Part shown: positions 1 to 64,000 of the stretch, piece by piece | How positions within the stretch are numbered: position 1 is the stretch's first letter | Layout: every line of letters starts with the position of its first letter | NCBI GenBank assembly: GCA_019828565.1 | Contig: JAHDYR010000012.1 | Location: 248,001 to 312,000, forward strand | Direction of reading: 5' to 3' | Length of the DNA stretch: 64,000 bases | Origin: Carpediemonas membranifera BICM | Taxonomy: Eukaryota; Protista; Fornicata | Position numbers and translations under genes: made by a program | The notes under the pieces: generated by a model | The model's input: the letters and a program-made list of their open reading frames with translations, nothing else | Databases searched by the model: none | Told to the model about the DNA's origin: nothing

Positions 1-455
1 CGAGCAGACAATGGGCTGAACTAGGAGTGCGCCTGTGTCTCACTCCAGTCTTGATCCGCGGCATTGGTGCTCACCGTCGCGCCTTGCTCGAAAATACCGT
101 ATTTCGGTTTTCCCGCAACATTCAAGGCATCGCCATCATCAATCGCATCATAGGGTCCGGAGCAGCCGAGCGGCATTCGTGCTGGAAAGATATGCAGTCA
201 TCACCACACAATCAACCGTGACAAATGATGTCTAAATCTACTTCTTATCTGTATACGCATCCAACAGCGCTATTCCGGGGTTCTCTCCTTTTTATATCAT
301 TCTAACTGCTTAGAAAGCTCCAATGCTGTTGACAGAGACGTCAACCATCTGAACAGAGGAAGTAGAAGCGACCGCGTCGCAGCTGTAGGTTTCATAGGTG
401 TCCTTGCACCCGCCATTGTTGTTGCCCATGACTTTTCGGACAGAAATTGCTTTGC

Positions 456-599
456 TGTGCTGCGCAGGATTAGAATTGTTGAGTCCAAAACACACAGTGA
501 TCCAAGCAGCATCAGGATCGCAGTGTGGTTCATCATACTCCATCAATCGTGCGCTGCATATCACGCGCGCTGCAGCGCGTGCTTGCTCAACTTAGCAAG
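456..599 (-). ncRNA. Putative omegaRNA scaffold between nuclease stop and element end
   Basis: Three hairpins: CACAC/GTGTG with GATCC/GGATC (491-527), GCGCTGCA/TGCAGCGC (551-578) and CTTGCT/AGCAAG (582-599). The position matches known TnpB/Fanzor omegaRNAs. Expression is not shown. Confidence 0.6.
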
Positions 600-1478
600 T
601 TAATGATAGCGAGGAAGAGCACCTCTCTGGGAGTCGTAGTGGAAAGGAGATTGCTCTATCTGATCTGAAGTTGCATCGAAGGTGCACCAAAGGATGTTCT
701 CGCTGGCGCTCTTATCTCGGTGAGAGAGATTGAGAAGTATGTCTCTCTGCTCGGGATGCCGACGTAGCCGTTCAACGCGCCATGGAGCTCCCTCGCACGC
801 GGGATTCTGGCAGAGCATGGTGCGGTGTGTGTGCACCACACGTCTGAAGTGTGCTTTGCAGTGTGGGCACACGATGGAAGTGCGGAATTCGGAGACCATG
901 TTGACACTCACGACGACGTTGTGCCGGAGCATTATGCCAGGAAGTGCTCGAGCAAAGTGGCGGTACGGAGCACAGGAGGGAGTGCCGGCGGAACCGAACA
1001 GTGCAGCCCCATACGCGACTTCGAGGTGAATGGGCTCCGGGGGGCGCCCGCCGAGATCATCCAGGAGTTGACGTCCAGCCCGAGCGAAGTGCTTCTGGCG
1101 CAGACGGTGATTGGCAAAAGTCGCACGGCGGAAACACTTTCTCATCCCCTCGTTGATGATCTGAACGATGTTCTTCTTCTCATGGACAAACCTAATCGAC
1201 TGTTTGAGAGCCTCTAGACTTGTCGTTTTGAACGATGCTGCGCTCATATTCACGCGGAAAGAGGGGGTGGCAGTGTAGCCACACTTAGCGAGTACGCCAG
1301 ATACACTCTGCCCGTCTGGGCGGCGGATCGTGTAGCCGCCCAGCGACCGAGCACCAGGGTCGAAGCCCATGAGAGCTTGAATGTCCGGGGCAGGAGTAGC
1401 CTCAGCGTCATCCTGACCGAGCCCGCTTGTTATTGCTACCCTTTTTGTACGTGGGCCGGTCAGCCACCCGACCGCCAC
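600..1478 (-). CDS. Minimal Fanzor1/TnpB-like RuvC + zinc-finger nuclease (start uncertain; first ATG at 1370)
   Basis: RuvC-I GFDPG, VAYG strand, rearranged catalytic Glu in VSEFRTS, CPHC...CQNPAC zinc finger and RuvC-III HRDKSASENIL. Confidence 0.88.
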   Translation of the reverse strand: MAVGWLTGPRTKRVAITSGLGQDDAEATPAPDIQALMGFDPGARSLGGYTIRRPDGQSVSGVLAKCGYTATPSFRVNMSAASFKTTSLEALKQSIRFVHEKKNIVQIINEGMRKCFRRATFANHRLRQKHFARAGRQLLDDLGGRPPEPIHLEVAYGAALFGSAGTPSCAPYRHFARALPGIMLRHNVVVSVNMVSEFRTSIVCPHCKAHFRRVVHTHRTMLCQNPACEGAPWRVERLRRHPEQRDILLNLSHRDKSASENILWCTFDATSDQIEQSPFHYDSQRGALPRYH

Positions 1479-1931
1479 GGTATTTCTCGCGACCCACCCA
1501 AACCGTCACGTTACGTTAATCTCGCCAATGGCCTTGTTAACGGAAGCCTTCACCGTGTATATCTTGGAAGGCGGAGTCTATTGAGCTGCCTGCATCGATC
1601 ATTTCTTTTCAGGGTTCATCAGCTAGCAGCATCCCTCAAAACACAAGAAACCAGCATCATACAGCACAAAGCGTCTTTACTACTAGTTACAACCGCTTTC
1701 CACCACTAGTGTCTCTCACAACAGACGAAGATGACGAAGACGACGACGACATGAGCTTCAGACGCCGGCAATGGACGACAGATGAGCGCGTAACAGACGA
1801 GCACAGACGCGAAAGAAGACCGCAGCGTTCGACACAGACGATGGACGACGCATCTTTTCGTGCAGACCGACGACTGAAAGCACGAAAGCCCGATGGTACA
1901 GACGAGGGCTGAAGTGGGTGAGTGGAGGTAG

Positions 1932-2056
1932 TGTGCCGCGCAGGATTAGAATTGTTGAGTCTAAATCCTCTGGAGTTCATCCCAGGGGGGTCGACAGCCC
2001 AAGTCACCTTTACATGAATCCTCCACATAAACCCCATAAACCCTCTAAATACCACA
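1932..2056. repeat. Terminal TG...CA unit (LTR-like) of family A copy 1
   Basis: Starts TGTGCCGCGCAGGATTAGAATTGTTGAGTC (repeat of 456-485, 1 mismatch) and ends TACCACA. Preceded by purine tract GAAGTGGGTGAGTGGAGGTAG (1911-1931). Confidence 0.8.
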
Positions 2057-2145
2057 TTTGCATTTCCCTTAAAGTGCACCGAATCAGTTTTCTGGGAGAC
2101 ACGATAGAGCAGACGCTGTTAGAGAGTACAATGGAAGCTATTTAC

Positions 2146-4441
2146 TTATCGTTCACGGTCGGCCACCTGCGCCTCGACATCCTCGACCCATGCCTTCACT
2201 GCTGGGACCAGCATGAGCTCGTGCGGCATCGAGGCCACCGTCTTGCTGCGGAGAGCCCTGAGCAGATCATCGTCGGCATGCGACAGAAGCATCGTGAGCA
2301 GCTTCATTCCGCCCGCGAAGCACTCCTCGCTCGCCCCAGGCTCATTGAGCATTTTAAGGACGGACGACATCGTCTCAAGCGACTGGGCCATCGAGTTGTC
2401 CCCAAACTGCACCGCCTGGGGCCGGACCTCCAGCAGCAGGAACCGGAGCACGTCGAACGCCGCGCCATGGACGACGGGGTCGCAGAGAGAGACGTAGAGG
2501 TGGTCGACGACGTCATTGAAGCCGCCGATCCAGCGGTCGAGCGTCTCGTTCGTGATAGTCATCTGGGTCTCGAGGCAGCACGACAGGGCGACGAGGTGGA
2601 CGGGGTCGAGATGGTCCAAATCTGCGTCGGATATGAAAGATGCGACAATCTGGAAAAGATACGACGGATCTATGCTGCTCATGAGCGGGCTCGACACCGA
2701 GAAGCTCTTGGGCAGGAAGGGCTTGGCACCAGACAGGCTGAGGACGAACCTGACGACGGCTGGGTCGAGTGACAGCAGGTGGCGGACGACGTGCTGGCCG
2801 ATCTGGGGGATCTTCTCGACGTGCGGCAGCAGTGCGAGGACCAGGCCGAGGGAGAGGGGCGCCTCGGGCTCCCGGGCGACGATGTTGGCAATGATGGTCT
2901 CGCCAACGGCAGAGTCGTTGCCAAGATACGCCTCGACCGCCAGTGCGGCAAGTGTCACGGGCACATCCCACCATTGGTCGTGACAGAGCTCTGACATGCC
3001 GTCGAGGGTGCTCTCCACGGCCTCTGGATCCAGGGCGGCGCAGTGGGCGGCGATCCTAATCGAGTCGGCCCGGACAATGCCATCCGGATTGCCGGAACCT
3101 ACGACTGCGTAGTAGAGGTAAAGGTCAGTGAGATCCGGCAGGTAAGGGGTTGATGCCGGCACCTGTGGGAGCAGGGTGCCGGCAAGTTCGGCGACTGCCC
3201 TGGTTGTCTGGTCCGGCAGGCCCTCTTGGACCGCCCTGACGACGGCGAGGTGAGTTGGGATGTCGTCGGGGGCGAGGAGGCCGCATATGTCAGCGAGTAG
3301 ATGGGCGAGCAGCCGCTTATGGGAGGCGACGAGGGGCAGCGCGAGGGGCAGCGCGTAGTGGAGGAGGAGAAGGTGTGAGACCGCGACATCGTGGTCTCTG
3401 ATGGCGGCGATGACGTCCTGGATGAACGACCGCAGGACGTTGTACGCCTCGGACCCGACAGGGAGGGCGTAGTACCCTCGGATGAAGGCCGAGAACAGCA
3501 GCCAGAACTCCCGCGTGTTGCTTACGCACGAGTCAGATACGTACACGCTCTTTGACCGCATGTGGTTGATCACGGTGGCAAATACCCGGGGTGGGACGCG
3601 TTCCATGTCATTGGCAAATGACGCCGCGATGTCCTTGCGGGGGTCGAAGGTCCGAAGGAGGTCCCGGACGGCGCTGCTGTCGTCCGCCTCGAGCACGGTC
3701 TTCACCGACCCGTTCAGGATGTCGAACACTGAACGGACCCCGCCGCTGGGGTGGGTCGCCGCGACGTTGGCTGCCGGCACGCCGGACTTCATCGTCTTGA
3801 GGCTCTGCGTCTTACCGATCTCGAACACGGGCTTGACGTTACCCGTAGACTGGCCCGGCCCGAGGCTGGAACGAACCGTGCCCGCGTCTGACAGCGCCAT
3901 CTGGCGGCCTGTGGCGAGCGTGCTGCCGGAGGGGCGCATCATGCGGCGGGACCCGGGCTGGGACGTCTGGGACTCGGGCTCGGGCTCAGCCAGGGAGCGC
4001 TTGGCGGCAAGGATGGGCTTGACGCCGCGGATGGTCTGGCGCTCGACGGGCGGCGGCCGGGCTGGTGGCGAAGGAGGCGTGCGCTTCGTCAGGAAGGTAT
4101 AGATCGTGTTCACCATGACGACCACCGCGTCGTTGTCCCCTGCGATGACACGGTCGATCACTTCTTGCGGCACGTCGATGTCGAATTTCGAGAGCGCCAC
4201 TCTGTTGATAAAGGCCCAATTCTCCTTCTTGGTCTTCGTACTGGACGCATTAGGCACGTTCACTGGCTTGATTGGGCCGCTGGGGTAATAGCGGCTGATA
4301 ATTTCTGCGATTAAGTAGCCATTGCTGAAATCGCTGTGTGAAAAGCAACAAGAGGATAACAAACCGCTTTGGGTCTTTGATAGAGAATGGTAGGTCAAGG
4401 CCTTGCAGCCATTTCAGCACTTCTCGGCTTAATGAGGGCAT
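2146..4441 (-). CDS. SPATA4/SPEF1-type calponin-homology domain protein with helical C-terminus; intron 4334-4364
   Basis: Spliced N-terminus MPSLSREVLKWLQGLDL...KRDFSNGYLIAEIISRY is typical of the CH_2 family. A 31-nt GT-AG intron restores the frame. Confidence 0.8.
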
Positions 4442-4607
4442 TGCGTTTCTGTATGACTGTGAAGTCTGGAATGAAGTCGTCAGCATCCCTCGGTCATCCA
4501 TCGTCTCCAGCACTACCCGGTCCAATCAGGTGCCAGTATCATTTACAGTCCCCAGCCGTCCAACAGCCGGGGTCCTCGCCGTGTTGTTCGCCACTGCCCC
4601 CCCCCTC

Positions 4608-5497
4608 TCACAGTAATGACATCGTCTTGCGCCGCACTTCCCACCTCAACCCGTCCCGCTTCTTGTCCGTGGGCACCACGTATGTGTTGGGCTTGGGGGT
4701 CGTCCGCCGTCTCTGCTCAGGCGCCCGACTCGCCGTGGTCTTGGCCGCGTTCTTCTTCCTGTTCGTAGCATCCCGGTCCCACCCCCGTCTGAACGACGCA
4801 TACATGGCTACGGGGTCGCTCTTCTTCGGCCGGGTCGGGGCTGAGGGCGGTATCAGCACGCTGCTCGTCGCCACTCCACGCCGGGCCCGACGAGCAAGGT
4901 CTTTGGGCGCCGTAGAGGGTCGGGCGAGACGGCCCCTGACCTCAGGAGTTGTCATGGCCGCGTTGAACTCGTCCGCCGCCTTGGCCGTGACAGTGAGACG
5001 GGGAGGAGGCTCGCTCCTCGGTTCCATTGGATTGGGCTTCATCTTCAGTCGGATTCGGCCGTCAGCTGTGATTGGTCTCGCCGAGAATTTCGGCATTTTC
5101 GGGTACTTCTTCTTAAAGTCCTTCGCATCCTTCGATTCCTTGGGCCGGTGGGCCTTGTGTGGCTTGGGAGGGACGCTGATCTCGGGTGCTTCCTCGTCGG
5201 ACTCGTCAGATTCGTCGGACTCCGAGCTCTCGTCCATTGGCTTCGCCGTCGGAATCCTGATCTCATGAAGCTGTGACTCGACAGTTCCAACCGCATCAAT
5301 GTCCCAATTGATCTCCACGCCTCCAGCTTCCAGGTTCTCCACGAATGCCTGGAATTTGAGGGGGTCATCCAAAATTTCTTGGATCTCGCGGCCCTTCGCG
5401 CTATATATCCCCTGTTCTGAGTAAGATATGATGAATGTAGCATACCATCGATGACTGCTCTCAGTTCTGCAGTCAGTTGCGAGACTGCATACGACAT
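4608..5497 (-). CDS. HYLS1: HYLS1-like centriolar protein; intron 5417-5445
   Basis: C-terminal KSDPVAMY...W...PNTYVVPTDKKRDGLRWEVR matches the HYLS1 box. A 29-nt intron joins the ATG 5497 exon in frame. Confidence 0.75.
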
Positions 5498-5638
5498 GTC
5501 GATTATGTGACCTTAAAATGCGCATCGTCAATTTGAAGTCTGCTGTTGACGATTGAGAGTCCTACTTTACTGCTTGCACTGTGCACTCAATGATACTTCA
5601 CAATTCCTCGATTTTACAGCCCATCCGACAGCCTAGTG

Positions 5639-8600
5639 TCACCTCAGCACCCAGTCGCCGCTGGAGCAGGCCGCTTCGACCCGCTCCACGAGGCCGTCCG
5701 CCGCAACACTGGCAGCGACGGTGACATGCTCGAACAGCCCCCTACCAGCCGCGACCATGGTGTGTAGGGCAGCCTGCTGCTCGGGCCGGGCCCGCTGATG
5801 GAACGCTGACTCTGCAGCCGCCGCGAGACGGGCCACGAGGGCATCGACCTCCTCCTCGGACATAAGGCCACTCGCCTCGGGCTCCTCCACTGCGACCTCA
5901 TCCATAGTCTGCCGCGCCTCCTCCTGGGTCGCCCTCAGCGCCTCAGCCGCCCGCTTCCGCTCCCGCATGATGTTGCAGGCGAGGATTGTGCTCGGGTGGA
6001 TATCGCCCGCCCGCCGACACGCGAGGTTCACAATCTGCTGGGCGTGTACCTTTCTTTGAAGCGCAGACGCCTTCTTCTGGGTGCCGAACAGTCCCTCGGC
6101 CGCAGCGTTCACCAGTCGGCCCAAGTCGTCGAAAAACTCGTCAGGGTGGGTATAGCCCAGGCGCTGGATCTTCGCGAACACCCACTCGAGCGTCGGGAAC
6201 GGCGGGTTGGGGTCGTCCGGGTTGACGTCGGCGTGGGACTCGAACGGCCGCATATTGTAGCCGGCCGCCTCGTCCTGCTTGGCCTGGTGCAGCAGATCGC
6301 CCAGTGCCCACCGCAGCTTCTCCATGGTCCGCTGCTCGTCGACGGACCGGGTGGCCTCCTTGGGCTGGGTCGGGGCCGTCCGCTGGGTCGCCGGCTTGGG
6401 TGCTGGCGCCCTCATCATGAGCAGGGCGGGGGCAATGATCGTCTGGAACGCCGCTCTGAGAGGGGTGACGTGCGGGGCCAGGTCAAGAGCGGGGCCCTCG
6501 GCGTCGGGCGCCTCCACGGTGACGATGAGCATGGGGGCGGGGTACTCGTCGATCAGGGCCGGGACGTCGTCCAGCAGATCGCCCAGTGATGGGTGGAGCA
6601 GCATAATGCCGGCAGACTGCATAAAACTGCGGACCAGAGTCCCGAGTCGGTCTTCCGGCGTCAGGTGGGCGTCCTCGGGCTTGGGCCGAATGGCGCTGAG
6701 CGTGATCTTGTGGAGGGGTACGACGGGGCACTGGCCGGTGGCAATCGTCACCGCGCCCATGGCCACGTCGACGTCTGCCTGGGTCATCCCCGTCGCCCTG
6801 ACCTTGAGGTGCGGGTGCCAGAACTGGGGCGACGTGCCACCCGACGCCTCGGGGAGCAGCGTGGTGATCCGGTCGAGCAGGGGCTTCGCTATGGGCGCAG
6901 CGAACGCCTCGACCCAGGCCGGTGTGGCGGGTCCCAGGGCGCCCCTGTCCGTCGGCCGGGCCCGGGACAGGGCCCGCACCCAGTCTGCCTGACTGACTCG
7001 GACTCGAGTCGCCGCGGCCGAGGTCTCCTCGCTCGTGCGGTCGGATGCCAGGCCCACCAGCCCCGCCCTGCGTCTGGCCAGGACGACCGCGTCACCGACA
7101 AGTGCGGCCACGTCTGCGCCGCTGAATCCTGCGGTCATCCTCGCGATATACGCGGCCATGTTAGTTGAGGGGATAGAGTTGGCTGGCCAGGCGAGTGTCT
7201 TGGTGACAACCATGTTCATCCTGACCTCCTCGGAGGGCGGGCCGACATAGAGGTCGATGTCCAGACGGCCTGGCCGACGCAGGGCTGGGTCGATGCAGTC
7301 TGGCCGGTTGGTGGTGCCGATGACGACGACGTCGCCACGGTCGGAGAAGCCGTCGAGCAGGGCAAGCAAGGTGGTCACGACAGACGCGTGGATCTGGTCC
7401 TGACGGGACGAACGGACGGGAGCGAGGCCGTCGAGCTCGTCGAACAGGATGATCGCGGGTGCCATGGATCGCGCCGTCTCAAAGAGGTGCCGCAGCTGCC
7501 GCTCAGCCTCGCCCACCCACTTGGAGAGGCAGTCCGCGCCCTTCCGCATGAAGAAGGCGACCGGCGTGCCCGTCCGCTCGGCCAGCGTGCCCGCCAGCGC
7601 CCGGGCGATGAACGTCTTGCCGTTGCCTGGTGGCCCATGGAGGAGCATACCCCTCGCCTGCCGGACACCAGGGAAGAGGCCGGTGCCGACCGGGTCGAGG
7701 ATGCCGCTGACGATGTCCTCGAGCCTGCCCTTGAGGTCGTCGTAGCCAACGACGTCGGCCAGGGTCACACCGGTCGGGCCGGAGAGGGGGGTCGCGTCGA
7801 TGGTCGCCCCGTCCTTCTTGTCCTCGCCGTACAGCACACGGCGCCGGAAGGGCTGCTCGGTGTCCTTCATCACGCCGTTACGTTGCGTCCTGACGCTTGA
7901 GGCGTCGCTGCTCAGATTCCCCCGCAGGTCATCGTCGTCTTTCGGCTTGTACTGACGCACAAAGCGCCGTGACCGAACACGGTCGTCCAGACGCCCCCTG
8001 GCTGCGGCGTTCAGGTCCACGAGCCGCTTGGACGCCCTCCGCGGCGGCATGGGGTTCCGGGGGTGGACGAGCCGGTGCAGCATCCGGGGTGGGGGGATCT
8101 CGTCGCTGGAATCGTCGGAGTAGGAGCTCGTCGAGGTCGAGCCGCAGTCGGAGGCGACGCTGGCAGTCTCGTCAGCTGGGAGCCTGTGCTGGGGCTGCTG
8201 GGTAGGCCCCTCCATCTCCACCTCTGAGTCTGAATTGGAGTCGGAGTCAGTCTCCGAGTCGGGTGCAGGCTTGGGGGTGGGGCCGCTTGCCACAAACTGC
8301 GCGAGAGAGCCGTCCGATTCGGGATCTGAGGAGATCTGGAGCACCTCGCTGTCACTGGTGTTGCGGCCCGGCTTTACGGCGGCGACTGCCACCCTGTGGG
8401 GCTGCGGGGCGGGGGATGGTACGGACTCGACGATCGAGGAGTCGTCTGAGGAGGAGTCGATCACCGGGAGTTTCCGCCTGAATATTCCGTGGTCCTGAGA
8501 CTTGCACAGAACTGTCTCCTGGTGCTTGCTCCTCCGCTGCATTCGTTTTGGCGCCTTTTGCTTCGTTTTCGCAGGCGAGTTCTTATTGCCAAGGTTCCGT

Positions 8601-8647
8601 AGGGGGTTCTGGCTTATCACTAGCCGGTTGAAGTTCATTTTGGTCAT
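5639..8647 (-). CDS. ATAD2/Yta7-like AAA+ ATPase with degenerate bromodomain (start may be downstream)
   Basis: Walker A GPPGNGKT, FFMRKGADCLSKWVGEAERQLR and APVRSSRQDQIHASVVTTLLAL are characteristic of ATAD2/Yta7. Confidence 0.88.
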   Translation of the reverse strand: MTKMNFNRLVISQNPLRNLGNKNSPAKTKQKAPKRMQRRSKHQETVLCKSQDHGIFRRKLPVIDSSSDDSSIVESVPSPAPQPHRVAVAAVKPGRNTSDSEVLQISSDPESDGSLAQFVASGPTPKPAPDSETDSDSNSDSEVEMEGPTQQPQHRLPADETASVASDCGSTSTSSYSDDSSDEIPPPRMLHRLVHPRNPMPPRRASKRLVDLNAAARGRLDDRVRSRRFVRQYKPKDDDDLRGNLSSDASSVRTQRNGVMKDTEQPFRRRVLYGEDKKDGATIDATPLSGPTGVTLADVVGYDDLKGRLEDIVSGILDPVGTGLFPGVRQARGMLLHGPPGNGKTFIARALAGTLAERTGTPVAFFMRKGADCLSKWVGEAERQLRHLFETARSMAPAIILFDELDGLAPVRSSRQDQIHASVVTTLLALLDGFSDRGDVVVIGTTNRPDCIDPALRRPGRLDIDLYVGPPSEEVRMNMVVTKTLAWPANSIPSTNMAAYIARMTAGFSGADVAALVGDAVVLARRRAGLVGLASDRTSEETSAAATRVRVSQADWVRALSRARPTDRGALGPATPAWVEAFAAPIAKPLLDRITTLLPEASGGTSPQFWHPHLKVRATGMTQADVDVAMGAVTIATGQCPVVPLHKITLSAIRPKPEDAHLTPEDRLGTLVRSFMQSAGIMLLHPSLGDLLDDVPALIDEYPAPMLIVTVEAPDAEGPALDLAPHVTPLRAAFQTIIAPALLMMRAPAPKPATQRTAPTQPKEATRSVDEQRTMEKLRWALGDLLHQAKQDEAAGYNMRPFESHADVNPDDPNPPFPTLEWVFAKIQRLGYTHPDEFFDDLGRLVNAAAEGLFGTQKKASALQRKVHAQQIVNLACRRAGDIHPSTILACNIMRERKRAAEALRATQEEARQTMDEVAVEEPEASGLMSEEEVDALVARLAAAAESAFHQRARPEQQAALHTMVAAGRGLFEHVTVAASVAADGLVERVEAACSSGDWVLR

Positions 8648-8744
8648 TTTAGTAGCTCAATGAAGCGTTCTAGTTCTACCCGCCGCTTGGTTCGCGCCTT
8701 GCGCGAAAGCGATACATACAATACGTATAGTCACATAAATGGCC

Positions 8745-10145
8745 TCAACTAGCGAGTATTGTCTCAGAGGACACCAGGAGTCTAGCATGATCCCCAGGAG
8801 GGCTGGGCACCGGACTCTGCTTCCCGGTGGCGACGGACGTGGGCGGCTCAATGAGGGTTATGATCGCCCACACTATGCCGAGTACGACCATAATCTGCTC
8901 GGCAGACATCTTGGCCACAGACGCCGTGAGTCCGAGAAGCAGACTCTCAGCTAGCGCCTGCACGGCCGCGTTGGTGCACATGACGACGGGAATGGCGTGG
9001 GGACTAACTGCGGACGCCAGCCCCGTGGTGCACAGAGAGAACGACAGCTCGACGGCGAAGAAGTACAGCACGAAGCAGCAGCACGCCAGCCCGACCCCGC
9101 CGACGCCTGTCAGGAGGGGGATGGCCATGCCGACGCAGCAGATGCCCACGGCGGGTGGGATGCCAGCCCGGACGAGACCCATGGCCGAGGCCGGGAGAAA
9201 GACTGGGGCGACAGAACCAGCCACTCCCACCAGCCGGCCGACGGCGAACAGGGCGCCGTTAGGGGGGCTGTGGCGGAGGGAGTCGAGGACAACGGTGGCA
9301 TAGTTCATGGCCACGCCATGGGCCGTCCGACCGAGGGCCAGCTGCCACGTGAAGCCCCGCTCGCCGTCACGGTGGAACGCGGCTGTGGTCTCAGCGATGA
9401 CGGCCTTGGTTGACTCGAGGGCAAAGAGGGGCGGACGCTGCGGGCGACGGGTGGTGACGACGGAGACGGCTAGAGGGGCCGCACCGGCCGTGATTGAGAC
9501 CAGGGACACTACGAATAGTGCATACAGGGGGGCGACCCCTGCGAGGGTCTGCCCGAGTGTGGATGCAACCATGTGAACGAGCAGCTCAGAGCCCCGGACG
9601 AGGGCGGTGACCGTGGGGAAGCTCGGCCTGGGCGATAGCTGGTAGGGAAGGGCAGTGAGGACAGGGCCCGTGGACGCGGCTAGGGCCCATGTGAGCTGCA
9701 TGGCGGCCATTGCCGGGACGCCGCGGCATAATAAGAGGATGAGACGGACAGCGACATGGGCCACCCAGCCCACGGCGACGATGGCGAGGGGCGGGATGAA
9801 GTAGACGAGGGCTGCGATGGCTGCTAGGATGGGGAGGGAGGCGTAGGAGACGATGGGGTAGAGGAGGGCGTCGAGGACCTCGTGGGAACAGCCCTTGGAG
9901 ACGAGGAACGGCGTCAGGAACGGCGCTGATGGCTTGAACGTGAGGCAGCATAGCAGTACAATCAGTGGTATTACTCTCCAGATGGTCAGCACGTCCGCTG
10001 GGCGGGGAACGTATCGTGATACTGCTCGCCGCGCCGCGTTCGTCCTGATCTGCAACTGCTCGTCCAATTCGTACAGCTCATCGTCAAGTAACGGCACTAA
10101 TAACCCGTCGCTGATGGATGCATCATCACGCTCGCTACCACTCAT
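8745..10145 (-). CDS. SLC19-like (reduced folate/thiamine carrier) MFS transporter
   Basis: About 11-12 hydrophobic segments and an N-terminal FKPSAPFLTPFL motif. Confidence 0.7.
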   Translation of the reverse strand: MSGSERDDASISDGLLVPLLDDELYELDEQLQIRTNAARRAVSRYVPRPADVLTIWRVIPLIVLLCCLTFKPSAPFLTPFLVSKGCSHEVLDALLYPIVSYASLPILAAIAALVYFIPPLAIVAVGWVAHVAVRLILLLCRGVPAMAAMQLTWALAASTGPVLTALPYQLSPRPSFPTVTALVRGSELLVHMVASTLGQTLAGVAPLYALFVVSLVSITAGAAPLAVSVVTTRRPQRPPLFALESTKAVIAETTAAFHRDGERGFTWQLALGRTAHGVAMNYATVVLDSLRHSPPNGALFAVGRLVGVAGSVAPVFLPASAMGLVRAGIPPAVGICCVGMAIPLLTGVGGVGLACCCFVLYFFAVELSFSLCTTGLASAVSPHAIPVVMCTNAAVQALAESLLLGLTASVAKMSAEQIMVVLGIVWAIITLIEPPTSVATGKQSPVPSPPGDHARLLVSSETILAS

Positions 10146-10264
10146 CGTCGTTGTTTCCGACCCGATCTAACTCTGTCTTGACGAACTCACACCTGCCACG
10201 ACGTGTGTGTTTTATGTCGCCCGACACGACCCCTGCTGCCGTCTAACCGAAAAAGCTACACCGC

Positions 10265-10696
10265 TTACTCGAACTCGTCCAGATCCTCGAGCAGCTTCTT
10301 GGCCCGACGCACGACGGGCTTGTTGGCCTCCTTCTTGGCATCAGACGCCCTCTCGTTGTCATCGATGATCTTGCGCGCGTCAGCGATGACGGCGTCTCTC
10401 GCGGCGCCCTTGGACTCCGTGAAGTACTTGCAAGCCATGTCGAAGTAGTTCTTGCTGAGCACGTCCTTCTGGAACATCAGAGCCTGGATACGCTTCTGAG
10501 TGCGCTTGTGGAACTTCCAGGTGTTCTCCTTCTCTCTGTTCTTGAGGCTCCACTGCTTGAGATACGTCTTCACGTTTTCCACGGACTCGTCTGTCATGCT
10601 GTTCTTCACGAACGACTGCTTCTTCTCAATGCGGGATGTGCTGCTCTCCCGCTCTTTCCGCTCCTTCTTCTCAACCGTCTGCTTGCTGGAGGGCAT
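10265..10696 (-). CDS. WKF-domain protein (C7orf50/DUF2373-like)
   Basis: YLKQW...WKFHKRTQ motif, lysine-rich; ATG at 10696. Confidence 0.75.
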   Translation of the reverse strand: MPSSKQTVEKKERKERESSTSRIEKKQSFVKNSMTDESVENVKTYLKQWSLKNREKENTWKFHKRTQKRIQALMFQKDVLSKNYFDMACKYFTESKGAARDAVIADARKIIDDNERASDAKKEANKPVVRRAKKLLEDLDEFE

Positions 10697-11415
10697 CGTA
10701 CGGCTTCTGCTTGCATAAAAAAAGAATTTTGTGAAAATCATCCCTTTTCGAGGCACGTTGTTGGCAGCATCGTGTTCAGCGCCACTTGTTGGCCCAGAAT
10801 CAGTCTTTCTTACTGGCATCGGCAGTGGGTCGACCCTTTCCAGCATTGCTGACCACCACTAATCACTAATCATCTCACATCCCCAAAACCATCAGCCGGA
10901 CCAAGAAGAGAAGTTTACCAAATATGCAGCGCATGCTGTACGTACCTCAACCCGACCTTGTCCTTGAGAGTCGACAGATCACCCTCCAGTCGTCCCGGCC
11001 AGCGGCGGCAGAGTAGACCGCCCGATTCCCTTGCTGCTCGTAGCGCGGGGCCTACCCATCCCTTCACAGGCGACCCGGGTTCGAACGAGGCCCCAATCCT
11101 CTGGCCCGCCCGAGGTCTGGGGTCGCCCTTCGGGGGCCGGGCGAGTCGAGCGATCGGCTGTGCTGCGGGGCGCTCCCTGTGCTCCACCGGCATCGATTTA
11201 GCTGCTGGTGGGGTGGGTAAGTAGGGGGAATGGCTGTTGCTGAAGCCGGGCAGAGAGAAAGATGTGGTATGCGAGATGGCATGATCTGAAACCATAGCCA
11301 GTTCAAGGAAGTCCCAGCTGGCTCCTATAGTGTCCCAAGCCATATTTTTCCCTCATCCAGCCGACTTTACTCGCTGTCTTCCGGCTCTGCTCTCGATTCG
11401 CGGGTGTCTCTCCGC

Positions 11416-11928
11416 TCAGTTCCCAGAAATGTACAGCAGCGACGTGATCTGCCTCAGGTCATCCCGCCCGAGCACCCCGTCCCCGTCTCGGTCCAGTCTC
11501 CGGAACAACGCGGCCACGTCGGCCACCTCGCCCCGGCCGTCCAGGATGATCTGCCGGAACTCCGGCATCGTGATGGCGTGGGTGTCTGTGCACGCATCTA
11601 TCATCCGCTCGAGCAGTGAGCGCTCGAAGTTGGCCAGCGAGGTTGTGCTCTTCACCCAGTGCTGAACATCGGACAGTGTGAACGTGGTTTGGTTCGGGAA
11701 TTCTTGGGATAGAGAGGACTTGCTTGGTTTGAACCCAAAAAGCTCCATCACGATCAACTTAAAGCAGAAACTGGATATGGAACTCTCAGTGCACCCCAAG
11801 GCGAAAAACTCGGGCGATGTGTACTTCTCAAACATGTGCGTTACCATTTCGGGAGTTATGTCGAATGTAGAGGTCTGATCTGTTGGATCTGGCTCCTCAA
11901 TCGCAAGCTGGGACTGGGTCAAGCTCAT
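11416..11928 (-). CDS. EF-hand protein (centrin/calmodulin-like, degenerate)
   Basis: C-terminal EF loop DRDGDGVLGRDD; helix pattern resembles centrin. Confidence 0.65.
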   Translation of the reverse strand: MSLTQSQLAIEEPDPTDQTSTFDITPEMVTHMFEKYTSPEFFALGCTESSISSFCFKLIVMELFGFKPSKSSLSQEFPNQTTFTLSDVQHWVKSTTSLANFERSLLERMIDACTDTHAITMPEFRQIILDGRGEVADVAALFRRLDRDGDGVLGRDDLRQITSLLYISGN

Positions 11929-12018
11929 CGCTGCGACTTTGCGAAATCCGTGTACAGTCTGAGCCATAAGCCCAATGGTCACCGCGCAGTCGCACGGTCG
12001 TGGTCCAAAAGGTAAGCT

Positions 12019-13020
12019 TTACTCCATACCAAAGAACCGCTTCATGAGCTTGACCTCGTTGACCTCAAGCCAGTCACCCTCCTTGCTGACGAAGCCCTGG
12101 TGGCCGCCCCTCTTCTGGACGACGGCCGTGACGTACTTGTTGGCGTTGATCTTGCCCCAGGCCCGCTCCTGCATGGCGGGGGTCGCGAGAGGGTCGTTCT
12201 TGGCGAACAGCATGAGAGTCGGCACCGCGATGTCCTGGATGACGTTGTCGGCACTGGCATCGTCGTAGTAGTGCGCGGGCTCCTCGTAGCCAAACACCTT
12301 GCACGTCCAGTTGCGGTCGAACTCGGTGATCTTCTCGGCCGCGGCCGCGGCGAGTGCATGCTCGCGCCACTCGGGGAAGCGCTCTGCCTTTTCCCTCATG
12401 ACCTTGTGCAGGAAGGGCATGATGGCGGGCTTGATGAGTCTGCTCGTCAGCCAGTGGTCATCGAGCACGTTCTCCCGCAGACTCATGGGCGAGCAGCAGG
12501 TGTACAGGCCACACACAGCCGGAGGCGGGGTGCAGGTGGCCACGTAGTGGGTTAGGATGGAGCCGCCCATGCTGAAGCCAGCCAGGGCGATCTTGGCGTC
12601 GGGGTAGACCTTCGTGAGATGAGCGACGACCTCCTCGACGTCGTGAGTGAACTTGCCGTTATAAAGGACGGGGGTCCGGTTGGGGCGGCGTGATGATGAG
12701 CGGAGGTTCATGGCAACAGTACGGATGCTTTCCTTGCGAAGGGCGACGGCCATCTTCTGGATGTAAGCAGCGTAGGATGAGGATCCGAGGCCGTGGAGTG
12801 CAACGACGATGGGGGCATCATTAGCATCGTTAGCGGGAGCACAGTAGTCGATGTCGATGAAGTCGCCATCAGAGGTCGTGAACTCCTCCCGAGTGTATGG
12901 TGCGCGGACGTTCGACGGCTTGAAGGCGGCCATCGTTGCTACATAACCGTTCATATAGCGCCAAGGGCAGTTGTAGTTCGTGAACAGCCCCGAGAGGTCA
13001 GGGATGGACGCAGAAACCAT
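12019..13020 (-). CDS. Alpha/beta hydrolase, YheT/ABHD1-3 family
   Basis: HGLG oxyanion motif, GFSMGG nucleophile elbow, NDP acid and GGH His. Confidence 0.9.
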   Translation of the reverse strand: MVSASIPDLSGLFTNYNCPWRYMNGYVATMAAFKPSNVRAPYTREEFTTSDGDFIDIDYCAPANDANDAPIVVALHGLGSSSYAAYIQKMAVALRKESIRTVAMNLRSSSRRPNRTPVLYNGKFTHDVEEVVAHLTKVYPDAKIALAGFSMGGSILTHYVATCTPPPAVCGLYTCCSPMSLRENVLDDHWLTSRLIKPAIMPFLHKVMREKAERFPEWREHALAAAAAEKITEFDRNWTCKVFGYEEPAHYYDDASADNVIQDIAVPTLMLFAKNDPLATPAMQERAWGKINANKYVTAVVQKRGGHQGFVSKEGDWLEVNEVKLMKRFFGME

Positions 13021-13785
13021 GTCGCGCAGCTCCAGGTCTAAAAGTGCTGGATGCCGTCAAATCTCGTTAGATTCTATTCAGATCTTGTATCCTAGATTGG
13101 GCCAGGGATACAATTGTAATGCTGCATTGCTCTATACCACCCCAGACGATTACAACCCAGGACAAGGGGCCATGCTGGCGAGGTGTGCCAAGGACATCAG
13201 CGTGCATGTTGTCAGCTTTGACAGTTTCAATATCCCTTCTTCTAATCCCTCAACTGAAATCATCCGTCCCTCGTCCGCGACTTATTGTGATCGACGTATC
13301 TGTGGAGTGCCGGCCATCGCCGACCGAGGATACGAGTGATAAATTTGTCACGGCACCAGCCAGCATGATCCGGTCATCAACCGCAGTCTCTACTGGTAGT
13401 GTTCGAGGTTGACCCGGCGGGTGCTAGAATGAACAGTGTTGGTCACTCGCCGATCGACCCATGCCTTTGGTAATCGAAGCACATTGTGGAAGGTAGCTGG
13501 TCGACCCTAGAAACTGTTGTATAACATGAAATGAGGACAGAAGTCATGTTTACTCTGCCAAGCCTCAGCTTCCGACAGACGATGCCGTGTTGACGCCAGT
13601 CGCCTTGCTCTCACTCGGAATTGAATGACCCATTTATGTCATATCCACGTAGAGGGTAATATGGTGCTGCGAATGCCGCCCGACGTGCACATCCAGTGGA
13701 CCCCACAGCCCTCAGCCGGGCGACCCCGATCACGTGCCACTTCACCACCAACCACTAGTGAATTTATGAGTAATGTAAATGGTCC

Positions 13786-14649
13786 CTACGGGGTCGGCTC
13801 CACCACCCCTACGACATACGCGAGCCACGCCTCAGCCTGGTCGATCCCGCGCCCGTCCGTGGTCCGGGAGTAGTGGTCGGCAGTGAGCCCGTCCTCGAAC
13901 TCCTCGTAGAGACTGGCCCAGTACACCACCGTGCGGCTAAACCCCGCCTCCTCCATGGCCTCTCTGATCTCGGGCACAGACCAGAAGCGCCAGTCATACG
14001 AGAAGGCAGGGGAGATGGAAGAGCCGTCCGGGAACTCGAAGTCGATATGTGCCATGAGCTCGTTCGTCACAGGGTTGTAGTTGCTCTGGCGCCAGATAAA
14101 GTCGAAGTCTACGCCGTCGACCTCGCAGCCACGGGGTTCATCCTCTGCGATGATTTGGCAGTTGGGGCCGCCCATGACTTCGAGTATAAAGACACTGCCG
14201 GTCTCGTCGAGCATGGAGCGGGCGGTCTTGAAATAATCTAGGAGCATTGTGCGCTTTTTGAACACAAAGAAGCTGTAGTTCCCGCCAAAGATCACGGAGA
14301 ACCGGTCCACTGGCATCGCCTTCGTGGAAGGGTTCAGGACGTCCTGCTTGACGAACGTCATGCGCGAGTCCAGCTGCGAATTGGCCTGGAAGTGCTTCCT
14401 GCGGCCGTGCTTCATCGAGACTTCGTCCAGATCAAGGCCAACGGCTATGGCGTTTGGGAACTGCTCCAGGAACGTGGCAGAGATATATCCAGTGCCTGAA
14501 AAGTCCTCCTTCAGCGACTGAGGGGTCATAGCCAGCTCCTCGTCGCATATTCGGACGATGGCGTCGACATCCACAGACGGCGATTGAACTGCGGCCTCAT
14601 ACATGTCAAATAGCGATACTCTGGCGCATAGCGGGGTAGAAATCGTCAT
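13786..14649 (-). CDS. Class I SAM-dependent methyltransferase (bacterial-like)
   Basis: EDFSGTG motif I, GLDLD motif II, YEAAVQSP N-terminal motif and AFSYDWRFW. Confidence 0.8.
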   Translation of the reverse strand: MTISTPLCARVSLFDMYEAAVQSPSVDVDAIVRICDEELAMTPQSLKEDFSGTGYISATFLEQFPNAIAVGLDLDEVSMKHGRRKHFQANSQLDSRMTFVKQDVLNPSTKAMPVDRFSVIFGGNYSFFVFKKRTMLLDYFKTARSMLDETGSVFILEVMGGPNCQIIAEDEPRGCEVDGVDFDFIWRQSNYNPVTNELMAHIDFEFPDGSSISPAFSYDWRFWSVPEIREAMEEAGFSRTVVYWASLYEEFEDGLTADHYSRTTDGRGIDQAEAWLAYVVGVVEPTP

Positions 14650-14765
14650 CGCCCCAGTTTCTGTCTCCGTCCGCTGTTTGATGGAACGCCGTCCTCCGCA
14701 CCGCGCAGGGTAAGACTCGAGGCTGTGACCCCGCCATTTACCATCGTTATTGGCCTCTTGCCGGC

Positions 14766-15041
14766 TTAGTCTTCGCCCTCGTGTTTTTCTTCGGGCTCAG
14801 GCGCCTCCTCGGCCGGCCGCTCCTCCGGCTCCGGTGCGTGCTCCTCAGCAGGCGGTTTTTCTGGCTTCTGTTCTTCCGCACGAGCCTTTTCTTCTTCATT
14901 CTCTTCCATTTCCGGCTCCTCGTGGTCCTCAGCGGGCTGCTCTACATGTTCCTCCGTCTTCTCGATCATTCCTTCATCCATATGGCCTTCTGGCGCTTGT
15001 TCTTCGTGATGGTGATGAGCCTTCGAATGCTTATGCCCCAT
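14766..15041 (-). CDS. Small acidic Glu/His/Pro-rich protein, possible N-myristoylation (MGHKHS)
   Basis: ATG-initiated ORF with biased composition and an MGxxxS motif. Confidence 0.55.
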   Translation of the reverse strand: MGHKHSKAHHHHEEQAPEGHMDEGMIEKTEEHVEQPAEDHEEPEMEENEEEKARAEEQKPEKPPAEEHAPEPEERPAEEAPEPEEKHEGED

Positions 15042-15481
15042 TGCTATTCAGTTCTTGTTGTCGGTGTTGCCAGCGCATAGTCAGTATTGTCATTCGCACA
15101 AACTATTTCCGGCACCATGCCACAAGCCTTACATAAGGCTCTGATACACGAACATTACTCTAAATAGCTAAGTTGCCTGCATGCTGAGTCGGATGATTCG
15201 CCCGGCTGCCAGGGTCCTGCCGCCTGAGACTGCCGGAACACAGGTGCAACCACTGACATCCCGACCCTCCCAGCCGGGCCTTGGACGGTGCGGAAACACC
15301 CGCCTGGGACTTGAAACCAGGTCAGTGCGATTGTCTGGCGGATCACCCTCAGCCGACACAAGGAGAGCACCGGTAACAATAATCTGAACGCACCCGGGCC
15401 ATCACGGTCACCCAGCCCACGGCGTCACACGTATACCTTATACATAGGCCACATAAATGGCTTTACAGACGGACCTAAGGC

Positions 15482-16030
15482 TCAGTCATCGTACGCATAC
15501 TCCGCCCGGTGGTGCTTGATCAGCGTCCGGCCCGAGAAGAAGAAGGTATCGCTCTTCACTTCCCACGGGGACTTGAGGATGTCGGCCACCACCTTCTTGC
15601 TCACCTTGGGGACGGGGTATATGGCCTCCCATTGGTTCGTCGAGTTGGGAATCACAAAGCCGAACGTGAAATCAAACGAGTGGATCAGCTTGCCGCGGAA
15701 GTAGTGGCGTTCGATCATTCTGAAGTCCCGGACGGGCATGTCGCCGACAGAGAATGTCAGCGTCGTGCCAATCGACTTCATATTCCAGAACTTCGCGGGG
15801 AAATGGTAACGGATACCTCTGTACATGTCTTCCCCCTCCAGCATCATGGGTTCAACGCTCCCCACAAGCTTCCCGCTGTCGTCCATGTTGAAAAGAACCT
15901 CATTGGACGCAATGTCGCGGATCTTGAAGGCTTTGAAGTCAAAATCATAAATATCGTCACTAATCTCGCACAAAAAGCCAGTGCATGGCTCCTTGAGCTT
16001 GTTCACGTGTTCAGGCGTGATTTCGGGCAT
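15482..16030 (-). CDS. UNC119: UNC119 (PDE-delta family) myristoyl-binding protein
   Basis: ITPEHV...FLC...FKIRD, FRMIERHYFR and FDFTFGFVIPNSTNQWE. Confidence 0.92.
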   Translation of the reverse strand: MPEITPEHVNKLKEPCTGFLCEISDDIYDFDFKAFKIRDIASNEVLFNMDDSGKLVGSVEPMMLEGEDMYRGIRYHFPAKFWNMKSIGTTLTFSVGDMPVRDFRMIERHYFRGKLIHSFDFTFGFVIPNSTNQWEAIYPVPKVSKKVVADILKSPWEVKSDTFFFSGRTLIKHHRAEYAYDD

Positions 16031-16232
16031 CTTACCGCTTACCAGTCGCCAAGTCATCGCCGAATCAGCAGGGTCGGAACGGCAGGTGTTGAGCGTTAGG
16101 CAAGCCCGCATGGATACTGCTAGTTTGGCCGCCTCCCTTGCTCCAGGGTTTGACTGGTCTGGGTTCATCCTCCTCGAAATGCACAGGCAATCATACCACT
16201 CCGGAGTCGACCAATTATGTGTCATTTATGTA

Positions 16233-16826
16233 TCATCCACTGCTGGGGGGCTGGGGCTTGACCTCCCCCTTGCCGACCTCCGACCAGTTCGTCGACAGCA
16301 CAGTCCCCTTGGACTCCGTGAACGACTTCATCATCGCCCGCTGCGTGTCGGGGTCCGCGTTGGCGTATATCTTGGAGAAGAGCGTCTGGAGTGGGTCCCC
16401 GCCGGTGTCCTCGTTGTCTTTGTCCTCCTCCTTCGTCTCCTTGTCAAGCTCATCCCAGTCCTTCGCAGTCTTCTTCTTAGGGGCCTGGGCGGGCTCGGGA
16501 GCGACAGGCCTGGGCGTGACCTTCTCGAGGGCGGCCCACTGCTTTCCAGGGGTCTTCTTGTTCACTGTAAGCTCCAGTTTCGCACGGTAGATGCGATACT
16601 TCATGGAATCGGGGTCCACAGCTTCAGTGAGGTCAAATGTGTGGTCGTATACCTCGTCATTCTCCATGGGGAATGAGATGTGGACGAAGTCATTCGTACA
16701 CTGGACAAGTGCGTCTTCTGGGATCATATGACCGGACCAGAAGACTGAGATCGTGATTGCATTACTAGTCTGGTACCAATCAGCGCGGATAGTAGGCGCT
16801 CTGTAGCCAACCGGTGCGTTTGGCAT
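16233..16826 (-). CDS. SGT1: SGT1 co-chaperone (CS + SGS domains, no TPR)
   Basis: DWYQT CS start; LFSKIYANADPDTQRAMMKSFTESKGTVLSTNW SGS domain. Confidence 0.9.
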   Translation of the reverse strand: MPNAPVGYRAPTIRADWYQTSNAITISVFWSGHMIPEDALVQCTNDFVHISFPMENDEVYDHTFDLTEAVDPDSMKYRIYRAKLELTVNKKTPGKQWAALEKVTPRPVAPEPAQAPKKKTAKDWDELDKETKEEDKDNEDTGGDPLQTLFSKIYANADPDTQRAMMKSFTESKGTVLSTNWSEVGKGEVKPQPPSSG

Positions 16827-17006
16827 TTTTGGCCTTAAAGTGCACATCAATTTGGGCGATCGATTCGCGGCAATTTGCACCCTCATCAGAGCTACCAGAC
16901 ACACATCATGCACAGCAACCCCGCAGGACATCAATCCTCATCGACGACGAGTCTCTTCTTCTGTCCCCTTCATCAGCGCCGTTTATAATCCGCATAAAGG
17001 CCAGCC

Positions 17007-17835
17007 TCATTCGGGGTCCTCGTTGAAGTCCGCCCCGCCCACCTCAGCGTCGTCGTAGAACTGCAACATGTGGTCGAGCTGCGCCACGATGTTGAGGAGG
17101 GTGTCGTCGTCGGTGTAGTCGAGGGGGTAGTACTGTATCATGCTGTAGTCCGCCACGAGCTCGGCAATCGTGTCGTTCACGGTGGAAAACATAGGCATGT
17201 CCATGTTGAGTCGGCTTACAAGCCGGTGGGGGTCGGGGAAGGCGCCCGAGAGGCTCTTCTTCATGTCGTCGGCGAGTAGGTCGACCTTGGAGAGAAGGTT
17301 GATGTGAGGGATGCCCAGGGCAAGCATCGCGGACAGTGCGGCCAGGGCTGAGTAGACCAGTGCACCCGGGTCAGAGATGAAGGTCGACTCGCTGAGGTAA
17401 ACTGCGGCGACGCGGTACCCAAGCCCCTCGAGCGTACGGCTGAGACGGCCCATGACGTCGAGGTGGGTGAACAGCTCGATCTGACCTGGACAATCGATGA
17501 TGAGGTAGTCGTCTGAGTAGTCGCCGAGGGTCTCCTCGAGATATGCGTAGTCCCGACTTACCTCCTCCATCGCAAGGACGAGGGCGCCGTTAGGACCGAG
17601 CTCGGGGCGATCCTCCATGACCTGGCTAACAGTAATGACGTCCCTGACGTCTGGATAAGGACTGGGAGGTTGCGTACATACCAATAGAGGGATCATACTG
17701 CAGTGCGTCGGCTGCGGGATCGAGGTTCATCACATGCACGGTCCTCTTGAGAGAAGCCATGTATTCCAGCATGTTACTGCAGTACGTGGACTTCCCGGCC
17801 CCAGCAGTGCCGATGACGAGCTGAGCGAACTTCAT
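17007..17835 (-). CDS. GPN3: GPN-loop GTPase 3; intron 17651-17681
   Basis: AQLVIGTAGAGKSTYC, NLDPA, LGPNGAL and DCPGQIELFTH; a 31-nt intron joins the two ORFs. Confidence 0.88.
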
Positions 17836-17997
17836 TGATAAATCAAATGATTAGGGGCGGAACGGGGCGATTCCAGGCCTCTTGGGGTGCCATGAGTCGA
17901 GAAAGCCAGTGCTCATTGACCCACACGCTCGGCGCTTCGACTCTTCATCCCGAGCCCTTGCACTCGCCGTCGGGACAATATAATCTTTATGAGAAAC

Positions 17998-18668
17998 TCA
18001 GCAGCTGCACCCGTCACTGCCCGAGGCATCCAGCCCGTCCGTGAGCCTGATCCCCGACCCCTCGCTGTCGGGCGAGAGCAGCCCCGACGCCATCCTCTCG
18101 TACACACGCCTCGCCAGCTCGACGAAGGACTCGTTGACGTTCTCTCGGGTCCGCGCAGAGATCTCAGCGTAGAGGTAGCCCTTGGAGCTGGCGTAGCGCT
18201 GCCCCTCCTCCTGGGTGACCACGCGCTGGGAGACGCAGTCTATCTTGTTGGCTATGATGATAATCGGCGTGTTCTGGCGGGCAGTACTCTGCTCTACGAC
18301 GTCAGCAACCCATGCGTCGATCGATTGGAACGACTCCCGGCGGGTGACATCGTAGACGACGAGCACGCCGACAGCAGATCTAAAGTAGTTGCGGGCCATC
18401 GACCTGAACTCTGTGTAAACGGTAGAAGGGTTGTACCAACGTTCTTGCCCTGCCGTGTCCCAAACCTGAAGCTTGGTCATTTTGCCATCCACGTCAACGA
18501 CCTTGGAACGGAGATCACTGGTGTAAGAAAGAGGATGGATGCATACCCTTGTATGGTGACTTCGTGGATGAAGTGAAAGCGATCTTCGGCAAAGCGTAGG
18601 AAGATAGAGCTCTTCCCGACGCCTGTGTCACCGCAGAGGATGAATTTGAACAAGTAGCTGTGTCCCAT
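17998..18668 (-). CDS. Rab GTPase (Rab2/4/14-like); introns 18518-18546 and 18411-18440
   Basis: YLFKFILCGDTGVGKS, WDTAGQE, NKID, EISA and C-terminal CSC prenylation motif. Confidence 0.9.
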
Positions 18669-18888
18669 GTATTTTCTAGTGTTTCTTGTTTGATTGAGGG
18701 TGTTAGTTCTTTTCTTGTCGCGCTGGAAAGGACGATCCAGTTCGTGTCGCCTCCTCGAAATGAAGTCGTCAAATCGAATTAGGCGAATCTAGGCGATCAT
18801 CACAACTCAATCGCCATTGCCAACACCAAATTACCCAGCAAGTATCATCACCGACGACTAATCCGCGGGTTTAATCCTCTTGAACTGG

Positions 18889-19555
18889 CTATACAATCTT
18901 CTTCTTCTTAAAGAAGCTCGACAGCACAAATGCCTGCATTGTTCCCGATCCGACGAGGATGAACACAACTAGCACGCTGAACCACCGGATCCGGGCCTTC
19001 ATGGTGTCCGCATCGGCGGACATGACAGCGTCGGACTTCTTGAGGGCAGCGAACTCCTTCATGATGCTCTGAAGCGTCCGGCCAATGCGGTTGAACTCCC
19101 ACTGATAGACGTTAACCTGCTTGTCGAGGAATGAGGGCTCTTCGCTGTCCGCGTCGGTGTCAAACTTCATATCCACGGTCACGCGGCGGACGCTATCGTG
19201 GGCGCCGCGCATGGACTGGACGAGCCGGTTACTGATGCAGCACTCTGTGTGAGGGGGGAGGGGCGGGCGTACGGTAGTCTCCGTCAGATGCGGCGGTGAA
19301 CAGAAAGCGCTTCGGGTCAACGCTGATGCCGTCGGCAGAATAGATGACGTCGTTGTCAGGCCCACGGATCTGGACGGTGATGTCCATGACATAGCTGGGA
19401 TCTAACGTTGCACTGAAGGAGGAACGGACAATCGTGCCCTTCAGCAGCTCCTCGGTGAAGCAGAAGGTCGTTGACATCGGAAGATCATATGAGAAGGCTA
19501 GAGCGCTGCTGAAAAGACATAAAATAACGAGAACTGCGGCTGGCTGAATAGCCAT
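18889..19555 (-). CDS. p24/TMED (GOLD domain) cargo receptor; intron 19245-19272
   Basis: Signal peptide, CFTEEL GOLD domain, coiled coil, TM helix and FFKKKKIV tail. Confidence 0.9.
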
Positions 19556-19642
19556 GTGATCGTGTTGCGCAGTATAAACACATTTTTCGAACCTCCCAGA
19601 CAGGGCCTGAAAGGAACGATCAAAGTGCCAAACTGTACAACA

Positions 19643-20572
19643 TCATCCGTCCGTAGACGAATGTTGGCGGTTAGCCAATTGATGATACTGGAATGATGTT
19701 TGAAGACGTGGGATCGATGTGCGACTGAACGGAGAGCCACTGAGCTCATCTTCCGTGGCAAGAGAACGCCACAGGATGTTCTCTGCAGCACTCTTGTCCC
19801 GATGATCAACATTCAGAGCATCAGGAACTGTTGCGCGCCACTGAGCACCACGGCACTGTGGATTTTCGCTGAGCATCACACGATGTGGGTGAACGTGCTG
19901 GTCATCACGCGGACGAACTCGCTTGTAGGGGGCGTGGCAGTGAGGGCAGACGACGGTGGTGCGGTCCTCGTTAACCATGTTAAGATCGACGACAGTGTTA
20001 TACCCCTTGAGAAGGGGTACTACCTCTCTCGCGAACTTTCGATATGGCGCGCAAGGAATGAACATACCAGCAGGCGTGGTGAATCTTGAGCTCCCGTAGA
20101 ACACTTTCAGGCGAATGGGGGTGGCGATGGGATGGTGGCGACGCCAACCGAACTCCCGAGCCAACTGTTGGCCGCAGCGGGCGAAGTGCTTCTGGCGAAG
20201 GATGTGGTTCGCAAAGCGCACTCGGCGGAAAGACTTACGCATTCCAGCCTCGAAAATGTCGTTCGCGTTGTCCAGCACAAACCTAATAGAGTTGTTGATA
20301 CTCACTAGTCTTGTGCTCTTGAACGACGCGGCCGTCATATCAAAGCCGAAACTTGGCGTCTTAGTGTATCCGCACTTTGGAAGGACGCCGGAGCTGGTGG
20401 TGCCATCGGGGTGCCTGATGTAATACCCTCCGATGGACCTCGCGCCCGGGTCGAACCCCATGAGGTGGGCATCAGGATCCGGCGCGGGCGGAGCCTCGGC
20501 ATTATTTTCTCCGAGTCGCGGGCGCTCTTTTCTTCTTTTCTCCCGCCCTTTCGCTCGCTTTCGAACAGGCAT
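19643..20572 (-). CDS. Minimal Fanzor1/TnpB-like nuclease, intact ORF (309 aa) with basic NLS-like N-terminus
   Basis: MPVRKRAKGREKRRK; GFDPG, VFYG, VNEDRTT, CPHC and HRDKSAAENIL. Clear diverged homologue of 600-1478. Confidence 0.88.
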   Translation of the reverse strand: MPVRKRAKGREKRRKERPRLGENNAEAPPAPDPDAHLMGFDPGARSIGGYYIRHPDGTTSSGVLPKCGYTKTPSFGFDMTAASFKSTRLVSINNSIRFVLDNANDIFEAGMRKSFRRVRFANHILRQKHFARCGQQLAREFGWRRHHPIATPIRLKVFYGSSRFTTPAGMFIPCAPYRKFAREVVPLLKGYNTVVDLNMVNEDRTTVVCPHCHAPYKRVRPRDDQHVHPHRVMLSENPQCRGAQWRATVPDALNVDHRDKSAAENILWRSLATEDELSGSPFSRTSIPRLQTSFQYHQLANRQHSSTDG

Positions 20573-20637
20573 GCTCGCATCGACGTTAGACGATCTCCCT
20601 ACCGACTTAAGACGTGAGTAGGAGGGAGACAGGGCAG

Positions 20638-20680
20638 TGTTGCGCAGTATAAACACATAATTCGACCCTTCAATAGCACA
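20638..20680. repeat. 43-bp TG...CA terminal unit of family B
   Basis: TGTTGCGCAGTATAAACACATAATTCGACCCTTCAATAGCACA. First 21 bp identical to 19563-19583; solo copy at 57815-57857. Confidence 0.85.
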
Positions 20681-20772
20681 GATCGGCTTCGCCTAAACTG
20701 CTCAACATACATAAACCACCATAAATCCGTAGCCAGAGGCCTACCACCCATAGTACACACAACAAGACTTAT

Positions 20773-21774
20773 TTACAGAGACGCCGACATCGACCCCTCG
20801 TCGGACTCGTCCCGCCTGTTCGTCGTCAGATGGACGCCGTCGCACACAAACGTCATGTCCGCCAACCCCGGGTTCATCGCCGCATCGATTGCCGACCGGA
20901 GTCCCGACAGCCGGAACGGCTTCCGGACGACCCCCTTGGCGCCCTCCTTGAGGACGAAGCGGACGTCCTCGTCGTCGCAATAGGCGCTCACAATGACGAC
21001 GCGGATGTTCGGATGGTCCTGCTTGAGCCGGATAAAGGCATCCTTGCCGTCCAGCCGGGGCATGCGCATGTCGAGGAGGACGAGGTCGTGTACGTTAGCC
21101 CGATACGTCTCCACTGCCGCCAGCCCGTCGTGGGCCTGGTTGATGACCTTGTGGCCCATGTTGGTCAGCATGCGGGTGAGGGTCGACCTCACCATCGGGT
21201 CGTCATCCACCACCATGACACGCACGGACCCGCTGTTCCCCTCCACCGACAGCTTCTCCTGGGTCGTGTCCGTCGTGGCGGCCTTCTTCATGCCAAGGTC
21301 ATCACCCACGGCGGGGAGAACTGGGGAGAGCGCGGGCTCGGACAGCGAGGCGCCCGTGTCTGGGCGGAGTATACTGGGCGTGGCCGACGTGGATGGCATG
21401 TCCTCGAGGTCCGACACGCGGACCGCGACGTGGCCCTGGAGCTCCTCAGACCCGTTCAGACTCATGCGACGGAGCGGCGATGGGCAGGGGCTGGGCGTGT
21501 GGGGACGCGCCCTGTGCCGTGCGGTGCGGAGAGTGGCGTTCGCCCGGGCCATTTGGTGAGCAATGTCGGAAACAAGGAAGCCGGATGCCTCCAGACGCGC
21601 GATCGCTTGGAGTGTGGCGGCATTGAGGGGTTCTACGTCATGTATGTGAGTATCCACGCTGAATCGTGCTGAAAGAGGGCGTATATGCTCCATGGCGGGG
21701 TTGTGCGTGTCATGCATCATGACAAGTGCGTCACTGTAATGTAAGTTTGGCTGTAAGGGCAAGGATAGCTTCAC
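20773..21774 (-). CDS. Response-regulator receiver (CheY-like) domain protein (start may be ~21720)
   Basis: VMVVDDD, DLVLLDMRMPRLDG (phospho-acceptor Asp), IVSA and KPF. Confidence 0.88.
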   Translation of the reverse strand: MKLSLPLQPNLHYSDALVMMHDTHNPAMEHIRPLSARFSVDTHIHDVEPLNAATLQAIARLEASGFLVSDIAHQMARANATLRTARHRARPHTPSPCPSPLRRMSLNGSEELQGHVAVRVSDLEDMPSTSATPSILRPDTGASLSEPALSPVLPAVGDDLGMKKAATTDTTQEKLSVEGNSGSVRVMVVDDDPMVRSTLTRMLTNMGHKVINQAHDGLAAVETYRANVHDLVLLDMRMPRLDGKDAFIRLKQDHPNIRVVIVSAYCDDEDVRFVLKEGAKGVVRKPFRLSGLRSAIDAAMNPGLADMTFVCDGVHLTTNRRDESDEGSMSASL

Positions 21775-21989
21775 TCAACCAGTGCGTTGAAGAAACTCGT
21801 AGAGCCGCTCGCGCCATCGCCGAATGAGTTCATCGCGAAGCCGGTAAAATGCACCCAGCCTGCGGCTGATCAGACCCAACTGGCCATCAACTATGAAACC
21901 AGAGGTTGCCCAGAAGACGCCAGGTAACGCCAGCAGGGCATATATAGCCGAAGCATGATTTCGCACCTTAACGAAAATTGCCCAAAACA

Positions 21990-22787
21990 ATGGATTGCGC
22001 GCTAGAGGAGCGGTGGCGCGTGGCCAAAAGACGCTATATACTTCATACTATCCTAAAGAATACCGTGTCAGGAATTGCACGGAATAACGACAACGGAGCG
22101 ATCCAAAATCTTCACAGAGCAGCCCTAGCCTCAGAGCTGATTCCCATGGGCGAACTATCATCACGAGAGGATCTAACGCTGTCTACGAACCCAATGGGTA
22201 TCTCCAAGATCCTCCTGGAGCGCATGACGGGCTACCCCGTAGTCGACCTCACACTGCAGACACAGACCCGTCTCAAGGCCCAGTACGGCGCCTGTGAGGC
22301 CGCACTAGGCAATCCACACAGTATCGCAGACGCAGTGAATGACCGTGCGCGCTGGATCCTCGACTTGCGGGAGCGGCGATCGATGCTCCGGAGCCTGCTG
22401 GCAATGGCCCAGGACAGCATGGCGGTGGCTGCCACCAAGCTCGCCGAGCAGACAGAGCGTGTGGCGGGGGACGAGAGTGGCCTGGCTGAGGTAGACTCGA
22501 GGCTCCAGCACGCCGCAGCACTCGTCGAGGCGCATCGGGCGAAGACAGCGGCGCTGAAAGGGGCAATGGAGGTGGCGACATACACACCCGAGAAGCTGGC
22601 CGCGCTCCGTACAGTCCAGTCTGGGCTCTCGGCGGACGTCGGCCGACTGAGGGCCAAGGTTGAACAGGCCGAGGCAAAGCTGTCAGAGTTCGCCGCGTTG
22701 GGGCCGAGGTTCGTCCAGATGGCGACGCAGTATGCCCAGGTGCGGCAGGAGGTGGCGCGGTTGAGGGAGCTGAAGGAGTCATGCTGA
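21990..22787 (+). CDS. Coiled-coil protein, possibly HAUS4/augmin subunit 4-like
   Basis: C-terminal TYTPEKLAAL...F...Y pattern recalls HAUS4; heptad repeats. Confidence 0.55.
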   Translation: MDCALEERWRVAKRRYILHTILKNTVSGIARNNDNGAIQNLHRAALASELIPMGELSSREDLTLSTNPMGISKILLERMTGYPVVDLTLQTQTRLKAQYGACEAALGNPHSIADAVNDRARWILDLRERRSMLRSLLAMAQDSMAVAATKLAEQTERVAGDESGLAEVDSRLQHAAALVEAHRAKTAALKGAMEVATYTPEKLAALRTVQSGLSADVGRLRAKVEQAEAKLSEFAALGPRFVQMATQYAQVRQEVARLRELKESC

Positions 22788-22932
22788 GAGTGGCGTCTAA
22801 ACAACGGCGAGGCGGGAACGAGCGGGTTTAGTTGGCTGTGACGTGCATAGTGGGCCTGTTGAGCGAGGGGGGAGCTGAGCTTGGCATTTCGCAGTTTATC
22901 AGCAACTTCGGAAAACGCTGTGCGGCTCGCAA

Positions 22933-24735
22933 ATGGACAATGAGGGCCAGATCACCGGCAGCGCTGCGAATTTAGTCAATGAAACTGGGATTTCTTCAGA
23001 GCTTGAGCCGCGCACCCTTTCCGAGGACTCGAGACTACATGTCGCCGTGCACAGCGACTCGGGGCCCGACAGCGCGTATTCGACGGAGTTCGAGACAGTG
23101 GAGGACATCAGCTCGACCACTGCGTCCGATAATGAGATGTGCGAGACGGAGATTGTCGAGCTCAACACCCACAGAGGGATCCCGAGCCACCGCTACCTCA
23201 ACGTCGACGTCAGAAGGCCTGAGACGCCCAGTGTAACACCTGCGGATCATAGTGAGATTGACGTCTTCGCTATCACCACAGACAGTGGGACGCCGAGGGG
23301 AGCAGCGAGCGAACCGGGCCACTCGCACCTCCAGTCCGTCATAGACGTGCAGGTGTCCGCCCCAGACCCTCCAAGGGGGCGAAAGCGCATGTTAAGCGTC
23401 ATAGCGTCGCTCGTCATGCTCCTGTCGTCCGCCCTGACATCGTTCGGTGACCGGATGACCCAGTTCCTGTTCCCCGTCATGCTCGCCTTGGCCTACCCCG
23501 AGGCCGGTCTCACCCTGCCCGCTGCCCACACCATCTGCCAGCAGGCGGCAACCTTCCTGTTGGGCCCTTCCATCGGCCGCTTCATCGACACTACCCCCCG
23601 ACTCGTCGCAGTGCCCCTCGCCATCTTCATCGAGAACAGTGCGACGGCCCTGGCCATGGTCTGCATCGTCGCCTCCCTCCTCATGGATCTGAAGACATGG
23701 TCTCTTGAGATGTGGGTCATCACCACCCCCCTGCTGGTGCTCGCCTTCATCTCCCAGGCCGCCTCAGCCACGTCCACCATCGCCGTACAGAGAGATTGGG
23801 CGATCGAGGTGTGCGGCAGGGGCACGCCGCTCATGGTGAAGGTCAATGCCTGGGATACGTCCATCAGCCAGCTCATGGCCGTCACAGCACCCGCCCTGGC
23901 CGGCGTCCTGCTCGTGTGGCTCGACCCGTGGGTCGTCACAGCATTTGCCGCGGGGTGGAACGTGGTCAGCGGGTTCGTCGAGCTCGGGCTGCTTCTTGTC
24001 GTTGCCGCCCTCGTGCCCCACCTCAGACGCCGCCCCACGGAGCCGAGGCAGAAGCCGTCATTGCGCCGCAGGGTAGCCCGCGCCGTGGCCGGGGTGCTCG
24101 AGTCGACCCGACTGTGGGCCAACGACCGCGTGTTCCTGCTGTCGTTGGCGTACTCGCTGCTGTACTTCTCCATTCTGTCGCCCCAGGGCACCATCATCAC
24201 CGTCTACCTCATAGACAGGGGCGTTTCAACACCGGTAGTCGCCGTGTTTCGCGTCTTCGCGTCTGTCGCTGGCATGGCCGTCACGGTAATCTCACCGTGG
24301 CTGCTAAAGCTGTTCGGGTCGAAGCTCAGCGGGACCACAGCAATAACCAGTCAGATCACCTTGCTCTCTGTCGGCGTGGCGCTGCTCGTCGCCTCCGTCC
24401 TCGTCGACAGCGCCGTTGCCCGCGCTGTGCTGCTAACCATCTTCCTCCTCACTGTCGTCGCATCCAGGCTCGGCCTGTGGCTCTTCGACATCGCCCACCT
24501 CGTCATGATCCAGACCAGTGTCGACGCCGGCACCCGTGGTGCGATCGGCGGCGTCGAGGGGTCCGCGTGCAGTTTAATGTCCATCTCGATCCTCTTCATC
24601 GGTATGGTGCTGACTGACCCCGCATACGTCCCATTCATCGCACTGCTGTCCCTTGCAGCTGTCATCCTGGCAGGATTCGTCTATGGACTCTGGCTCCTGA
24701 CTGCCGGGCGTGCAGAGCCGGCGGATGAAGTCTGA
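22933..24735 (+). CDS. Ferroportin (SLC40) family transporter
   Basis: FGDRMTQF, GRFID, IAVQRDW, LLYFSILS and SRLGLWLFDIA motifs. Confidence 0.9.
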   Translation: MDNEGQITGSAANLVNETGISSELEPRTLSEDSRLHVAVHSDSGPDSAYSTEFETVEDISSTTASDNEMCETEIVELNTHRGIPSHRYLNVDVRRPETPSVTPADHSEIDVFAITTDSGTPRGAASEPGHSHLQSVIDVQVSAPDPPRGRKRMLSVIASLVMLLSSALTSFGDRMTQFLFPVMLALAYPEAGLTLPAAHTICQQAATFLLGPSIGRFIDTTPRLVAVPLAIFIENSATALAMVCIVASLLMDLKTWSLEMWVITTPLLVLAFISQAASATSTIAVQRDWAIEVCGRGTPLMVKVNAWDTSISQLMAVTAPALAGVLLVWLDPWVVTAFAAGWNVVSGFVELGLLLVVAALVPHLRRRPTEPRQKPSLRRRVARAVAGVLESTRLWANDRVFLLSLAYSLLYFSILSPQGTIITVYLIDRGVSTPVVAVFRVFASVAGMAVTVISPWLLKLFGSKLSGTTAITSQITLLSVGVALLVASVLVDSAVARAVLLTIFLLTVVASRLGLWLFDIAHLVMIQTSVDAGTRGAIGGVEGSACSLMSISILFIGMVLTDPAYVPFIALLSLAAVILAGFVYGLWLLTAGRAEPADEV

Positions 24736-24851
24736 GTAATCATTTGATGACTGTGAAATCATCGATCGGCGGAATAAAGAGGCTCTTCCTGCTGGATGAA
24801 TTGGAATGACTCCGTTTATAGGATATGAAGTGAATATCAGGCATGTGGGGC

Positions 24852-25982
24852 TCAGAACGGCCGCCGGTGCATCGGGATCATCTCCGACACGATCGCCTGG
24901 GCAATCGGCCTTAAACTGCACAATTCTCTGCTACTGTTTGCGTTGAGAGCAATGCTGTAGCCTTCCTCAGGGCAGTAGACAGCCAGGGACTCGTAGCCCC
25001 GTGTCTGTCCGCAGTGGCCGTAGACGGGCTTGCCGCACATCCTGCCCGCGGAGAGGCCAGTGGCAAAGGTGCCGAGCCCGTTGCCCGCGGGCCCGATGCG
25101 GGGAGCGTCTGGGATCTGCTCCATCTCGTAGAAGAGGTGGCGATCGAAGAAGCGGTCGGTCGTCGCCATCTCCCGCACCCAGAGCGCCATGGTCGTGGCC
25201 GAGGCGACCCCCGCCCCCGTGGCCCAAGCGAGGCTGTCTCTCTGGCTGAACCTGGGCTTGACCCTTGTGGGGCCCGTGACGGCGGTCTCATCGATGCCCC
25301 CGATGAGTCTGGGGTCGACCTCGGCGCCGTTATCGAGGAAAGAGACGAACTTGGGGTTGATGATCCGCTCAGAGACGAGGTACTCGCGGTAGGTCTTGCC
25401 CGAGATGGCCTCGACGATTAGCGCGAGTAATAAGAAGTTCGTGGCGGAGTATGCGACGCCTGCGAAGGCCGGGAAGCGCTGCTTCTTCGACAGTAGCCTT
25501 TTGACCACATGACGGGCGTTCCACTTGTGCGAGGGAGCCATCTCGGACAGCAGCGTTACCAGGGGATGGGTCAGGACGTCCGTCAGGCCCGACTGATGCG
25601 TGAGGAGGCTCTCGATGGTAATATCCCGCGGGAGGTTGGGGAACCAGCGATCGACTGTGCTGTGGAGGCTGAGTTGGTTCTTGGTGATGAGGCGCATGAT
25701 GGCCGCGGTGACGAAAAGCGACGATGACGTGCCTAGGCGGAATGTGGTGTCAATTGTAATGGGAAAGGTTCTCGGGCTGTTTTTCTTCTTCTCTTTCACA
25801 GTTGTTCGTGCATATCCACTGGCAAACGAGAAAACTTCGCCGTCAGGGCATACTAAACAGGCTTGCAAGCATTCATCTGAGTAAGAAGCGCAAAGTTGGA
25901 ACAAACAGCCTTGTGTTGTTTGTAATTCGTATATAATGTCGCGAAACCGAACGCGTTCGGCGATGCCGCGGCGTTCTGCCAT
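24852..25982 (-). CDS. Serine beta-lactamase/AmpC-like fold protein with degenerate active site
   Basis: TTFRLG, ITIESLLTHQSGL, YSATNF and YGHCG; the SxxK motif is replaced by TSSS. Confidence 0.8.
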   Translation of the reverse strand: MAERRGIAERVRFRDIIYELQTTQGCLFQLCASYSDECLQACLVCPDGEVFSFASGYARTTVKEKKKNSPRTFPITIDTTFRLGTSSSLFVTAAIMRLITKNQLSLHSTVDRWFPNLPRDITIESLLTHQSGLTDVLTHPLVTLLSEMAPSHKWNARHVVKRLLSKKQRFPAFAGVAYSATNFLLLALIVEAISGKTYREYLVSERIINPKFVSFLDNGAEVDPRLIGGIDETAVTGPTRVKPRFSQRDSLAWATGAGVASATTMALWVREMATTDRFFDRHLFYEMEQIPDAPRIGPAGNGLGTFATGLSAGRMCGKPVYGHCGQTRGYESLAVYCPEEGYSIALNANSSRELCSLRPIAQAIVSEMIPMHRRPF

Positions 25983-26340
25983 ACTTTTTGCTGGCGGTCA
26001 GAGGGACGACCCAAAACGACTTGCAATCGACTCGCGATTTCAGCGAGATCGACTGCTCAATTGCCGTCTGACTGGCCCTAGTATAGGGAGCGTGGCAGCT
26101 GGGCTCCGGATTTTTTTATACGTCTTTGAATTTTCTCACACGAAATCCGCGGAGAAATTCGATTTGACTTTATTCAACCGTGACATCCCCTGATATCTAG
26201 GGCGCCTCGAAACACAATACATGTTCAGACGGCTATTTATTGCATATCTATCATCGACCACAGTGTCATGTCATCCCGCTGCAACACACGCCACCCTGTC
26301 TCGCCAGAACTATGTACATAGTCTTGGTAAATACCATAAT

Positions 26341-27213
26341 TTACGCTACCCGCAGGATATAAATAATCATGAGTGCCCAGGCCACGATAATTAGGCCCCA
26401 GATGATGACCTGGAAGATCCAGCCGCGCTTCTGGTGCTTATTCGCCTTGGCCAGGTCCTTCACGGCCTTCTCCACGGTTTCCACTGTCACGTCCATGTTG
26501 TAATCGATCCGATCAAGGAGGGTGCCCTGCTCGACGACCATCACGGCCATCTCCTTCGCCATCTCGTTCAGCTCATGCATAGTCTGTGTGATGGTCATGA
26601 TGCCCTGCTTCCTGTCGTGGGCGACGGCCTTGTGGACGTCGACCATGCCCTCCTGCTCGGACAGGTCGTCCTCGTCGGGCTCAATGGAGAACCGACCCAG
26701 CCGATCGTCACGGTCCTTCAGCCGCTGTGCAAATGCGTTCTGTACGACCCTGTACAACCCAATGGTGACCTTGATCTCGCCCTCCAGCTTCGTCTGGACG
26801 TTTCGGAGAATGATCGTGTTTTCAATGGGGAAGTTCGTGCTGTAGTGGTTCTTACTGAGCCTGAGCACCTTATTGTGTGTGTCCTGCAGCCTCCGTGCGA
26901 CCCGCTTGCTCCGCTCCTCCACCGCGGCGAGGGGATCCTCATCTGTCATAGACGGCCGGCTAATGTAGTTCGACTGGGCCGATTGAAGCGCCTCGATCTC
27001 GCTGTAGTGCTGCTGAATGGAGTCTCTGATCTCCAGGACGATGTCGTGCCATTCCGGGTACTTGGAGACCATACGGGCGTCGTCGTCGCTTTCTTGGTCC
27101 CCTAGGATAGCCGGGGTCTGCGTTGTTTGTCTATAGCGCTCAAAGCGCTCATATATGTTGTTAATCATCCCGTATTGATGTCTTTTCCTTGATGTCGTTG
27201 TCTTTGCGGCCAT
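26341..27213 (-). CDS. Syntaxin-16-like Qa-SNARE
   Basis: SNARE motif MVVEQGTLLDRIDYNM, PEW motif and C-terminal TM helix. Confidence 0.85.
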   Translation of the reverse strand: MAAKTTTSRKRHQYGMINNIYERFERYRQTTQTPAILGDQESDDDARMVSKYPEWHDIVLEIRDSIQQHYSEIEALQSAQSNYISRPSMTDEDPLAAVEERSKRVARRLQDTHNKVLRLSKNHYSTNFPIENTIILRNVQTKLEGEIKVTIGLYRVVQNAFAQRLKDRDDRLGRFSIEPDEDDLSEQEGMVDVHKAVAHDRKQGIMTITQTMHELNEMAKEMAVMVVEQGTLLDRIDYNMDVTVETVEKAVKDLAKANKHQKRGWIFQVIIWGLIIVAWALMIIYILRVA

Positions 27214-27365
27214 TTATGGCTACCATAAATGGCCGACATCACAGAGGTCATGCGAGAGGCCCTGGCATGCGACATAGCCCCATGCCGTCGCTTTCTCGGA
27301 CACCCCTGGTCATGACCGCTTTCATTGGCCTTACAGACTATCTGCTTGAAAACACTTTATATCAC

Positions 27366-29268
27366 TCACCTGCGACGGCGGTTGGCCATCGCGAACGCCC
27401 CAAACGCCACGAGGCCCACACCGAGCACGGCTGCACCGGCCGCTGCCACACCGACTGCCCCAGCAGCTCCGGTGCCCAGCAGGATCGGGGTGACGTTGTC
27501 CCGGACCGGGAGTGTCTTCAGCCCGCCCAGCACGGCCTCAGTGGCGGCGGTGCAGTCGTTGTCGGCGTCACCGACGAAGGACCCACCCGCCACGGCGGCC
27601 AGCTCGGGGGCGGCGGGACTGACAGTCATCACGGCGCAGCGGAGGCCGTACGACTTCGCGACCTCCATGATATCACCGAGGGAAGCGGCGTCCTCACCTT
27701 CGACGACTGCCAGAACAGCGTCGAGCCCGAGGCTGCTAACATGCCCGCTGCCGGTCTTCAGCTCGTCCGGCCGGAGTGTGGTGAGGCACACAGTGCCGTG
27801 GGCAGTCCGCAGCACAACCGCGGTCGTCCGGGATACGGCGAACTCGTCCCGGGCGAGGGTCTCGAGGCCCTTGGGGGCGACGACTGAAACATGCCACACC
27901 TCGCGGTCAGAGGCCGTCGCACGCCGTCTCACGGGCTTGAAGAGGCTGTGGACCTTCGCCAGGCTGTCCGCGGGTCCCTTTGTGAGAGGGCGGCCGACGA
28001 CGACCGAGTGCAGCGCCCTGATGGCGTCGCCGGGGAAAACGCATACCAGTGCCCGCCAGTGGGCAATCCACTCCTCCTTGGTGTAGTCCCGGGGACCGTA
28101 GTGGTGCTCGAGGAAGTTGGCCAGCGGGAAGAAGGCGGTGACGGCCTCAGGGCCCACGGTGTCACAGTTGAACGAGTCGAACAGTTTCGTGACAAAGTCG
28201 ATACCAGCGGCGGTCAAGTCGAACGTGACGTTAGGGTCGACGCCGTGAGACCGCAGCAGACGGTCGACCTTGTCATTGGGCGGCATCTTGAGCTGCTTGC
28301 GGCCGTGGATGAAGAGGCTACGGACGCCGATGTAGCTGTCCTTCATGCCCAGGTCCACCCCGAACCCGCAGGAGTCGAGGGTCCGCCACACCGAGTCGAC
28401 CTGGTTCTTCTTCAGCAGGAGCAGGTTTAGCGTCTGGAAGCCGGCGACAGTCATCTTGCCCTGGTGCTCGCCCTCGGCCACGACGCCCTCGGGACATACC
28501 TGGGAGACGACGGTCTTGATGCCCTGGAGGTCGTCCTCGTTGAGCGGCTCTCTCGTGATCACTGTCTGGAAGTGGACGAGCTCAGGGTCCGACCAGTAGC
28601 CGTCGTGGTCCGCGTCAAAGGCCGTGAAGACCCAGCTCAGCACCCGCTTGAGCTCGGGGGTGAGGGACTCGTCCTCGGCGTTGAACAGGGGGCCGAGTGG
28701 CAGGGCAGCCATCCTCACGGCGCAGTATAAGGTCTCCGTGATCCTCTGGTGTGAGACGGCGGACGCCTCGATGCACTGCTCGATCTCGGGATACGACTGC
28801 AGCAGCTGCATCATCGTCTCGGTAACCTGTTCGTGCTGCTCGGGCGTGGCGATGAGGTCGGACTTGGAGCAGACGACGCACACGGGGAGCTTCGGGAACG
28901 TCGCGATGATGCGAGAGAGGCGGTCCTTGACGCCCTCGATGCTCTCCATGAGTTCGGGGGCAGAAGCCATGAAGATGAGGCCGTCGGATGAGGCGAGCAG
29001 TCCGTGCAACTCCGTGCCGTTCATCTCGGCGTTGGTGTCGATTAGATCGAGACGGAGGCCGGGGATGAGCTCGAGGCCCATGTGATCGAGGGGCAAGTGC
29101 AACGCAGGGGCTCTGGACGGCGCCTTATCGAGCATATCAGGGTCATCAGTGATCTGTGTGAGAAACGGGGCAAAAGAGGAGTAAACGCACTGTTGAGAGT
29201 ACAAAGCATGTCTTTCCGCATCCCGGGGAGCCGATCACGGGTATTTTAATCGTCCTATCGCTCTCCAT
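27366..29268 (-). CDS. Miro/Gem1 mitochondrial Rho GTPase; intron 29154-29190
   Basis: Spliced P-loop GSPGCGKT, SKSD, PEIEQCIEASA, PLGPLFN, EF hand DADHDGYWSDPEL and C-terminal TM + RRRR tail anchor. Confidence 0.85.
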
Positions 29269-29682
29269 CGTTCGTTGCTTCAGTGTACCGTCAAAGTCGG
29301 TCCGCGGGGACTCGAGTCGCAGCAGGGGGCCATGCGGACGACACCACTGGTCAGTTCAGCAGGGGAAAGCCGCATAGTGCTCGGCTGACCCGGGTCGTGA
29401 GATCAATCCGGATGGGACATGAGTGGGCCAGTGAGTGTGTCCGATGGGGCCATGCTTCAAGTACCTCGCCGCCCCGACATCCCGGGGCAGAGCACACTGA
29501 CCGTCATCGCCCCAGAGATAGCACCAGCTTGTGTTCCATGGACGTGATGACAGTGGCCGGCTTGGTCAAGTGGCATTAATGAGTCCCCTTTCGTCGTGCC
29601 CCAGCCAGACATCATCATAATAATAATATAATACCACAACAAGGGCTAGACAGCGCCTTTAATCTAATAACCTACCTACATC

Positions 29683-31227
29683 CTATGAAATAAACTGCAC
29701 TATCCTATCCGGCATGCACGCCGCGATGCTGGGGTCCACGGTGCTCATCCCCACAAGCACCAGTAGGTCCTCCATGGGCAGGTCGACCCGACGCCCGGAG
29801 TCTGATCTGGTCACTAGGGACGTCAGGGTGTCCCAGGATAGGGTGCGGCGGGTCGACCGGCGGGACATGCGGAGGAAGCGACTCACCTTGTCAATGCGGA
29901 TGACATGACCCAGCAGCCAGTGGTCAACGAATATTGAGTAGAATCTAGAGGCGTTGGGCTTAGACAGAGGCCCGAGGCGGGTGAACAAGGTTGTTACAAA
30001 CCGAGAAGCGTCCTGCTGCCGGAGCTGTGTCAGGAAGTTTGCACGGTGCTGAGCGATAAATTGGCCCAACTTCGCCTGTGCTGCAGGGGTCTGCGGCTGG
30101 TTCCTGAGCTCGCTGGCCTGCTTGAACATGATGGCGTAGTCCGGCCCCTGCAGCCGCGGCGTCGAGATGTCGACCCTGACCCTCCTGTCGCCCGCCTGGT
30201 CGTCGGGCAGGAACCGGATTATTGCGGTCGGGTTCGGGTCGAGGTAGACCCACGGGTCGATGAAGGACGGCATGGCGGCGTCCTGGGAGGTCACCCCGAC
30301 GATGGCCATGCCGGGCAGGGCCATGATGGTCTCGCTCGCCTCCACGGGGCCGACTATGGCGGGGGCCGCGGCCTCTGGGATGAACAAACGGAGCAGCCCC
30401 ATCATCTCGAGCTCGAAGCGGATAAGGTGCGGCGGGACGACAATGCGGGCCCTGCAGCCGCACTGGACGAAAGCAGTAACGGCCAGAGTCATCGATGTCG
30501 GTGGTAGACTCCTCATCTGCGCCACTAGGTGCGGGAGGGGTGGGTTGGCCGACGACAAACTGTCGATGGCCATGAGGAGGTCCATGTGCCGCGTGTGGTA
30601 TTGCGCCTCGAGGTCTTCCTTCTCTAAGCCGTTCTCCTGGGATACGGCGCTGCTCCACCAGTCGGCGAGGGAGATGTGCAGCGCCTCGAGTGGCTTTGCG
30701 ACGGTCATGACCCTCGGCCGGCAGAAGTCAGGGAACACAGTCGCCACGGCGTGTGGGCCGCGGCCATCACTCCACTGAATGCCGAAGATGAATACAGAGC
30801 GTACAGGGTGACGACCGGTCGGGCCCGAGAGGACGACGGGGTCGAGGAGGCGGCGGACCTGGAAGAAGAGGCCGTGCCCGTTCCTGGGTACCCCGCACAG
30901 CGTTACTGGCGGTGGGAGGGGCGTGGTGCTCGCAGGATTGCTGCTGTCAGTCGCATGGCCTCCAAGGAGTGTCGCGACAGCCAGATTCCTGGCATCTCGC
31001 GCCGAAAGAGGCGTCATCTCATTCTCAATCGCCTGGTGGATCACAAACCCGTGAATATCGCTCCAAGCTGTGATAGTATGGTACAAGACGGTGCAGCTGA
31101 GCGATGGTTGTGTGAAACGCCGAAGAAGACCCTCATACGCTGCAGCATTGAAGCTTTCGGCACGAGAACGGCCTCCTGCCGACTCACCGATCTGTTGACG
31201 TCGAAATAGGTTCATCACAGCGTCCAT
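29683..31227 (-). CDS. Hypothetical protein, weak resemblance to C9orf72-like longin/DENN proteins
   Basis: Long ATG ORF. TAWSDIHG and LAVATLLG recall the C9orf72 N-terminus (by eye only). Confidence 0.45.
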   Translation of the reverse strand: MDAVMNLFRRQQIGESAGGRSRAESFNAAAYEGLLRRFTQPSLSCTVLYHTITAWSDIHGFVIHQAIENEMTPLSARDARNLAVATLLGGHATDSSNPASTTPLPPPVTLCGVPRNGHGLFFQVRRLLDPVVLSGPTGRHPVRSVFIFGIQWSDGRGPHAVATVFPDFCRPRVMTVAKPLEALHISLADWWSSAVSQENGLEKEDLEAQYHTRHMDLLMAIDSLSSANPPLPHLVAQMRSLPPTSMTLAVTAFVQCGCRARIVVPPHLIRFELEMMGLLRLFIPEAAAPAIVGPVEASETIMALPGMAIVGVTSQDAAMPSFIDPWVYLDPNPTAIIRFLPDDQAGDRRVRVDISTPRLQGPDYAIMFKQASELRNQPQTPAAQAKLGQFIAQHRANFLTQLRQQDASRFVTTLFTRLGPLSKPNASRFYSIFVDHWLLGHVIRIDKVSRFLRMSRRSTRRTLSWDTLTSLVTRSDSGRRVDLPMEDLLVLVGMSTVDPSIAACMPDRIVQFIS

Positions 31228-31367
31228 AGCAGTGTAGCGATGATGAACAGGGGATCGGCGTCTTCGAAGCTCCTATACGTATTTTACAAAGCCCAACCAA
31301 CAAGAAGTCGCACGACCGTCTTCACAACACCGATACATGCGCTACTATGTCCATTTACATCATGTAT

Positions 31368-31982
31368 CTACACGGACTCGGTCAGGGTGACGCCCTTCTC
31401 CGCCAGCTTGGCCTGCATCTCGCCCCAGCTGTCGGCCCCCACGGGACGGGTGCAGTCCGTGAAGAGCGTCGCATTGAAGCCGGCGTCGACAGCGTCGAGG
31501 GCAGTGAATCCAACGCAATAGTCGGCGGCGAGACCGACGATGTGAACGTGGGTGATGCCATTGGCACGGAGGATCTTCTCGAGATCAGTCTTCGTCTGCT
31601 TGTCGTTGTCCATGAAGCCGCTGTACGAGTCAACAGCCGTATCCGTGCCCTTTCTGACGACAACATCAGTGTTCTTCGTCTTCAGGTCCGCGTAGAACTC
31701 GGCGCCCTCGGATCCTTGGACGCAATGGTCTGGCCAAGCGACGCCAGGCAGACCAGTGGGGCTGGTGATCGTGCTCATCACCTCAGCACCCTCGTTGTTG
31801 CTGGCAAACGAGCTGTGGTCCGCGGGATGCCAGTCTTGGGTGAGCACGATGAGGGCGTAGCGGCCGTTCTCGCGAAGAGCATTGATCGGGTCAATGATCG
31901 AACGGGAATCGCCAACAGCGAGGTTCCCGCCTTCCATGAAGTCATTCTGGACATCTACAATGATAAGGGCGGTCTTGGGCAT
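31368..31982 (-). CDS. pncA: Nicotinamidase/pyrazinamidase
   Basis: ALIIVDVQNDF, QDWHP, WPDHCVQ, DSYSGF and GLAADYCV. Confidence 0.93.
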   Translation of the reverse strand: MPKTALIIVDVQNDFMEGGNLAVGDSRSIIDPINALRENGRYALIVLTQDWHPADHSSFASNNEGAEVMSTITSPTGLPGVAWPDHCVQGSEGAEFYADLKTKNTDVVVRKGTDTAVDSYSGFMDNDKQTKTDLEKILRANGITHVHIVGLAADYCVGFTALDAVDAGFNATLFTDCTRPVGADSWGEMQAKLAEKGVTLTESV

Positions 31983-32141
31983 GATTTTTTAGTTTTTGGT
32001 CGTTTTGTCGTGATTTGAAGTATCATAGAGTGCACAGTGCAAGCAGTAAAGTAGGACTCTTGTTGTATCGAGACCTCGTGGTTGTTTATAGCAGTTTAGC
32101 CGCCGCGTCGTGGCAGCGATGCCCTTCCATCTCGGAACGTC

Positions 32142-33764
32142 TCAAGCAGTAGCGTCGACTTTGATGCAGCTGAGTGCCTCGATCTGCCTGGTCCTCCCCT
32201 CCACGCTCTTCACCCGCACGTGCTTCGCGTCCGGGGACGACATGTTGACCTTGATCCACTGCCCTGCCTTTGTCTGGCAGAACAGGGCCGGGGTTCCGTG
32301 CGGCAGGACTCGGGCAACAGCGACAATGTCGAACCGCACCATCCTCGTGCGAACAGTCCTCGCCTGGCCCTCCTGGCCCACGATCTCGAGGGTGATGGAG
32401 GTCTTGCCTGAGTAGCCAACAACGAGGAGCTCGTACGTGCAGTAGATCCGACACACGGGCGACTTGAATTGCAGCGCCGTGGGCACACGACACCCCTGAT
32501 TCGGTAGGAACCCAGGGAGCAGGCCAGCAGAGATAATGACTGGCTCTACCGGCCCCATCGCCAGAAGCCGCCGTCCGCTGAGGAAGAGGGTGGTCGAGCC
32601 CCCAGGGAGGACCCGGTCGACCCTGTGCTCGAGGTTGTTGAACACCGCGCCCTGCTCGGTACCCATCATAAAGCCGCCGTTCGGCCCCGCGATCATCTGC
32701 CGGTTGCCCATCGACACCACCATCGTGTGACAGCCCGCCATGATGCTGTCCGGGATGAATCCGTCGGGCAGGGGGACGGGGTAGATCGTGTCGAAGTGGG
32801 GGTCCGTCATGGGCCCGACTGTGTACTGGCTCAGCCACCCCGCACTGGCCATACCCGCAGGAGTCAGGAGGAGCATGCCGTCATAGAGGTACGCCGTCGT
32901 CAGCAGCTCGTGCTTGTGCCAGGGCGGGAGCTTTGCCTCATACTGGGCGATCTTAGGGCAGTGCTCGAACCCCAGGCGGGCCGGCGCAGTCATGGGCGAC
33001 TCGTCGTCCGCGGCGTTGAAGTGGATCACACGCTCGCCCCGCCGCTCGAGCCCGAACACCCCGCGGGGCGTGTTGAGGAGTATTGTGCGGTCCCCCATGC
33101 CGAAGACCGCCGAAGCGGGCGGGGCGGGGACTCTGGCGAAGACGTTGATGCCTGCTGCTGGGACCAGCTCGAACAGACGGCCAGCGTATAGTCGATGGGC
33201 GTGGCTGCGGCGGTACTCGAAGCCAACCGCCTTGCCGTCTTTCAGTGCAATCTGATGTGCGAAGAAGGTCTTCTTGCAGAGGAACCAGAGACATTTGTCG
33301 GCCTGACTGTAGTCTAGCTTGTTCTTCTTCGCCTGCCGCTCCGTTCTTCCCAGGTCGGGGTCTGCGCCACATGCCATGAAGGCCGCCCACAGCGTGCCCT
33401 GGAGCAGGGTGTGCATGGCTACCGGGAGCTCCTGCCCTTCCGCCAGCTCGACGTTCATGGACAGCGGGGGGCCGTCTGTGAGGATCGAGCGGGCGCGGTC
33501 GAGGAGGACTTGCGCTTCGCCATTGAGAGGAGGCAAGTTGTCGAGCAGGGAAATGAGGGATTCCAGCTGATTATCATCTGCGGGTGTTTCATTGCTCTCA
33601 GGATCCTCGATCGAGGGAATATTCTCGTGGAAGTGGCGCGAGTAGGCGTGTTTAAGCAGAGAAGGAATGTCTCCGGGTACCTTGAGTGTTGTAACCATTG
33701 AAATCAGATGAGCTTCAAAGAGAGCATCTCTCCCATCATTTGGTGTCGAGCTATTGTGGCTCAT
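32142..33764 (-). CDS. Hypothetical beta-rich protein (possibly degenerate RCC1/BLIP-II-like, lineage-specific family)
   Basis: 540-aa ATG ORF with short Gly-linked beta-strand repeats; no firm motif. Confidence 0.55.
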   Translation of the reverse strand: MSHNSSTPNDGRDALFEAHLISMVTTLKVPGDIPSLLKHAYSRHFHENIPSIEDPESNETPADDNQLESLISLLDNLPPLNGEAQVLLDRARSILTDGPPLSMNVELAEGQELPVAMHTLLQGTLWAAFMACGADPDLGRTERQAKKNKLDYSQADKCLWFLCKKTFFAHQIALKDGKAVGFEYRRSHAHRLYAGRLFELVPAAGINVFARVPAPPASAVFGMGDRTILLNTPRGVFGLERRGERVIHFNAADDESPMTAPARLGFEHCPKIAQYEAKLPPWHKHELLTTAYLYDGMLLLTPAGMASAGWLSQYTVGPMTDPHFDTIYPVPLPDGFIPDSIMAGCHTMVVSMGNRQMIAGPNGGFMMGTEQGAVFNNLEHRVDRVLPGGSTTLFLSGRRLLAMGPVEPVIISAGLLPGFLPNQGCRVPTALQFKSPVCRIYCTYELLVVGYSGKTSITLEIVGQEGQARTVRTRMVRFDIVAVARVLPHGTPALFCQTKAGQWIKVNMSSPDAKHVRVKSVEGRTRQIEALSCIKVDATA

Positions 33765-33920
33765 CGATCATCAAGTCGTCGGTCAGTCGAGCAGTCGGCT
33801 GACCAGATACGACAAGCGCACCATGACCATGGAACGGGCATGTTGGCCGGAGAAGCCGTAGCTGCGCCTGTAGCCCCCATGCCCACCGGACGACCGCAGC
33901 GCAGTTTTGCACCATTGAAT

Positions 33921-34245
33921 TGTGGTATTTAGAGGTTTTATGTGGAGGATTCATGTAAAGGTGACTTAAGCTGTCGACCCCCCTGGGATGAACTCCAGAG
34001 GACTGAACAGGTTCAGTCTGACGGCCCACCTGTCGTACACCAGAAGGGTAGCGGACATGAGGGCGTCGGCGATGGTAAGAGCGACGGTTCTGGGCGGGAT
34101 CTTGGTTCTCGCTCCAGCAGAAACTAGGAATGCGGCAGCTTTGGACGCGCACATTGGGATGTTGGAGCCATCCGGCCGCGGATTGATCACAGTTGGTTTG
34201 ACGCGGAAGTGTTTAGACTCAACAATTCTAATCCTGCGCGGCACA
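33921..34245. repeat. Terminal TG...CA unit of family A copy 2 (325 bp, includes extra 177-bp segment 34035-34211)
   Basis: Aligns to 1932-2056 and 44558-44680 on both sides of the extra segment. Confidence 0.8.
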
Positions 34246-34660
34246 CTACCTCCACTCACCCACTTCAGCCCTCGTCTGTACCATCGGGCTTTCGTGCTTT
34301 CAGTCGTCGGTCGGCACGAAAAGATGCGTCGTCCATCGTCTGTGTAGAACGCTGCTGTCTTCTTTCGCGTCTGTGCTCGTCTGTTACGCGCTCATCTGTC
34401 GTCCATTGCCGGCGTCTGAAGCTCATGTCGTCGTCGTCTTCGTCATCTTCGTCTGTTGTGAGAGACACTAGTGGTGGAAAGCGGTTGTAACTAGTAGTAA
34501 AGACGCTTTGTGCTGTATGATGCTGGTTTCTTGTGTTTTGAGGGATGCTGATGAACCCTGAAAAGAAATGATCGATGCAGGCAGCTCAATAGACTCCGCC
34601 TTCCAAGATATACACGGTGAAGGCTTCCGTTAACAAGGCCATTGGCGAGATTAACGTAAC

Positions 34661-35574
34661 GTGACGGTTTGGGTGGGTCGCGAGAAATACCGTGGCGGTC
34701 GGGTGGCTGACCGGCCCACGTACAAAAAGGGTAGCAATAACAAGCGGGCTCGGCTCGGTCAGGATGACGCCGAGGCTACTCCTGCCCCGGACATTCAAGC
34801 TCTCATGGGCTTCGACCCTGGTGCTCGGTCGCTGGGCGGCTACACGATCCGCCGCCCAGACGGGCAGAGTGTATCTGGCGTACTCGCTAAGTGTGGCTAC
34901 ACTGCCACCCCCTCTTTCCGCGTGAATATGAGCGCAGCATCGTTCAAAACGACAAGACTAGAGGCTCTCAAACAGTCGATTAGGTTTGTCCATGAGAAGA
35001 AGAACATCGTTCAGATCATCAACGAGGGGATGAGAAAGTGTTTCCGCCGTGCGACTTTTGCCAATCACCGTCTGCGCCAGAAGCACTTCGCTCGGGCTGG
35101 ACGTCAACTCCTGGATGATCTCGGCGGGCGCCCCCGGAGCCCATTCACCTCGAAGTCGCGTATGGGGCTGCACTGTTCGGTTCCGCCGGCACTCCCTCCT
35201 GTGCTCCGTACCGCAACTTTGCTCGAGCACTTCCTGGCATAATGCTCCGGCACAACGTCGTCGTGAGTGTCAACATGGTCTCCGAATTCCGCACTTCCAT
35301 CGTATGCCCATACTGCAAAGCACACTTCAGACGTGTGGTGCACACACACCGCACCATGCTCTGCCAGAATCCCGCGTGCGAGGGAGCTCCATGGCGCGTT
35401 GAACGGCTACGTCGGCATCCCGAGCAGAGTGACATACTTCTCAATCTCTCTCACCGAGATAAGAGCGCCAGCGAGAACATCCTTTGGTGCACCTTCGATG
35501 CAACTTCAGATCAGATAGAGCAATCTCCTTTCCACTACGACTCCCAGAGAGGTGCTCTTCCTCGCTATCATTAA
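34661..35574 (+). pseudogene. Fanzor-like nuclease, frameshifted
   Basis: Same protein as 600-1478, but C5 at 35131-35135 versus C6 in copy 1 splits the ORF (real mutation or homopolymer sequencing error). Confidence 0.8.
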
Positions 35575-35718
35575 CTTGCTAAGTTGAGCAAGCACGCGCT
35601 GCAGCGCGCGTGATATGCAGCGCACGATTGATGGAGTATGATGAACCACACTGCGATCCTGATGCTGCTTGGATCACTGTGTGTTTTGGACTCAACAATT
35701 CTAATCCTGCGCGGCACA
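35575..35718 (+). ncRNA. Putative omegaRNA scaffold (copy 2)
   Basis: Reverse complement of 456-599 with the same three hairpins. Confidence 0.6.
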
Positions 35719-35721
35719 TGA

Positions 35722-37041
35722 ATGTCTGCTGGGAACCTTTGGGTCCTAGCCGCCGTTATTGTGTGTGTAGCAGCAGGAGACGTTCCCATCATACGACCTC
35801 CATGTACAAAACTGCTCATCCCCAACGACACCGTCACTGAGCTCCAGGAAAAGTGCTTTGGAGCCGCACTTCAGTTCACCGACGACTATTTGATAGTGGG
35901 GTCATGCTCAGAGGCGATTCACGTGTTCAGTAACGCAGGAACAGTCTACCTCTTTCCGCTGGACGATCTTTCCAGCCCGATCACCGTCAGGCCGCCCTTC
36001 CCAGCCTCCAACGCCGCCTTTGGAGACGTAATTGCCGCCACGAACGACTTCCTCTTCGTCAAGGACAACAGCCTCCCGAACGCTGCCGTCAGTGTCTTCG
36101 TTTTCACTCTGCCCGATGTCCGACACACCCAGACGCTCAGTCCTACGAACCAAAGCGCCACAAGCATTGCCGCGTCTATAGAAGCTTGCGGCGACCTCCT
36201 CATTATCGGCGTCCCAAACACGCGGCAGGACGCCTTCACCCTCGGCGCGGCCTTCCTCTTCCGTCTCGACCCCGAGACCCAGAGATGGAAGTTCTCACAA
36301 CGGGTTCGGGGCAACGCCGAGAACGAGCTGTTTGGCATGAAGGTAGTTATCGGCAATGACTGCGCTACCTTCTTCGCTGCCCGGTTCAGGGACACCACCC
36401 GCCGCCTGACGATCCACGTCTTCGACCTCGACCCCGCCCTGGGCCTATTTATCCACACAGACACCCTTCCCACCAACTTCGTGGACATGGCCGCCCTGGG
36501 TCCCGCCCTGGTCATGTCCGAGTGCCCAGACCGCATCGCACTGATGTACCAGATCACACGGGAGTCTGGGCGGTGGGCCATCGCTCACTCCGTCCCTCCG
36601 CCCGCTAGCGTCATCCAGGACTCCTTCGCCAGTGCGTTGGCCATCGGGGTCGGCCCCACGGTGTACTTCAGTGCCGGGTCGACCGAGATCCTCCGACTCC
36701 GGGGTGGGTCATGGGCCGCACTCAAGTCTGGCATGACCCAGCCCGGGGAACAGATGGGCGTGGCAATCGCTGCCCACGGCCATCTCGTAGCGGTGTCCAG
36801 CGCCACCAACGACGGGCACAGCGCAGTGTACCTCTTCGCTGAGCGGGCCGACCATGGTCTGGTCTCCCGCCTGGTGCTCTGGGCGATCGGGCACAAGGCC
36901 TGGGCCGCTCTGTGGCTGTTCGTCGGGCTGACGGTGTGCGCTGCATACACCGCGGCGTCCATCGTGTTCGCAGGCAGCGGGACAGCGTTGCTATGGGCGT
37001 TCTCCTGGAAAGGCCGGCCGACGGACTACGACTATTTGTAG
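35722..37041 (+). CDS. Surface protein with FG-GAP-like beta-propeller repeats and C-terminal TM helix
   Basis: Signal peptide, repeated FG...(LIVG)...GxVY/F units and hydrophobic C-terminus. Confidence 0.75.
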   Translation: MSAGNLWVLAAVIVCVAAGDVPIIRPPCTKLLIPNDTVTELQEKCFGAALQFTDDYLIVGSCSEAIHVFSNAGTVYLFPLDDLSSPITVRPPFPASNAAFGDVIAATNDFLFVKDNSLPNAAVSVFVFTLPDVRHTQTLSPTNQSATSIAASIEACGDLLIIGVPNTRQDAFTLGAAFLFRLDPETQRWKFSQRVRGNAENELFGMKVVIGNDCATFFAARFRDTTRRLTIHVFDLDPALGLFIHTDTLPTNFVDMAALGPALVMSECPDRIALMYQITRESGRWAIAHSVPPPASVIQDSFASALAIGVGPTVYFSAGSTEILRLRGGSWAALKSGMTQPGEQMGVAIAAHGHLVAVSSATNDGHSAVYLFAERADHGLVSRLVLWAIGHKAWAALWLFVGLTVCAAYTAASIVFAGSGTALLWAFSWKGRPTDYDYL

Positions 37042-37101
37042 AATAATAATAAACTGTCACTCTCTCCAGTTTAAAAGGTACATTATAACAACACGCAGAT
37101 C

Positions 37102-39240
37102 TCAGATGTCCAGGGGGCTAAAGCCGATGTCTGCTAGCTTCATCGCGAGGTTCTGTTCAAAGTGGGATGAAATGTTCAGCAGGTTACGGTTGGCCTTGCC
37201 CCTCTCGATCTCGAATATTGCCTGGAGCCGCTCGCGTTCGATCGGGTCAACCACAGACTGTAGCATGAGCGCACGCTCGGCCTCCTTCTGCTGCTCCTCC
37301 ATCACCAGCCGAAGCATGCTCTCGTTCTGGGTCCGCCGGAGCTCATCAGCCATCATACGCGCCTCACGGATGCCAGCACCGCGCCGTCTAACAAACCGCT
37401 GCCGCCTGTCAGCAGTGGGTCGCCGCATCGCCCTCGGCCTGGCAGTGGGGGGCTTGGCCGGACGAAGACCAGGGGCAGACGTCGCCCTGTACGGCTTGGG
37501 CAGGGCAGGCTCTGACGCGGCGCCCCTGGCCTTGGGGCCCAGTCGCGGTGTCCTGCTCGGCTTGGCCTGTGGCTGTGGTTGGTTGGACCCGCTGTTCTCG
37601 GCCGTACCGATGCGGGGCAGCGTGGTCGACTTGGCATGGGACTGACGCGGCCTCAGTGCGGGTGAGCTGCGGAAGATGTCGGCCGTCGACAGCTTGGAGG
37701 GGCTCTGCGCCTGCTCAATGGCGACCTTGATGACGTCCTTGCCCACGGCTTTCACCAGACCGTCAGACATCTTGCCCGTCTTCTGCATCTGGGCGATCTC
37801 TTGGTTGATCATCGCCTTTTGCTGGGCTGTACGATTCCGCATTTTAAGGCGCTGCATCCTGACGCGTTTGAGGTCCTGTTCGTGCGACTCCAGCGCATGG
37901 TCGCGCTCCTTCAGCTGCTGTTCGAACACTGCGGCCCGATACTCGTGCTTCCTCTCCTCCATCTGAACCATTCGGCGCTTGTCGTCGGCTACTAGGCGGT
38001 CCTTCTCGGCCTTGATGAGCTTCTCTCGCTCCTCCTCCTCCTTCTTGCGGCGCTGGCGCTCCTCCCTGGCTTCCACCTGACGTTGGATGCTCGCGATGCG
38101 GTCCTCCTCTTCTTTCTTCATCTTCTCGGCCACGGCAAGGCGATGCTGCTCCTTCTCGGCCTCAGCCTTCGCACGGTCAGCCGCCTCCTGCTGGCGTCTG
38201 GCCTCGAGTTCGAGCCGTTGCTCCTCGGACTTCTTCTGGCGCTCCTTCATCTTCCTCCTGCGGTCGGCCTCCTCCTGCTGCATCTTGGCAGTAACCTCGG
38301 CAAGACGCCTCGCCGTTTCCTCCTGCTGGCGCCTCGCCTCCTCCTGCCTCTTCGCCTTCTCCGCCTCGAGAGCCGCGATACGTGCTTGCTCCCTCGCTTC
38401 CATGTCCTGAAGCATTCGGGTCTTCATCACGTCCTGCTTGGCCTGCATCGCCGCGACCTTCGCCTCGTGCTCCTTCTTCTTGTCCAGGAGCATCATTTCT
38501 CTCGCCTCGGCCGCCTCTCGCCGTTCCTTCTCTTCCCGTCGCCGCCTCTGCGCCATTTCACGCTCCTGGGCCATCGCCTTCCGCTTGAGCCGGTCGGCCG
38601 CCTTCGCCTCACGGGCAGCCTTCGCCTTTCGCTCGGCCACTCGCTTCGCCTCTGCATCAGCGGCCTTCTTGCGCGCCTCCTGCTTTTCCCGCTCCCGCTG
38701 TTCCATGCGCTGCTGCTCGCGAGCAAGACGGCGCTGGTTTTCCTCCTCGATACGCTTCTTGGTCAGCTCGAGGGCGAGCACCTGCTGCACCTCTTGCAAC
38801 TGCTTCCGTTTGGCCGCCTCGAGACGCTGGGCCTCGAGGGCGACAGCAGTGCTACTCTTGCCCCGCTTGAGCCCGGAGAGACTTGGAGAGTTGTTCATAC
38901 TATCGGAAGAGCTTAGTTCGCTCCGGATCATGTCCATGTATTGCTTCCGGCGAGCAGCGTAATGATCGAAGCGGACCTTGACGATGTCTTTCGGTAACCC
39001 GGCAGATTCACTGCGAACGTCGGCCATTGTGTACTCCTTAAGGTCTTCTGGAACAAGTCCGAGGTGCTTAAGTGCTTCTTTCACCTCTGTGGAGCTCAGA
39101 TCGAGCGGATCTTCTGGTTCTTGGTCAAATTCGCCGTCATTGTTTTCAGACTCCGGGGAATCGGATGAATCGTCCTCAAAGTCAGACGCTGGATCGAAGT
39201 CGTCGTCGCTGGGCTGCTCCTGAGGCTCGTGCGAGCTCAT
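37102..39240 (-). CDS. Long charged coiled-coil protein
   Basis: E/K/R/Q-rich ~710-aa ORF. Confidence 0.7.
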   Translation of the reverse strand: MSSHEPQEQPSDDDFDPASDFEDDSSDSPESENNDGEFDQEPEDPLDLSSTEVKEALKHLGLVPEDLKEYTMADVRSESAGLPKDIVKVRFDHYAARRKQYMDMIRSELSSSDSMNNSPSLSGLKRGKSSTAVALEAQRLEAAKRKQLQEVQQVLALELTKKRIEEENQRRLAREQQRMEQREREKQEARKKAADAEAKRVAERKAKAAREAKAADRLKRKAMAQEREMAQRRRREEKERREAAEAREMMLLDKKKEHEAKVAAMQAKQDVMKTRMLQDMEAREQARIAALEAEKAKRQEEARRQQEETARRLAEVTAKMQQEEADRRRKMKERQKKSEEQRLELEARRQQEAADRAKAEAEKEQHRLAVAEKMKKEEEDRIASIQRQVEAREERQRRKKEEEEREKLIKAEKDRLVADDKRRMVQMEERKHEYRAAVFEQQLKERDHALESHEQDLKRVRMQRLKMRNRTAQQKAMINQEIAQMQKTGKMSDGLVKAVGKDVIKVAIEQAQSPSKLSTADIFRSSPALRPRQSHAKSTTLPRIGTAENSGSNQPQPQAKPSRTPRLGPKARGAASEPALPKPYRATSAPGLRPAKPPTARPRAMRRPTADRRQRFVRRRGAGIREARMMADELRRTQNESMLRLVMEEQQKEAERALMLQSVVDPIERERLQAIFEIERGKANRNLLNISSHFEQNLAMKLADIGFSPLDI

Positions 39241-39342
39241 GATGTTTGGGAAAATTCGGTACATATTTGCTGCCGTATCACATAAATGCCTCAGCCTGGT
39301 AAGATATCTTTATGCGCGCTAATGTAGGACCACCATGCAGTG

Positions 39343-40383
39343 CTATTCCTCCGTAACGAGCTTGTGGAGCTCCCGGGCGACCCTTGCTTCTCTCTTGTAC
39401 ACGGTCACAGGCTCCTTGTACGTCCCAGCACGCCCCCGCACCTGCCGACTGACGGTGTAGCCCGTCCGCTTGGAGTGGAGCTGGCGCACGGCCATCATGA
39501 CGAGGTCGAGCTCGCCCTTGGTGATGTCATGACGGGAGATGAGATGGGTTCGAACATCGTTGGCCTTACCGAACCTCTGGGGGCATCCTTCCATGGGACA
39601 TCCATACGGCCGCTTGTGGACGTCCCTGATGTGTTGAGTGAGGTTGGGGAAGATCTTACCTGGGTGAGCGTGGGGCATGGGACAAACCACAGTCGGAGCA
39701 CCAGAAGCGGCGCCGCTGCTCAAAGGGGAGCATCTCCTCGTGCTCGGCCGCAAAGTGCGCGTTGATGTCGTAGTAGCACTTCTTACACTTGGGGCACTGG
39801 TGCTTCCCGACCTCGGCGTCCGTGAGGGACTCGGGGTGCATCGAGATGCGATGCCGCACGATGAAGGCAGGCCCGTGAGCCGCGTACTGCCGGCAGACGG
39901 GGCAGACCAGGTGCTGGTGCTCGTCGAGCATGTGCTGGAGCATGTCCTGCCGGGTGGGGAAGCCTAGGCCGCAGCTCTCCTTCAGACAGGCGATGAGGTC
40001 ATGCGTGCTCTCTGAGTAACGGCGCGGGAGGGAACAAACCGATATGGGCATCGCGGCGGGCCTTAGTGGTGAACGTCTCGCCGCAGACCTTGCTCCCGGT
40101 GAGGCAGTTGCCTGTATAATGTGTGCATTGTAGCTTTGAACCTACATCGGAAGGAGGGCTTCTTGCCTTCTCGCGGATGACGAGCGTGGCGCGGGCTAAA
40201 TTCAGCTTGATCGATGCTACTCCGCGAGCTCTGGCCCTCGTTTGACCTTCCTCTGCTTGACACGAGCGGCTCCAGCTGTGAGAGTGGTGCCGCGGAAACT
40301 TCCGGGCTCAAAGCGGCACCGGAAGCTTCACACAACGTTCCTACATTTGAAACTTCGCTTCCCGGATGAGAGATTGCCGACAT
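39343..40383 (-). CDS. Multi-C2H2 zinc-finger protein; introns 40112-40145, 40012-40039, 39660-39687 (start uncertain)
   Basis: Removing three 28-34 nt GT-AG introns gives continuous C2H2 fingers, e.g. CSDCGKIFPNLTQHIRDVH and CPMEGCPQRF...HLISRH. Confidence 0.82.
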
Positions 40384-40683
40384 TCCGTCTATCGAAAGGT
40401 GAGCTTTTCTGCTTGCGAACCGATATAGTTGAACGCCGATCTTGTCACGTCCAGCCAAGTTCTCGATTCCTGGGGTAGGCCGACGGGGCGCATCCCGCCC
40501 ACTGCCCTGCCCTCGCTTGTTTCTCCCTGTGTCATTCGCTGAATGCTGCAGGTCGTAAATGGCTGCCGCGGGGGTGGCGTGGATGTTGTCACATGTTACT
40601 GTGTATTAATAGACAGTTGTTAACATACACTCGAACTCCCAACCACCCGCATGTGAGCATGCTTTATTATAACTAAACTGCAC

Positions 40684-43600
40684 TCAACGGTAACCAGTGA
40701 TGACCTCGCTACCACTGCCCTTGATGAGCAGGCAAGGCCCCACGCCGTCAGTGAGGATGTCCAGATACTCCATCTGGTCCTCCGCGTTCTGCTCGCTCAG
40801 CATCCTGAGTGGCGGCATGTTCAGTATCGTCAGCGACGCCGTGCCGACCGAGTGTTGCTCCTTGATGAGCTTGTTGATCTTCATGGCGTTGTCCGTCTTC
40901 AGCACTCTCGCCTGGTTGTCGACCATGATCGACTGGCCCCGCTGACGGCCGGATGCCCCGTCCAGGACGGAATCGGCGTCGACCACTGCGGGCTGGTTGA
41001 GCTGCAGCAGGAGGTCGCGCCGCTGGTCCATCATGAACGTCCGCTGGTAGGCGTATTCTTGGACATGCGAGTCGAGCTCGAGCACCGTGATCGATTCGAC
41101 CTGGATGCGGGCAGTGGCGAGCAGGTCGACGACGCTCTTCTGCAGCTTGGCAATGTCATCGCCGGGCTCGGCCACGGTGAACAGCCGGAGGGGGCAGCGG
41201 CGCCACGTCTTGTGCTTCTTTAGCAGGTACGGCAGCAGCAGTAGTAACCCTCCGTCGTGCAAGAACCAGAAGATGTCGATGGGTCCGTCCGCCCTCTCCT
41301 TGGGGGCCGGGGCGTCTCGGATGTCCCGGGCGAGGATAACGGCCTTCGCCTCGCTGTCGCAGATCGAGAGGAACCTGAAGAACCTGAAGGCGCCCGTGCT
41401 GGATGCCCTGTTCGCCCAGTCCTCGGGCCATGCCGTGAGGACGCAGTTGGGCCTCATCTCCCCGATGCCGCAGCTCTGGACCAGGTTGGCCGCCCCCAGC
41501 AGCTCGCACTCGGGCCTGTCGGGCGTGTGGTAACTGATGACGTCGACGAAGGCCCGCAGCTTGGAGGCCGTCATGATGCGGCTGATGTGGTGTTTCACGG
41601 CTCGTCTGACGGCCAGCGTCTCTCTGGGGTAGCCCTCGACGACAGCACCGACAACGGTGAGCCCCTTGCTCTTCCGGAGCTGTGCGGCGAGGGACAACAG
41701 GCCCGGGTGGAGGGGGACGAGCGGCGGGCAGTCCTCGTCGACGGCCGTGTCGACGTCCTCCTGCTCCTGGTCAAAGGCTGGAGACAGCGTGGGCTCCTGG
41801 GCGGTGTGGACGGTACGGTTGGGGTCGCCGACGACGGTCACCTGGTTGGCGAGGCCGCTCATGAGGGTGTGGCGACCAAAGGCGGCGAGGGCATCGATGT
41901 TCTTGTAGTGAGTCAACACCCGTTCGGGCGTGGCGAGTGTGAGGAGCACAAGCAGCTGTGGCCGCCAGTTGTTGGGGTGGACGTCCTTGGCGATGTCATC
42001 GAGGGAATGCAGCGCGGCCCTCGCCTGCTGCATCCTCCAGCCACGGATGCCGTCGCCCCAGTTCTGCTTGGCGCCGGTCCACTGGACATACTTATAAATG
42101 CCGACGGACAGGCCGATGGCGATGAGGGCGTAGTACCATGATATGAGGAACATGATGATGATGCAGAGGAAGACGGCAAACATGGCCACCTTCCACGACC
42201 AGAACTTGAACTTGGGTCTGAATGAGGGCGACCGGATCATGCCCTGGAGGGCGCATGAGAAGTTGACAGAGAGGTAGCACATGATGAAGCACATCGTGGT
42301 GATGGGTGTCACGGCGTTCATGTTACCGATCATGAGGATACCAAAGGCGATGAGGGCCGTCACCAGCGTCGCGGGGATCGGGTTGCCGAGGATCTTGTGC
42401 CGCATAGGCCGGAGCACTGGCAGCACGTTGTCAGCAGCGATGGACTGCAGTAGACGGGGGGCTCCGACAGCGGACTGGAGCGCGGCACCGATAGTAGAGG
42501 CAAAGATACCTGCCTGGACGAGGATGTTCGTCGGCCAGGCGATCTGGGCGATGGGGAAGAACCTCTTGCCGTCTATCACCTGGTATGTGTCCCGGAGCGT
42601 GTCCCCGCTGATCGTGGCGCTCATGAGCCACACGATCGTCAGGTAGATGATCGTGGTGATGGTGATGGCTAGTATCGTGCCCACCGGGATCGAGCGGCCG
42701 GGGTTTCGGAGGCTGTCGGCCCTGTTTGCCCCCGCCATGATGCCGGTGACGGAGGGGTAGAAGACTGAGAGCAACGTCGTGAATGTCGAGAGGGAGGCCG
42801 CGGGGAGGGCGTTCTCTGCAAGGGTGCTGAAGGGCGTCGTCGTGAGGAACCCGGGGTACGACGCCTCGCTGAGGCTCCGCGGTAGTGAAATGAGGCCTAC
42901 ATAGATGCCGGCGATCGATAGCAGGACAATGACGAAGAAGACGGGCGCGACGAGGGACACGAGCTTCACACCGGCCAGGACGACGAGGTAGACGGCTATG
43001 AGGAAGAACGGCGCCATCATACGGACGCCGCCGATGCCCTGGGGCGCTACATCAAACATGCTTTGCATCAGCTCGCACGCACCGATGATGTACATGGCGC
43101 ATCCGGCCACCGTGGCCAAATAGAAGAGAATGCCGATGGCCGCACCCATCTCCGGGCCCAGAGACCTGGATATCATGAAGTAAGCGCCGCCCGCCTTGAC
43201 GGTGCCATTTGTCGCCACAGCAGACATACTGATCGCTGTCAACATGGTTGTCAAGGCGCACAGCCCGACGATGGCGCTGGCCCCGAAGACACCCGCCTCG
43301 CCAGTGATCCAGGACAATCGCAGGAAGAGGATGACGCCGAGGATGTTCTGCATACAGGGGATGAGGACGCCAGAGACAGTACCCAGCCCCTTGCTGCCCT
43401 TGTTAGCCGGCCGGAAGCGCTTACCGATTAAGGGAACATGGGCAAGGATACGGGCGCCGACGGGGCGCTTGATCTCATCCTCGGCGGGGGGGATGTCCGA
43501 GGCCCGGGCGTCGGCATTGATCCGGTGACGGGCGTCGCCGTCATCGTACAGTGACACGGAGTACGTGTCGTTCTGGGCCAGGCGGGCGATGGCGGACCGG

Positions 43601-43968
43601 ATGTCGCTGTCCACGGTTCGGGCATTCGTGCGGTCGTCAGTACGGGGCTGGAACGCCATCGTGAAGTTCTCCTCTTCATCGGGAGTAACGGGATCAGTAT
43701 CATCACCGGCCAAAGAATGCACAGAAGCGACGGAATCCACGCGCGGGGGAATCTGGAGTGTAATTCCCTCAGAGGAATCCTCGGAGAGATCTTCTGGAGA
43801 GCCAGTACTTGCATTGCTAACAGGAGTATCGTGTGCACTTTGATGCTCAGCTATAATGTTTTCCTGGCTGTTTTGCATCGTGCCTGTATGCATGCCAAGT
43901 CGGGGAGTTGATCCTTTCAAAATCTTACAGTGCACTGCCCACCAGAGCGGCGGTGCAGGTCGAGGCAC
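40684..43968 (-). CDS. SLC12 cation-chloride cotransporter (KCC-like; start probably ~43878)
   Basis: GVLIPCMQNILGVILFLRL, GGAYFMISRSLGPE, NWRPQLLV, HDGGL and GSGSEVIT. Confidence 0.93.
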   Translation of the reverse strand: MPRPAPPLWWAVHCKILKGSTPRLGMHTGTMQNSQENIIAEHQSAHDTPVSNASTGSPEDLSEDSSEGITLQIPPRVDSVASVHSLAGDDTDPVTPDEEENFTMAFQPRTDDRTNARTVDSDIRSAIARLAQNDTYSVSLYDDGDARHRINADARASDIPPAEDEIKRPVGARILAHVPLIGKRFRPANKGSKGLGTVSGVLIPCMQNILGVILFLRLSWITGEAGVFGASAIVGLCALTTMLTAISMSAVATNGTVKAGGAYFMISRSLGPEMGAAIGILFYLATVAGCAMYIIGACELMQSMFDVAPQGIGGVRMMAPFFLIAVYLVVLAGVKLVSLVAPVFFVIVLLSIAGIYVGLISLPRSLSEASYPGFLTTTPFSTLAENALPAASLSTFTTLLSVFYPSVTGIMAGANRADSLRNPGRSIPVGTILAITITTIIYLTIVWLMSATISGDTLRDTYQVIDGKRFFPIAQIAWPTNILVQAGIFASTIGAALQSAVGAPRLLQSIAADNVLPVLRPMRHKILGNPIPATLVTALIAFGILMIGNMNAVTPITTMCFIMCYLSVNFSCALQGMIRSPSFRPKFKFWSWKVAMFAVFLCIIIMFLISWYYALIAIGLSVGIYKYVQWTGAKQNWGDGIRGWRMQQARAALHSLDDIAKDVHPNNWRPQLLVLLTLATPERVLTHYKNIDALAAFGRHTLMSGLANQVTVVGDPNRTVHTAQEPTLSPAFDQEQEDVDTAVDEDCPPLVPLHPGLLSLAAQLRKSKGLTVVGAVVEGYPRETLAVRRAVKHHISRIMTASKLRAFVDVISYHTPDRPECELLGAANLVQSCGIGEMRPNCVLTAWPEDWANRASSTGAFRFFRFLSICDSEAKAVILARDIRDAPAPKERADGPIDIFWFLHDGGLLLLLPYLLKKHKTWRRCPLRLFTVAEPGDDIAKLQKSVVDLLATARIQVESITVLELDSHVQEYAYQRTFMMDQRRDLLLQLNQPAVVDADSVLDGASGRQRGQSIMVDNQARVLKTDNAMKINKLIKEQHSVGTASLTILNMPPLRMLSEQNAEDQMEYLDILTDGVGPCLLIKGSGSEVITGYR

Positions 43969-44108
43969 TGCGCTCAGACGACCTGGGGTTCTGCTTCGAA
44001 ATCTTTCCCAACGGCCGAAGCGTTAGAGACTATTTGATTTTCAACCCTCGATACTCGTTTATATAATGCATATGTATGCGGGACTGGGCCTTGCTATCTG
44101 TCTCACCG

Positions 44109-44498
44109 TCACACCGAAAGGGGATCGTCGCCGTAGTCGGACCCCGAGAGCGTATCATTGACGTCCACGCACTCGCTGAGTGAGGAGGATGGCGTCGACG
44201 GTGTGTAGTTAAAGGCGGGGAAGGAGCTAGCGGCGATGAAGTCGCTGGATGCGATGGGGCTCGTCTGAGCGACGTCGGGGTTGGAGAAGGTGAAATCGGC
44301 GACAACAGAAAGAGCATCACTGAGAGGGAAGATCAGGAGGCATATCCATATTACCAGAATGAAAATGACAATGATAATGATTGGAATAGCGGCTGGAACG
44401 CCGATGAAGGGGAGAAACAGCAGTACGCAGAGGAAGATGCACAGCAAGACGCCTACAATGAAGTAGATAACGTCTAATAGGTTAGACTTAATGCTCAT
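44109..44498 (-). CDS. Small membrane protein with two TM helices and Ser-rich tail
   Basis: ATG ORF with very hydrophobic N-terminal half. Confidence 0.55.
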   Translation of the reverse strand: MSIKSNLLDVIYFIVGVLLCIFLCVLLFLPFIGVPAAIPIIIIVIFILVIWICLLIFPLSDALSVVADFTFSNPDVAQTSPIASSDFIAASSFPAFNYTPSTPSSSLSECVDVNDTLSGSDYGDDPLSV

Positions 44499-44557
44499 CT
44501 GCCTCTGCTACATCGCAGGCCATTACAGCACAACCACGGCCCGCAAGTTCAGCCCGG

Positions 44558-44702
44558 TGTGCCGCGCAGGATTAGAATTGTTGAGTCTAAAATGACAGGT
44601 GGGCAGTCAGGCTGAACCTGTTTAGTCCCCTGGAGTTCATCCCGGGGGGTTGACAGCCTAAGCCTTCTTCACATGAACCCCCAGTAAACTGTAAGGTAAA
44701 CA
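44558..44702 (-). mobile_element. Solo terminal unit of family A (non-coding, diverged; distal boundary uncertain)
   Basis: Exact TGTGCCGCGCAGGATTAGAATTGTTGAGTCTAAA, then a diverged match to 33945-34034. No TSD found. Confidence 0.8.
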
Positions 44703-44737
44703 TAGACAAAGACATAAACTGCGTAACGGGACAACGA

Positions 44738-47113
44738 CTACCACAGGGGGACCTGACGATCGTACTGCAGCTCACTGACAGCAGTGGGCTCCCTGCCTGG
44801 CCTGAGCCTGACCCTCGCGTTGGCCGCGACCTCGCTGATGAAACCATGCCGCAGGGCATAAATGATAGCAAGCATCCGAACCGGCGGAGACAGGGCCTTG
44901 AGCTTATTGCAGAGTCCTGGCATGGCCTTGAGGAGCTGAGGCACGGTCCACTGGCCGTCGTTGCCCCGCACTGCCCTGTAGAGGCTGGTCTGGATGCCAA
45001 GGTGGGTGTCGGGGGGTATCGACCGCAAATCCGACTTCTCCCGCTTGCAGTTGTCACACTTACCACACTGGAAGTGTCTGTCATGTCCAAAGTGCCGCAG
45101 CATCATCTCATTCCTGCAGCACACGGTGTCCGCCATGAACCAAAGCGTCTCATACAGGTGCTGCCGCTTGCCGTCGTCCATGCTGTGCGCGGCGTTGAGC
45201 ACCATCTCCGGTATCGCCTTACTCTTCCATCTGAACAAGCTGATGCACTCCGCAGTTTTGCCGTCCCGTCCAGCTCGGCCGGCCGCCTGGTAGTAGCCTG
45301 CCACGCTTAGTGCCATGCCAACGTGGATGACGAAGCGGACGTCTGGACGATCGATGCCCATGCCGAACGCCGTCGTGGCGCACACAACCTTGATCCGCCC
45401 ACCAGACCACTCCCCCTGAACTCGGTCACGCTCAGCGGCCTCGAGCCCGGCGTGATACGGCAGCGCGTGTATGCCGACCGCGGCTAGTGAGTCGGCGGCC
45501 TTCGTGGTCTCATTCTTACTCATGCAGTAAATTATTCCGCACATGCCCCTGAACCTCAGCTGCACCATGCGGGCAGCCTGCTGGTGCACCGCCATGGCGC
45601 TGCTAGTCTCCGCAGGGACGACTGAGAACACCAAGTTGTCTCTGTACAAAGGGCCCTCGATGTCAGTGAAGTCCGGCCGAAGTTGGAGGATGTCGATCAC
45701 CTGCTGCTTCGTCCGGGGGGCGGCTGTGGCGGTGAGGGCGGTGATGGGGACGTCTGGGTACGACTGACGCAGCTTGGCGAGCTCGATGTAATCCTGTCTG
45801 AAGTCGTGGCCCCAGTTGGACACGCAGTGGGCCTCGTCGATGACAAAACGGTCGAGGAGGCCATCCTTGTGCAGCTGCTCGAATATTTGGATCAATCTCC
45901 GAGATTGCACGATCTTTTCTGGCGTTACATAGCACACCTTGTACGGTACCGCCCCGTCGGCACCGGGCAGCAGGTCTGTCGGATGATGGGTCGGCCTGGG
46001 GCCTGAGAAATGGACCGCCGGGATCCCCCAGGCCGCTAGATGGGCGACCTGGTCGATTATGAGTGATATCAGCGGGGACACAACGACAGTGAGGCCGGGT
46101 GCGATGACCGCGGGGAGTTGGTACGTCAGGGACTTGCCCGAGCCGGTGGGGAGGATAACAAAGACGTCCTTGCCCGCGACCGCTGCCCAGACAGCCTCCT
46201 TCTGGTATGGTCTGAACGCAGCCATGGCGAACCTGCTGCGGAGGGTGGTGTGGATCCGCTCCACGACGCTGTCATCGAGCATGGGGGCAGTCGCACGGCC
46301 AAACGGCCTGGCTGGCGTGTGCGAGGCGTCCTTGGTCGCCGTCCACGGCCCTACCCTCGCGGCCCCGTGATCCCTCCTGTTCCCTTGAACCGGTGCCATG
46401 TCATCCAGGGTGATTTCCTCGATCGGGTCGACGTCCTCCTGCGTCGAGGCGTCCTCTATGGGCTCGGGACTTGGGGCACGGTGGCCGTACGTCGGCAGGG
46501 GCCTGGGTGGGTTGGTAAAGCCGCTGCTGCTGGCGGGCCCGAGCGGCAGGCTGGCTTGGGCCCTGATCAGATCCTCGAGGGCGTCGGGGAGGGCGATCGA
46601 GACGGCATGGGATACAGAGCACGGTGAAAGGAAGGCCCCTACACTCCTGCTGACAGCCTTCCCCCTCCCGCTGCCCGGCGTGCCCCTCGTAGGGTCGGGG
46701 GAGGGTGGTGCGGACAGCATCTCGACGTCGGACAGCTGCTCCTCGGCAAGGGCGGGGCTCATGTCCTTCGCCGCTGTCCTGCGCTGCGTCTGCGTCTTGG
46801 CCAGCACTGCGGATGGCTGCGTGACGGGCGCTTGGTGCGTTGGGAGGGATGCCGGGCGGATGAAGTCCTCGAGCGCCTCAATCGCCCGCATACGGCGCGA
46901 TTCCTGCGGCCCTATGAGGTTCTTAATGCCGTAGAGCTCAGACAGTGCCCTTTCCAGGACCGAAGTGGCTGCAGGGGCCGGTTCAAGCGACTCTTGGTCG
47001 CTATCATCGTCCAGGTCATAACAATCCACCTCCTCCTCAAGCTTCATACGCTTGATAGGAGTATCAAAGCCGTCGTCGATGTCGAAAACCTCGGCATCGA
47101 AACTATCATTCAT
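44738..47113 (-). CDS. RecQ family DNA helicase (BLM/Sgs1-like)
   Basis: PTGSGKSLTYQLP, DEAHCVSNWGHDFR, AFGMGIDRPDVRFVIH and RQC zinc ligands CR...CGKCDNC. Confidence 0.93.
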   Translation of the reverse strand: MNDSFDAEVFDIDDGFDTPIKRMKLEEEVDCYDLDDDSDQESLEPAPAATSVLERALSELYGIKNLIGPQESRRMRAIEALEDFIRPASLPTHQAPVTQPSAVLAKTQTQRRTAAKDMSPALAEEQLSDVEMLSAPPSPDPTRGTPGSGRGKAVSRSVGAFLSPCSVSHAVSIALPDALEDLIRAQASLPLGPASSSGFTNPPRPLPTYGHRAPSPEPIEDASTQEDVDPIEEITLDDMAPVQGNRRDHGAARVGPWTATKDASHTPARPFGRATAPMLDDSVVERIHTTLRSRFAMAAFRPYQKEAVWAAVAGKDVFVILPTGSGKSLTYQLPAVIAPGLTVVVSPLISLIIDQVAHLAAWGIPAVHFSGPRPTHHPTDLLPGADGAVPYKVCYVTPEKIVQSRRLIQIFEQLHKDGLLDRFVIDEAHCVSNWGHDFRQDYIELAKLRQSYPDVPITALTATAAPRTKQQVIDILQLRPDFTDIEGPLYRDNLVFSVVPAETSSAMAVHQQAARMVQLRFRGMCGIIYCMSKNETTKAADSLAAVGIHALPYHAGLEAAERDRVQGEWSGGRIKVVCATTAFGMGIDRPDVRFVIHVGMALSVAGYYQAAGRAGRDGKTAECISLFRWKSKAIPEMVLNAAHSMDDGKRQHLYETLWFMADTVCCRNEMMLRHFGHDRHFQCGKCDNCKREKSDLRSIPPDTHLGIQTSLYRAVRGNDGQWTVPQLLKAMPGLCNKLKALSPPVRMLAIIYALRHGFISEVAANARVRLRPGREPTAVSELQYDRQVPLW

Positions 47114-47215
47114 TCGACGCTTGAACTCACGCCAAGTGCGCAAAACTTCAGAGGTTGACTTCAGCCGTCCTTTTAATCCGCGGAGCAGTGCGATCCATGT
47201 CTGAAGGCACACAGC

Positions 47216-47619
47216 TCACATGGCCTCGTCGCCCTCAGCCTTGTTGACGCGGTCCATGCCGTAATCGGACGTCCCGCGGCCAGCAGCAGCATTCGCGTCA
47301 GCCTCGGTGTAAGGGGCCTCCTTGAGCTCCTTCACGCGCTTCTTGTGGACCTTGCTCTTGTTGTGGGCCACGAGCGAGTTCATGTTGATGAAGTGGCGGC
47401 TATGTGAGTTTGTACAGAGAATGGAACGTACTCGCACTGGAGGCAGTAGAACTGGCCACCACCGGGAAGCTCATCGTCGATGATGGCACGAGAAAGCTTC
47501 TCAGCCTGCTTAACGGGGTCGATGTTGTGGATCTCATCAAGATCCTTCACACGTCGCTTTGTAGAAGACTTCTTGGACTTGCTGCCGCCCTTACGCTTGT
47601 ATGAAACATTGTAGCCCAT
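47216..47619 (-). CDS. BUD20: ZNF593/Bud20 ribosome-biogenesis zinc-finger protein; intron 47400-47431
   Basis: DLDEI...DELPGGGQFYCLQCDRHF...HNKSKVHKKRVKELKEAPYT after removing the 32-nt intron. Confidence 0.9.
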
Positions 47620-47826
47620 CTAGGAAGTTGAAATGAGCAAGAAAACAAGCTGCTGAGAAGCGGGAAAGCAATTATGGCTGTCCACCGTAAATCACGTAAA
47701 TCGGGCCAACCCATGGCTACAACTGTGGCCCCTGCCAGAACGACATGCGATACATGCCCGGGACAAGCTTTTTTCCTCCAGTTCTCATTTCGATCTGGCA
47801 AGGTCACTTCGTCCTTGCGCCCATTC

Positions 47827-50800
47827 ATGGCTAAAGGAAAAAGAGGGAAGAAGAAGACCGGCCCTACAGCTATAGAGCAGTTCAAACAAAGTGTCAAGAG
47901 GAATTCAGCTCCGAAGGCGCCGCAATCAGCTCAAGCAGGCAATTGTGCTGCTCAAATCGACAAACACGTGCCTGTCGACACGACCAGGCGTGCAGTATCT
48001 ACAGCCAATGATCCTCTTCGGCATCACATCGCCCGCGTTCAGCGTGGTCTCACCGTGCTTCCCGTGGACGCCTTCGCCCACGAAGTCGTCGAGCGGGTCC
48101 AAACCCAGCGAGTGACCGTCATCCAAGGGTCCACAGGCTGCGGCAAGTCCACACGCATCCCACGATACATCGCTGACTGCGTGGACGGCGCCAAGATCAT
48201 CTGCACTCAGCCACGCCGCAAGGCTGCTACCAAGGTTGCCCAGCGCATAGCAGAGGAGTGGGGCATGTCGATGAACGAGCCGGGGTCCCGTATTGGGTAC
48301 TACATCAAGGACGAGCACGCCGGCGACTTCCGGCACATGACTATCCAGATGGTGACGACGGGGTGGTTGCTCCAGATGCTAGTCCACAACCCAGACTATC
48401 TCAGATACTTCAGCCACGTGGTCCTGGATGAGGTCCACGAGAGGGATGTCGACCCCGACATTCTCTTCTTCATCATTCGCCGCGTCCTGTCGATGCCGGG
48501 GCTCGAGCGGGTCCGTCTGGTGCTTATGTCGGCCACGGTCAACGTCGCCCTGTTCACCGAGTACTTCCAGACGCTATCGCCCACACGGCTGCTCCCGCCG
48601 CTGTGCATCGACCAGCAGGTGCACTCTGTGAGCGATGCCTTCCTCGACGAGCTGACCAAGGAGAAGAGCGTCGCTGGAATCGCCGGGATACCCGCGCTGG
48701 CTGCTCTGTTCGGCTTTGGCAAGCTCAACGACCGCCTGATCTCCCACAAGGCGGAGCAGCTTCTCTTCAACAGGCACGTCCCTGAGATGTGGACGATGCT
48801 CATCAAGGAGATCGCCCTGGCCCGCATGAAGGGCTCTGTGCCCGGCATGACCGGGGGTGACGCGATCCTGGTCTTCCTGCCTGGGATCCGGGCCATCGAG
48901 GACGTCTACGATCGTCTGTTCGACGTCCTTGGGGATGACGACCGCATCGTGCTCTACCAGTTCCACAGCGAGGTCGAGTTCGACGACGACGTCTTCGCGG
49001 TGCCCCAGCCCGGCAAGACACACGTCATCCTGGCCACAACCATCGCCGAGACCTCTGTCACCATCCCCAACGTCACCACGGTCATCGACACGGGCGTCGC
49101 TAAGAGGCCCGTGGGCGACCCCCAGGGCAACATCATCCTCAGGCCGACCTGGATCTCACAGTCGTCCGCCCTGCAGCGGCGCGGCCGTACGGGCAGGGTC
49201 TGCCCCGGTCTATGTGTGCGCCTCTACCCCCGCTGGTTCTTCGATAGGGTCATGCCGGCCAACCCAATGTCCGTGATCCAGGCGCTGCCCCTCGAGACAG
49301 TCGTCCTTAAACTGCTCATGGTTAACCCCAGCGAGACGCCGGGACGGACTCTGACGCAGCTCCTGGAGGCCCCGGAGAGCGATAGGCTTGACTACGCCCT
49401 GGAGAACGATTATGTGCACGGGTTTGTGACGACGCCGGACGACGCCACTACTGCTGTGACACCATTGGGCGAGATGGCTTGCTCGATGGGTCTCTCAGCG
49501 CCCCTAACCGCCGCGCTGATCAGTGCCGTTGCGACGTTCAACGCCAAGATCATCCGCACCGTAGCCGTTGCCGCGGCGATGAACGTGGCTGGCCGTCTGC
49601 CCTACGTGATGGGGTCCTGGCGGTTCGACCCCCACCCCGAGATGTTCGCGGCCCACAGCATGCGGTGCAACAACATCGGCAGGCCGCCCCACACGAGGCC
49701 GAGTGCTGGCATGACGTGTGATGTCGCCGCGAGTGACGTCGAGGCGATGTGCCAGGTGATCGAGGCCTTTGTGTCCACCCCAAAGTCAGCCCAGACCGGC
49801 TTCTTTGCGACGCGTGGGCTCAAGAAGGAGCTGTTCACTGCTTTCATGACGCAGCTCCACTCGATATGTAGCAGCATATGCCAGACGTTCCCTGAGGACA
49901 CCCGCCAGACCCTCGCCCAGGCCTTCGCTGCCTTCTTCCCTAGGAGAGACGCCGTGGCGAGGGATGGCGGCCTCTTCTCCCACACCATGGGCGGATTCAT
50001 GCTGGGCGGCCTGCTCGTGTCTGGTATCCGTGAGCTCGACCGCGTCGGGCTGGAGAAGAAGCCGCTCGACCTCAGACGGCCGCTGGACGAGGAGGGTTGG
50101 GCCGGCTTCGACATCGGCAGCGGCATGCGGTCCGTGCCCCGTGACGAGCTCATCGCCGTGATGAACTCCTCCCCCGCCCTCGTGCTCCACCTCTCAGCAC
50201 TCAAGCCTGGTCAAAAAACCACCCACCCAGAGCTCCTCACGGCAGAGTACTGGGAGACGGCTGCAGAGTACTTGCTGAACTCCGCGTACGACCCCCGGTC
50301 AGGTCAGGTGCGGGCGCGGGGTCGGAGTCACAAGATCGGATGTGTTGTAACCAAGATACAGGGCTCGAAGAAGAAGTCTAAGAGCCTCGTGGCGCTACTG
50401 TACAACCTGCAGACGCTGGGCCCGATCCCCGAGGCGGACACCAGCCCCTACGCCCCGCCCTTCGACCTGCTCTCGGGCAGTCTTTATAACCTGATGACGG
50501 TAACCACGGGAGCTCGGAACGACACCATCGTCTTCCCCGGGCCGGATCGTGTCAGGTTCTACAACAGGCGCGAGTGTCAGGTGGACCGCCGCATGCCGCT
50601 GTTGGCCAAGTCGGGCGGCCCGGGTCCTAATAGGCCTGCTGACAGCACCGTGGCCGTGCCGTTCACGTTCAGGAACGCGCAGGAGATCAAGGCGAAGGGC
50701 ACTGCCGGCAGCCACACCGTCTTGAGGCGCAGGGCAGTCAGCATGCATAGCGTGGACTGCTACGCCATTCCCGTGTCCCAGTCGCTGAGCCAGGTCGGCG

Positions 50801-51297
50801 CCAACATGGTCAGTGTCTATTGGGACGCAGTGCACCTCATCCGGCTGCCCTCGGCCATCATGGTTGTATTCCGGATGGTTTTCGACCCTGACTTCAGTGA
50901 GGTTGAGGCCGCCCTTGATGCGGACGACCAGGTCCTCAGCGTCACCATGTACAAGACGAAGGGCGACATCATGTCGAGTGGGACCCCCGGCCTCACTCTC
51001 GACGACCTTGTGGCGGTGACCGAAGTGACCGGCGGGTTCGACAAGACGTTGAAAATGATGGCCGATCACGACATCCGGGTCGGCTCGGCCATTGCTCCCT
51101 GGACCCACACCCTGCTGGCCACCGTGCGGGCTCTGGGCGCCGTGATCGCCCAGGGTTTGGACCAGCCAGGACAGTATGTCAGGTCTGTGCGTTTCGTGGC
51201 CAAGCGGGGGCTGACGGTCGTCTGGGACGGGCCCACTGACCTTGGGTCGGGGGTCCAGGCCGTACAGGGCCAGCTGGACGATTCAAGCTGGTTCTAG
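47827..51297 (+). CDS. DEAH-box RNA helicase (TDRD9/Spindle-E- or DHX36/57-like), divergent C-terminus
   Basis: GSTGCGKST, TQPRR, DEVHER, MSAT, LVFLPG, IAETSVTI and QRRGRTGR. Confidence 0.88.
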   Translation: MAKGKRGKKKTGPTAIEQFKQSVKRNSAPKAPQSAQAGNCAAQIDKHVPVDTTRRAVSTANDPLRHHIARVQRGLTVLPVDAFAHEVVERVQTQRVTVIQGSTGCGKSTRIPRYIADCVDGAKIICTQPRRKAATKVAQRIAEEWGMSMNEPGSRIGYYIKDEHAGDFRHMTIQMVTTGWLLQMLVHNPDYLRYFSHVVLDEVHERDVDPDILFFIIRRVLSMPGLERVRLVLMSATVNVALFTEYFQTLSPTRLLPPLCIDQQVHSVSDAFLDELTKEKSVAGIAGIPALAALFGFGKLNDRLISHKAEQLLFNRHVPEMWTMLIKEIALARMKGSVPGMTGGDAILVFLPGIRAIEDVYDRLFDVLGDDDRIVLYQFHSEVEFDDDVFAVPQPGKTHVILATTIAETSVTIPNVTTVIDTGVAKRPVGDPQGNIILRPTWISQSSALQRRGRTGRVCPGLCVRLYPRWFFDRVMPANPMSVIQALPLETVVLKLLMVNPSETPGRTLTQLLEAPESDRLDYALENDYVHGFVTTPDDATTAVTPLGEMACSMGLSAPLTAALISAVATFNAKIIRTVAVAAAMNVAGRLPYVMGSWRFDPHPEMFAAHSMRCNNIGRPPHTRPSAGMTCDVAASDVEAMCQVIEAFVSTPKSAQTGFFATRGLKKELFTAFMTQLHSICSSICQTFPEDTRQTLAQAFAAFFPRRDAVARDGGLFSHTMGGFMLGGLLVSGIRELDRVGLEKKPLDLRRPLDEEGWAGFDIGSGMRSVPRDELIAVMNSSPALVLHLSALKPGQKTTHPELLTAEYWETAAEYLLNSAYDPRSGQVRARGRSHKIGCVVTKIQGSKKKSKSLVALLYNLQTLGPIPEADTSPYAPPFDLLSGSLYNLMTVTTGARNDTIVFPGPDRVRFYNRRECQVDRRMPLLAKSGGPGPNRPADSTVAVPFTFRNAQEIKAKGTAGSHTVLRRRAVSMHSVDCYAIPVSQSLSQVGANMVSVYWDAVHLIRLPSAIMVVFRMVFDPDFSEVEAALDADDQVLSVTMYKTKGDIMSSGTPGLTLDDLVAVTEVTGGFDKTLKMMADHDIRVGSAIAPWTHTLLATVRALGAVIAQGLDQPGQYVRSVRFVAKRGLTVVWDGPTDLGSGVQAVQGQLDDSSWF

Positions 51298-51339
51298 GGT
51301 AATAAATCAGGCGCTCTTTTATTATTACACTGGTGGCAC

Positions 51340-53145
51340 TCACCCCTTGAGATCCCGGACGAACGACAACAACGCCTCCGACTGTTTGGCAGCCCTCAGC
51401 CCGCCGTCGATGGCGGCTACGACGTGCAGACCCACGTCCCGGTCGAGGAAGTCTGCCAGGGTCTGGATCAGGTGAGATGACCGTTTGCTGAGCCGCTCCC
51501 GTCTAAACAGAGTGGTGATAGCCGTGTTGAAGCTAGAGATCGCCTGCCGCGCCCCAACGCTCTTCAGCATCGCCGGGGCCGCGGGTTGGATGAAAGCGAG
51601 CGTCCTGCTCGTGGTATGTGTATGCAGGCCGACAGTTACGACGACGTGCTCGTCCAGCGGCCCATCAAACATGTGGGATGACTCCAAAGCTGCTTTGAGA
51701 TCCTCTGCTGCTGCTATAGGACTATCAACGGCGTACACATCGCCGTCCTCTGGCGGCCCCCCCAGCAGCGTGCGGTACTGCTCCGCGGAGTCGGGCAAGA
51801 GGCTGATGGCGCTGAGGGTGATCTTGGGCGTGAGGCTCGACGTGAGATGGCCCGACTCGACTGTGAGCTGGCTGACGATCTCCGCCATGACCCGCGGCTG
51901 CATGAACACCGAGTGGACCCCGGCCGGGCTCCATGGTCGGCCCAGGAACACGACCGTGGCCGACCTGGACCTGGCAACGTCCCCTGCAATGTCGGCGAGC
52001 ATGGGCGCGAGCACCTCTGGGGAGAGGTCGACGGCCCGGTCAGGGTGGACAGTCTTGGGGTGCCGGCCGCCGTATCGGACCATGTGACTGTGGACGAGGA
52101 CAGTGTCGCCGTCCCTCTCGATGAACGGGGCCTGCTGGGCCGTGGCCGGGGCTGTGGGGTTGAGTGCCACAGTCACCGTCCTCGGGGCCGCTCTCCTCTC
52201 GGGGCTGGGCGGGGCGGACTTGGGCGCCTGTCGCCTCAGCGAGGACACCGCGTCGGACATGATGCCGTCCATAGCAGCCACACCGTCCTCCACGGCCTGC
52301 TGCAGCTCCTGGTACTCCCCCCACAGCCTGTTACAGCAAGCAATGACGGGGGCAGGGTCAACCGGGCCGGGTTGGGGCGTCGCGTACTTCTCCTGGAGGG
52401 CCCGGAGCTCCGTCTGCTTCTGGGCTGCCTTTCTGCGGGCAATCTGCAGCTGCGCCTCGAGGTCGTCGGCCCGCTCCCGCTCCTTGGCAGCCTCCTTCTT
52501 GGCCGCCGTCACACGGGCGCTCTCTGCCTTAAGCACAGACTCCGCCAGCATGTGTGTGGAGTTCGACGCCAGAGCTGCAGTGATCTTGCCCTCCAAGGCC
52601 AGCAGACTGGTCTCATCGAGGGGGTTAACGTGTATGTTGAACAACCGGCCCAGTCGGCCCCACACCCCACTGTCCGTGGGGATCAGCGTCGTGTGGTGCA
52701 GTCTGGACTCCGCCTTGGTGTGTCTCAGCCCCTCTTCGGCCAGGTCGTCCTCTAGTCTGGCGACGTCGGATCGAAGCTCCTCGAGCTCGAGCAGACGGTC
52801 CCTGACAAAGGGAGGAACCACTTCTAAGAGGATCGCCTCGAGCTTCTCAATGCGGCTGATCAGCTCGTGGCGCTCGCCACGGGCGTATGACACGAAATCT
52901 TGCGTCTTCTTGCCAGACCAGGCGGAAAGAACCACCGCTGGGGCCGCAAGAAGGGGCTGATAGGGGTCCCGGTTAAACCTCGTGCGGGAAATGTTGTAAG
53001 GAAGGATGTCGAAGACGTTGGTCTGCTCCTGTGGCGCTGGCGGCGGATTGTCAAAGGTCATCGGCTTAGACGACGGTGTAGCTGATGCCAGTGAACGTGA
53101 AGGACTAAATGGGTTGTATTGGCTAGACATATGTGATTGAAACAT
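51340..53145 (-). CDS. Coiled-coil protein with C-terminal degenerate kinesin-motor-like domain
   Basis: Stalk followed by a ~280-aa domain ending SHLIQTLADFL...VVAAI...SEALLSF, like the kinesin C-terminal helices. No P-loop. Confidence 0.55.
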   Translation of the reverse strand: MFQSHMSSQYNPFSPSRSLASATPSSKPMTFDNPPPAPQEQTNVFDILPYNISRTRFNRDPYQPLLAAPAVVLSAWSGKKTQDFVSYARGERHELISRIEKLEAILLEVVPPFVRDRLLELEELRSDVARLEDDLAEEGLRHTKAESRLHHTTLIPTDSGVWGRLGRLFNIHVNPLDETSLLALEGKITAALASNSTHMLAESVLKAESARVTAAKKEAAKERERADDLEAQLQIARRKAAQKQTELRALQEKYATPQPGPVDPAPVIACCNRLWGEYQELQQAVEDGVAAMDGIMSDAVSSLRRQAPKSAPPSPERRAAPRTVTVALNPTAPATAQQAPFIERDGDTVLVHSHMVRYGGRHPKTVHPDRAVDLSPEVLAPMLADIAGDVARSRSATVVFLGRPWSPAGVHSVFMQPRVMAEIVSQLTVESGHLTSSLTPKITLSAISLLPDSAEQYRTLLGGPPEDGDVYAVDSPIAAAEDLKAALESSHMFDGPLDEHVVVTVGLHTHTTSRTLAFIQPAAPAMLKSVGARQAISSFNTAITTLFRRERLSKRSSHLIQTLADFLDRDVGLHVVAAIDGGLRAAKQSEALLSFVRDLKG

Positions 53146-53324
53146 GCTCTATAGCGCTACCGACCGTATTTGGCGCAGAATTCGCTCGCAGAGGACGGCT
53201 GGAAAATGAACGCGTCAATCGTTCCCCGCTATACATATGGCGTGGGATGCTGCTGTACCCGCTACCCAGGCCCACCAAGGTCTGCTCAGCATAGCTTACA
53301 TTTATGTGACATATAACAGGCAGA

Positions 53325-53873
53325 TTAGATCAGGAGGGCGACAAGGGCGACAATCAGCGCAATGCTGACGGACCACATCCGGGCGTCCGACAAGATGATG
53401 GTGCTCTCATACGTGGCCGATGATGCGCCGCATGCGAAGAGCTGAAGAGTGACTTCGCGCTCGGAGGAGCCAATGGCCTCGACGTTTGAGAGGAAGATGT
53501 CGATGAGGTCGCTGGCCGTGTATGGGATGCTGATCATGTCCATCACGCCCTGGATGCCGTCGACGGGGAGTGTCAGGTTGAGGGGATAGATGGCTTCGGT
53601 GGCATCAAGGAACTCGTCAACATCAAAGCAGTTGCCCCGCTCCGTACGGGCAGCGGAGAGCGTAGTATCCTGCAGGAGGTCCTTGAAGCGGTCGTTAGAG
53701 AAGGTAGCGACGACCTCGATGGAGGAGCCCGCCACAAAGGTGGCCAAAGGCCATTTGAGCTCGGTAACCTGGTTGATCAGCACCTTGTCGCCTGTAACCG
53801 GGGCAGTGAAGTCGGTACAGGATGCAAATGTGGCCAGTACAGCGATAGAGAAGAAGAGAGGGATGAAGCCCAT
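53325..53873 (-). CDS. Small secreted/surface protein with C-terminal hydrophobic (GPI-like) anchor
   Basis: Signal peptide MGFIPLFFSIAVLA and terminal WSVSIALIVALVALLI. Confidence 0.65.
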   Translation of the reverse strand: MGFIPLFFSIAVLATFASCTDFTAPVTGDKVLINQVTELKWPLATFVAGSSIEVVATFSNDRFKDLLQDTTLSAARTERGNCFDVDEFLDATEAIYPLNLTLPVDGIQGVMDMISIPYTASDLIDIFLSNVEAIGSSEREVTLQLFACGASSATYESTIILSDARMWSVSIALIVALVALLI

Positions 53874-54634
53874 CGGCGAATTTCGGCTTTCGTTGTTGTG
53901 CCAAAAATGGCCGGCAGTCACAATCGCGACAGCCGAGCAGACCGGGGCCGTGCGGCGTCCTCGAGACTCGCTGGCGCCCGGTGGCCGCCTCATTTCCCGC
54001 AAACGAGGCCCCACGACACGCCGCAGTTTAATATAAGTCGCCACTAGGCGCGGTCGTCCTCAGCCAGGGCCTTGAGCATCTCCAGCTCGCTATGCGGGGC
54101 CGTCTTCAGCACTTGCGCTCGGTGCAAGCGGGCCCGCCTCACCAGGTGCCACACGGCGATGCCGCTCATGAGCACGCACAGCGACGCCGCGATGAGGTCC
54201 CCAATGGGGCTGGCTGCGATGACCGCCTCTGGCGTGCCGATGGTGAGCCCCAGGACGACCATGAGCGGGGTGCCGACGAGCACGTGCCGGGTCAGCATGA
54301 CGATCATGCCCAGGGGCGACAGCTTGATGGCCATGAAGACCAGCGTCACCGGGCTCTGGAAGCCGACAACGAAGAAGGCCAGGCAGTAGATCCGGGCGAA
54401 CGTGGTCCCGATGGCGATTGTGTGCGGGTCGTCCGTGAAGATCCGGAGATACAGGCGGGGAAACAGCAGGACAATCACCCAGGCCGCCAGGCCGAGCGCG
54501 ATGCCGGTCAGCACGGAGAACGCGATCGTCTGGCTGAGCCGCTTGTACCGATGCGAGCCGTAGCAGTACCCAGCGAGGGGCAGCGCCCCTTGCCCCACCG
54601 CCATCAGCGGCACGAAGAGCAGCAGGTAGCTCCG
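53844..54634. repeat. Inverted duplication arm 1 (791 bp; partner 55929-56719)
   Basis: Reverse complement of 55929-56719; one mismatch seen (54573/55990). Confidence 0.92.
54044..54634 (-). pseudogene. 5'-truncated duplicate of MATE transporter
   Basis: Encodes the last ~195 aa of 54768-56519 with one V>A change. Confidence 0.85.
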
Positions 54635-54767
54635 GGCCCACTGACCCTGCCAGAGCTAACATCTAGGCCAGTCTGCCCAGTGATGCACTCAAGCCCGTAC
54701 TAAATCTCGTAAAAGATTCACTGCGCTCGACTCTGTCAGTGCCGCGACGACGAGCGTCCCACCTCGT

Positions 54768-56519
54768 ATGTATGGGAATAGCGACCCATTGAGCGGTGAA
54801 AGTGACAGTAGCTCTCATCAGCATCAATCTGACGATGATTTTAACTCCAGTAGTGATTCTGGCCTCTCAGGGGACATCGTTGACGCCATTCCTGTTCATA
54901 ACCCGGAACCCGACAGATGTAGCGATCATCATGCACATACGAGCGATTCATCCAGCTCATCCTCGCCAATGTACAGATCAGACGCCGACGAGAACGACGA
55001 GGACGATGATGCGGCAGCCTTGCCACAGTATCCGGCCGCCAGCGGCAGCAATGAGGCAGAAGACCCGCCCAAGCACGCTCACGCCTTCATGGCGACGCGC
55101 CCCATCCCCCTCTTGTTCATGCAGTTTAGCGTCCCCGTGGGGTTCGGCCTGCTCGTCAGTATGGCGTATTCTATCGCCGACATGGCGCTAGTGGGCCACG
55201 CCTCGACCGGCGGTGACATGGCGATGGCAGCCATCGGCCTCTTCTACCCGCTCGAGAGCATGGCGGCGGGCATCGGCACGGGCCTCGGGACCGGCCTCAA
55301 CGCGGGGCTGTCACAGGCCCTCGGGGAGCAGGACTACCCGAAGGCGTGTCGGACGATCGGCAACGCCATACTGATGGCTCTGGCGATATTCATCACATAC
55401 CCGGCAGCGCTCTTCTTCCTGCTGCCCCGGTTCTTAATGATCAGCGGGGCAAACGACGACATCATGGCCCACGCCCTGCCGTACGGCCGGATCCTGCTGG
55501 CATGCGCCTTCGCACAGGGCATCTTCATCATGACCAACAACCTCCTTCGGGCAGACGGCAAGCCCAACGTCGCGATGGCCAGCATGACTGCCTCTGCGGC
55601 CATCAACATCACCCTCGACGTTGTCCTGATCTTCGGCTTCGGCCTGGGAACCACGGGTTGTGCCATTGCAACAGTGATCGGCCAAGGGCTGCCTTCAGCT
55701 ATAATCCTGGCCTACTTTACGTTTTTCAGCAAGACCGGTGTAAGAATCCGGCTATCGTCCTTCAAGCCCGACCTGCGTCTCATGTGGCATATCTTCCTTG
55801 TCGGCATCAGCCTCTTTGTCCAGCGCATCGGGCAGTCCATCAAGCTGTTCGTCATGAATGTCATGTTTGAACGAATCATATCCAGCGATGAGATCGGATA
55901 CTATCTTGCTGCAAACCAGAGTGTATCGCGGAGCTACCTGCTGCTCTTCGTGCCGCTGATGGCGGTGGGGCAAGGGGCGCTGCCCCTCGTTGGGTACTGC
56001 TACGGCTCGCATCGGTACAAGCGGCTCAGCCAGACGATCGCGTTCTCCGTGCTGACCGGCATCGCGCTCGGCCTGGCGGCCTGGGTGATTGTCCTGCTGT
56101 TTCCCCGCCTGTATCTCCGGATCTTCACGGACGACCCGCACACAATCGCCATCGGGACCACGTTCGCCCGGATCTACTGCCTGGCCTTCTTCGTTGTCGG
56201 CTTCCAGAGCCCGGTGACGCTGGTCTTCATGGCCATCAAGCTGTCGCCCCTGGGCATGATCGTCATGCTGACCCGGCACGTGCTCGTCGGCACCCCGCTC
56301 ATGGTCGTCCTGGGGCTCACCATCGGCACGCCAGAGGCGGTCATCGCAGCCAGCCCCATTGGGGACCTCATCGCGGCGTCGCTGTGCGTGCTCATGAGCG
56401 GCATCGCCGTGTGGCACCTGGTGAGGCGGGCCCGCTTGCACCGAGCGCAAGTGCTGAAGACGGCCCCGCATAGCGAGCTGGAGATGCTCAAGGCCCTGGC
56501 TGAGGACGACCGCGCCTAG
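54768..56519 (+). CDS. MATE family efflux transporter (MepA/NorM-like)
   Basis: YSIADMALVG, LRADG, INITLDVVLIFGFGLGTTGCAIAT and ~12 TM helices. Confidence 0.92.
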   Translation: MYGNSDPLSGESDSSSHQHQSDDDFNSSSDSGLSGDIVDAIPVHNPEPDRCSDHHAHTSDSSSSSSPMYRSDADENDEDDDAAALPQYPAASGSNEAEDPPKHAHAFMATRPIPLLFMQFSVPVGFGLLVSMAYSIADMALVGHASTGGDMAMAAIGLFYPLESMAAGIGTGLGTGLNAGLSQALGEQDYPKACRTIGNAILMALAIFITYPAALFFLLPRFLMISGANDDIMAHALPYGRILLACAFAQGIFIMTNNLLRADGKPNVAMASMTASAAINITLDVVLIFGFGLGTTGCAIATVIGQGLPSAIILAYFTFFSKTGVRIRLSSFKPDLRLMWHIFLVGISLFVQRIGQSIKLFVMNVMFERIISSDEIGYYLAANQSVSRSYLLLFVPLMAVGQGALPLVGYCYGSHRYKRLSQTIAFSVLTGIALGLAAWVIVLLFPRLYLRIFTDDPHTIAIGTTFARIYCLAFFVVGFQSPVTLVFMAIKLSPLGMIVMLTRHVLVGTPLMVVLGLTIGTPEAVIAASPIGDLIAASLCVLMSGIAVWHLVRRARLHRAQVLKTAPHSELEMLKALAEDDRA

Positions 56520-56719
56520 TGGCGACTTATATTAAACTGCGGCGTGTCGTGGGGCCTCGTTTGCGGGAAATGAGGCGGCCACCGGGCGCCAGCGAGTCTC
56601 GAGGACGCCGCACGGCCCCGGTCTGCTCGGCTGTCGCGATTGTGACTGCCGGCCATTTTTGGCACAACAACGAAAGCCGAAATTCGCCGATGGGCTTCAT
56701 CCCTCTCTTCTTCTCTATC
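55929..56719. repeat. Inverted duplication arm 2
   Basis: See arm 1. Confidence 0.92.
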
Positions 56720-56795
56720 TCCGTTGTACTGGCCCCGCATCCAAACATCTACTTCCAGGCCTCGCCTATTTACATTGTACCCTTTGATTATACGC

Positions 56796-57770
56796 TCAGC
56801 TGTACATATCCCGCCTGGGCTGGATTGCTGCTGGTGACTCCATCGCAGTCGCAATCCCGCCCAACGGCACGACCAGGTGCGGTGCCGTCGGTGTGGGCAC
56901 CACCACTGTCGGGGCGGGCGTGTAGTGCTGGACTGGGGTCGGCATGGGCACGGGCCTCGACCCGGCGAGCTGGGGGCCGTCGGATAACAGCAGACTGACG
57001 TAGAAGACCGCCGACTCCATCATTAGGGCGGTCAGGGCGCATGCGGCGAGTCGTAGGATGAGGGGGTACGCGAGAACCACACCCGCGACACCCGATGAGA
57101 GCGCGACGACAGCGAGGGCGGCCAGTGTCGCGACGAGGAGCAGGCCAGTCAGCACCAGCCGGGTAACCCCGATACGTCTCACCTCCTTGCCGAATCTGGG
57201 GTTGAACGACCCGACCCAGAACATGCCGCACCCCGGGAGACAGCAGGTGGCCACTGCGAGGTTCACCGCACGGGGACGCCGACGGGGCTGGGTGACGGTT
57301 GCCCTGTCATCGATGATCGCGTGCTTCTCGCGGGTGTTTGTGATGCCGTCATAGATCGTGGCGAGCTCAGCGACAAAGAAGACGGCCATCGCGGGGAGAC
57401 GGAACACAGCGACGATGCCAGCGAGGTGAGAGACGCAGATGAGAGCGAAGGATACGACTAGTGCAATGAGATATCGTCTACTGCGGATGATGGCGAAGGC
57501 GATGAGCACAAGGAAGGCAAGGAAGTCAAAAACAATGCCGGTAGCGATGAAGGCGGTGGCATAAAGGGCCACAGACATAGCTACAAAGAAGGCAACAATG
57601 GCAAGACCAGCAAAAGTGGCTAAAGCAGCCGCACTGAAGCATGGGCAGCATATGATGATAATAACGATGAGCAGGGCAATAGAGACGGGCGCTAGTGGGA
57701 CGGGCGATGAAGCTGCGCCAAAACTAGCAACTTCGGACATAGAAACCGCCTGGAACGGCGTCGAGTCCAT
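56796..57770 (-). CDS. Hypothetical multi-pass membrane protein
   Basis: About 6-7 hydrophobic segments and a Pro-rich tail. Confidence 0.6.
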   Translation of the reverse strand: MDSTPFQAVSMSEVASFGAASSPVPLAPVSIALLIVIIIICCPCFSAAALATFAGLAIVAFFVAMSVALYATAFIATGIVFDFLAFLVLIAFAIIRSRRYLIALVVSFALICVSHLAGIVAVFRLPAMAVFFVAELATIYDGITNTREKHAIIDDRATVTQPRRRPRAVNLAVATCCLPGCGMFWVGSFNPRFGKEVRRIGVTRLVLTGLLLVATLAALAVVALSSGVAGVVLAYPLILRLAACALTALMMESAVFYVSLLLSDGPQLAGSRPVPMPTPVQHYTPAPTVVVPTPTAPHLVVPLGGIATAMESPAAIQPRRDMYS

Positions 57771-57814
57771 CACAAAGAGATAACGGCGGGTGGTAGCAGT
57801 TTAGTGCACGGAAG

Positions 57815-57857
57815 TGTGCTATTGAAGGGTCAAACAATGTGTTTATACTGCGCAACA
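57815..57857 (+). mobile_element. Solo 43-bp terminal unit of family B
   Basis: TGTGCTATTGAAGGGTCAAACAATGTGTTTATACTGCGCAACA is the reverse complement of 20638-20680 with 3 mismatches. Flanks GGAAG/CAAAG do not form a perfect TSD. Confidence 0.85.
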
Positions 57858-57993
57858 CAAAGACAGCTGCGTGGGGGCACGTGTGGCAGTGCCTGACATG
57901 TTAGTAGGGCCTACGAATACATGGAAACCCACGGCACAGCGCCGCCGCCTCCATCGAGGCAGTAACACGCATTTATGTATATGTATATCAGTG

Positions 57994-60078
57994 TCACGCC
58001 ACCCCGCTGGAGAAGCCGTCCGAGTCCGACCCGTCCGAGTCCGACACGGCGTTGGGCCATGTCCCGCTGGTGTCTGTGTCTGTCTCGACGTCCTTGAGCC
58101 CGATGCCGCTGTCCTCACAGTAAATGTCGATCTTGGACCTCCGAATCACAGGGCCACCCCCGTATATGCGGTGGAAGTGGCTCCAGACCCTCGGGTGGAC
58201 CCCCCTGTAGTCGAACAGCTTCCTCAGCCCGGGGCGGGGGGCGTTGTCCCGCAGCAGAGTGTCGTTTGATATGGGACCCGGCGGGTCTGCCTTGGAGTCG
58301 CGGGCGACGAACTCACGCCACAAGGCCAGCCACCGCTCGTCAATGAGGTACCACGTGTCCGAGAAGACCGTGTCACTACCGTACAATAGATCCCTCTCGT
58401 AAATACGGCGGGCCCCGAAGGTGTCAGGCGACCCCGGCGACACGAGCGCCTTGCCCGCCTGCTGGAGCCGCCTCCTATTCCTGTCGCAGTGCCTGATGAG
58501 GGTCGCCCTGTCGACCGAGTCGAGGGAGTCCATGCCCAACCCGACCTCCGTCAGCGACGTGTTGGCTGTGACGGCCTCAAGAATGGTCAACCCGCCCTGG
58601 ACAGACACGCTCGAGTCCCACATGCGGATGACCTGCAGCGTCCGGTTGGTCTCGACGAGCCTGGCCATGGCCTGGGCACCCTCGTCGCCGGAGTAGTTGT
58701 TCGCGGCGTCTAGCACCACTAGCGCGGTGTTGGACGTCAAGGCGTTGGCTAATGCGGTAACTCCCCTGGCCTGGAACTGGTTGTACCCGACGGCGAGCTT
58801 CGTCAGCGTGGTATTCGACACCAGCCCGTGGGCAAGGTCAACTGCCCCATGTGGGCCCATCGCATTGTGTTCAGCGTGCAGCGTCCTCAACGTGGCATTT
58901 GCGGCCAGCATATCCCCAAGATAGCCGGCTCCCTCGGCCCGCAGCTTGTTGTTGCCGATATTCAGTCGAGTCACGGTCGTGTTCCCCTTGAGCGCCTCTG
59001 TCAGCGCCAGTGCTCCGGTTGGACCGAGGTTTGCACGCGATACGTCCAGTGTGCTAAGTGCGAGGGTCCAGACCGCGAGGGCAGAGGCCGCGCTAACAAC
59101 AACAGGGTTATCGTTCCTGACAGCCAGGTTCGATATGAACTCACCTACGCCGCGGGCAGTGGTGATACAGGCCTTGAGTCTGCCCTGGTCGGCTGCGGCA
59201 GTCAGCTCGTGTTGCAACATGAGCTGGTAGAGCAGGGAGCGCCAGAAGCGTCTGTTGGACCCGCCTCTGTCAGTGTAGGGGAATACCTTGGGCCGGGTGG
59301 GGGGCCTGACCATCATACAGTTGGGTTCAGAGCCCAGGAGGGACTTGGCCGTGACGACATCTGACATGGGCCTGGAGATCGTCCGCGACTCACAATACGG
59401 TGACACCAGTGGCATGGTTGACTTGAGTGACACGCAGGCGGGCTTGTATCCATCCTCACTTGCCGGTGAGTCTCGGATTACATCCACTGACCTGAAGTCA
59501 CCAGGGGCGAGCGGAGTCGATGACTCCGAGTCAAGCGGCGAGAGGAGCGTCGGCGTGGGACGCTGGCTGACATGATGGACTGAGTGTGCCTGGTGCTCCA
59601 GGGATGGGGGAAGCACCCACCTTGCCTGGCACACCATGCAGGCCCGCTCTTCGGTTAGGAAGGGGACCATGTCGCGGACGATCGTTGGAAACGGTGCGGT
59701 CAGGACCATCTCGTAGAAGACGTCGTCGGGCAGCATCTCGATGTCCTCTGCCGCGAGCCGTCGGGACGAGAGCGCAGTGCCCACTGCGGAGATGAGGGGA
59801 AGATTCTGGAGGAAGGAGGATGCGAGAGCAATGTCCAGCAGGAAGTCATTCTTGCATGTGCCGAAGAAGGGATCTGGGGGCGGTGCGCCGTGTTCAACGT
59901 AGTGGGCCGAGAATCGCATGCATATGTCGAGTGCGCGGCCTGAGAGCGACGGGAAGTGCACGGTGTCCTTCATTACATTCCTTAAAGATGATCCAAGGCC
60001 ATCTTTGGCTTTCATTTTCTCATTCGCTGAAACAGCATCGTCCTCGTCGTTCGCAGCGGACCAGAAATTTTCCAACAC
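57994..60078 (-). CDS. Ribonuclease-inhibitor-like LRR protein with C-terminal DUSP domain and Skp1/BTB-like N-terminus (5' end uncertain)
   Basis: 28-aa repeats LxxNxTLxxLxLxxN; WYLIDERWL...PPGPISND...DYRGV...W...YGGGP DUSP motif. Confidence 0.8.
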   Translation of the reverse strand: MLENFWSAANDEDDAVSANEKMKAKDGLGSSLRNVMKDTVHFPSLSGRALDICMRFSAHYVEHGAPPPDPFFGTCKNDFLLDIALASSFLQNLPLISAVGTALSSRRLAAEDIEMLPDDVFYEMVLTAPFPTIVRDMVPFLTEERACMVCQARWVLPPSLEHQAHSVHHVSQRPTPTLLSPLDSESSTPLAPGDFRSVDVIRDSPASEDGYKPACVSLKSTMPLVSPYCESRTISRPMSDVVTAKSLLGSEPNCMMVRPPTRPKVFPYTDRGGSNRRFWRSLLYQLMLQHELTAAADQGRLKACITTARGVGEFISNLAVRNDNPVVVSAASALAVWTLALSTLDVSRANLGPTGALALTEALKGNTTVTRLNIGNNKLRAEGAGYLGDMLAANATLRTLHAEHNAMGPHGAVDLAHGLVSNTTLTKLAVGYNQFQARGVTALANALTSNTALVVLDAANNYSGDEGAQAMARLVETNRTLQVIRMWDSSVSVQGGLTILEAVTANTSLTEVGLGMDSLDSVDRATLIRHCDRNRRRLQQAGKALVSPGSPDTFGARRIYERDLLYGSDTVFSDTWYLIDERWLALWREFVARDSKADPPGPISNDTLLRDNAPRPGLRKLFDYRGVHPRVWSHFHRIYGGGPVIRRSKIDIYCEDSGIGLKDVETDTDTSGTWPNAVSDSDGSDSDGFSSGVA

Positions 60079-60142
60079 GCGGCAGGACTCAACGCAGCAT
60101 GCCCCAACACCACACGCCGCCCCATTACCGTATCTATACAGT

Positions 60143-60819
60143 TTACACCAGCCCCGACTCGATGAGTTTGTCCGTGAGCGCCCGTATGCGGCTATCCTTC
60201 AGCTTCACCAGCTGCTGCAGCTTCTCCACCTTGATTTCAAGGACCTTGTTGGCCTCTTCCAAGTCGCCGATGCGCTGCTCCTGCTCCTGCATGATCTCCA
60301 TCGTCTCCTGCTCCGCATAGTCCGGCTCAGGCTCCCTCTGCTGCCGACGCGGTTTGATTGGCGCCATGGCCTGGCTGAGCGGGATCTCGCGGGGCTCGGG
60401 CTGGTCGTCGTCCCGGGAGGACATCGACCGGCTCGCCTTGTTCGCCATGTAGTACTCGATGGCGTCCCGGATGTCTAGGAGCACGGGCTCGATCGACCCG
60501 GGCACGGCGTTTACGATGTCCGTGATCTGGTCGTTGGGGAGGCGCACATGGAGGCGCCGAAGGACTTTGCGCTGGAGTGTCTCCCAGTTGTAGCGCTTCG
60601 CATGCGTAGAGGAGGCGCTCTGGTAGTTGTGTAGCTCTACAATGCGAGGAATGAAGTTGGCAATGACCTCTGCGGCCATAACACCGTCGCTGAAATCACG
60701 GCTGATATTTCTCTTCGGCCTTGAAAGCTCGATCGCATCAATCCACTGTGGTAAGCTAGAAAAGGTAAACTAACATGATAGAGATCCTGAAGTTCCTCCT
60801 CGGTGATCGGTTGCGCCAT
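60143..60819 (-). CDS. SPEF1: Sperm flagellar protein 1 / CLAMP; intron 60746-60774
   Basis: LYHWIDAIELSRPKRNISRDFSDGV, VELHNY and C-terminal KVEKLQQLVKLKDSRI. Confidence 0.9.
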
Positions 60820-61007
60820 ACTGCCGATGCCTAATTGTGCGCATTTTATGTCACCAGAATTTTGGGGGATTTAGTGGGCGGGTAGCTCAAAAAGATGCGT
60901 GAATGATGTCAGTGATGAGTGGACGTGTGCTTTGCCTGCTGAAGCACGACCAAAAGCGCCAAGCATGGTACTCTTATCCACCCATTACCAAGAATTAAGA
61001 CAGACAT

Positions 61008-62402
61008 TTAGTGCTTGGCCTCAGCAGCGCGCTTGGCTCTGTGGGCATCGATGCAGGCCTGGACGTCGGGGGTGAAGGTGATCTTGGGAGAGGGCTGCTC
61101 GGGCGTCCATCTCCAGTCAGGCTTGTGGACGTTGAAGTCGACGGGGCTCTTCTTGCAGGCGGGCAGGGCCTTGAGGATAACGCTGTTAGCCATGAAGCCG
61201 GAGCCAAACGCCAGCTGCCACACGGTGTTGCCAGGGCGGACGAGCTTGTGCTGCTCGAGGTAGGCGAGCTCGTACCACACAGAGGACGACGAGGTGTTAC
61301 CGTACTGGCATAGGGTGGCGCGGGACGCCTCGACCTGCTCGTGGGAGAGCCCGAGGTTCTTCTCGACGGTGTCGATCACGGCCCGGCCGCCCGTGTGGAT
61401 GCAGTAGGCGTCGATGCACTTCTTGAAGTTGGGCACGTACGTCTTGCCCTTGCGGCCGAGCTTGGGCAGGAGCATGTTATACCAGGCAAACTTGAGCTTC
61501 TCGGAGATAGGGAGAAGCTCCTCGCCGAGGCGGGTCATGTTAGCCTCGATGGCCTTGCCGGCGACCTTGGGGATATCCTTGGTCAGACGGACGCCAGTGT
61601 GGCCCTGGGCGTCCTCCTGGAGGAGGATGCAGCTGTAGGCGGTGTCGTCGCGGCCGTTGTGGGTACGGATGCAGGTCTTGACCTCGTAGCGGTTCTTGCG
61701 GCTGGCCTTGGAGTCGAAGAGGATGGCGGCGGCGCCGGAGCGGAAGAGGGCGCCCTGGAGGGAGTACGACGGGTCCTCGCCGTGGTACATCTGGGACGTC
61801 AGCACCTCAGTGGAAACGAGCACGGCGTTCTTGCCGGGGTTGGCCTTGAGGAGGTCGTTGATCATGTCGACCCCAATCATGGAGGCGGAGCAGCCCATGC
61901 CGCCGATCTGGAAGGTGCGGACGCGGGAGGGCATGTTGTAGTGGTTGACGATCCACGCGGTCATCGAGGGCGTGGGGACGAAGCAAGAGCAGTTGACTAC
62001 GAGGAAGTCGACCTCGTTGGGCTTCATGCCGGTGCGGGCAAAGAGGCCGTCGAGGGCTTCCTGCAGGTACATCTCCATCTCCTTCTGGTTAGCCTGGGAG
62101 GAGAAGTCGAGGTCGATGACGTTGTTGGGGACGGCGGTGTCGTCGCCAAGGCCAGAGCGAAGGAGCATCTTGCCAAGGAACGCCTTGTTCTCAGTAGAGA
62201 CGTTGAGGTTCATAATAACGTTGTCGTAAGCGAACTGAGCGTTGTGGCGCATCGAGGGGTCGGGCTGGTAGACGTAGAAGTCCCGGACGAAAACGCGGTT
62301 CTTCTTGGAGAAGAACTTGAACAGAACAGCGAACAAAAGGAAAGAAACCGGAAGGATCAAGGCGGCAAAGTGGGAATTGGCCAAGGTATCGTAGTCCATC
62401 AT
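61008..62402 (-). CDS. 3-ketoacyl-CoA synthase (FAE1/KCS-type very-long-chain fatty acid elongase)
   Basis: GGMGCSA (Cys), CIHTGGRAVID (His), GNTSSSSVWYELAY (Asn) and WQLAFGSGF. Confidence 0.93.
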   Translation of the reverse strand: MMDYDTLANSHFAALILPVSFLLFAVLFKFFSKKNRVFVRDFYVYQPDPSMRHNAQFAYDNVIMNLNVSTENKAFLGKMLLRSGLGDDTAVPNNVIDLDFSSQANQKEMEMYLQEALDGLFARTGMKPNEVDFLVVNCSCFVPTPSMTAWIVNHYNMPSRVRTFQIGGMGCSASMIGVDMINDLLKANPGKNAVLVSTEVLTSQMYHGEDPSYSLQGALFRSGAAAILFDSKASRKNRYEVKTCIRTHNGRDDTAYSCILLQEDAQGHTGVRLTKDIPKVAGKAIEANMTRLGEELLPISEKLKFAWYNMLLPKLGRKGKTYVPNFKKCIDAYCIHTGGRAVIDTVEKNLGLSHEQVEASRATLCQYGNTSSSSVWYELAYLEQHKLVRPGNTVWQLAFGSGFMANSVILKALPACKKSPVDFNVHKPDWRWTPEQPSPKITFTPDVQACIDAHRAKRAAEAKH

Positions 62403-62819
62403 TGAATCGTTCTTTTTTGCTGAAAAAATGTGGCGCGCGACTGAACGATTTTCCGCCGAATCAGCGGCAGTGGCTTCATGACACAGCGTGCCCTGATGGT
62501 AATTTGGAGGTTCCAGGCTGAGATATTTACATATCTGGGCCCTGTGACAAGGTCGAGGAGCCTAAGGTCTAGCCCTGGCCGATTCCTGCAGCAGGGTGCT
62601 CTCCGACATCTGACTGGCGGGGTCCTTCTTGGCCTCACTGATCACTCTGCTCACAGCCGACTCCTGAGTCGAGTCGTGGTGAGTCGTGCAGAATGATCAT
62701 CAAGCTGGCTGACCCCGAATCGCAGTAAACCAGTGGTAGCACTCTCTACACTGTCGTGTCGACGTTCCCGGCCGCTCGTGGATCCCGCATAATACGGCAC
62801 TCCCAGCGTGGCGCGCGTC

Positions 62820-63853
62820 ATGGCATTGGACACCGCTGCTGGACGAAAGCAGTTCTATGACCGTATTATTACATACAAAGGCGCCTCGTGGGACAAAATC
62901 CGCGAGAACTTCGTCCACAAGAGCAAGGAGCGCCTTGGCATCACAGAAGTGGACGCTAAGACCGTGTACAAGTCCACCGTGCGGCAGATATACTCTCAGA
63001 TAACGCCGCATTGCGATAGTTTGTTAAACCGCCCGTCTCTTACCCAGAAGACCTTGTCCCTGATCTTACCAAGCGCCAGCATGCCTTTGTGGTGCTAAGG
63101 GAGTATGTTAACGCCATCACCAGTCGTAAGTGCGTCAACAAGAGGCACCTATGTAGTATAGCGACCCTTTCCCAGGACACCGACGCCGAGCTGTTCAAAG
63201 AAGTCGCCTCGCGGGTTGGCAGCGTAGTCACGAAGCTGCGTGCCGCGGAGAAGGCAAAATGCGAGACAAAGCCAGCCGAGCCAGCCACACCAACGAAACC
63301 CCGGGACTTCAACGACATCATCCCGGGGACCCCACGGCCACCGGGCCTGAGTCAGCTCAAGGCACTGTTGGGGGACAAGAACGCCACAGTGAGGGTCAGG
63401 TTCAAGCCGCAGCGGGGCGAGAACTCCAAACCGGCCGTGTTTCTGGCCAGGTGCGGAGCTAGCGTAGCCCCGCGTTTCGACATGCCCTGCAACCGGTCAG
63501 GCAACAAGGTCTGCAACCTGGCGTCACAGCTGCGGGCCCGGTGGGCTCGGGAGGGCAAGGCAAATAAGGAGGGTGGTATTCAGATCATATCTTTGCTAGA
63601 TTCACTTTCGATCCAAATATTCCCCAGGATCGGTTCAGCCCCCTTTGAGGAGAAGGATGGCATCTCCATCGCCGACGTGATCGTCTCCCACGACCTTGGG
63701 CGACTGGAGCATTCCCTGGACGGCGGGGCAGTGCACCATGTCACACTGTACTATGATCTGTCGCCAGAACCGGACGTCGACCTGCCCCGGACCCCGGCGT
63801 TACCCGCAGCGGACCAGCTGCGGGCCTATAGCATGACGGTTGTTCCCAGATAG
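62820..63853 (+). CDS. Hypothetical protein; intron 63019-63047
   Basis: A 29-nt GTTTG...CTTACCCAG intron joins ORFs 62808-63098 and 63089-63853 in frame. Confidence 0.65.
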
Positions 63854-64000
63854 GTATTGGAGTAAAACGCAGCATGGGTGGGAATTATTATAAAACGGTG
63901 TTTTTATAACACAGAATGTCTATAAACTGAAAAATCACTCGCACCGCACGCGATAGCATTCGTCGCACACGCGCACGGGTGTCACATGCTCGAGCTCGGG

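Follow-up and report, generated by a model that had tools for sequence, protein, structure and literature searches.

A 64,000-bp stretch of the genome of Carpediemonas membranifera, here called the window, raises the question of how a nuclease gene can spread on elements that have TG...CA tips and a 5-bp duplication of the flanking DNA but no terminal inverted repeat (TIR). The organism is a free-living protist, and the window is gene-dense eukaryotic DNA in which no tRNA or Rfam family was detected over the 64 kb. Three such elements lie in it. E1 (456..2056) is bounded by exact copies of TTTGC (451..455 and 2057..2061, + strand), E3 (19563..20680) by GATCG (19558..19562 and 20681..20685, +), and E2 (33921..35718) by TGAAT (33916..33920 on the tip side and 35719..35723 on the other, +). 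In the window sequence the duplication exceeds 5 bp in none of the three. The exact inverted match between the two tips is 4 bp in E1, 4 bp in E2 and 3 bp in E3, and 5-7 of the first 12 bases are alike in inverted orientation, so no TIR is present. Host start codons lie 3 bp from the left tip of E2, where the duplication overlaps the ATG of a 439-aa ORF, and 7 bp from that of E3, where the ATG beside the left duplication belongs to an emp24 gene. The boundaries, TG...CA tips and duplications had all been called in the original prediction for this locus, as had the absence of an inverted repeat longer than 4 bp; they are exact in the window, and other copies end at the same places.

Beyond the window, the analysis draws on gene models and on contigs of public runs, with 15 of 36 and 24 of 44 loose ends listed; these runs look like cDNA, and their depth is not read as copy number or expression level. 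Among the matches listed, contigs of other family-1 copies (the family of E1 and E2) end at 33921 and 35718, and contigs of other family-2 copies (the family of E3) end at 20680/20681 and 20638. The left tip is exact in all three window elements and in two further public contigs. Two other boundaries were considered and rejected. An E3 right end beyond 20680 was prompted by bases that E3 shares with a lone unit ending at 57857. We place the end at 20680, because the contigs stop at 20680/1 and the shared bases belong to a flanking motif that also follows the family-1 tips; in the contig mapping no public-run contig aligned to 20695-20800. For family 2, a left tip lying two bases farther outward was rejected on the evidence of a contig starting at 20638 and of gene model P0023. 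In one run, an adapter-like loose end at 20674 is a weak sign that a transcript may begin slightly inward of the right tip.

The cargo had been expected to be a Fanzor, and its motifs bear this out: we assign the cargo gene of E1, E2 and E3 to Fanzor1. The pattern used as the test, taken from the available part of Yoon and colleagues (bioRxiv 2023.08.09.552727), consists of DPG in RuvC-I, a Glu six residues before CxxC, a second Cys pair and RD...N in RuvC-III. It matches E1, E3 and 32 of 128 stored proteins, and only two of the 78 long frames in the window carry it, both of them element genes (E1 and E3). P0047, a 642-aa gene model, has an Atlas feature score of 0.98 and aligns with giant-virus-type clusters at TM 0.59-0.64 over 473-511 residues; these clusters come mostly from giant viruses, contain proteins of 600-800 aa, and some carry PF07282. 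With a poor query model (pLDDT 38), the top nine Foldseek rows against PDB are all Cas12f or Fanzor1 (E 0.009-0.11). The original prediction had proposed Fanzor/TnpB profiles as a check. Searches of the nuclease against Pfam, NCBIfam and PHROGs gave only sub-threshold zinc-ribbon matches; PDB sequence searches were blank or returned E above 0.1.

The prediction of three full copies did not stand. E1, E2 and E3 are all internally deleted, each missing about 310-330 N-terminal codons, and none is full. Compared with P0047, E1 and E2 lack residues about 29-340 (about 312 codons), a loss common to both, and each has a frameshift of its own. In E1 the RuvC/zinc-finger part, 256 aa with the Fanzor1 pattern, occupies 600..1370 (-) and is adjoined by an N-terminal remnant at 1371..1595 (-), with the ~312 codons deleted near 1512 and a 5-bp loss near 1416. 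The remnant in E2 (34575..35574, +) has the same large deletion and a 1-bp loss near 35130. E3 retains a C-terminal part of 309 aa (19643..20572, -), in which one zinc-finger Cys is replaced by Ser; it begins at residue 237 of the 539-aa model P0078, which is itself incomplete at the front. The internal deletion junction of E3, where the leader and the N-terminal half of Fanzor are lost, lies at 20587..20588; loose ends occur at 20588 in 4/4 runs, and model P0039 reads across it. The size and fold taken as the yardstick (about 600 aa or more, with REC, WED and a TnpB-family fold) are found in P0047 and not in the three window copies. Of the 128 stored models, 3 retain the N-terminal strand and all three acidic motifs.

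Relatives of the nuclease are numerous within the species. The 39 protein clusters retrieved with the E3 ORF and the 32 retrieved with a full-length profile all come from C. membranifera; by member counts they hold about 140 gene models in three families that are about 45-50% alike. One listed cluster member is an unrelated 56-aa protein. A protein search found no relatives of the nuclease in viral or metagenome contigs, the terminal unit pattern had no match in such contigs, and no relatives of the elements were found in phages or plasmids. In the databases searched, this Fanzor1 lineage has no close relative outside C. membranifera.

Both ends of the elements are complete TGT...ACA units of 40-43 bp in direct orientation, and TGT...ACA is kept on all four unit copies. 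Direct repeats had been predicted and are real, but the left repeat is not the short piece once described: it is a whole unit ending in ACA, 41 bp in E1 (456..496, +), at 35678-35718 in E2 and 40 bp in E3 (19563..19602, +). The right end had been described as a TG...CA terminal unit, which holds for E3, where 43 bp run uninterrupted (20638..20680, +). The family-1 right unit, however, contains a coding fragment and is not a plain LTR. It is split: its first 34 bp close with the hexamer TCTAAA, an insert follows, and the hexamer then recurs ahead of a 7-bp tip. The first 34 bp lie at 1932..1965 (+) in E1 and 34212..34245 (-) in E2, and the second TCTAAA with the tip at 2044..2056 (+) and 33921..33933 (-). 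Without the insert the family-1 right unit is 41 bp long and 36-37/41 alike to the left unit (36/41 in E1). It aligns end to end with the family-2 unit with a score of 35, which 0/2000 shuffles reach, and the last nine bases of the two right units agree at 8/9. The predicted purine tract adjoins the right unit in both families, with 16/20 purines in E1 (1912..1931, +; a pyrimidine-rich leader on the nuclease strand) and 17/20 in E3 (20618..20637, +); among 20-mers of the window, 3.5% reach 15 purines and 0.4% reach 17.

The left and right units are similar and not identical. Four left/right differences are common to E1 and E2, of which three lie no more than seven bases from a tip, and the family-2 units differ by six bases and one gap. 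E1 and E2 are separate insertions, and other copies in gene models and public contigs carry the same left and right unit types. Since E1 and E2 have identical left/right differences, the ends were carried over unchanged between copies.

The insert in the family-1 right unit belongs to a second gene. In E1 it comprises the last codons and the 3' tail of a retrotransposon-like gene (1966..2043, +), and in E2 81 C-terminal codons and the 3' tail (33934..34211, -; stop at 33966-33968), 96% alike to the end of gene model P0040. A lone copy at 44558..44702 (+), whose right end is 44702 or 44745, consists of the 34-bp start of a family-1 unit and a fragment of a second subfamily of the gene. Its 34-bp repeat is identical to that of E1 and E2, while its 3' part is about 85% alike. 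Between E2 and this copy, 6/6 substitutions over 19 codons are synonymous in one frame, and the insert is therefore read as the 3' end of a gene running toward the tip. Its 5' cut points fall at 34002 (E1), 34211 (E2), about 34034 (the lone copy), and 34022 and 34100 (contigs), and in all five the insert abuts the final base of the 34-bp part; junctions from gene models P0028, P0095, P0100 and P0127, which may be predicted introns, are left out of this count. The insert runs further 5' in P0040 and in one contig. Splicing was considered as the source of the varied cut points and rejected: AG precedes 2/4 readable points, and one junction has an extra base.

P0040 is a longer piece of the insert gene, one locus tag away from a Fanzor model, P0044. 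It carries an AD...ID(V)T...K motif, of the D...D..K type and near the C-terminus, a putative restriction-like endonuclease (RLE) motif like that of the R2, Utopia and CRE groups of retrotransposons. The longest record of the gene is 316 aa. In the Atlas, feature matches of the insert protein reach 0.91 to eukaryote clusters; its structure rows, at TM 0.40-0.59, stay under the naming bar and lead to clusters with RVT_1 (58%), zf-RVT (31%) and PD-(D/E)XK nucleases. Pfam, PDB and fold searches of the protein were blank (fold query model at pLDDT 30), and HMMER against 1.84 billion proteins returned three matches, all from C. membranifera and none with a reverse transcriptase (RT). The junctions are more telling: the 3' end is fixed and the 5' truncation varied at one target site, with five cut points and longer copies and with one chimera joined elsewhere. 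Site-specific non-LTR elements leave a short duplication and copies that share one 3' end but differ at the 5' end, and the insert is therefore likely to be such a retrotransposon in 5'-truncated copies. The targets of site-specific non-LTR elements include transposons, as described in the part of PMC4640811 used here. With the R2, Utopia and CRE groups the insert shares the fixed 3' end, the varied 5' ends and insertion into a repeat; it differs from them, as known here, in being represented by its last 125-130 residues alone, with no RT seen, and in having no sequence relative outside the species. The insert could also be a transposase that the element has lost, a less simple reading than insertion into the unit.

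Units also occur without an element. Besides the copy at 44558, a lone family-2 unit of 43 bp lies at 57815..57857 (-). Neither has a 5-bp duplication (0/2; 3/5 match at 57815), and at 44558 the second TCTAAA is missing as well. In a genomic chimera, P0110, the opening 34 bp of the right unit are missing, and the insert is joined at 34122 to a family-2 fragment.

Outside the right tips, the flanks share a short motif. The motif AAA(C/G)TGC starts 15 bp beyond the tip in E1 (TTAAAGTGC, 2069..2077, +), 14 bp in E2 (AAACTGC, 33901..33907, -), 15 bp in E3 (CTAAACTGC, 20693..20701, +) and 13 bp at the lone unit of 57815; in all four it lies on the outward strand. In one public contig flank it starts, by eye, 14 bp beyond the tip; a second lacks it, with 5/8 letters in register. 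Thus 5/6 right flanks have the motif at 13-15 bp in the same orientation; the uncertain right end of the lone copy at 44558 keeps it out of this count. Of the 21,370 non-coding point/direction pairs in the window, 25 (0.12%) show the motif at such an offset, a background against which 5/6 is not a held-out test, as the pattern was drawn from the same flanks. No left flank has the motif (0/5). Outside the elements the window contains 16 occurrences of TAAA(C/G)TGC against 2.0 in shuffles, and because of this over-representation we regard it as a host motif. Its enrichment outside ORFs is not significant (5/12, p 0.05; 6/22, p 0.2 for a wider pattern). The fixed spacing, like the truncation of the nuclease in all three copies and the 3' end of a second gene, had escaped the original prediction.

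Between the stop codon of the nuclease and the left tip lies a predicted omegaRNA scaffold, in the position found in other Fanzors, and the flanking DNA beyond it would be the putative guide. In E3 the scaffold (19563..19642, -) is 80 nt and folds as one long hairpin whose stem is closed by the left tip (z -6.13; 0/200 shuffles as good). In E1 (456..599, -) the fold has z -2.07 with 9/200 shuffles as good, and in E2 (35575..35718, +), where the stretch ends in the left unit, z -2.42 with 1/200. The predicted stem is thus closed by the left unit, and the fold is strong in family 2 and modest in family 1; with 22 flank bases added it weakens to z -1.0. The scaffold has no Rfam match, and the aligned flanks show no fixed bases beside the insertion point that might serve as a TAM.

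Together, our results suggest that E1-E3 are non-autonomous DNA transposons that depend on an integrase-type (DDE) enzyme supplied in trans and guided to its sites by a protein that binds the motif, a reading to which we assign a probability of about 0.5. An asymmetric-end DNA element was one of the alternatives in the original prediction and is the best reading at that probability; its picture of a non-autonomous element moved in trans, with asymmetric TIR-less ends and the same plan in two families, also agrees with our analysis. It is supported mainly by a duplication that stays at 5 bp, by tips that are conserved, by left/right differences passed on between copies and by left ends that are exact although the insert is heavily truncated. 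A Ginger2/IS481-like enzyme would link both outer CA ends to target DNA cut with a 5-bp stagger. The enzyme is likely tethered to a host protein on the over-represented motif, which would set the fixed 13-15 bp spacing and, in a gene-dense genome, put several copies beside gene starts. From intact copies elsewhere, an omegaRNA-guided Fanzor is predicted to cut the empty site and restore the element, and repair of such breaks could account for the many deleted and chimeric copies. A separate RLE non-LTR retrotransposon would enter one site in the family-1 right unit, duplicate TCTAAA and leave 5'-truncated copies; one enzyme is unlikely to produce both exact left tips and a coding insert shortened in nearly every copy seen. 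According to the portion used of a 2026 review (PMC13565253), the Fanzor-bearing transposons of eukaryotes rely on DDE enzymes, apart from Helitron, Crypton and IS607EU elements.

Several observations weigh against this reading. As had been predicted, no transposase, RT or integrase family is found in the window (0 among 37 ORFs, a subset of its 110 picked as likely genes; Pfam, E<=1e-5), and the elements, unlike Ginger2 and IS481EU, have no TIR. The lone units also count against it, because simple DDE insertion or deletion between repeats would keep the duplication that they lack. So do the purine tracts adjoining the right unit in both families, the P0110 chimera without the 34-bp part, the lack of fixed TAM-like bases at the insertion point, and an endonuclease label of the insert that has no profile or fold match. 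An insert-free family-1 right unit is unseen (0/3 in the window and none among the matches listed in public contigs), and the second TCTAAA is missing at 44558.

Routes through an RNA intermediate, taken together, are less probable, at a level that still carries weight. Within them, the idea that a non-LTR retrotransposon lands at a fixed distance from the motif, template-jumps at the 34-bp repeat and adds the Fanzor cassette on its 5' side is possible, if somewhat doubtful. In its full form, which we consider unlikely, that retrotransposon drives the movement. The right tip would then be the 3' end of the retrotransposon itself, nicking would take place at the fixed distance from the motif, and copying of its RNA would go on for a variable length and switch, where the 34-bp repeat ends, to the Fanzor module. 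Family 2 would ride along, with the tip alone in common, and the elements would be Fanzor-bearing retroelements. Every family-1 right end seen holds an insert with its own cut point, and E1 and E2 differ at 3/69 positions in the insert and 10/1502 in the Fanzor module, as if the two had been assembled separately, although the numbers are small. It also draws on the lone units, which keep the spacing from right tip to motif without a duplication, on the copy at 44558 with its identical repeat and diverged 3' part, on the extra base at one junction in a public contig, and on the lack of both a transposase and an insert-free family-1 right unit. A precedent is TRE5-A, a non-LTR element that targets fixed positions in the genome of a gene-dense protist (PMC5391098, in the part used). 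Such a retrotransposon, however, would have to end in exact left tips after 1.1-1.8 kb in 3/3 elements and to conserve TGT...ACA on all four unit copies, its RNA would run antisense to Fanzor, and the three HMMER matches include no RT gene. Moreover, the TCTAAA duplication and an insert-free unit that matches both the left unit and family 2 are more simply explained by insertion into the unit.

The original prediction had preferred a TRIM-like miniature LTR retroelement, here with LTRs of about 41 bp, moved by the RT and integrase of an LTR retrotransposon. Two direct TG...CA units, a 5-bp duplication (4-6 bp is expected), a purine tract that runs up to the right unit in each family and the existence of lone units all resemble such elements. 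In LTR replication, each outer tip is copied from the inner end of the other repeat. Standard LTR replication therefore cannot keep inherited left/right tip differences in either orientation, and the four differences common to E1 and E2 show that insertion did not render the two repeats identical. Inspected by eye in both orientations, neither unit is followed by a TGG-type primer site, although priming of another kind is possible, and the lone units lack the duplication that solo LTRs keep. Known LTRs are also far longer than the 40-43 bp units. This reading fails at its key test, that of the inherited differences, and we regard it as improbable. More improbable still is a single-strand or recombinase route, of the Replitron/Helitron2 HUH type or Crypton-like, in which the duplication arises from a secondary cut, perhaps made by Fanzor. 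As described in the portions used of these papers, the terminal repeats of Replitrons are short and direct and their insertion is orientation-specific (PMC10288648), C. membranifera has a geminivirus-like Rep and helitron-related genes (PMC8516963), and Fanzor-bearing Helitron2 elements of Chlamydomonas have duplications (PMC3627910). Against this, the duplications of Helitron2 and Replitron elements are there described as absent or variable and their ends as fuzzy (PMC3627910, PMC10288648), whereas here 5 bp are duplicated in 3/3 with sharp tips, and the units contain no DNA hairpin (4/4 with z above 0).

For the preferred reading, a non-autonomous DNA transposon, the closest known systems are the Fanzor1-bearing DNA transposons of Bao and Jurka (2013, PMC3627910) and SpuFz1 (PMC10432273). 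In the parts of these sources used here, such elements likewise have a single Fanzor1 gene and no transposase of their own, a structured segment from the stop codon to the end, a short flank duplication and many partial copies. They have TIRs or Helitron ends, whereas E1-E3 have direct units of 40-43 bp, a 5-bp duplication and motif-linked sites. The TIR-less, unclassified MCi-2 and MCi-5 have duplications of 11-12 or 6 bp, with no direct terminal units in the part of their description used (PMC3627910). The Fanzor2* element of Chloropicon primus is also non-autonomous, with a variable 5-nt duplication and a partner unknown there, but has TIRs and a Fanzor2 according to the portion used (bioRxiv 2023.08.09.552727), in contrast to the 640-aa Fanzor1 here. 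Ginger2/Tdd and IS481EU share the TG...CA or TGT...ACA tips, and Ginger2 has a duplication of 4-5 bp; IS481EU, with TGT...ACA ends, occurs in another metamonad group. Both, however, have TIRs and encode a transposase, with no Fanzor reported in the part of the source used (PMC10045372). Like Dada and the Dictyostelium element TRE5-A (PMC5391098, in part), E1-E3 insert at fixed places relative to host signals and avoid genes, but those target small-RNA genes, while the anchor here is a 7-9 bp motif near protein-coding genes.

That a Fanzor1 is carried by a non-autonomous element was known already; direct mini-units, motif-linked insertion and a nested site-specific insert were not found in print. 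No paper in the open literature, a search that excluded subscription journals and Repbase, mentions 'Fanzor' and 'Carpediemonas' together. Carpediemonas is absent from the searched supplements of two 2023 Fanzor surveys, although the bioRxiv supplements may list these proteins, and 'transpos' is absent from the searched text and supplements of the genome paper (PMC8516963). The comparison also takes in parts of PMC10530073, PMC8869645 and bioRxiv 2026.05.21.726589. In the portion of their work used, Jiang and colleagues place LINEs near Fanzor1c with a classifier applied to 10-kb surroundings; a LINE nested in the end of an element, as here, would yield an association of this kind. The 2026 review (PMC13565253), in the part used, gives no evidence of a retrotransposon that encodes Fanzor.

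C. membranifera is a metamonad described, in the part of the genome paper used (PMC8516963), as lacking much of the standard replication machinery. The end structure of its elements, with direct TGT...ACA mini-units, a 5-bp duplication and no TIR, fits none of the superfamilies compared. If an RNA intermediate did prove to be the route, they would be the first Fanzor-bearing retroelements, and an RNA-guided homing system would spread through RNA. For testing, the system offers a predicted scaffold of 80 nt, full-length gene models, of which there are at least three, and the targeting rule. Insertion is fixed in position and orientation beside a short host motif, and this targeting rule might serve directed integration.

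A short derivative is defined by a joint that omits 842 bases, at 34387/35230 in the coordinates of E2, the family-1 Fanzor1-bearing element at 33921-35718; the joint is present in three of the four sequence runs and is the deepest among the joints listed. This derivative lacks the Fanzor and retains the predicted scaffold, the putative omegaRNA segment between the Fanzor stop codon and the left tip.

Beyond the window, a third Fanzor family occurs among the stored gene-model proteins P0011, P0019, P0070, P0015 and P0026; it has no member in the window. The same set includes chimeras that join a third-family N-terminal half to a family-1 nuclease domain. Another Fanzor model, P0016 (532 aa), carries the public record name “cytosine deaminase”, and this label is wrong. 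The coiled-coil host gene model P0082 ends in a copy, 48% alike, of the C-terminus of the retrotransposon-like insert of the family-1 right unit. The terminal copy represents a further insert subfamily, either fused or mis-joined to the host gene.

Contigs of the emp24 gene stop at most 3 bases inside the left tip of the family-2 element E3 (19562-19567), with adapter-like letters after their ends in two of four runs; tentatively, this tip may provide the start of the emp24 host transcript. At 44738-44745, the RecQ stop codon shares bases with a 7-bp sequence matching the family-1 tip; this is either a chance match or the end of the lone family-1 unit, providing the stop codon. The unit core (T/C)GCGCAG (460-470 and 19563-19572) is similar to the Dada-U6 target CTTGCGCAG, as quoted in PMC8869645, probably by chance.

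The window also holds a 45-bp sequence in two inverted copies, 98% alike (5556-5600 and 32016-32060), each 30-35 bp upstream of an unrelated gene's start codon. Neither copy was seen to have a flank duplication, and Rfam gave no match for the repeat. An inverted duplication of ~800 bp, 99% alike (53832-54634 and 55929-56734), covers a MatE transporter gene in its 3' half, together with the flank, and is either recent or an assembly artefact. Pfam identifies a response-regulator receiver gene (20773-21720) and a beta-lactamase-family gene (24852-25982) in this eukaryote, both possibly of bacterial origin.

In lacking the Fanzor while keeping the predicted scaffold, the 34387/35230 derivative resembles the SpuFz1 “ghost” loci.
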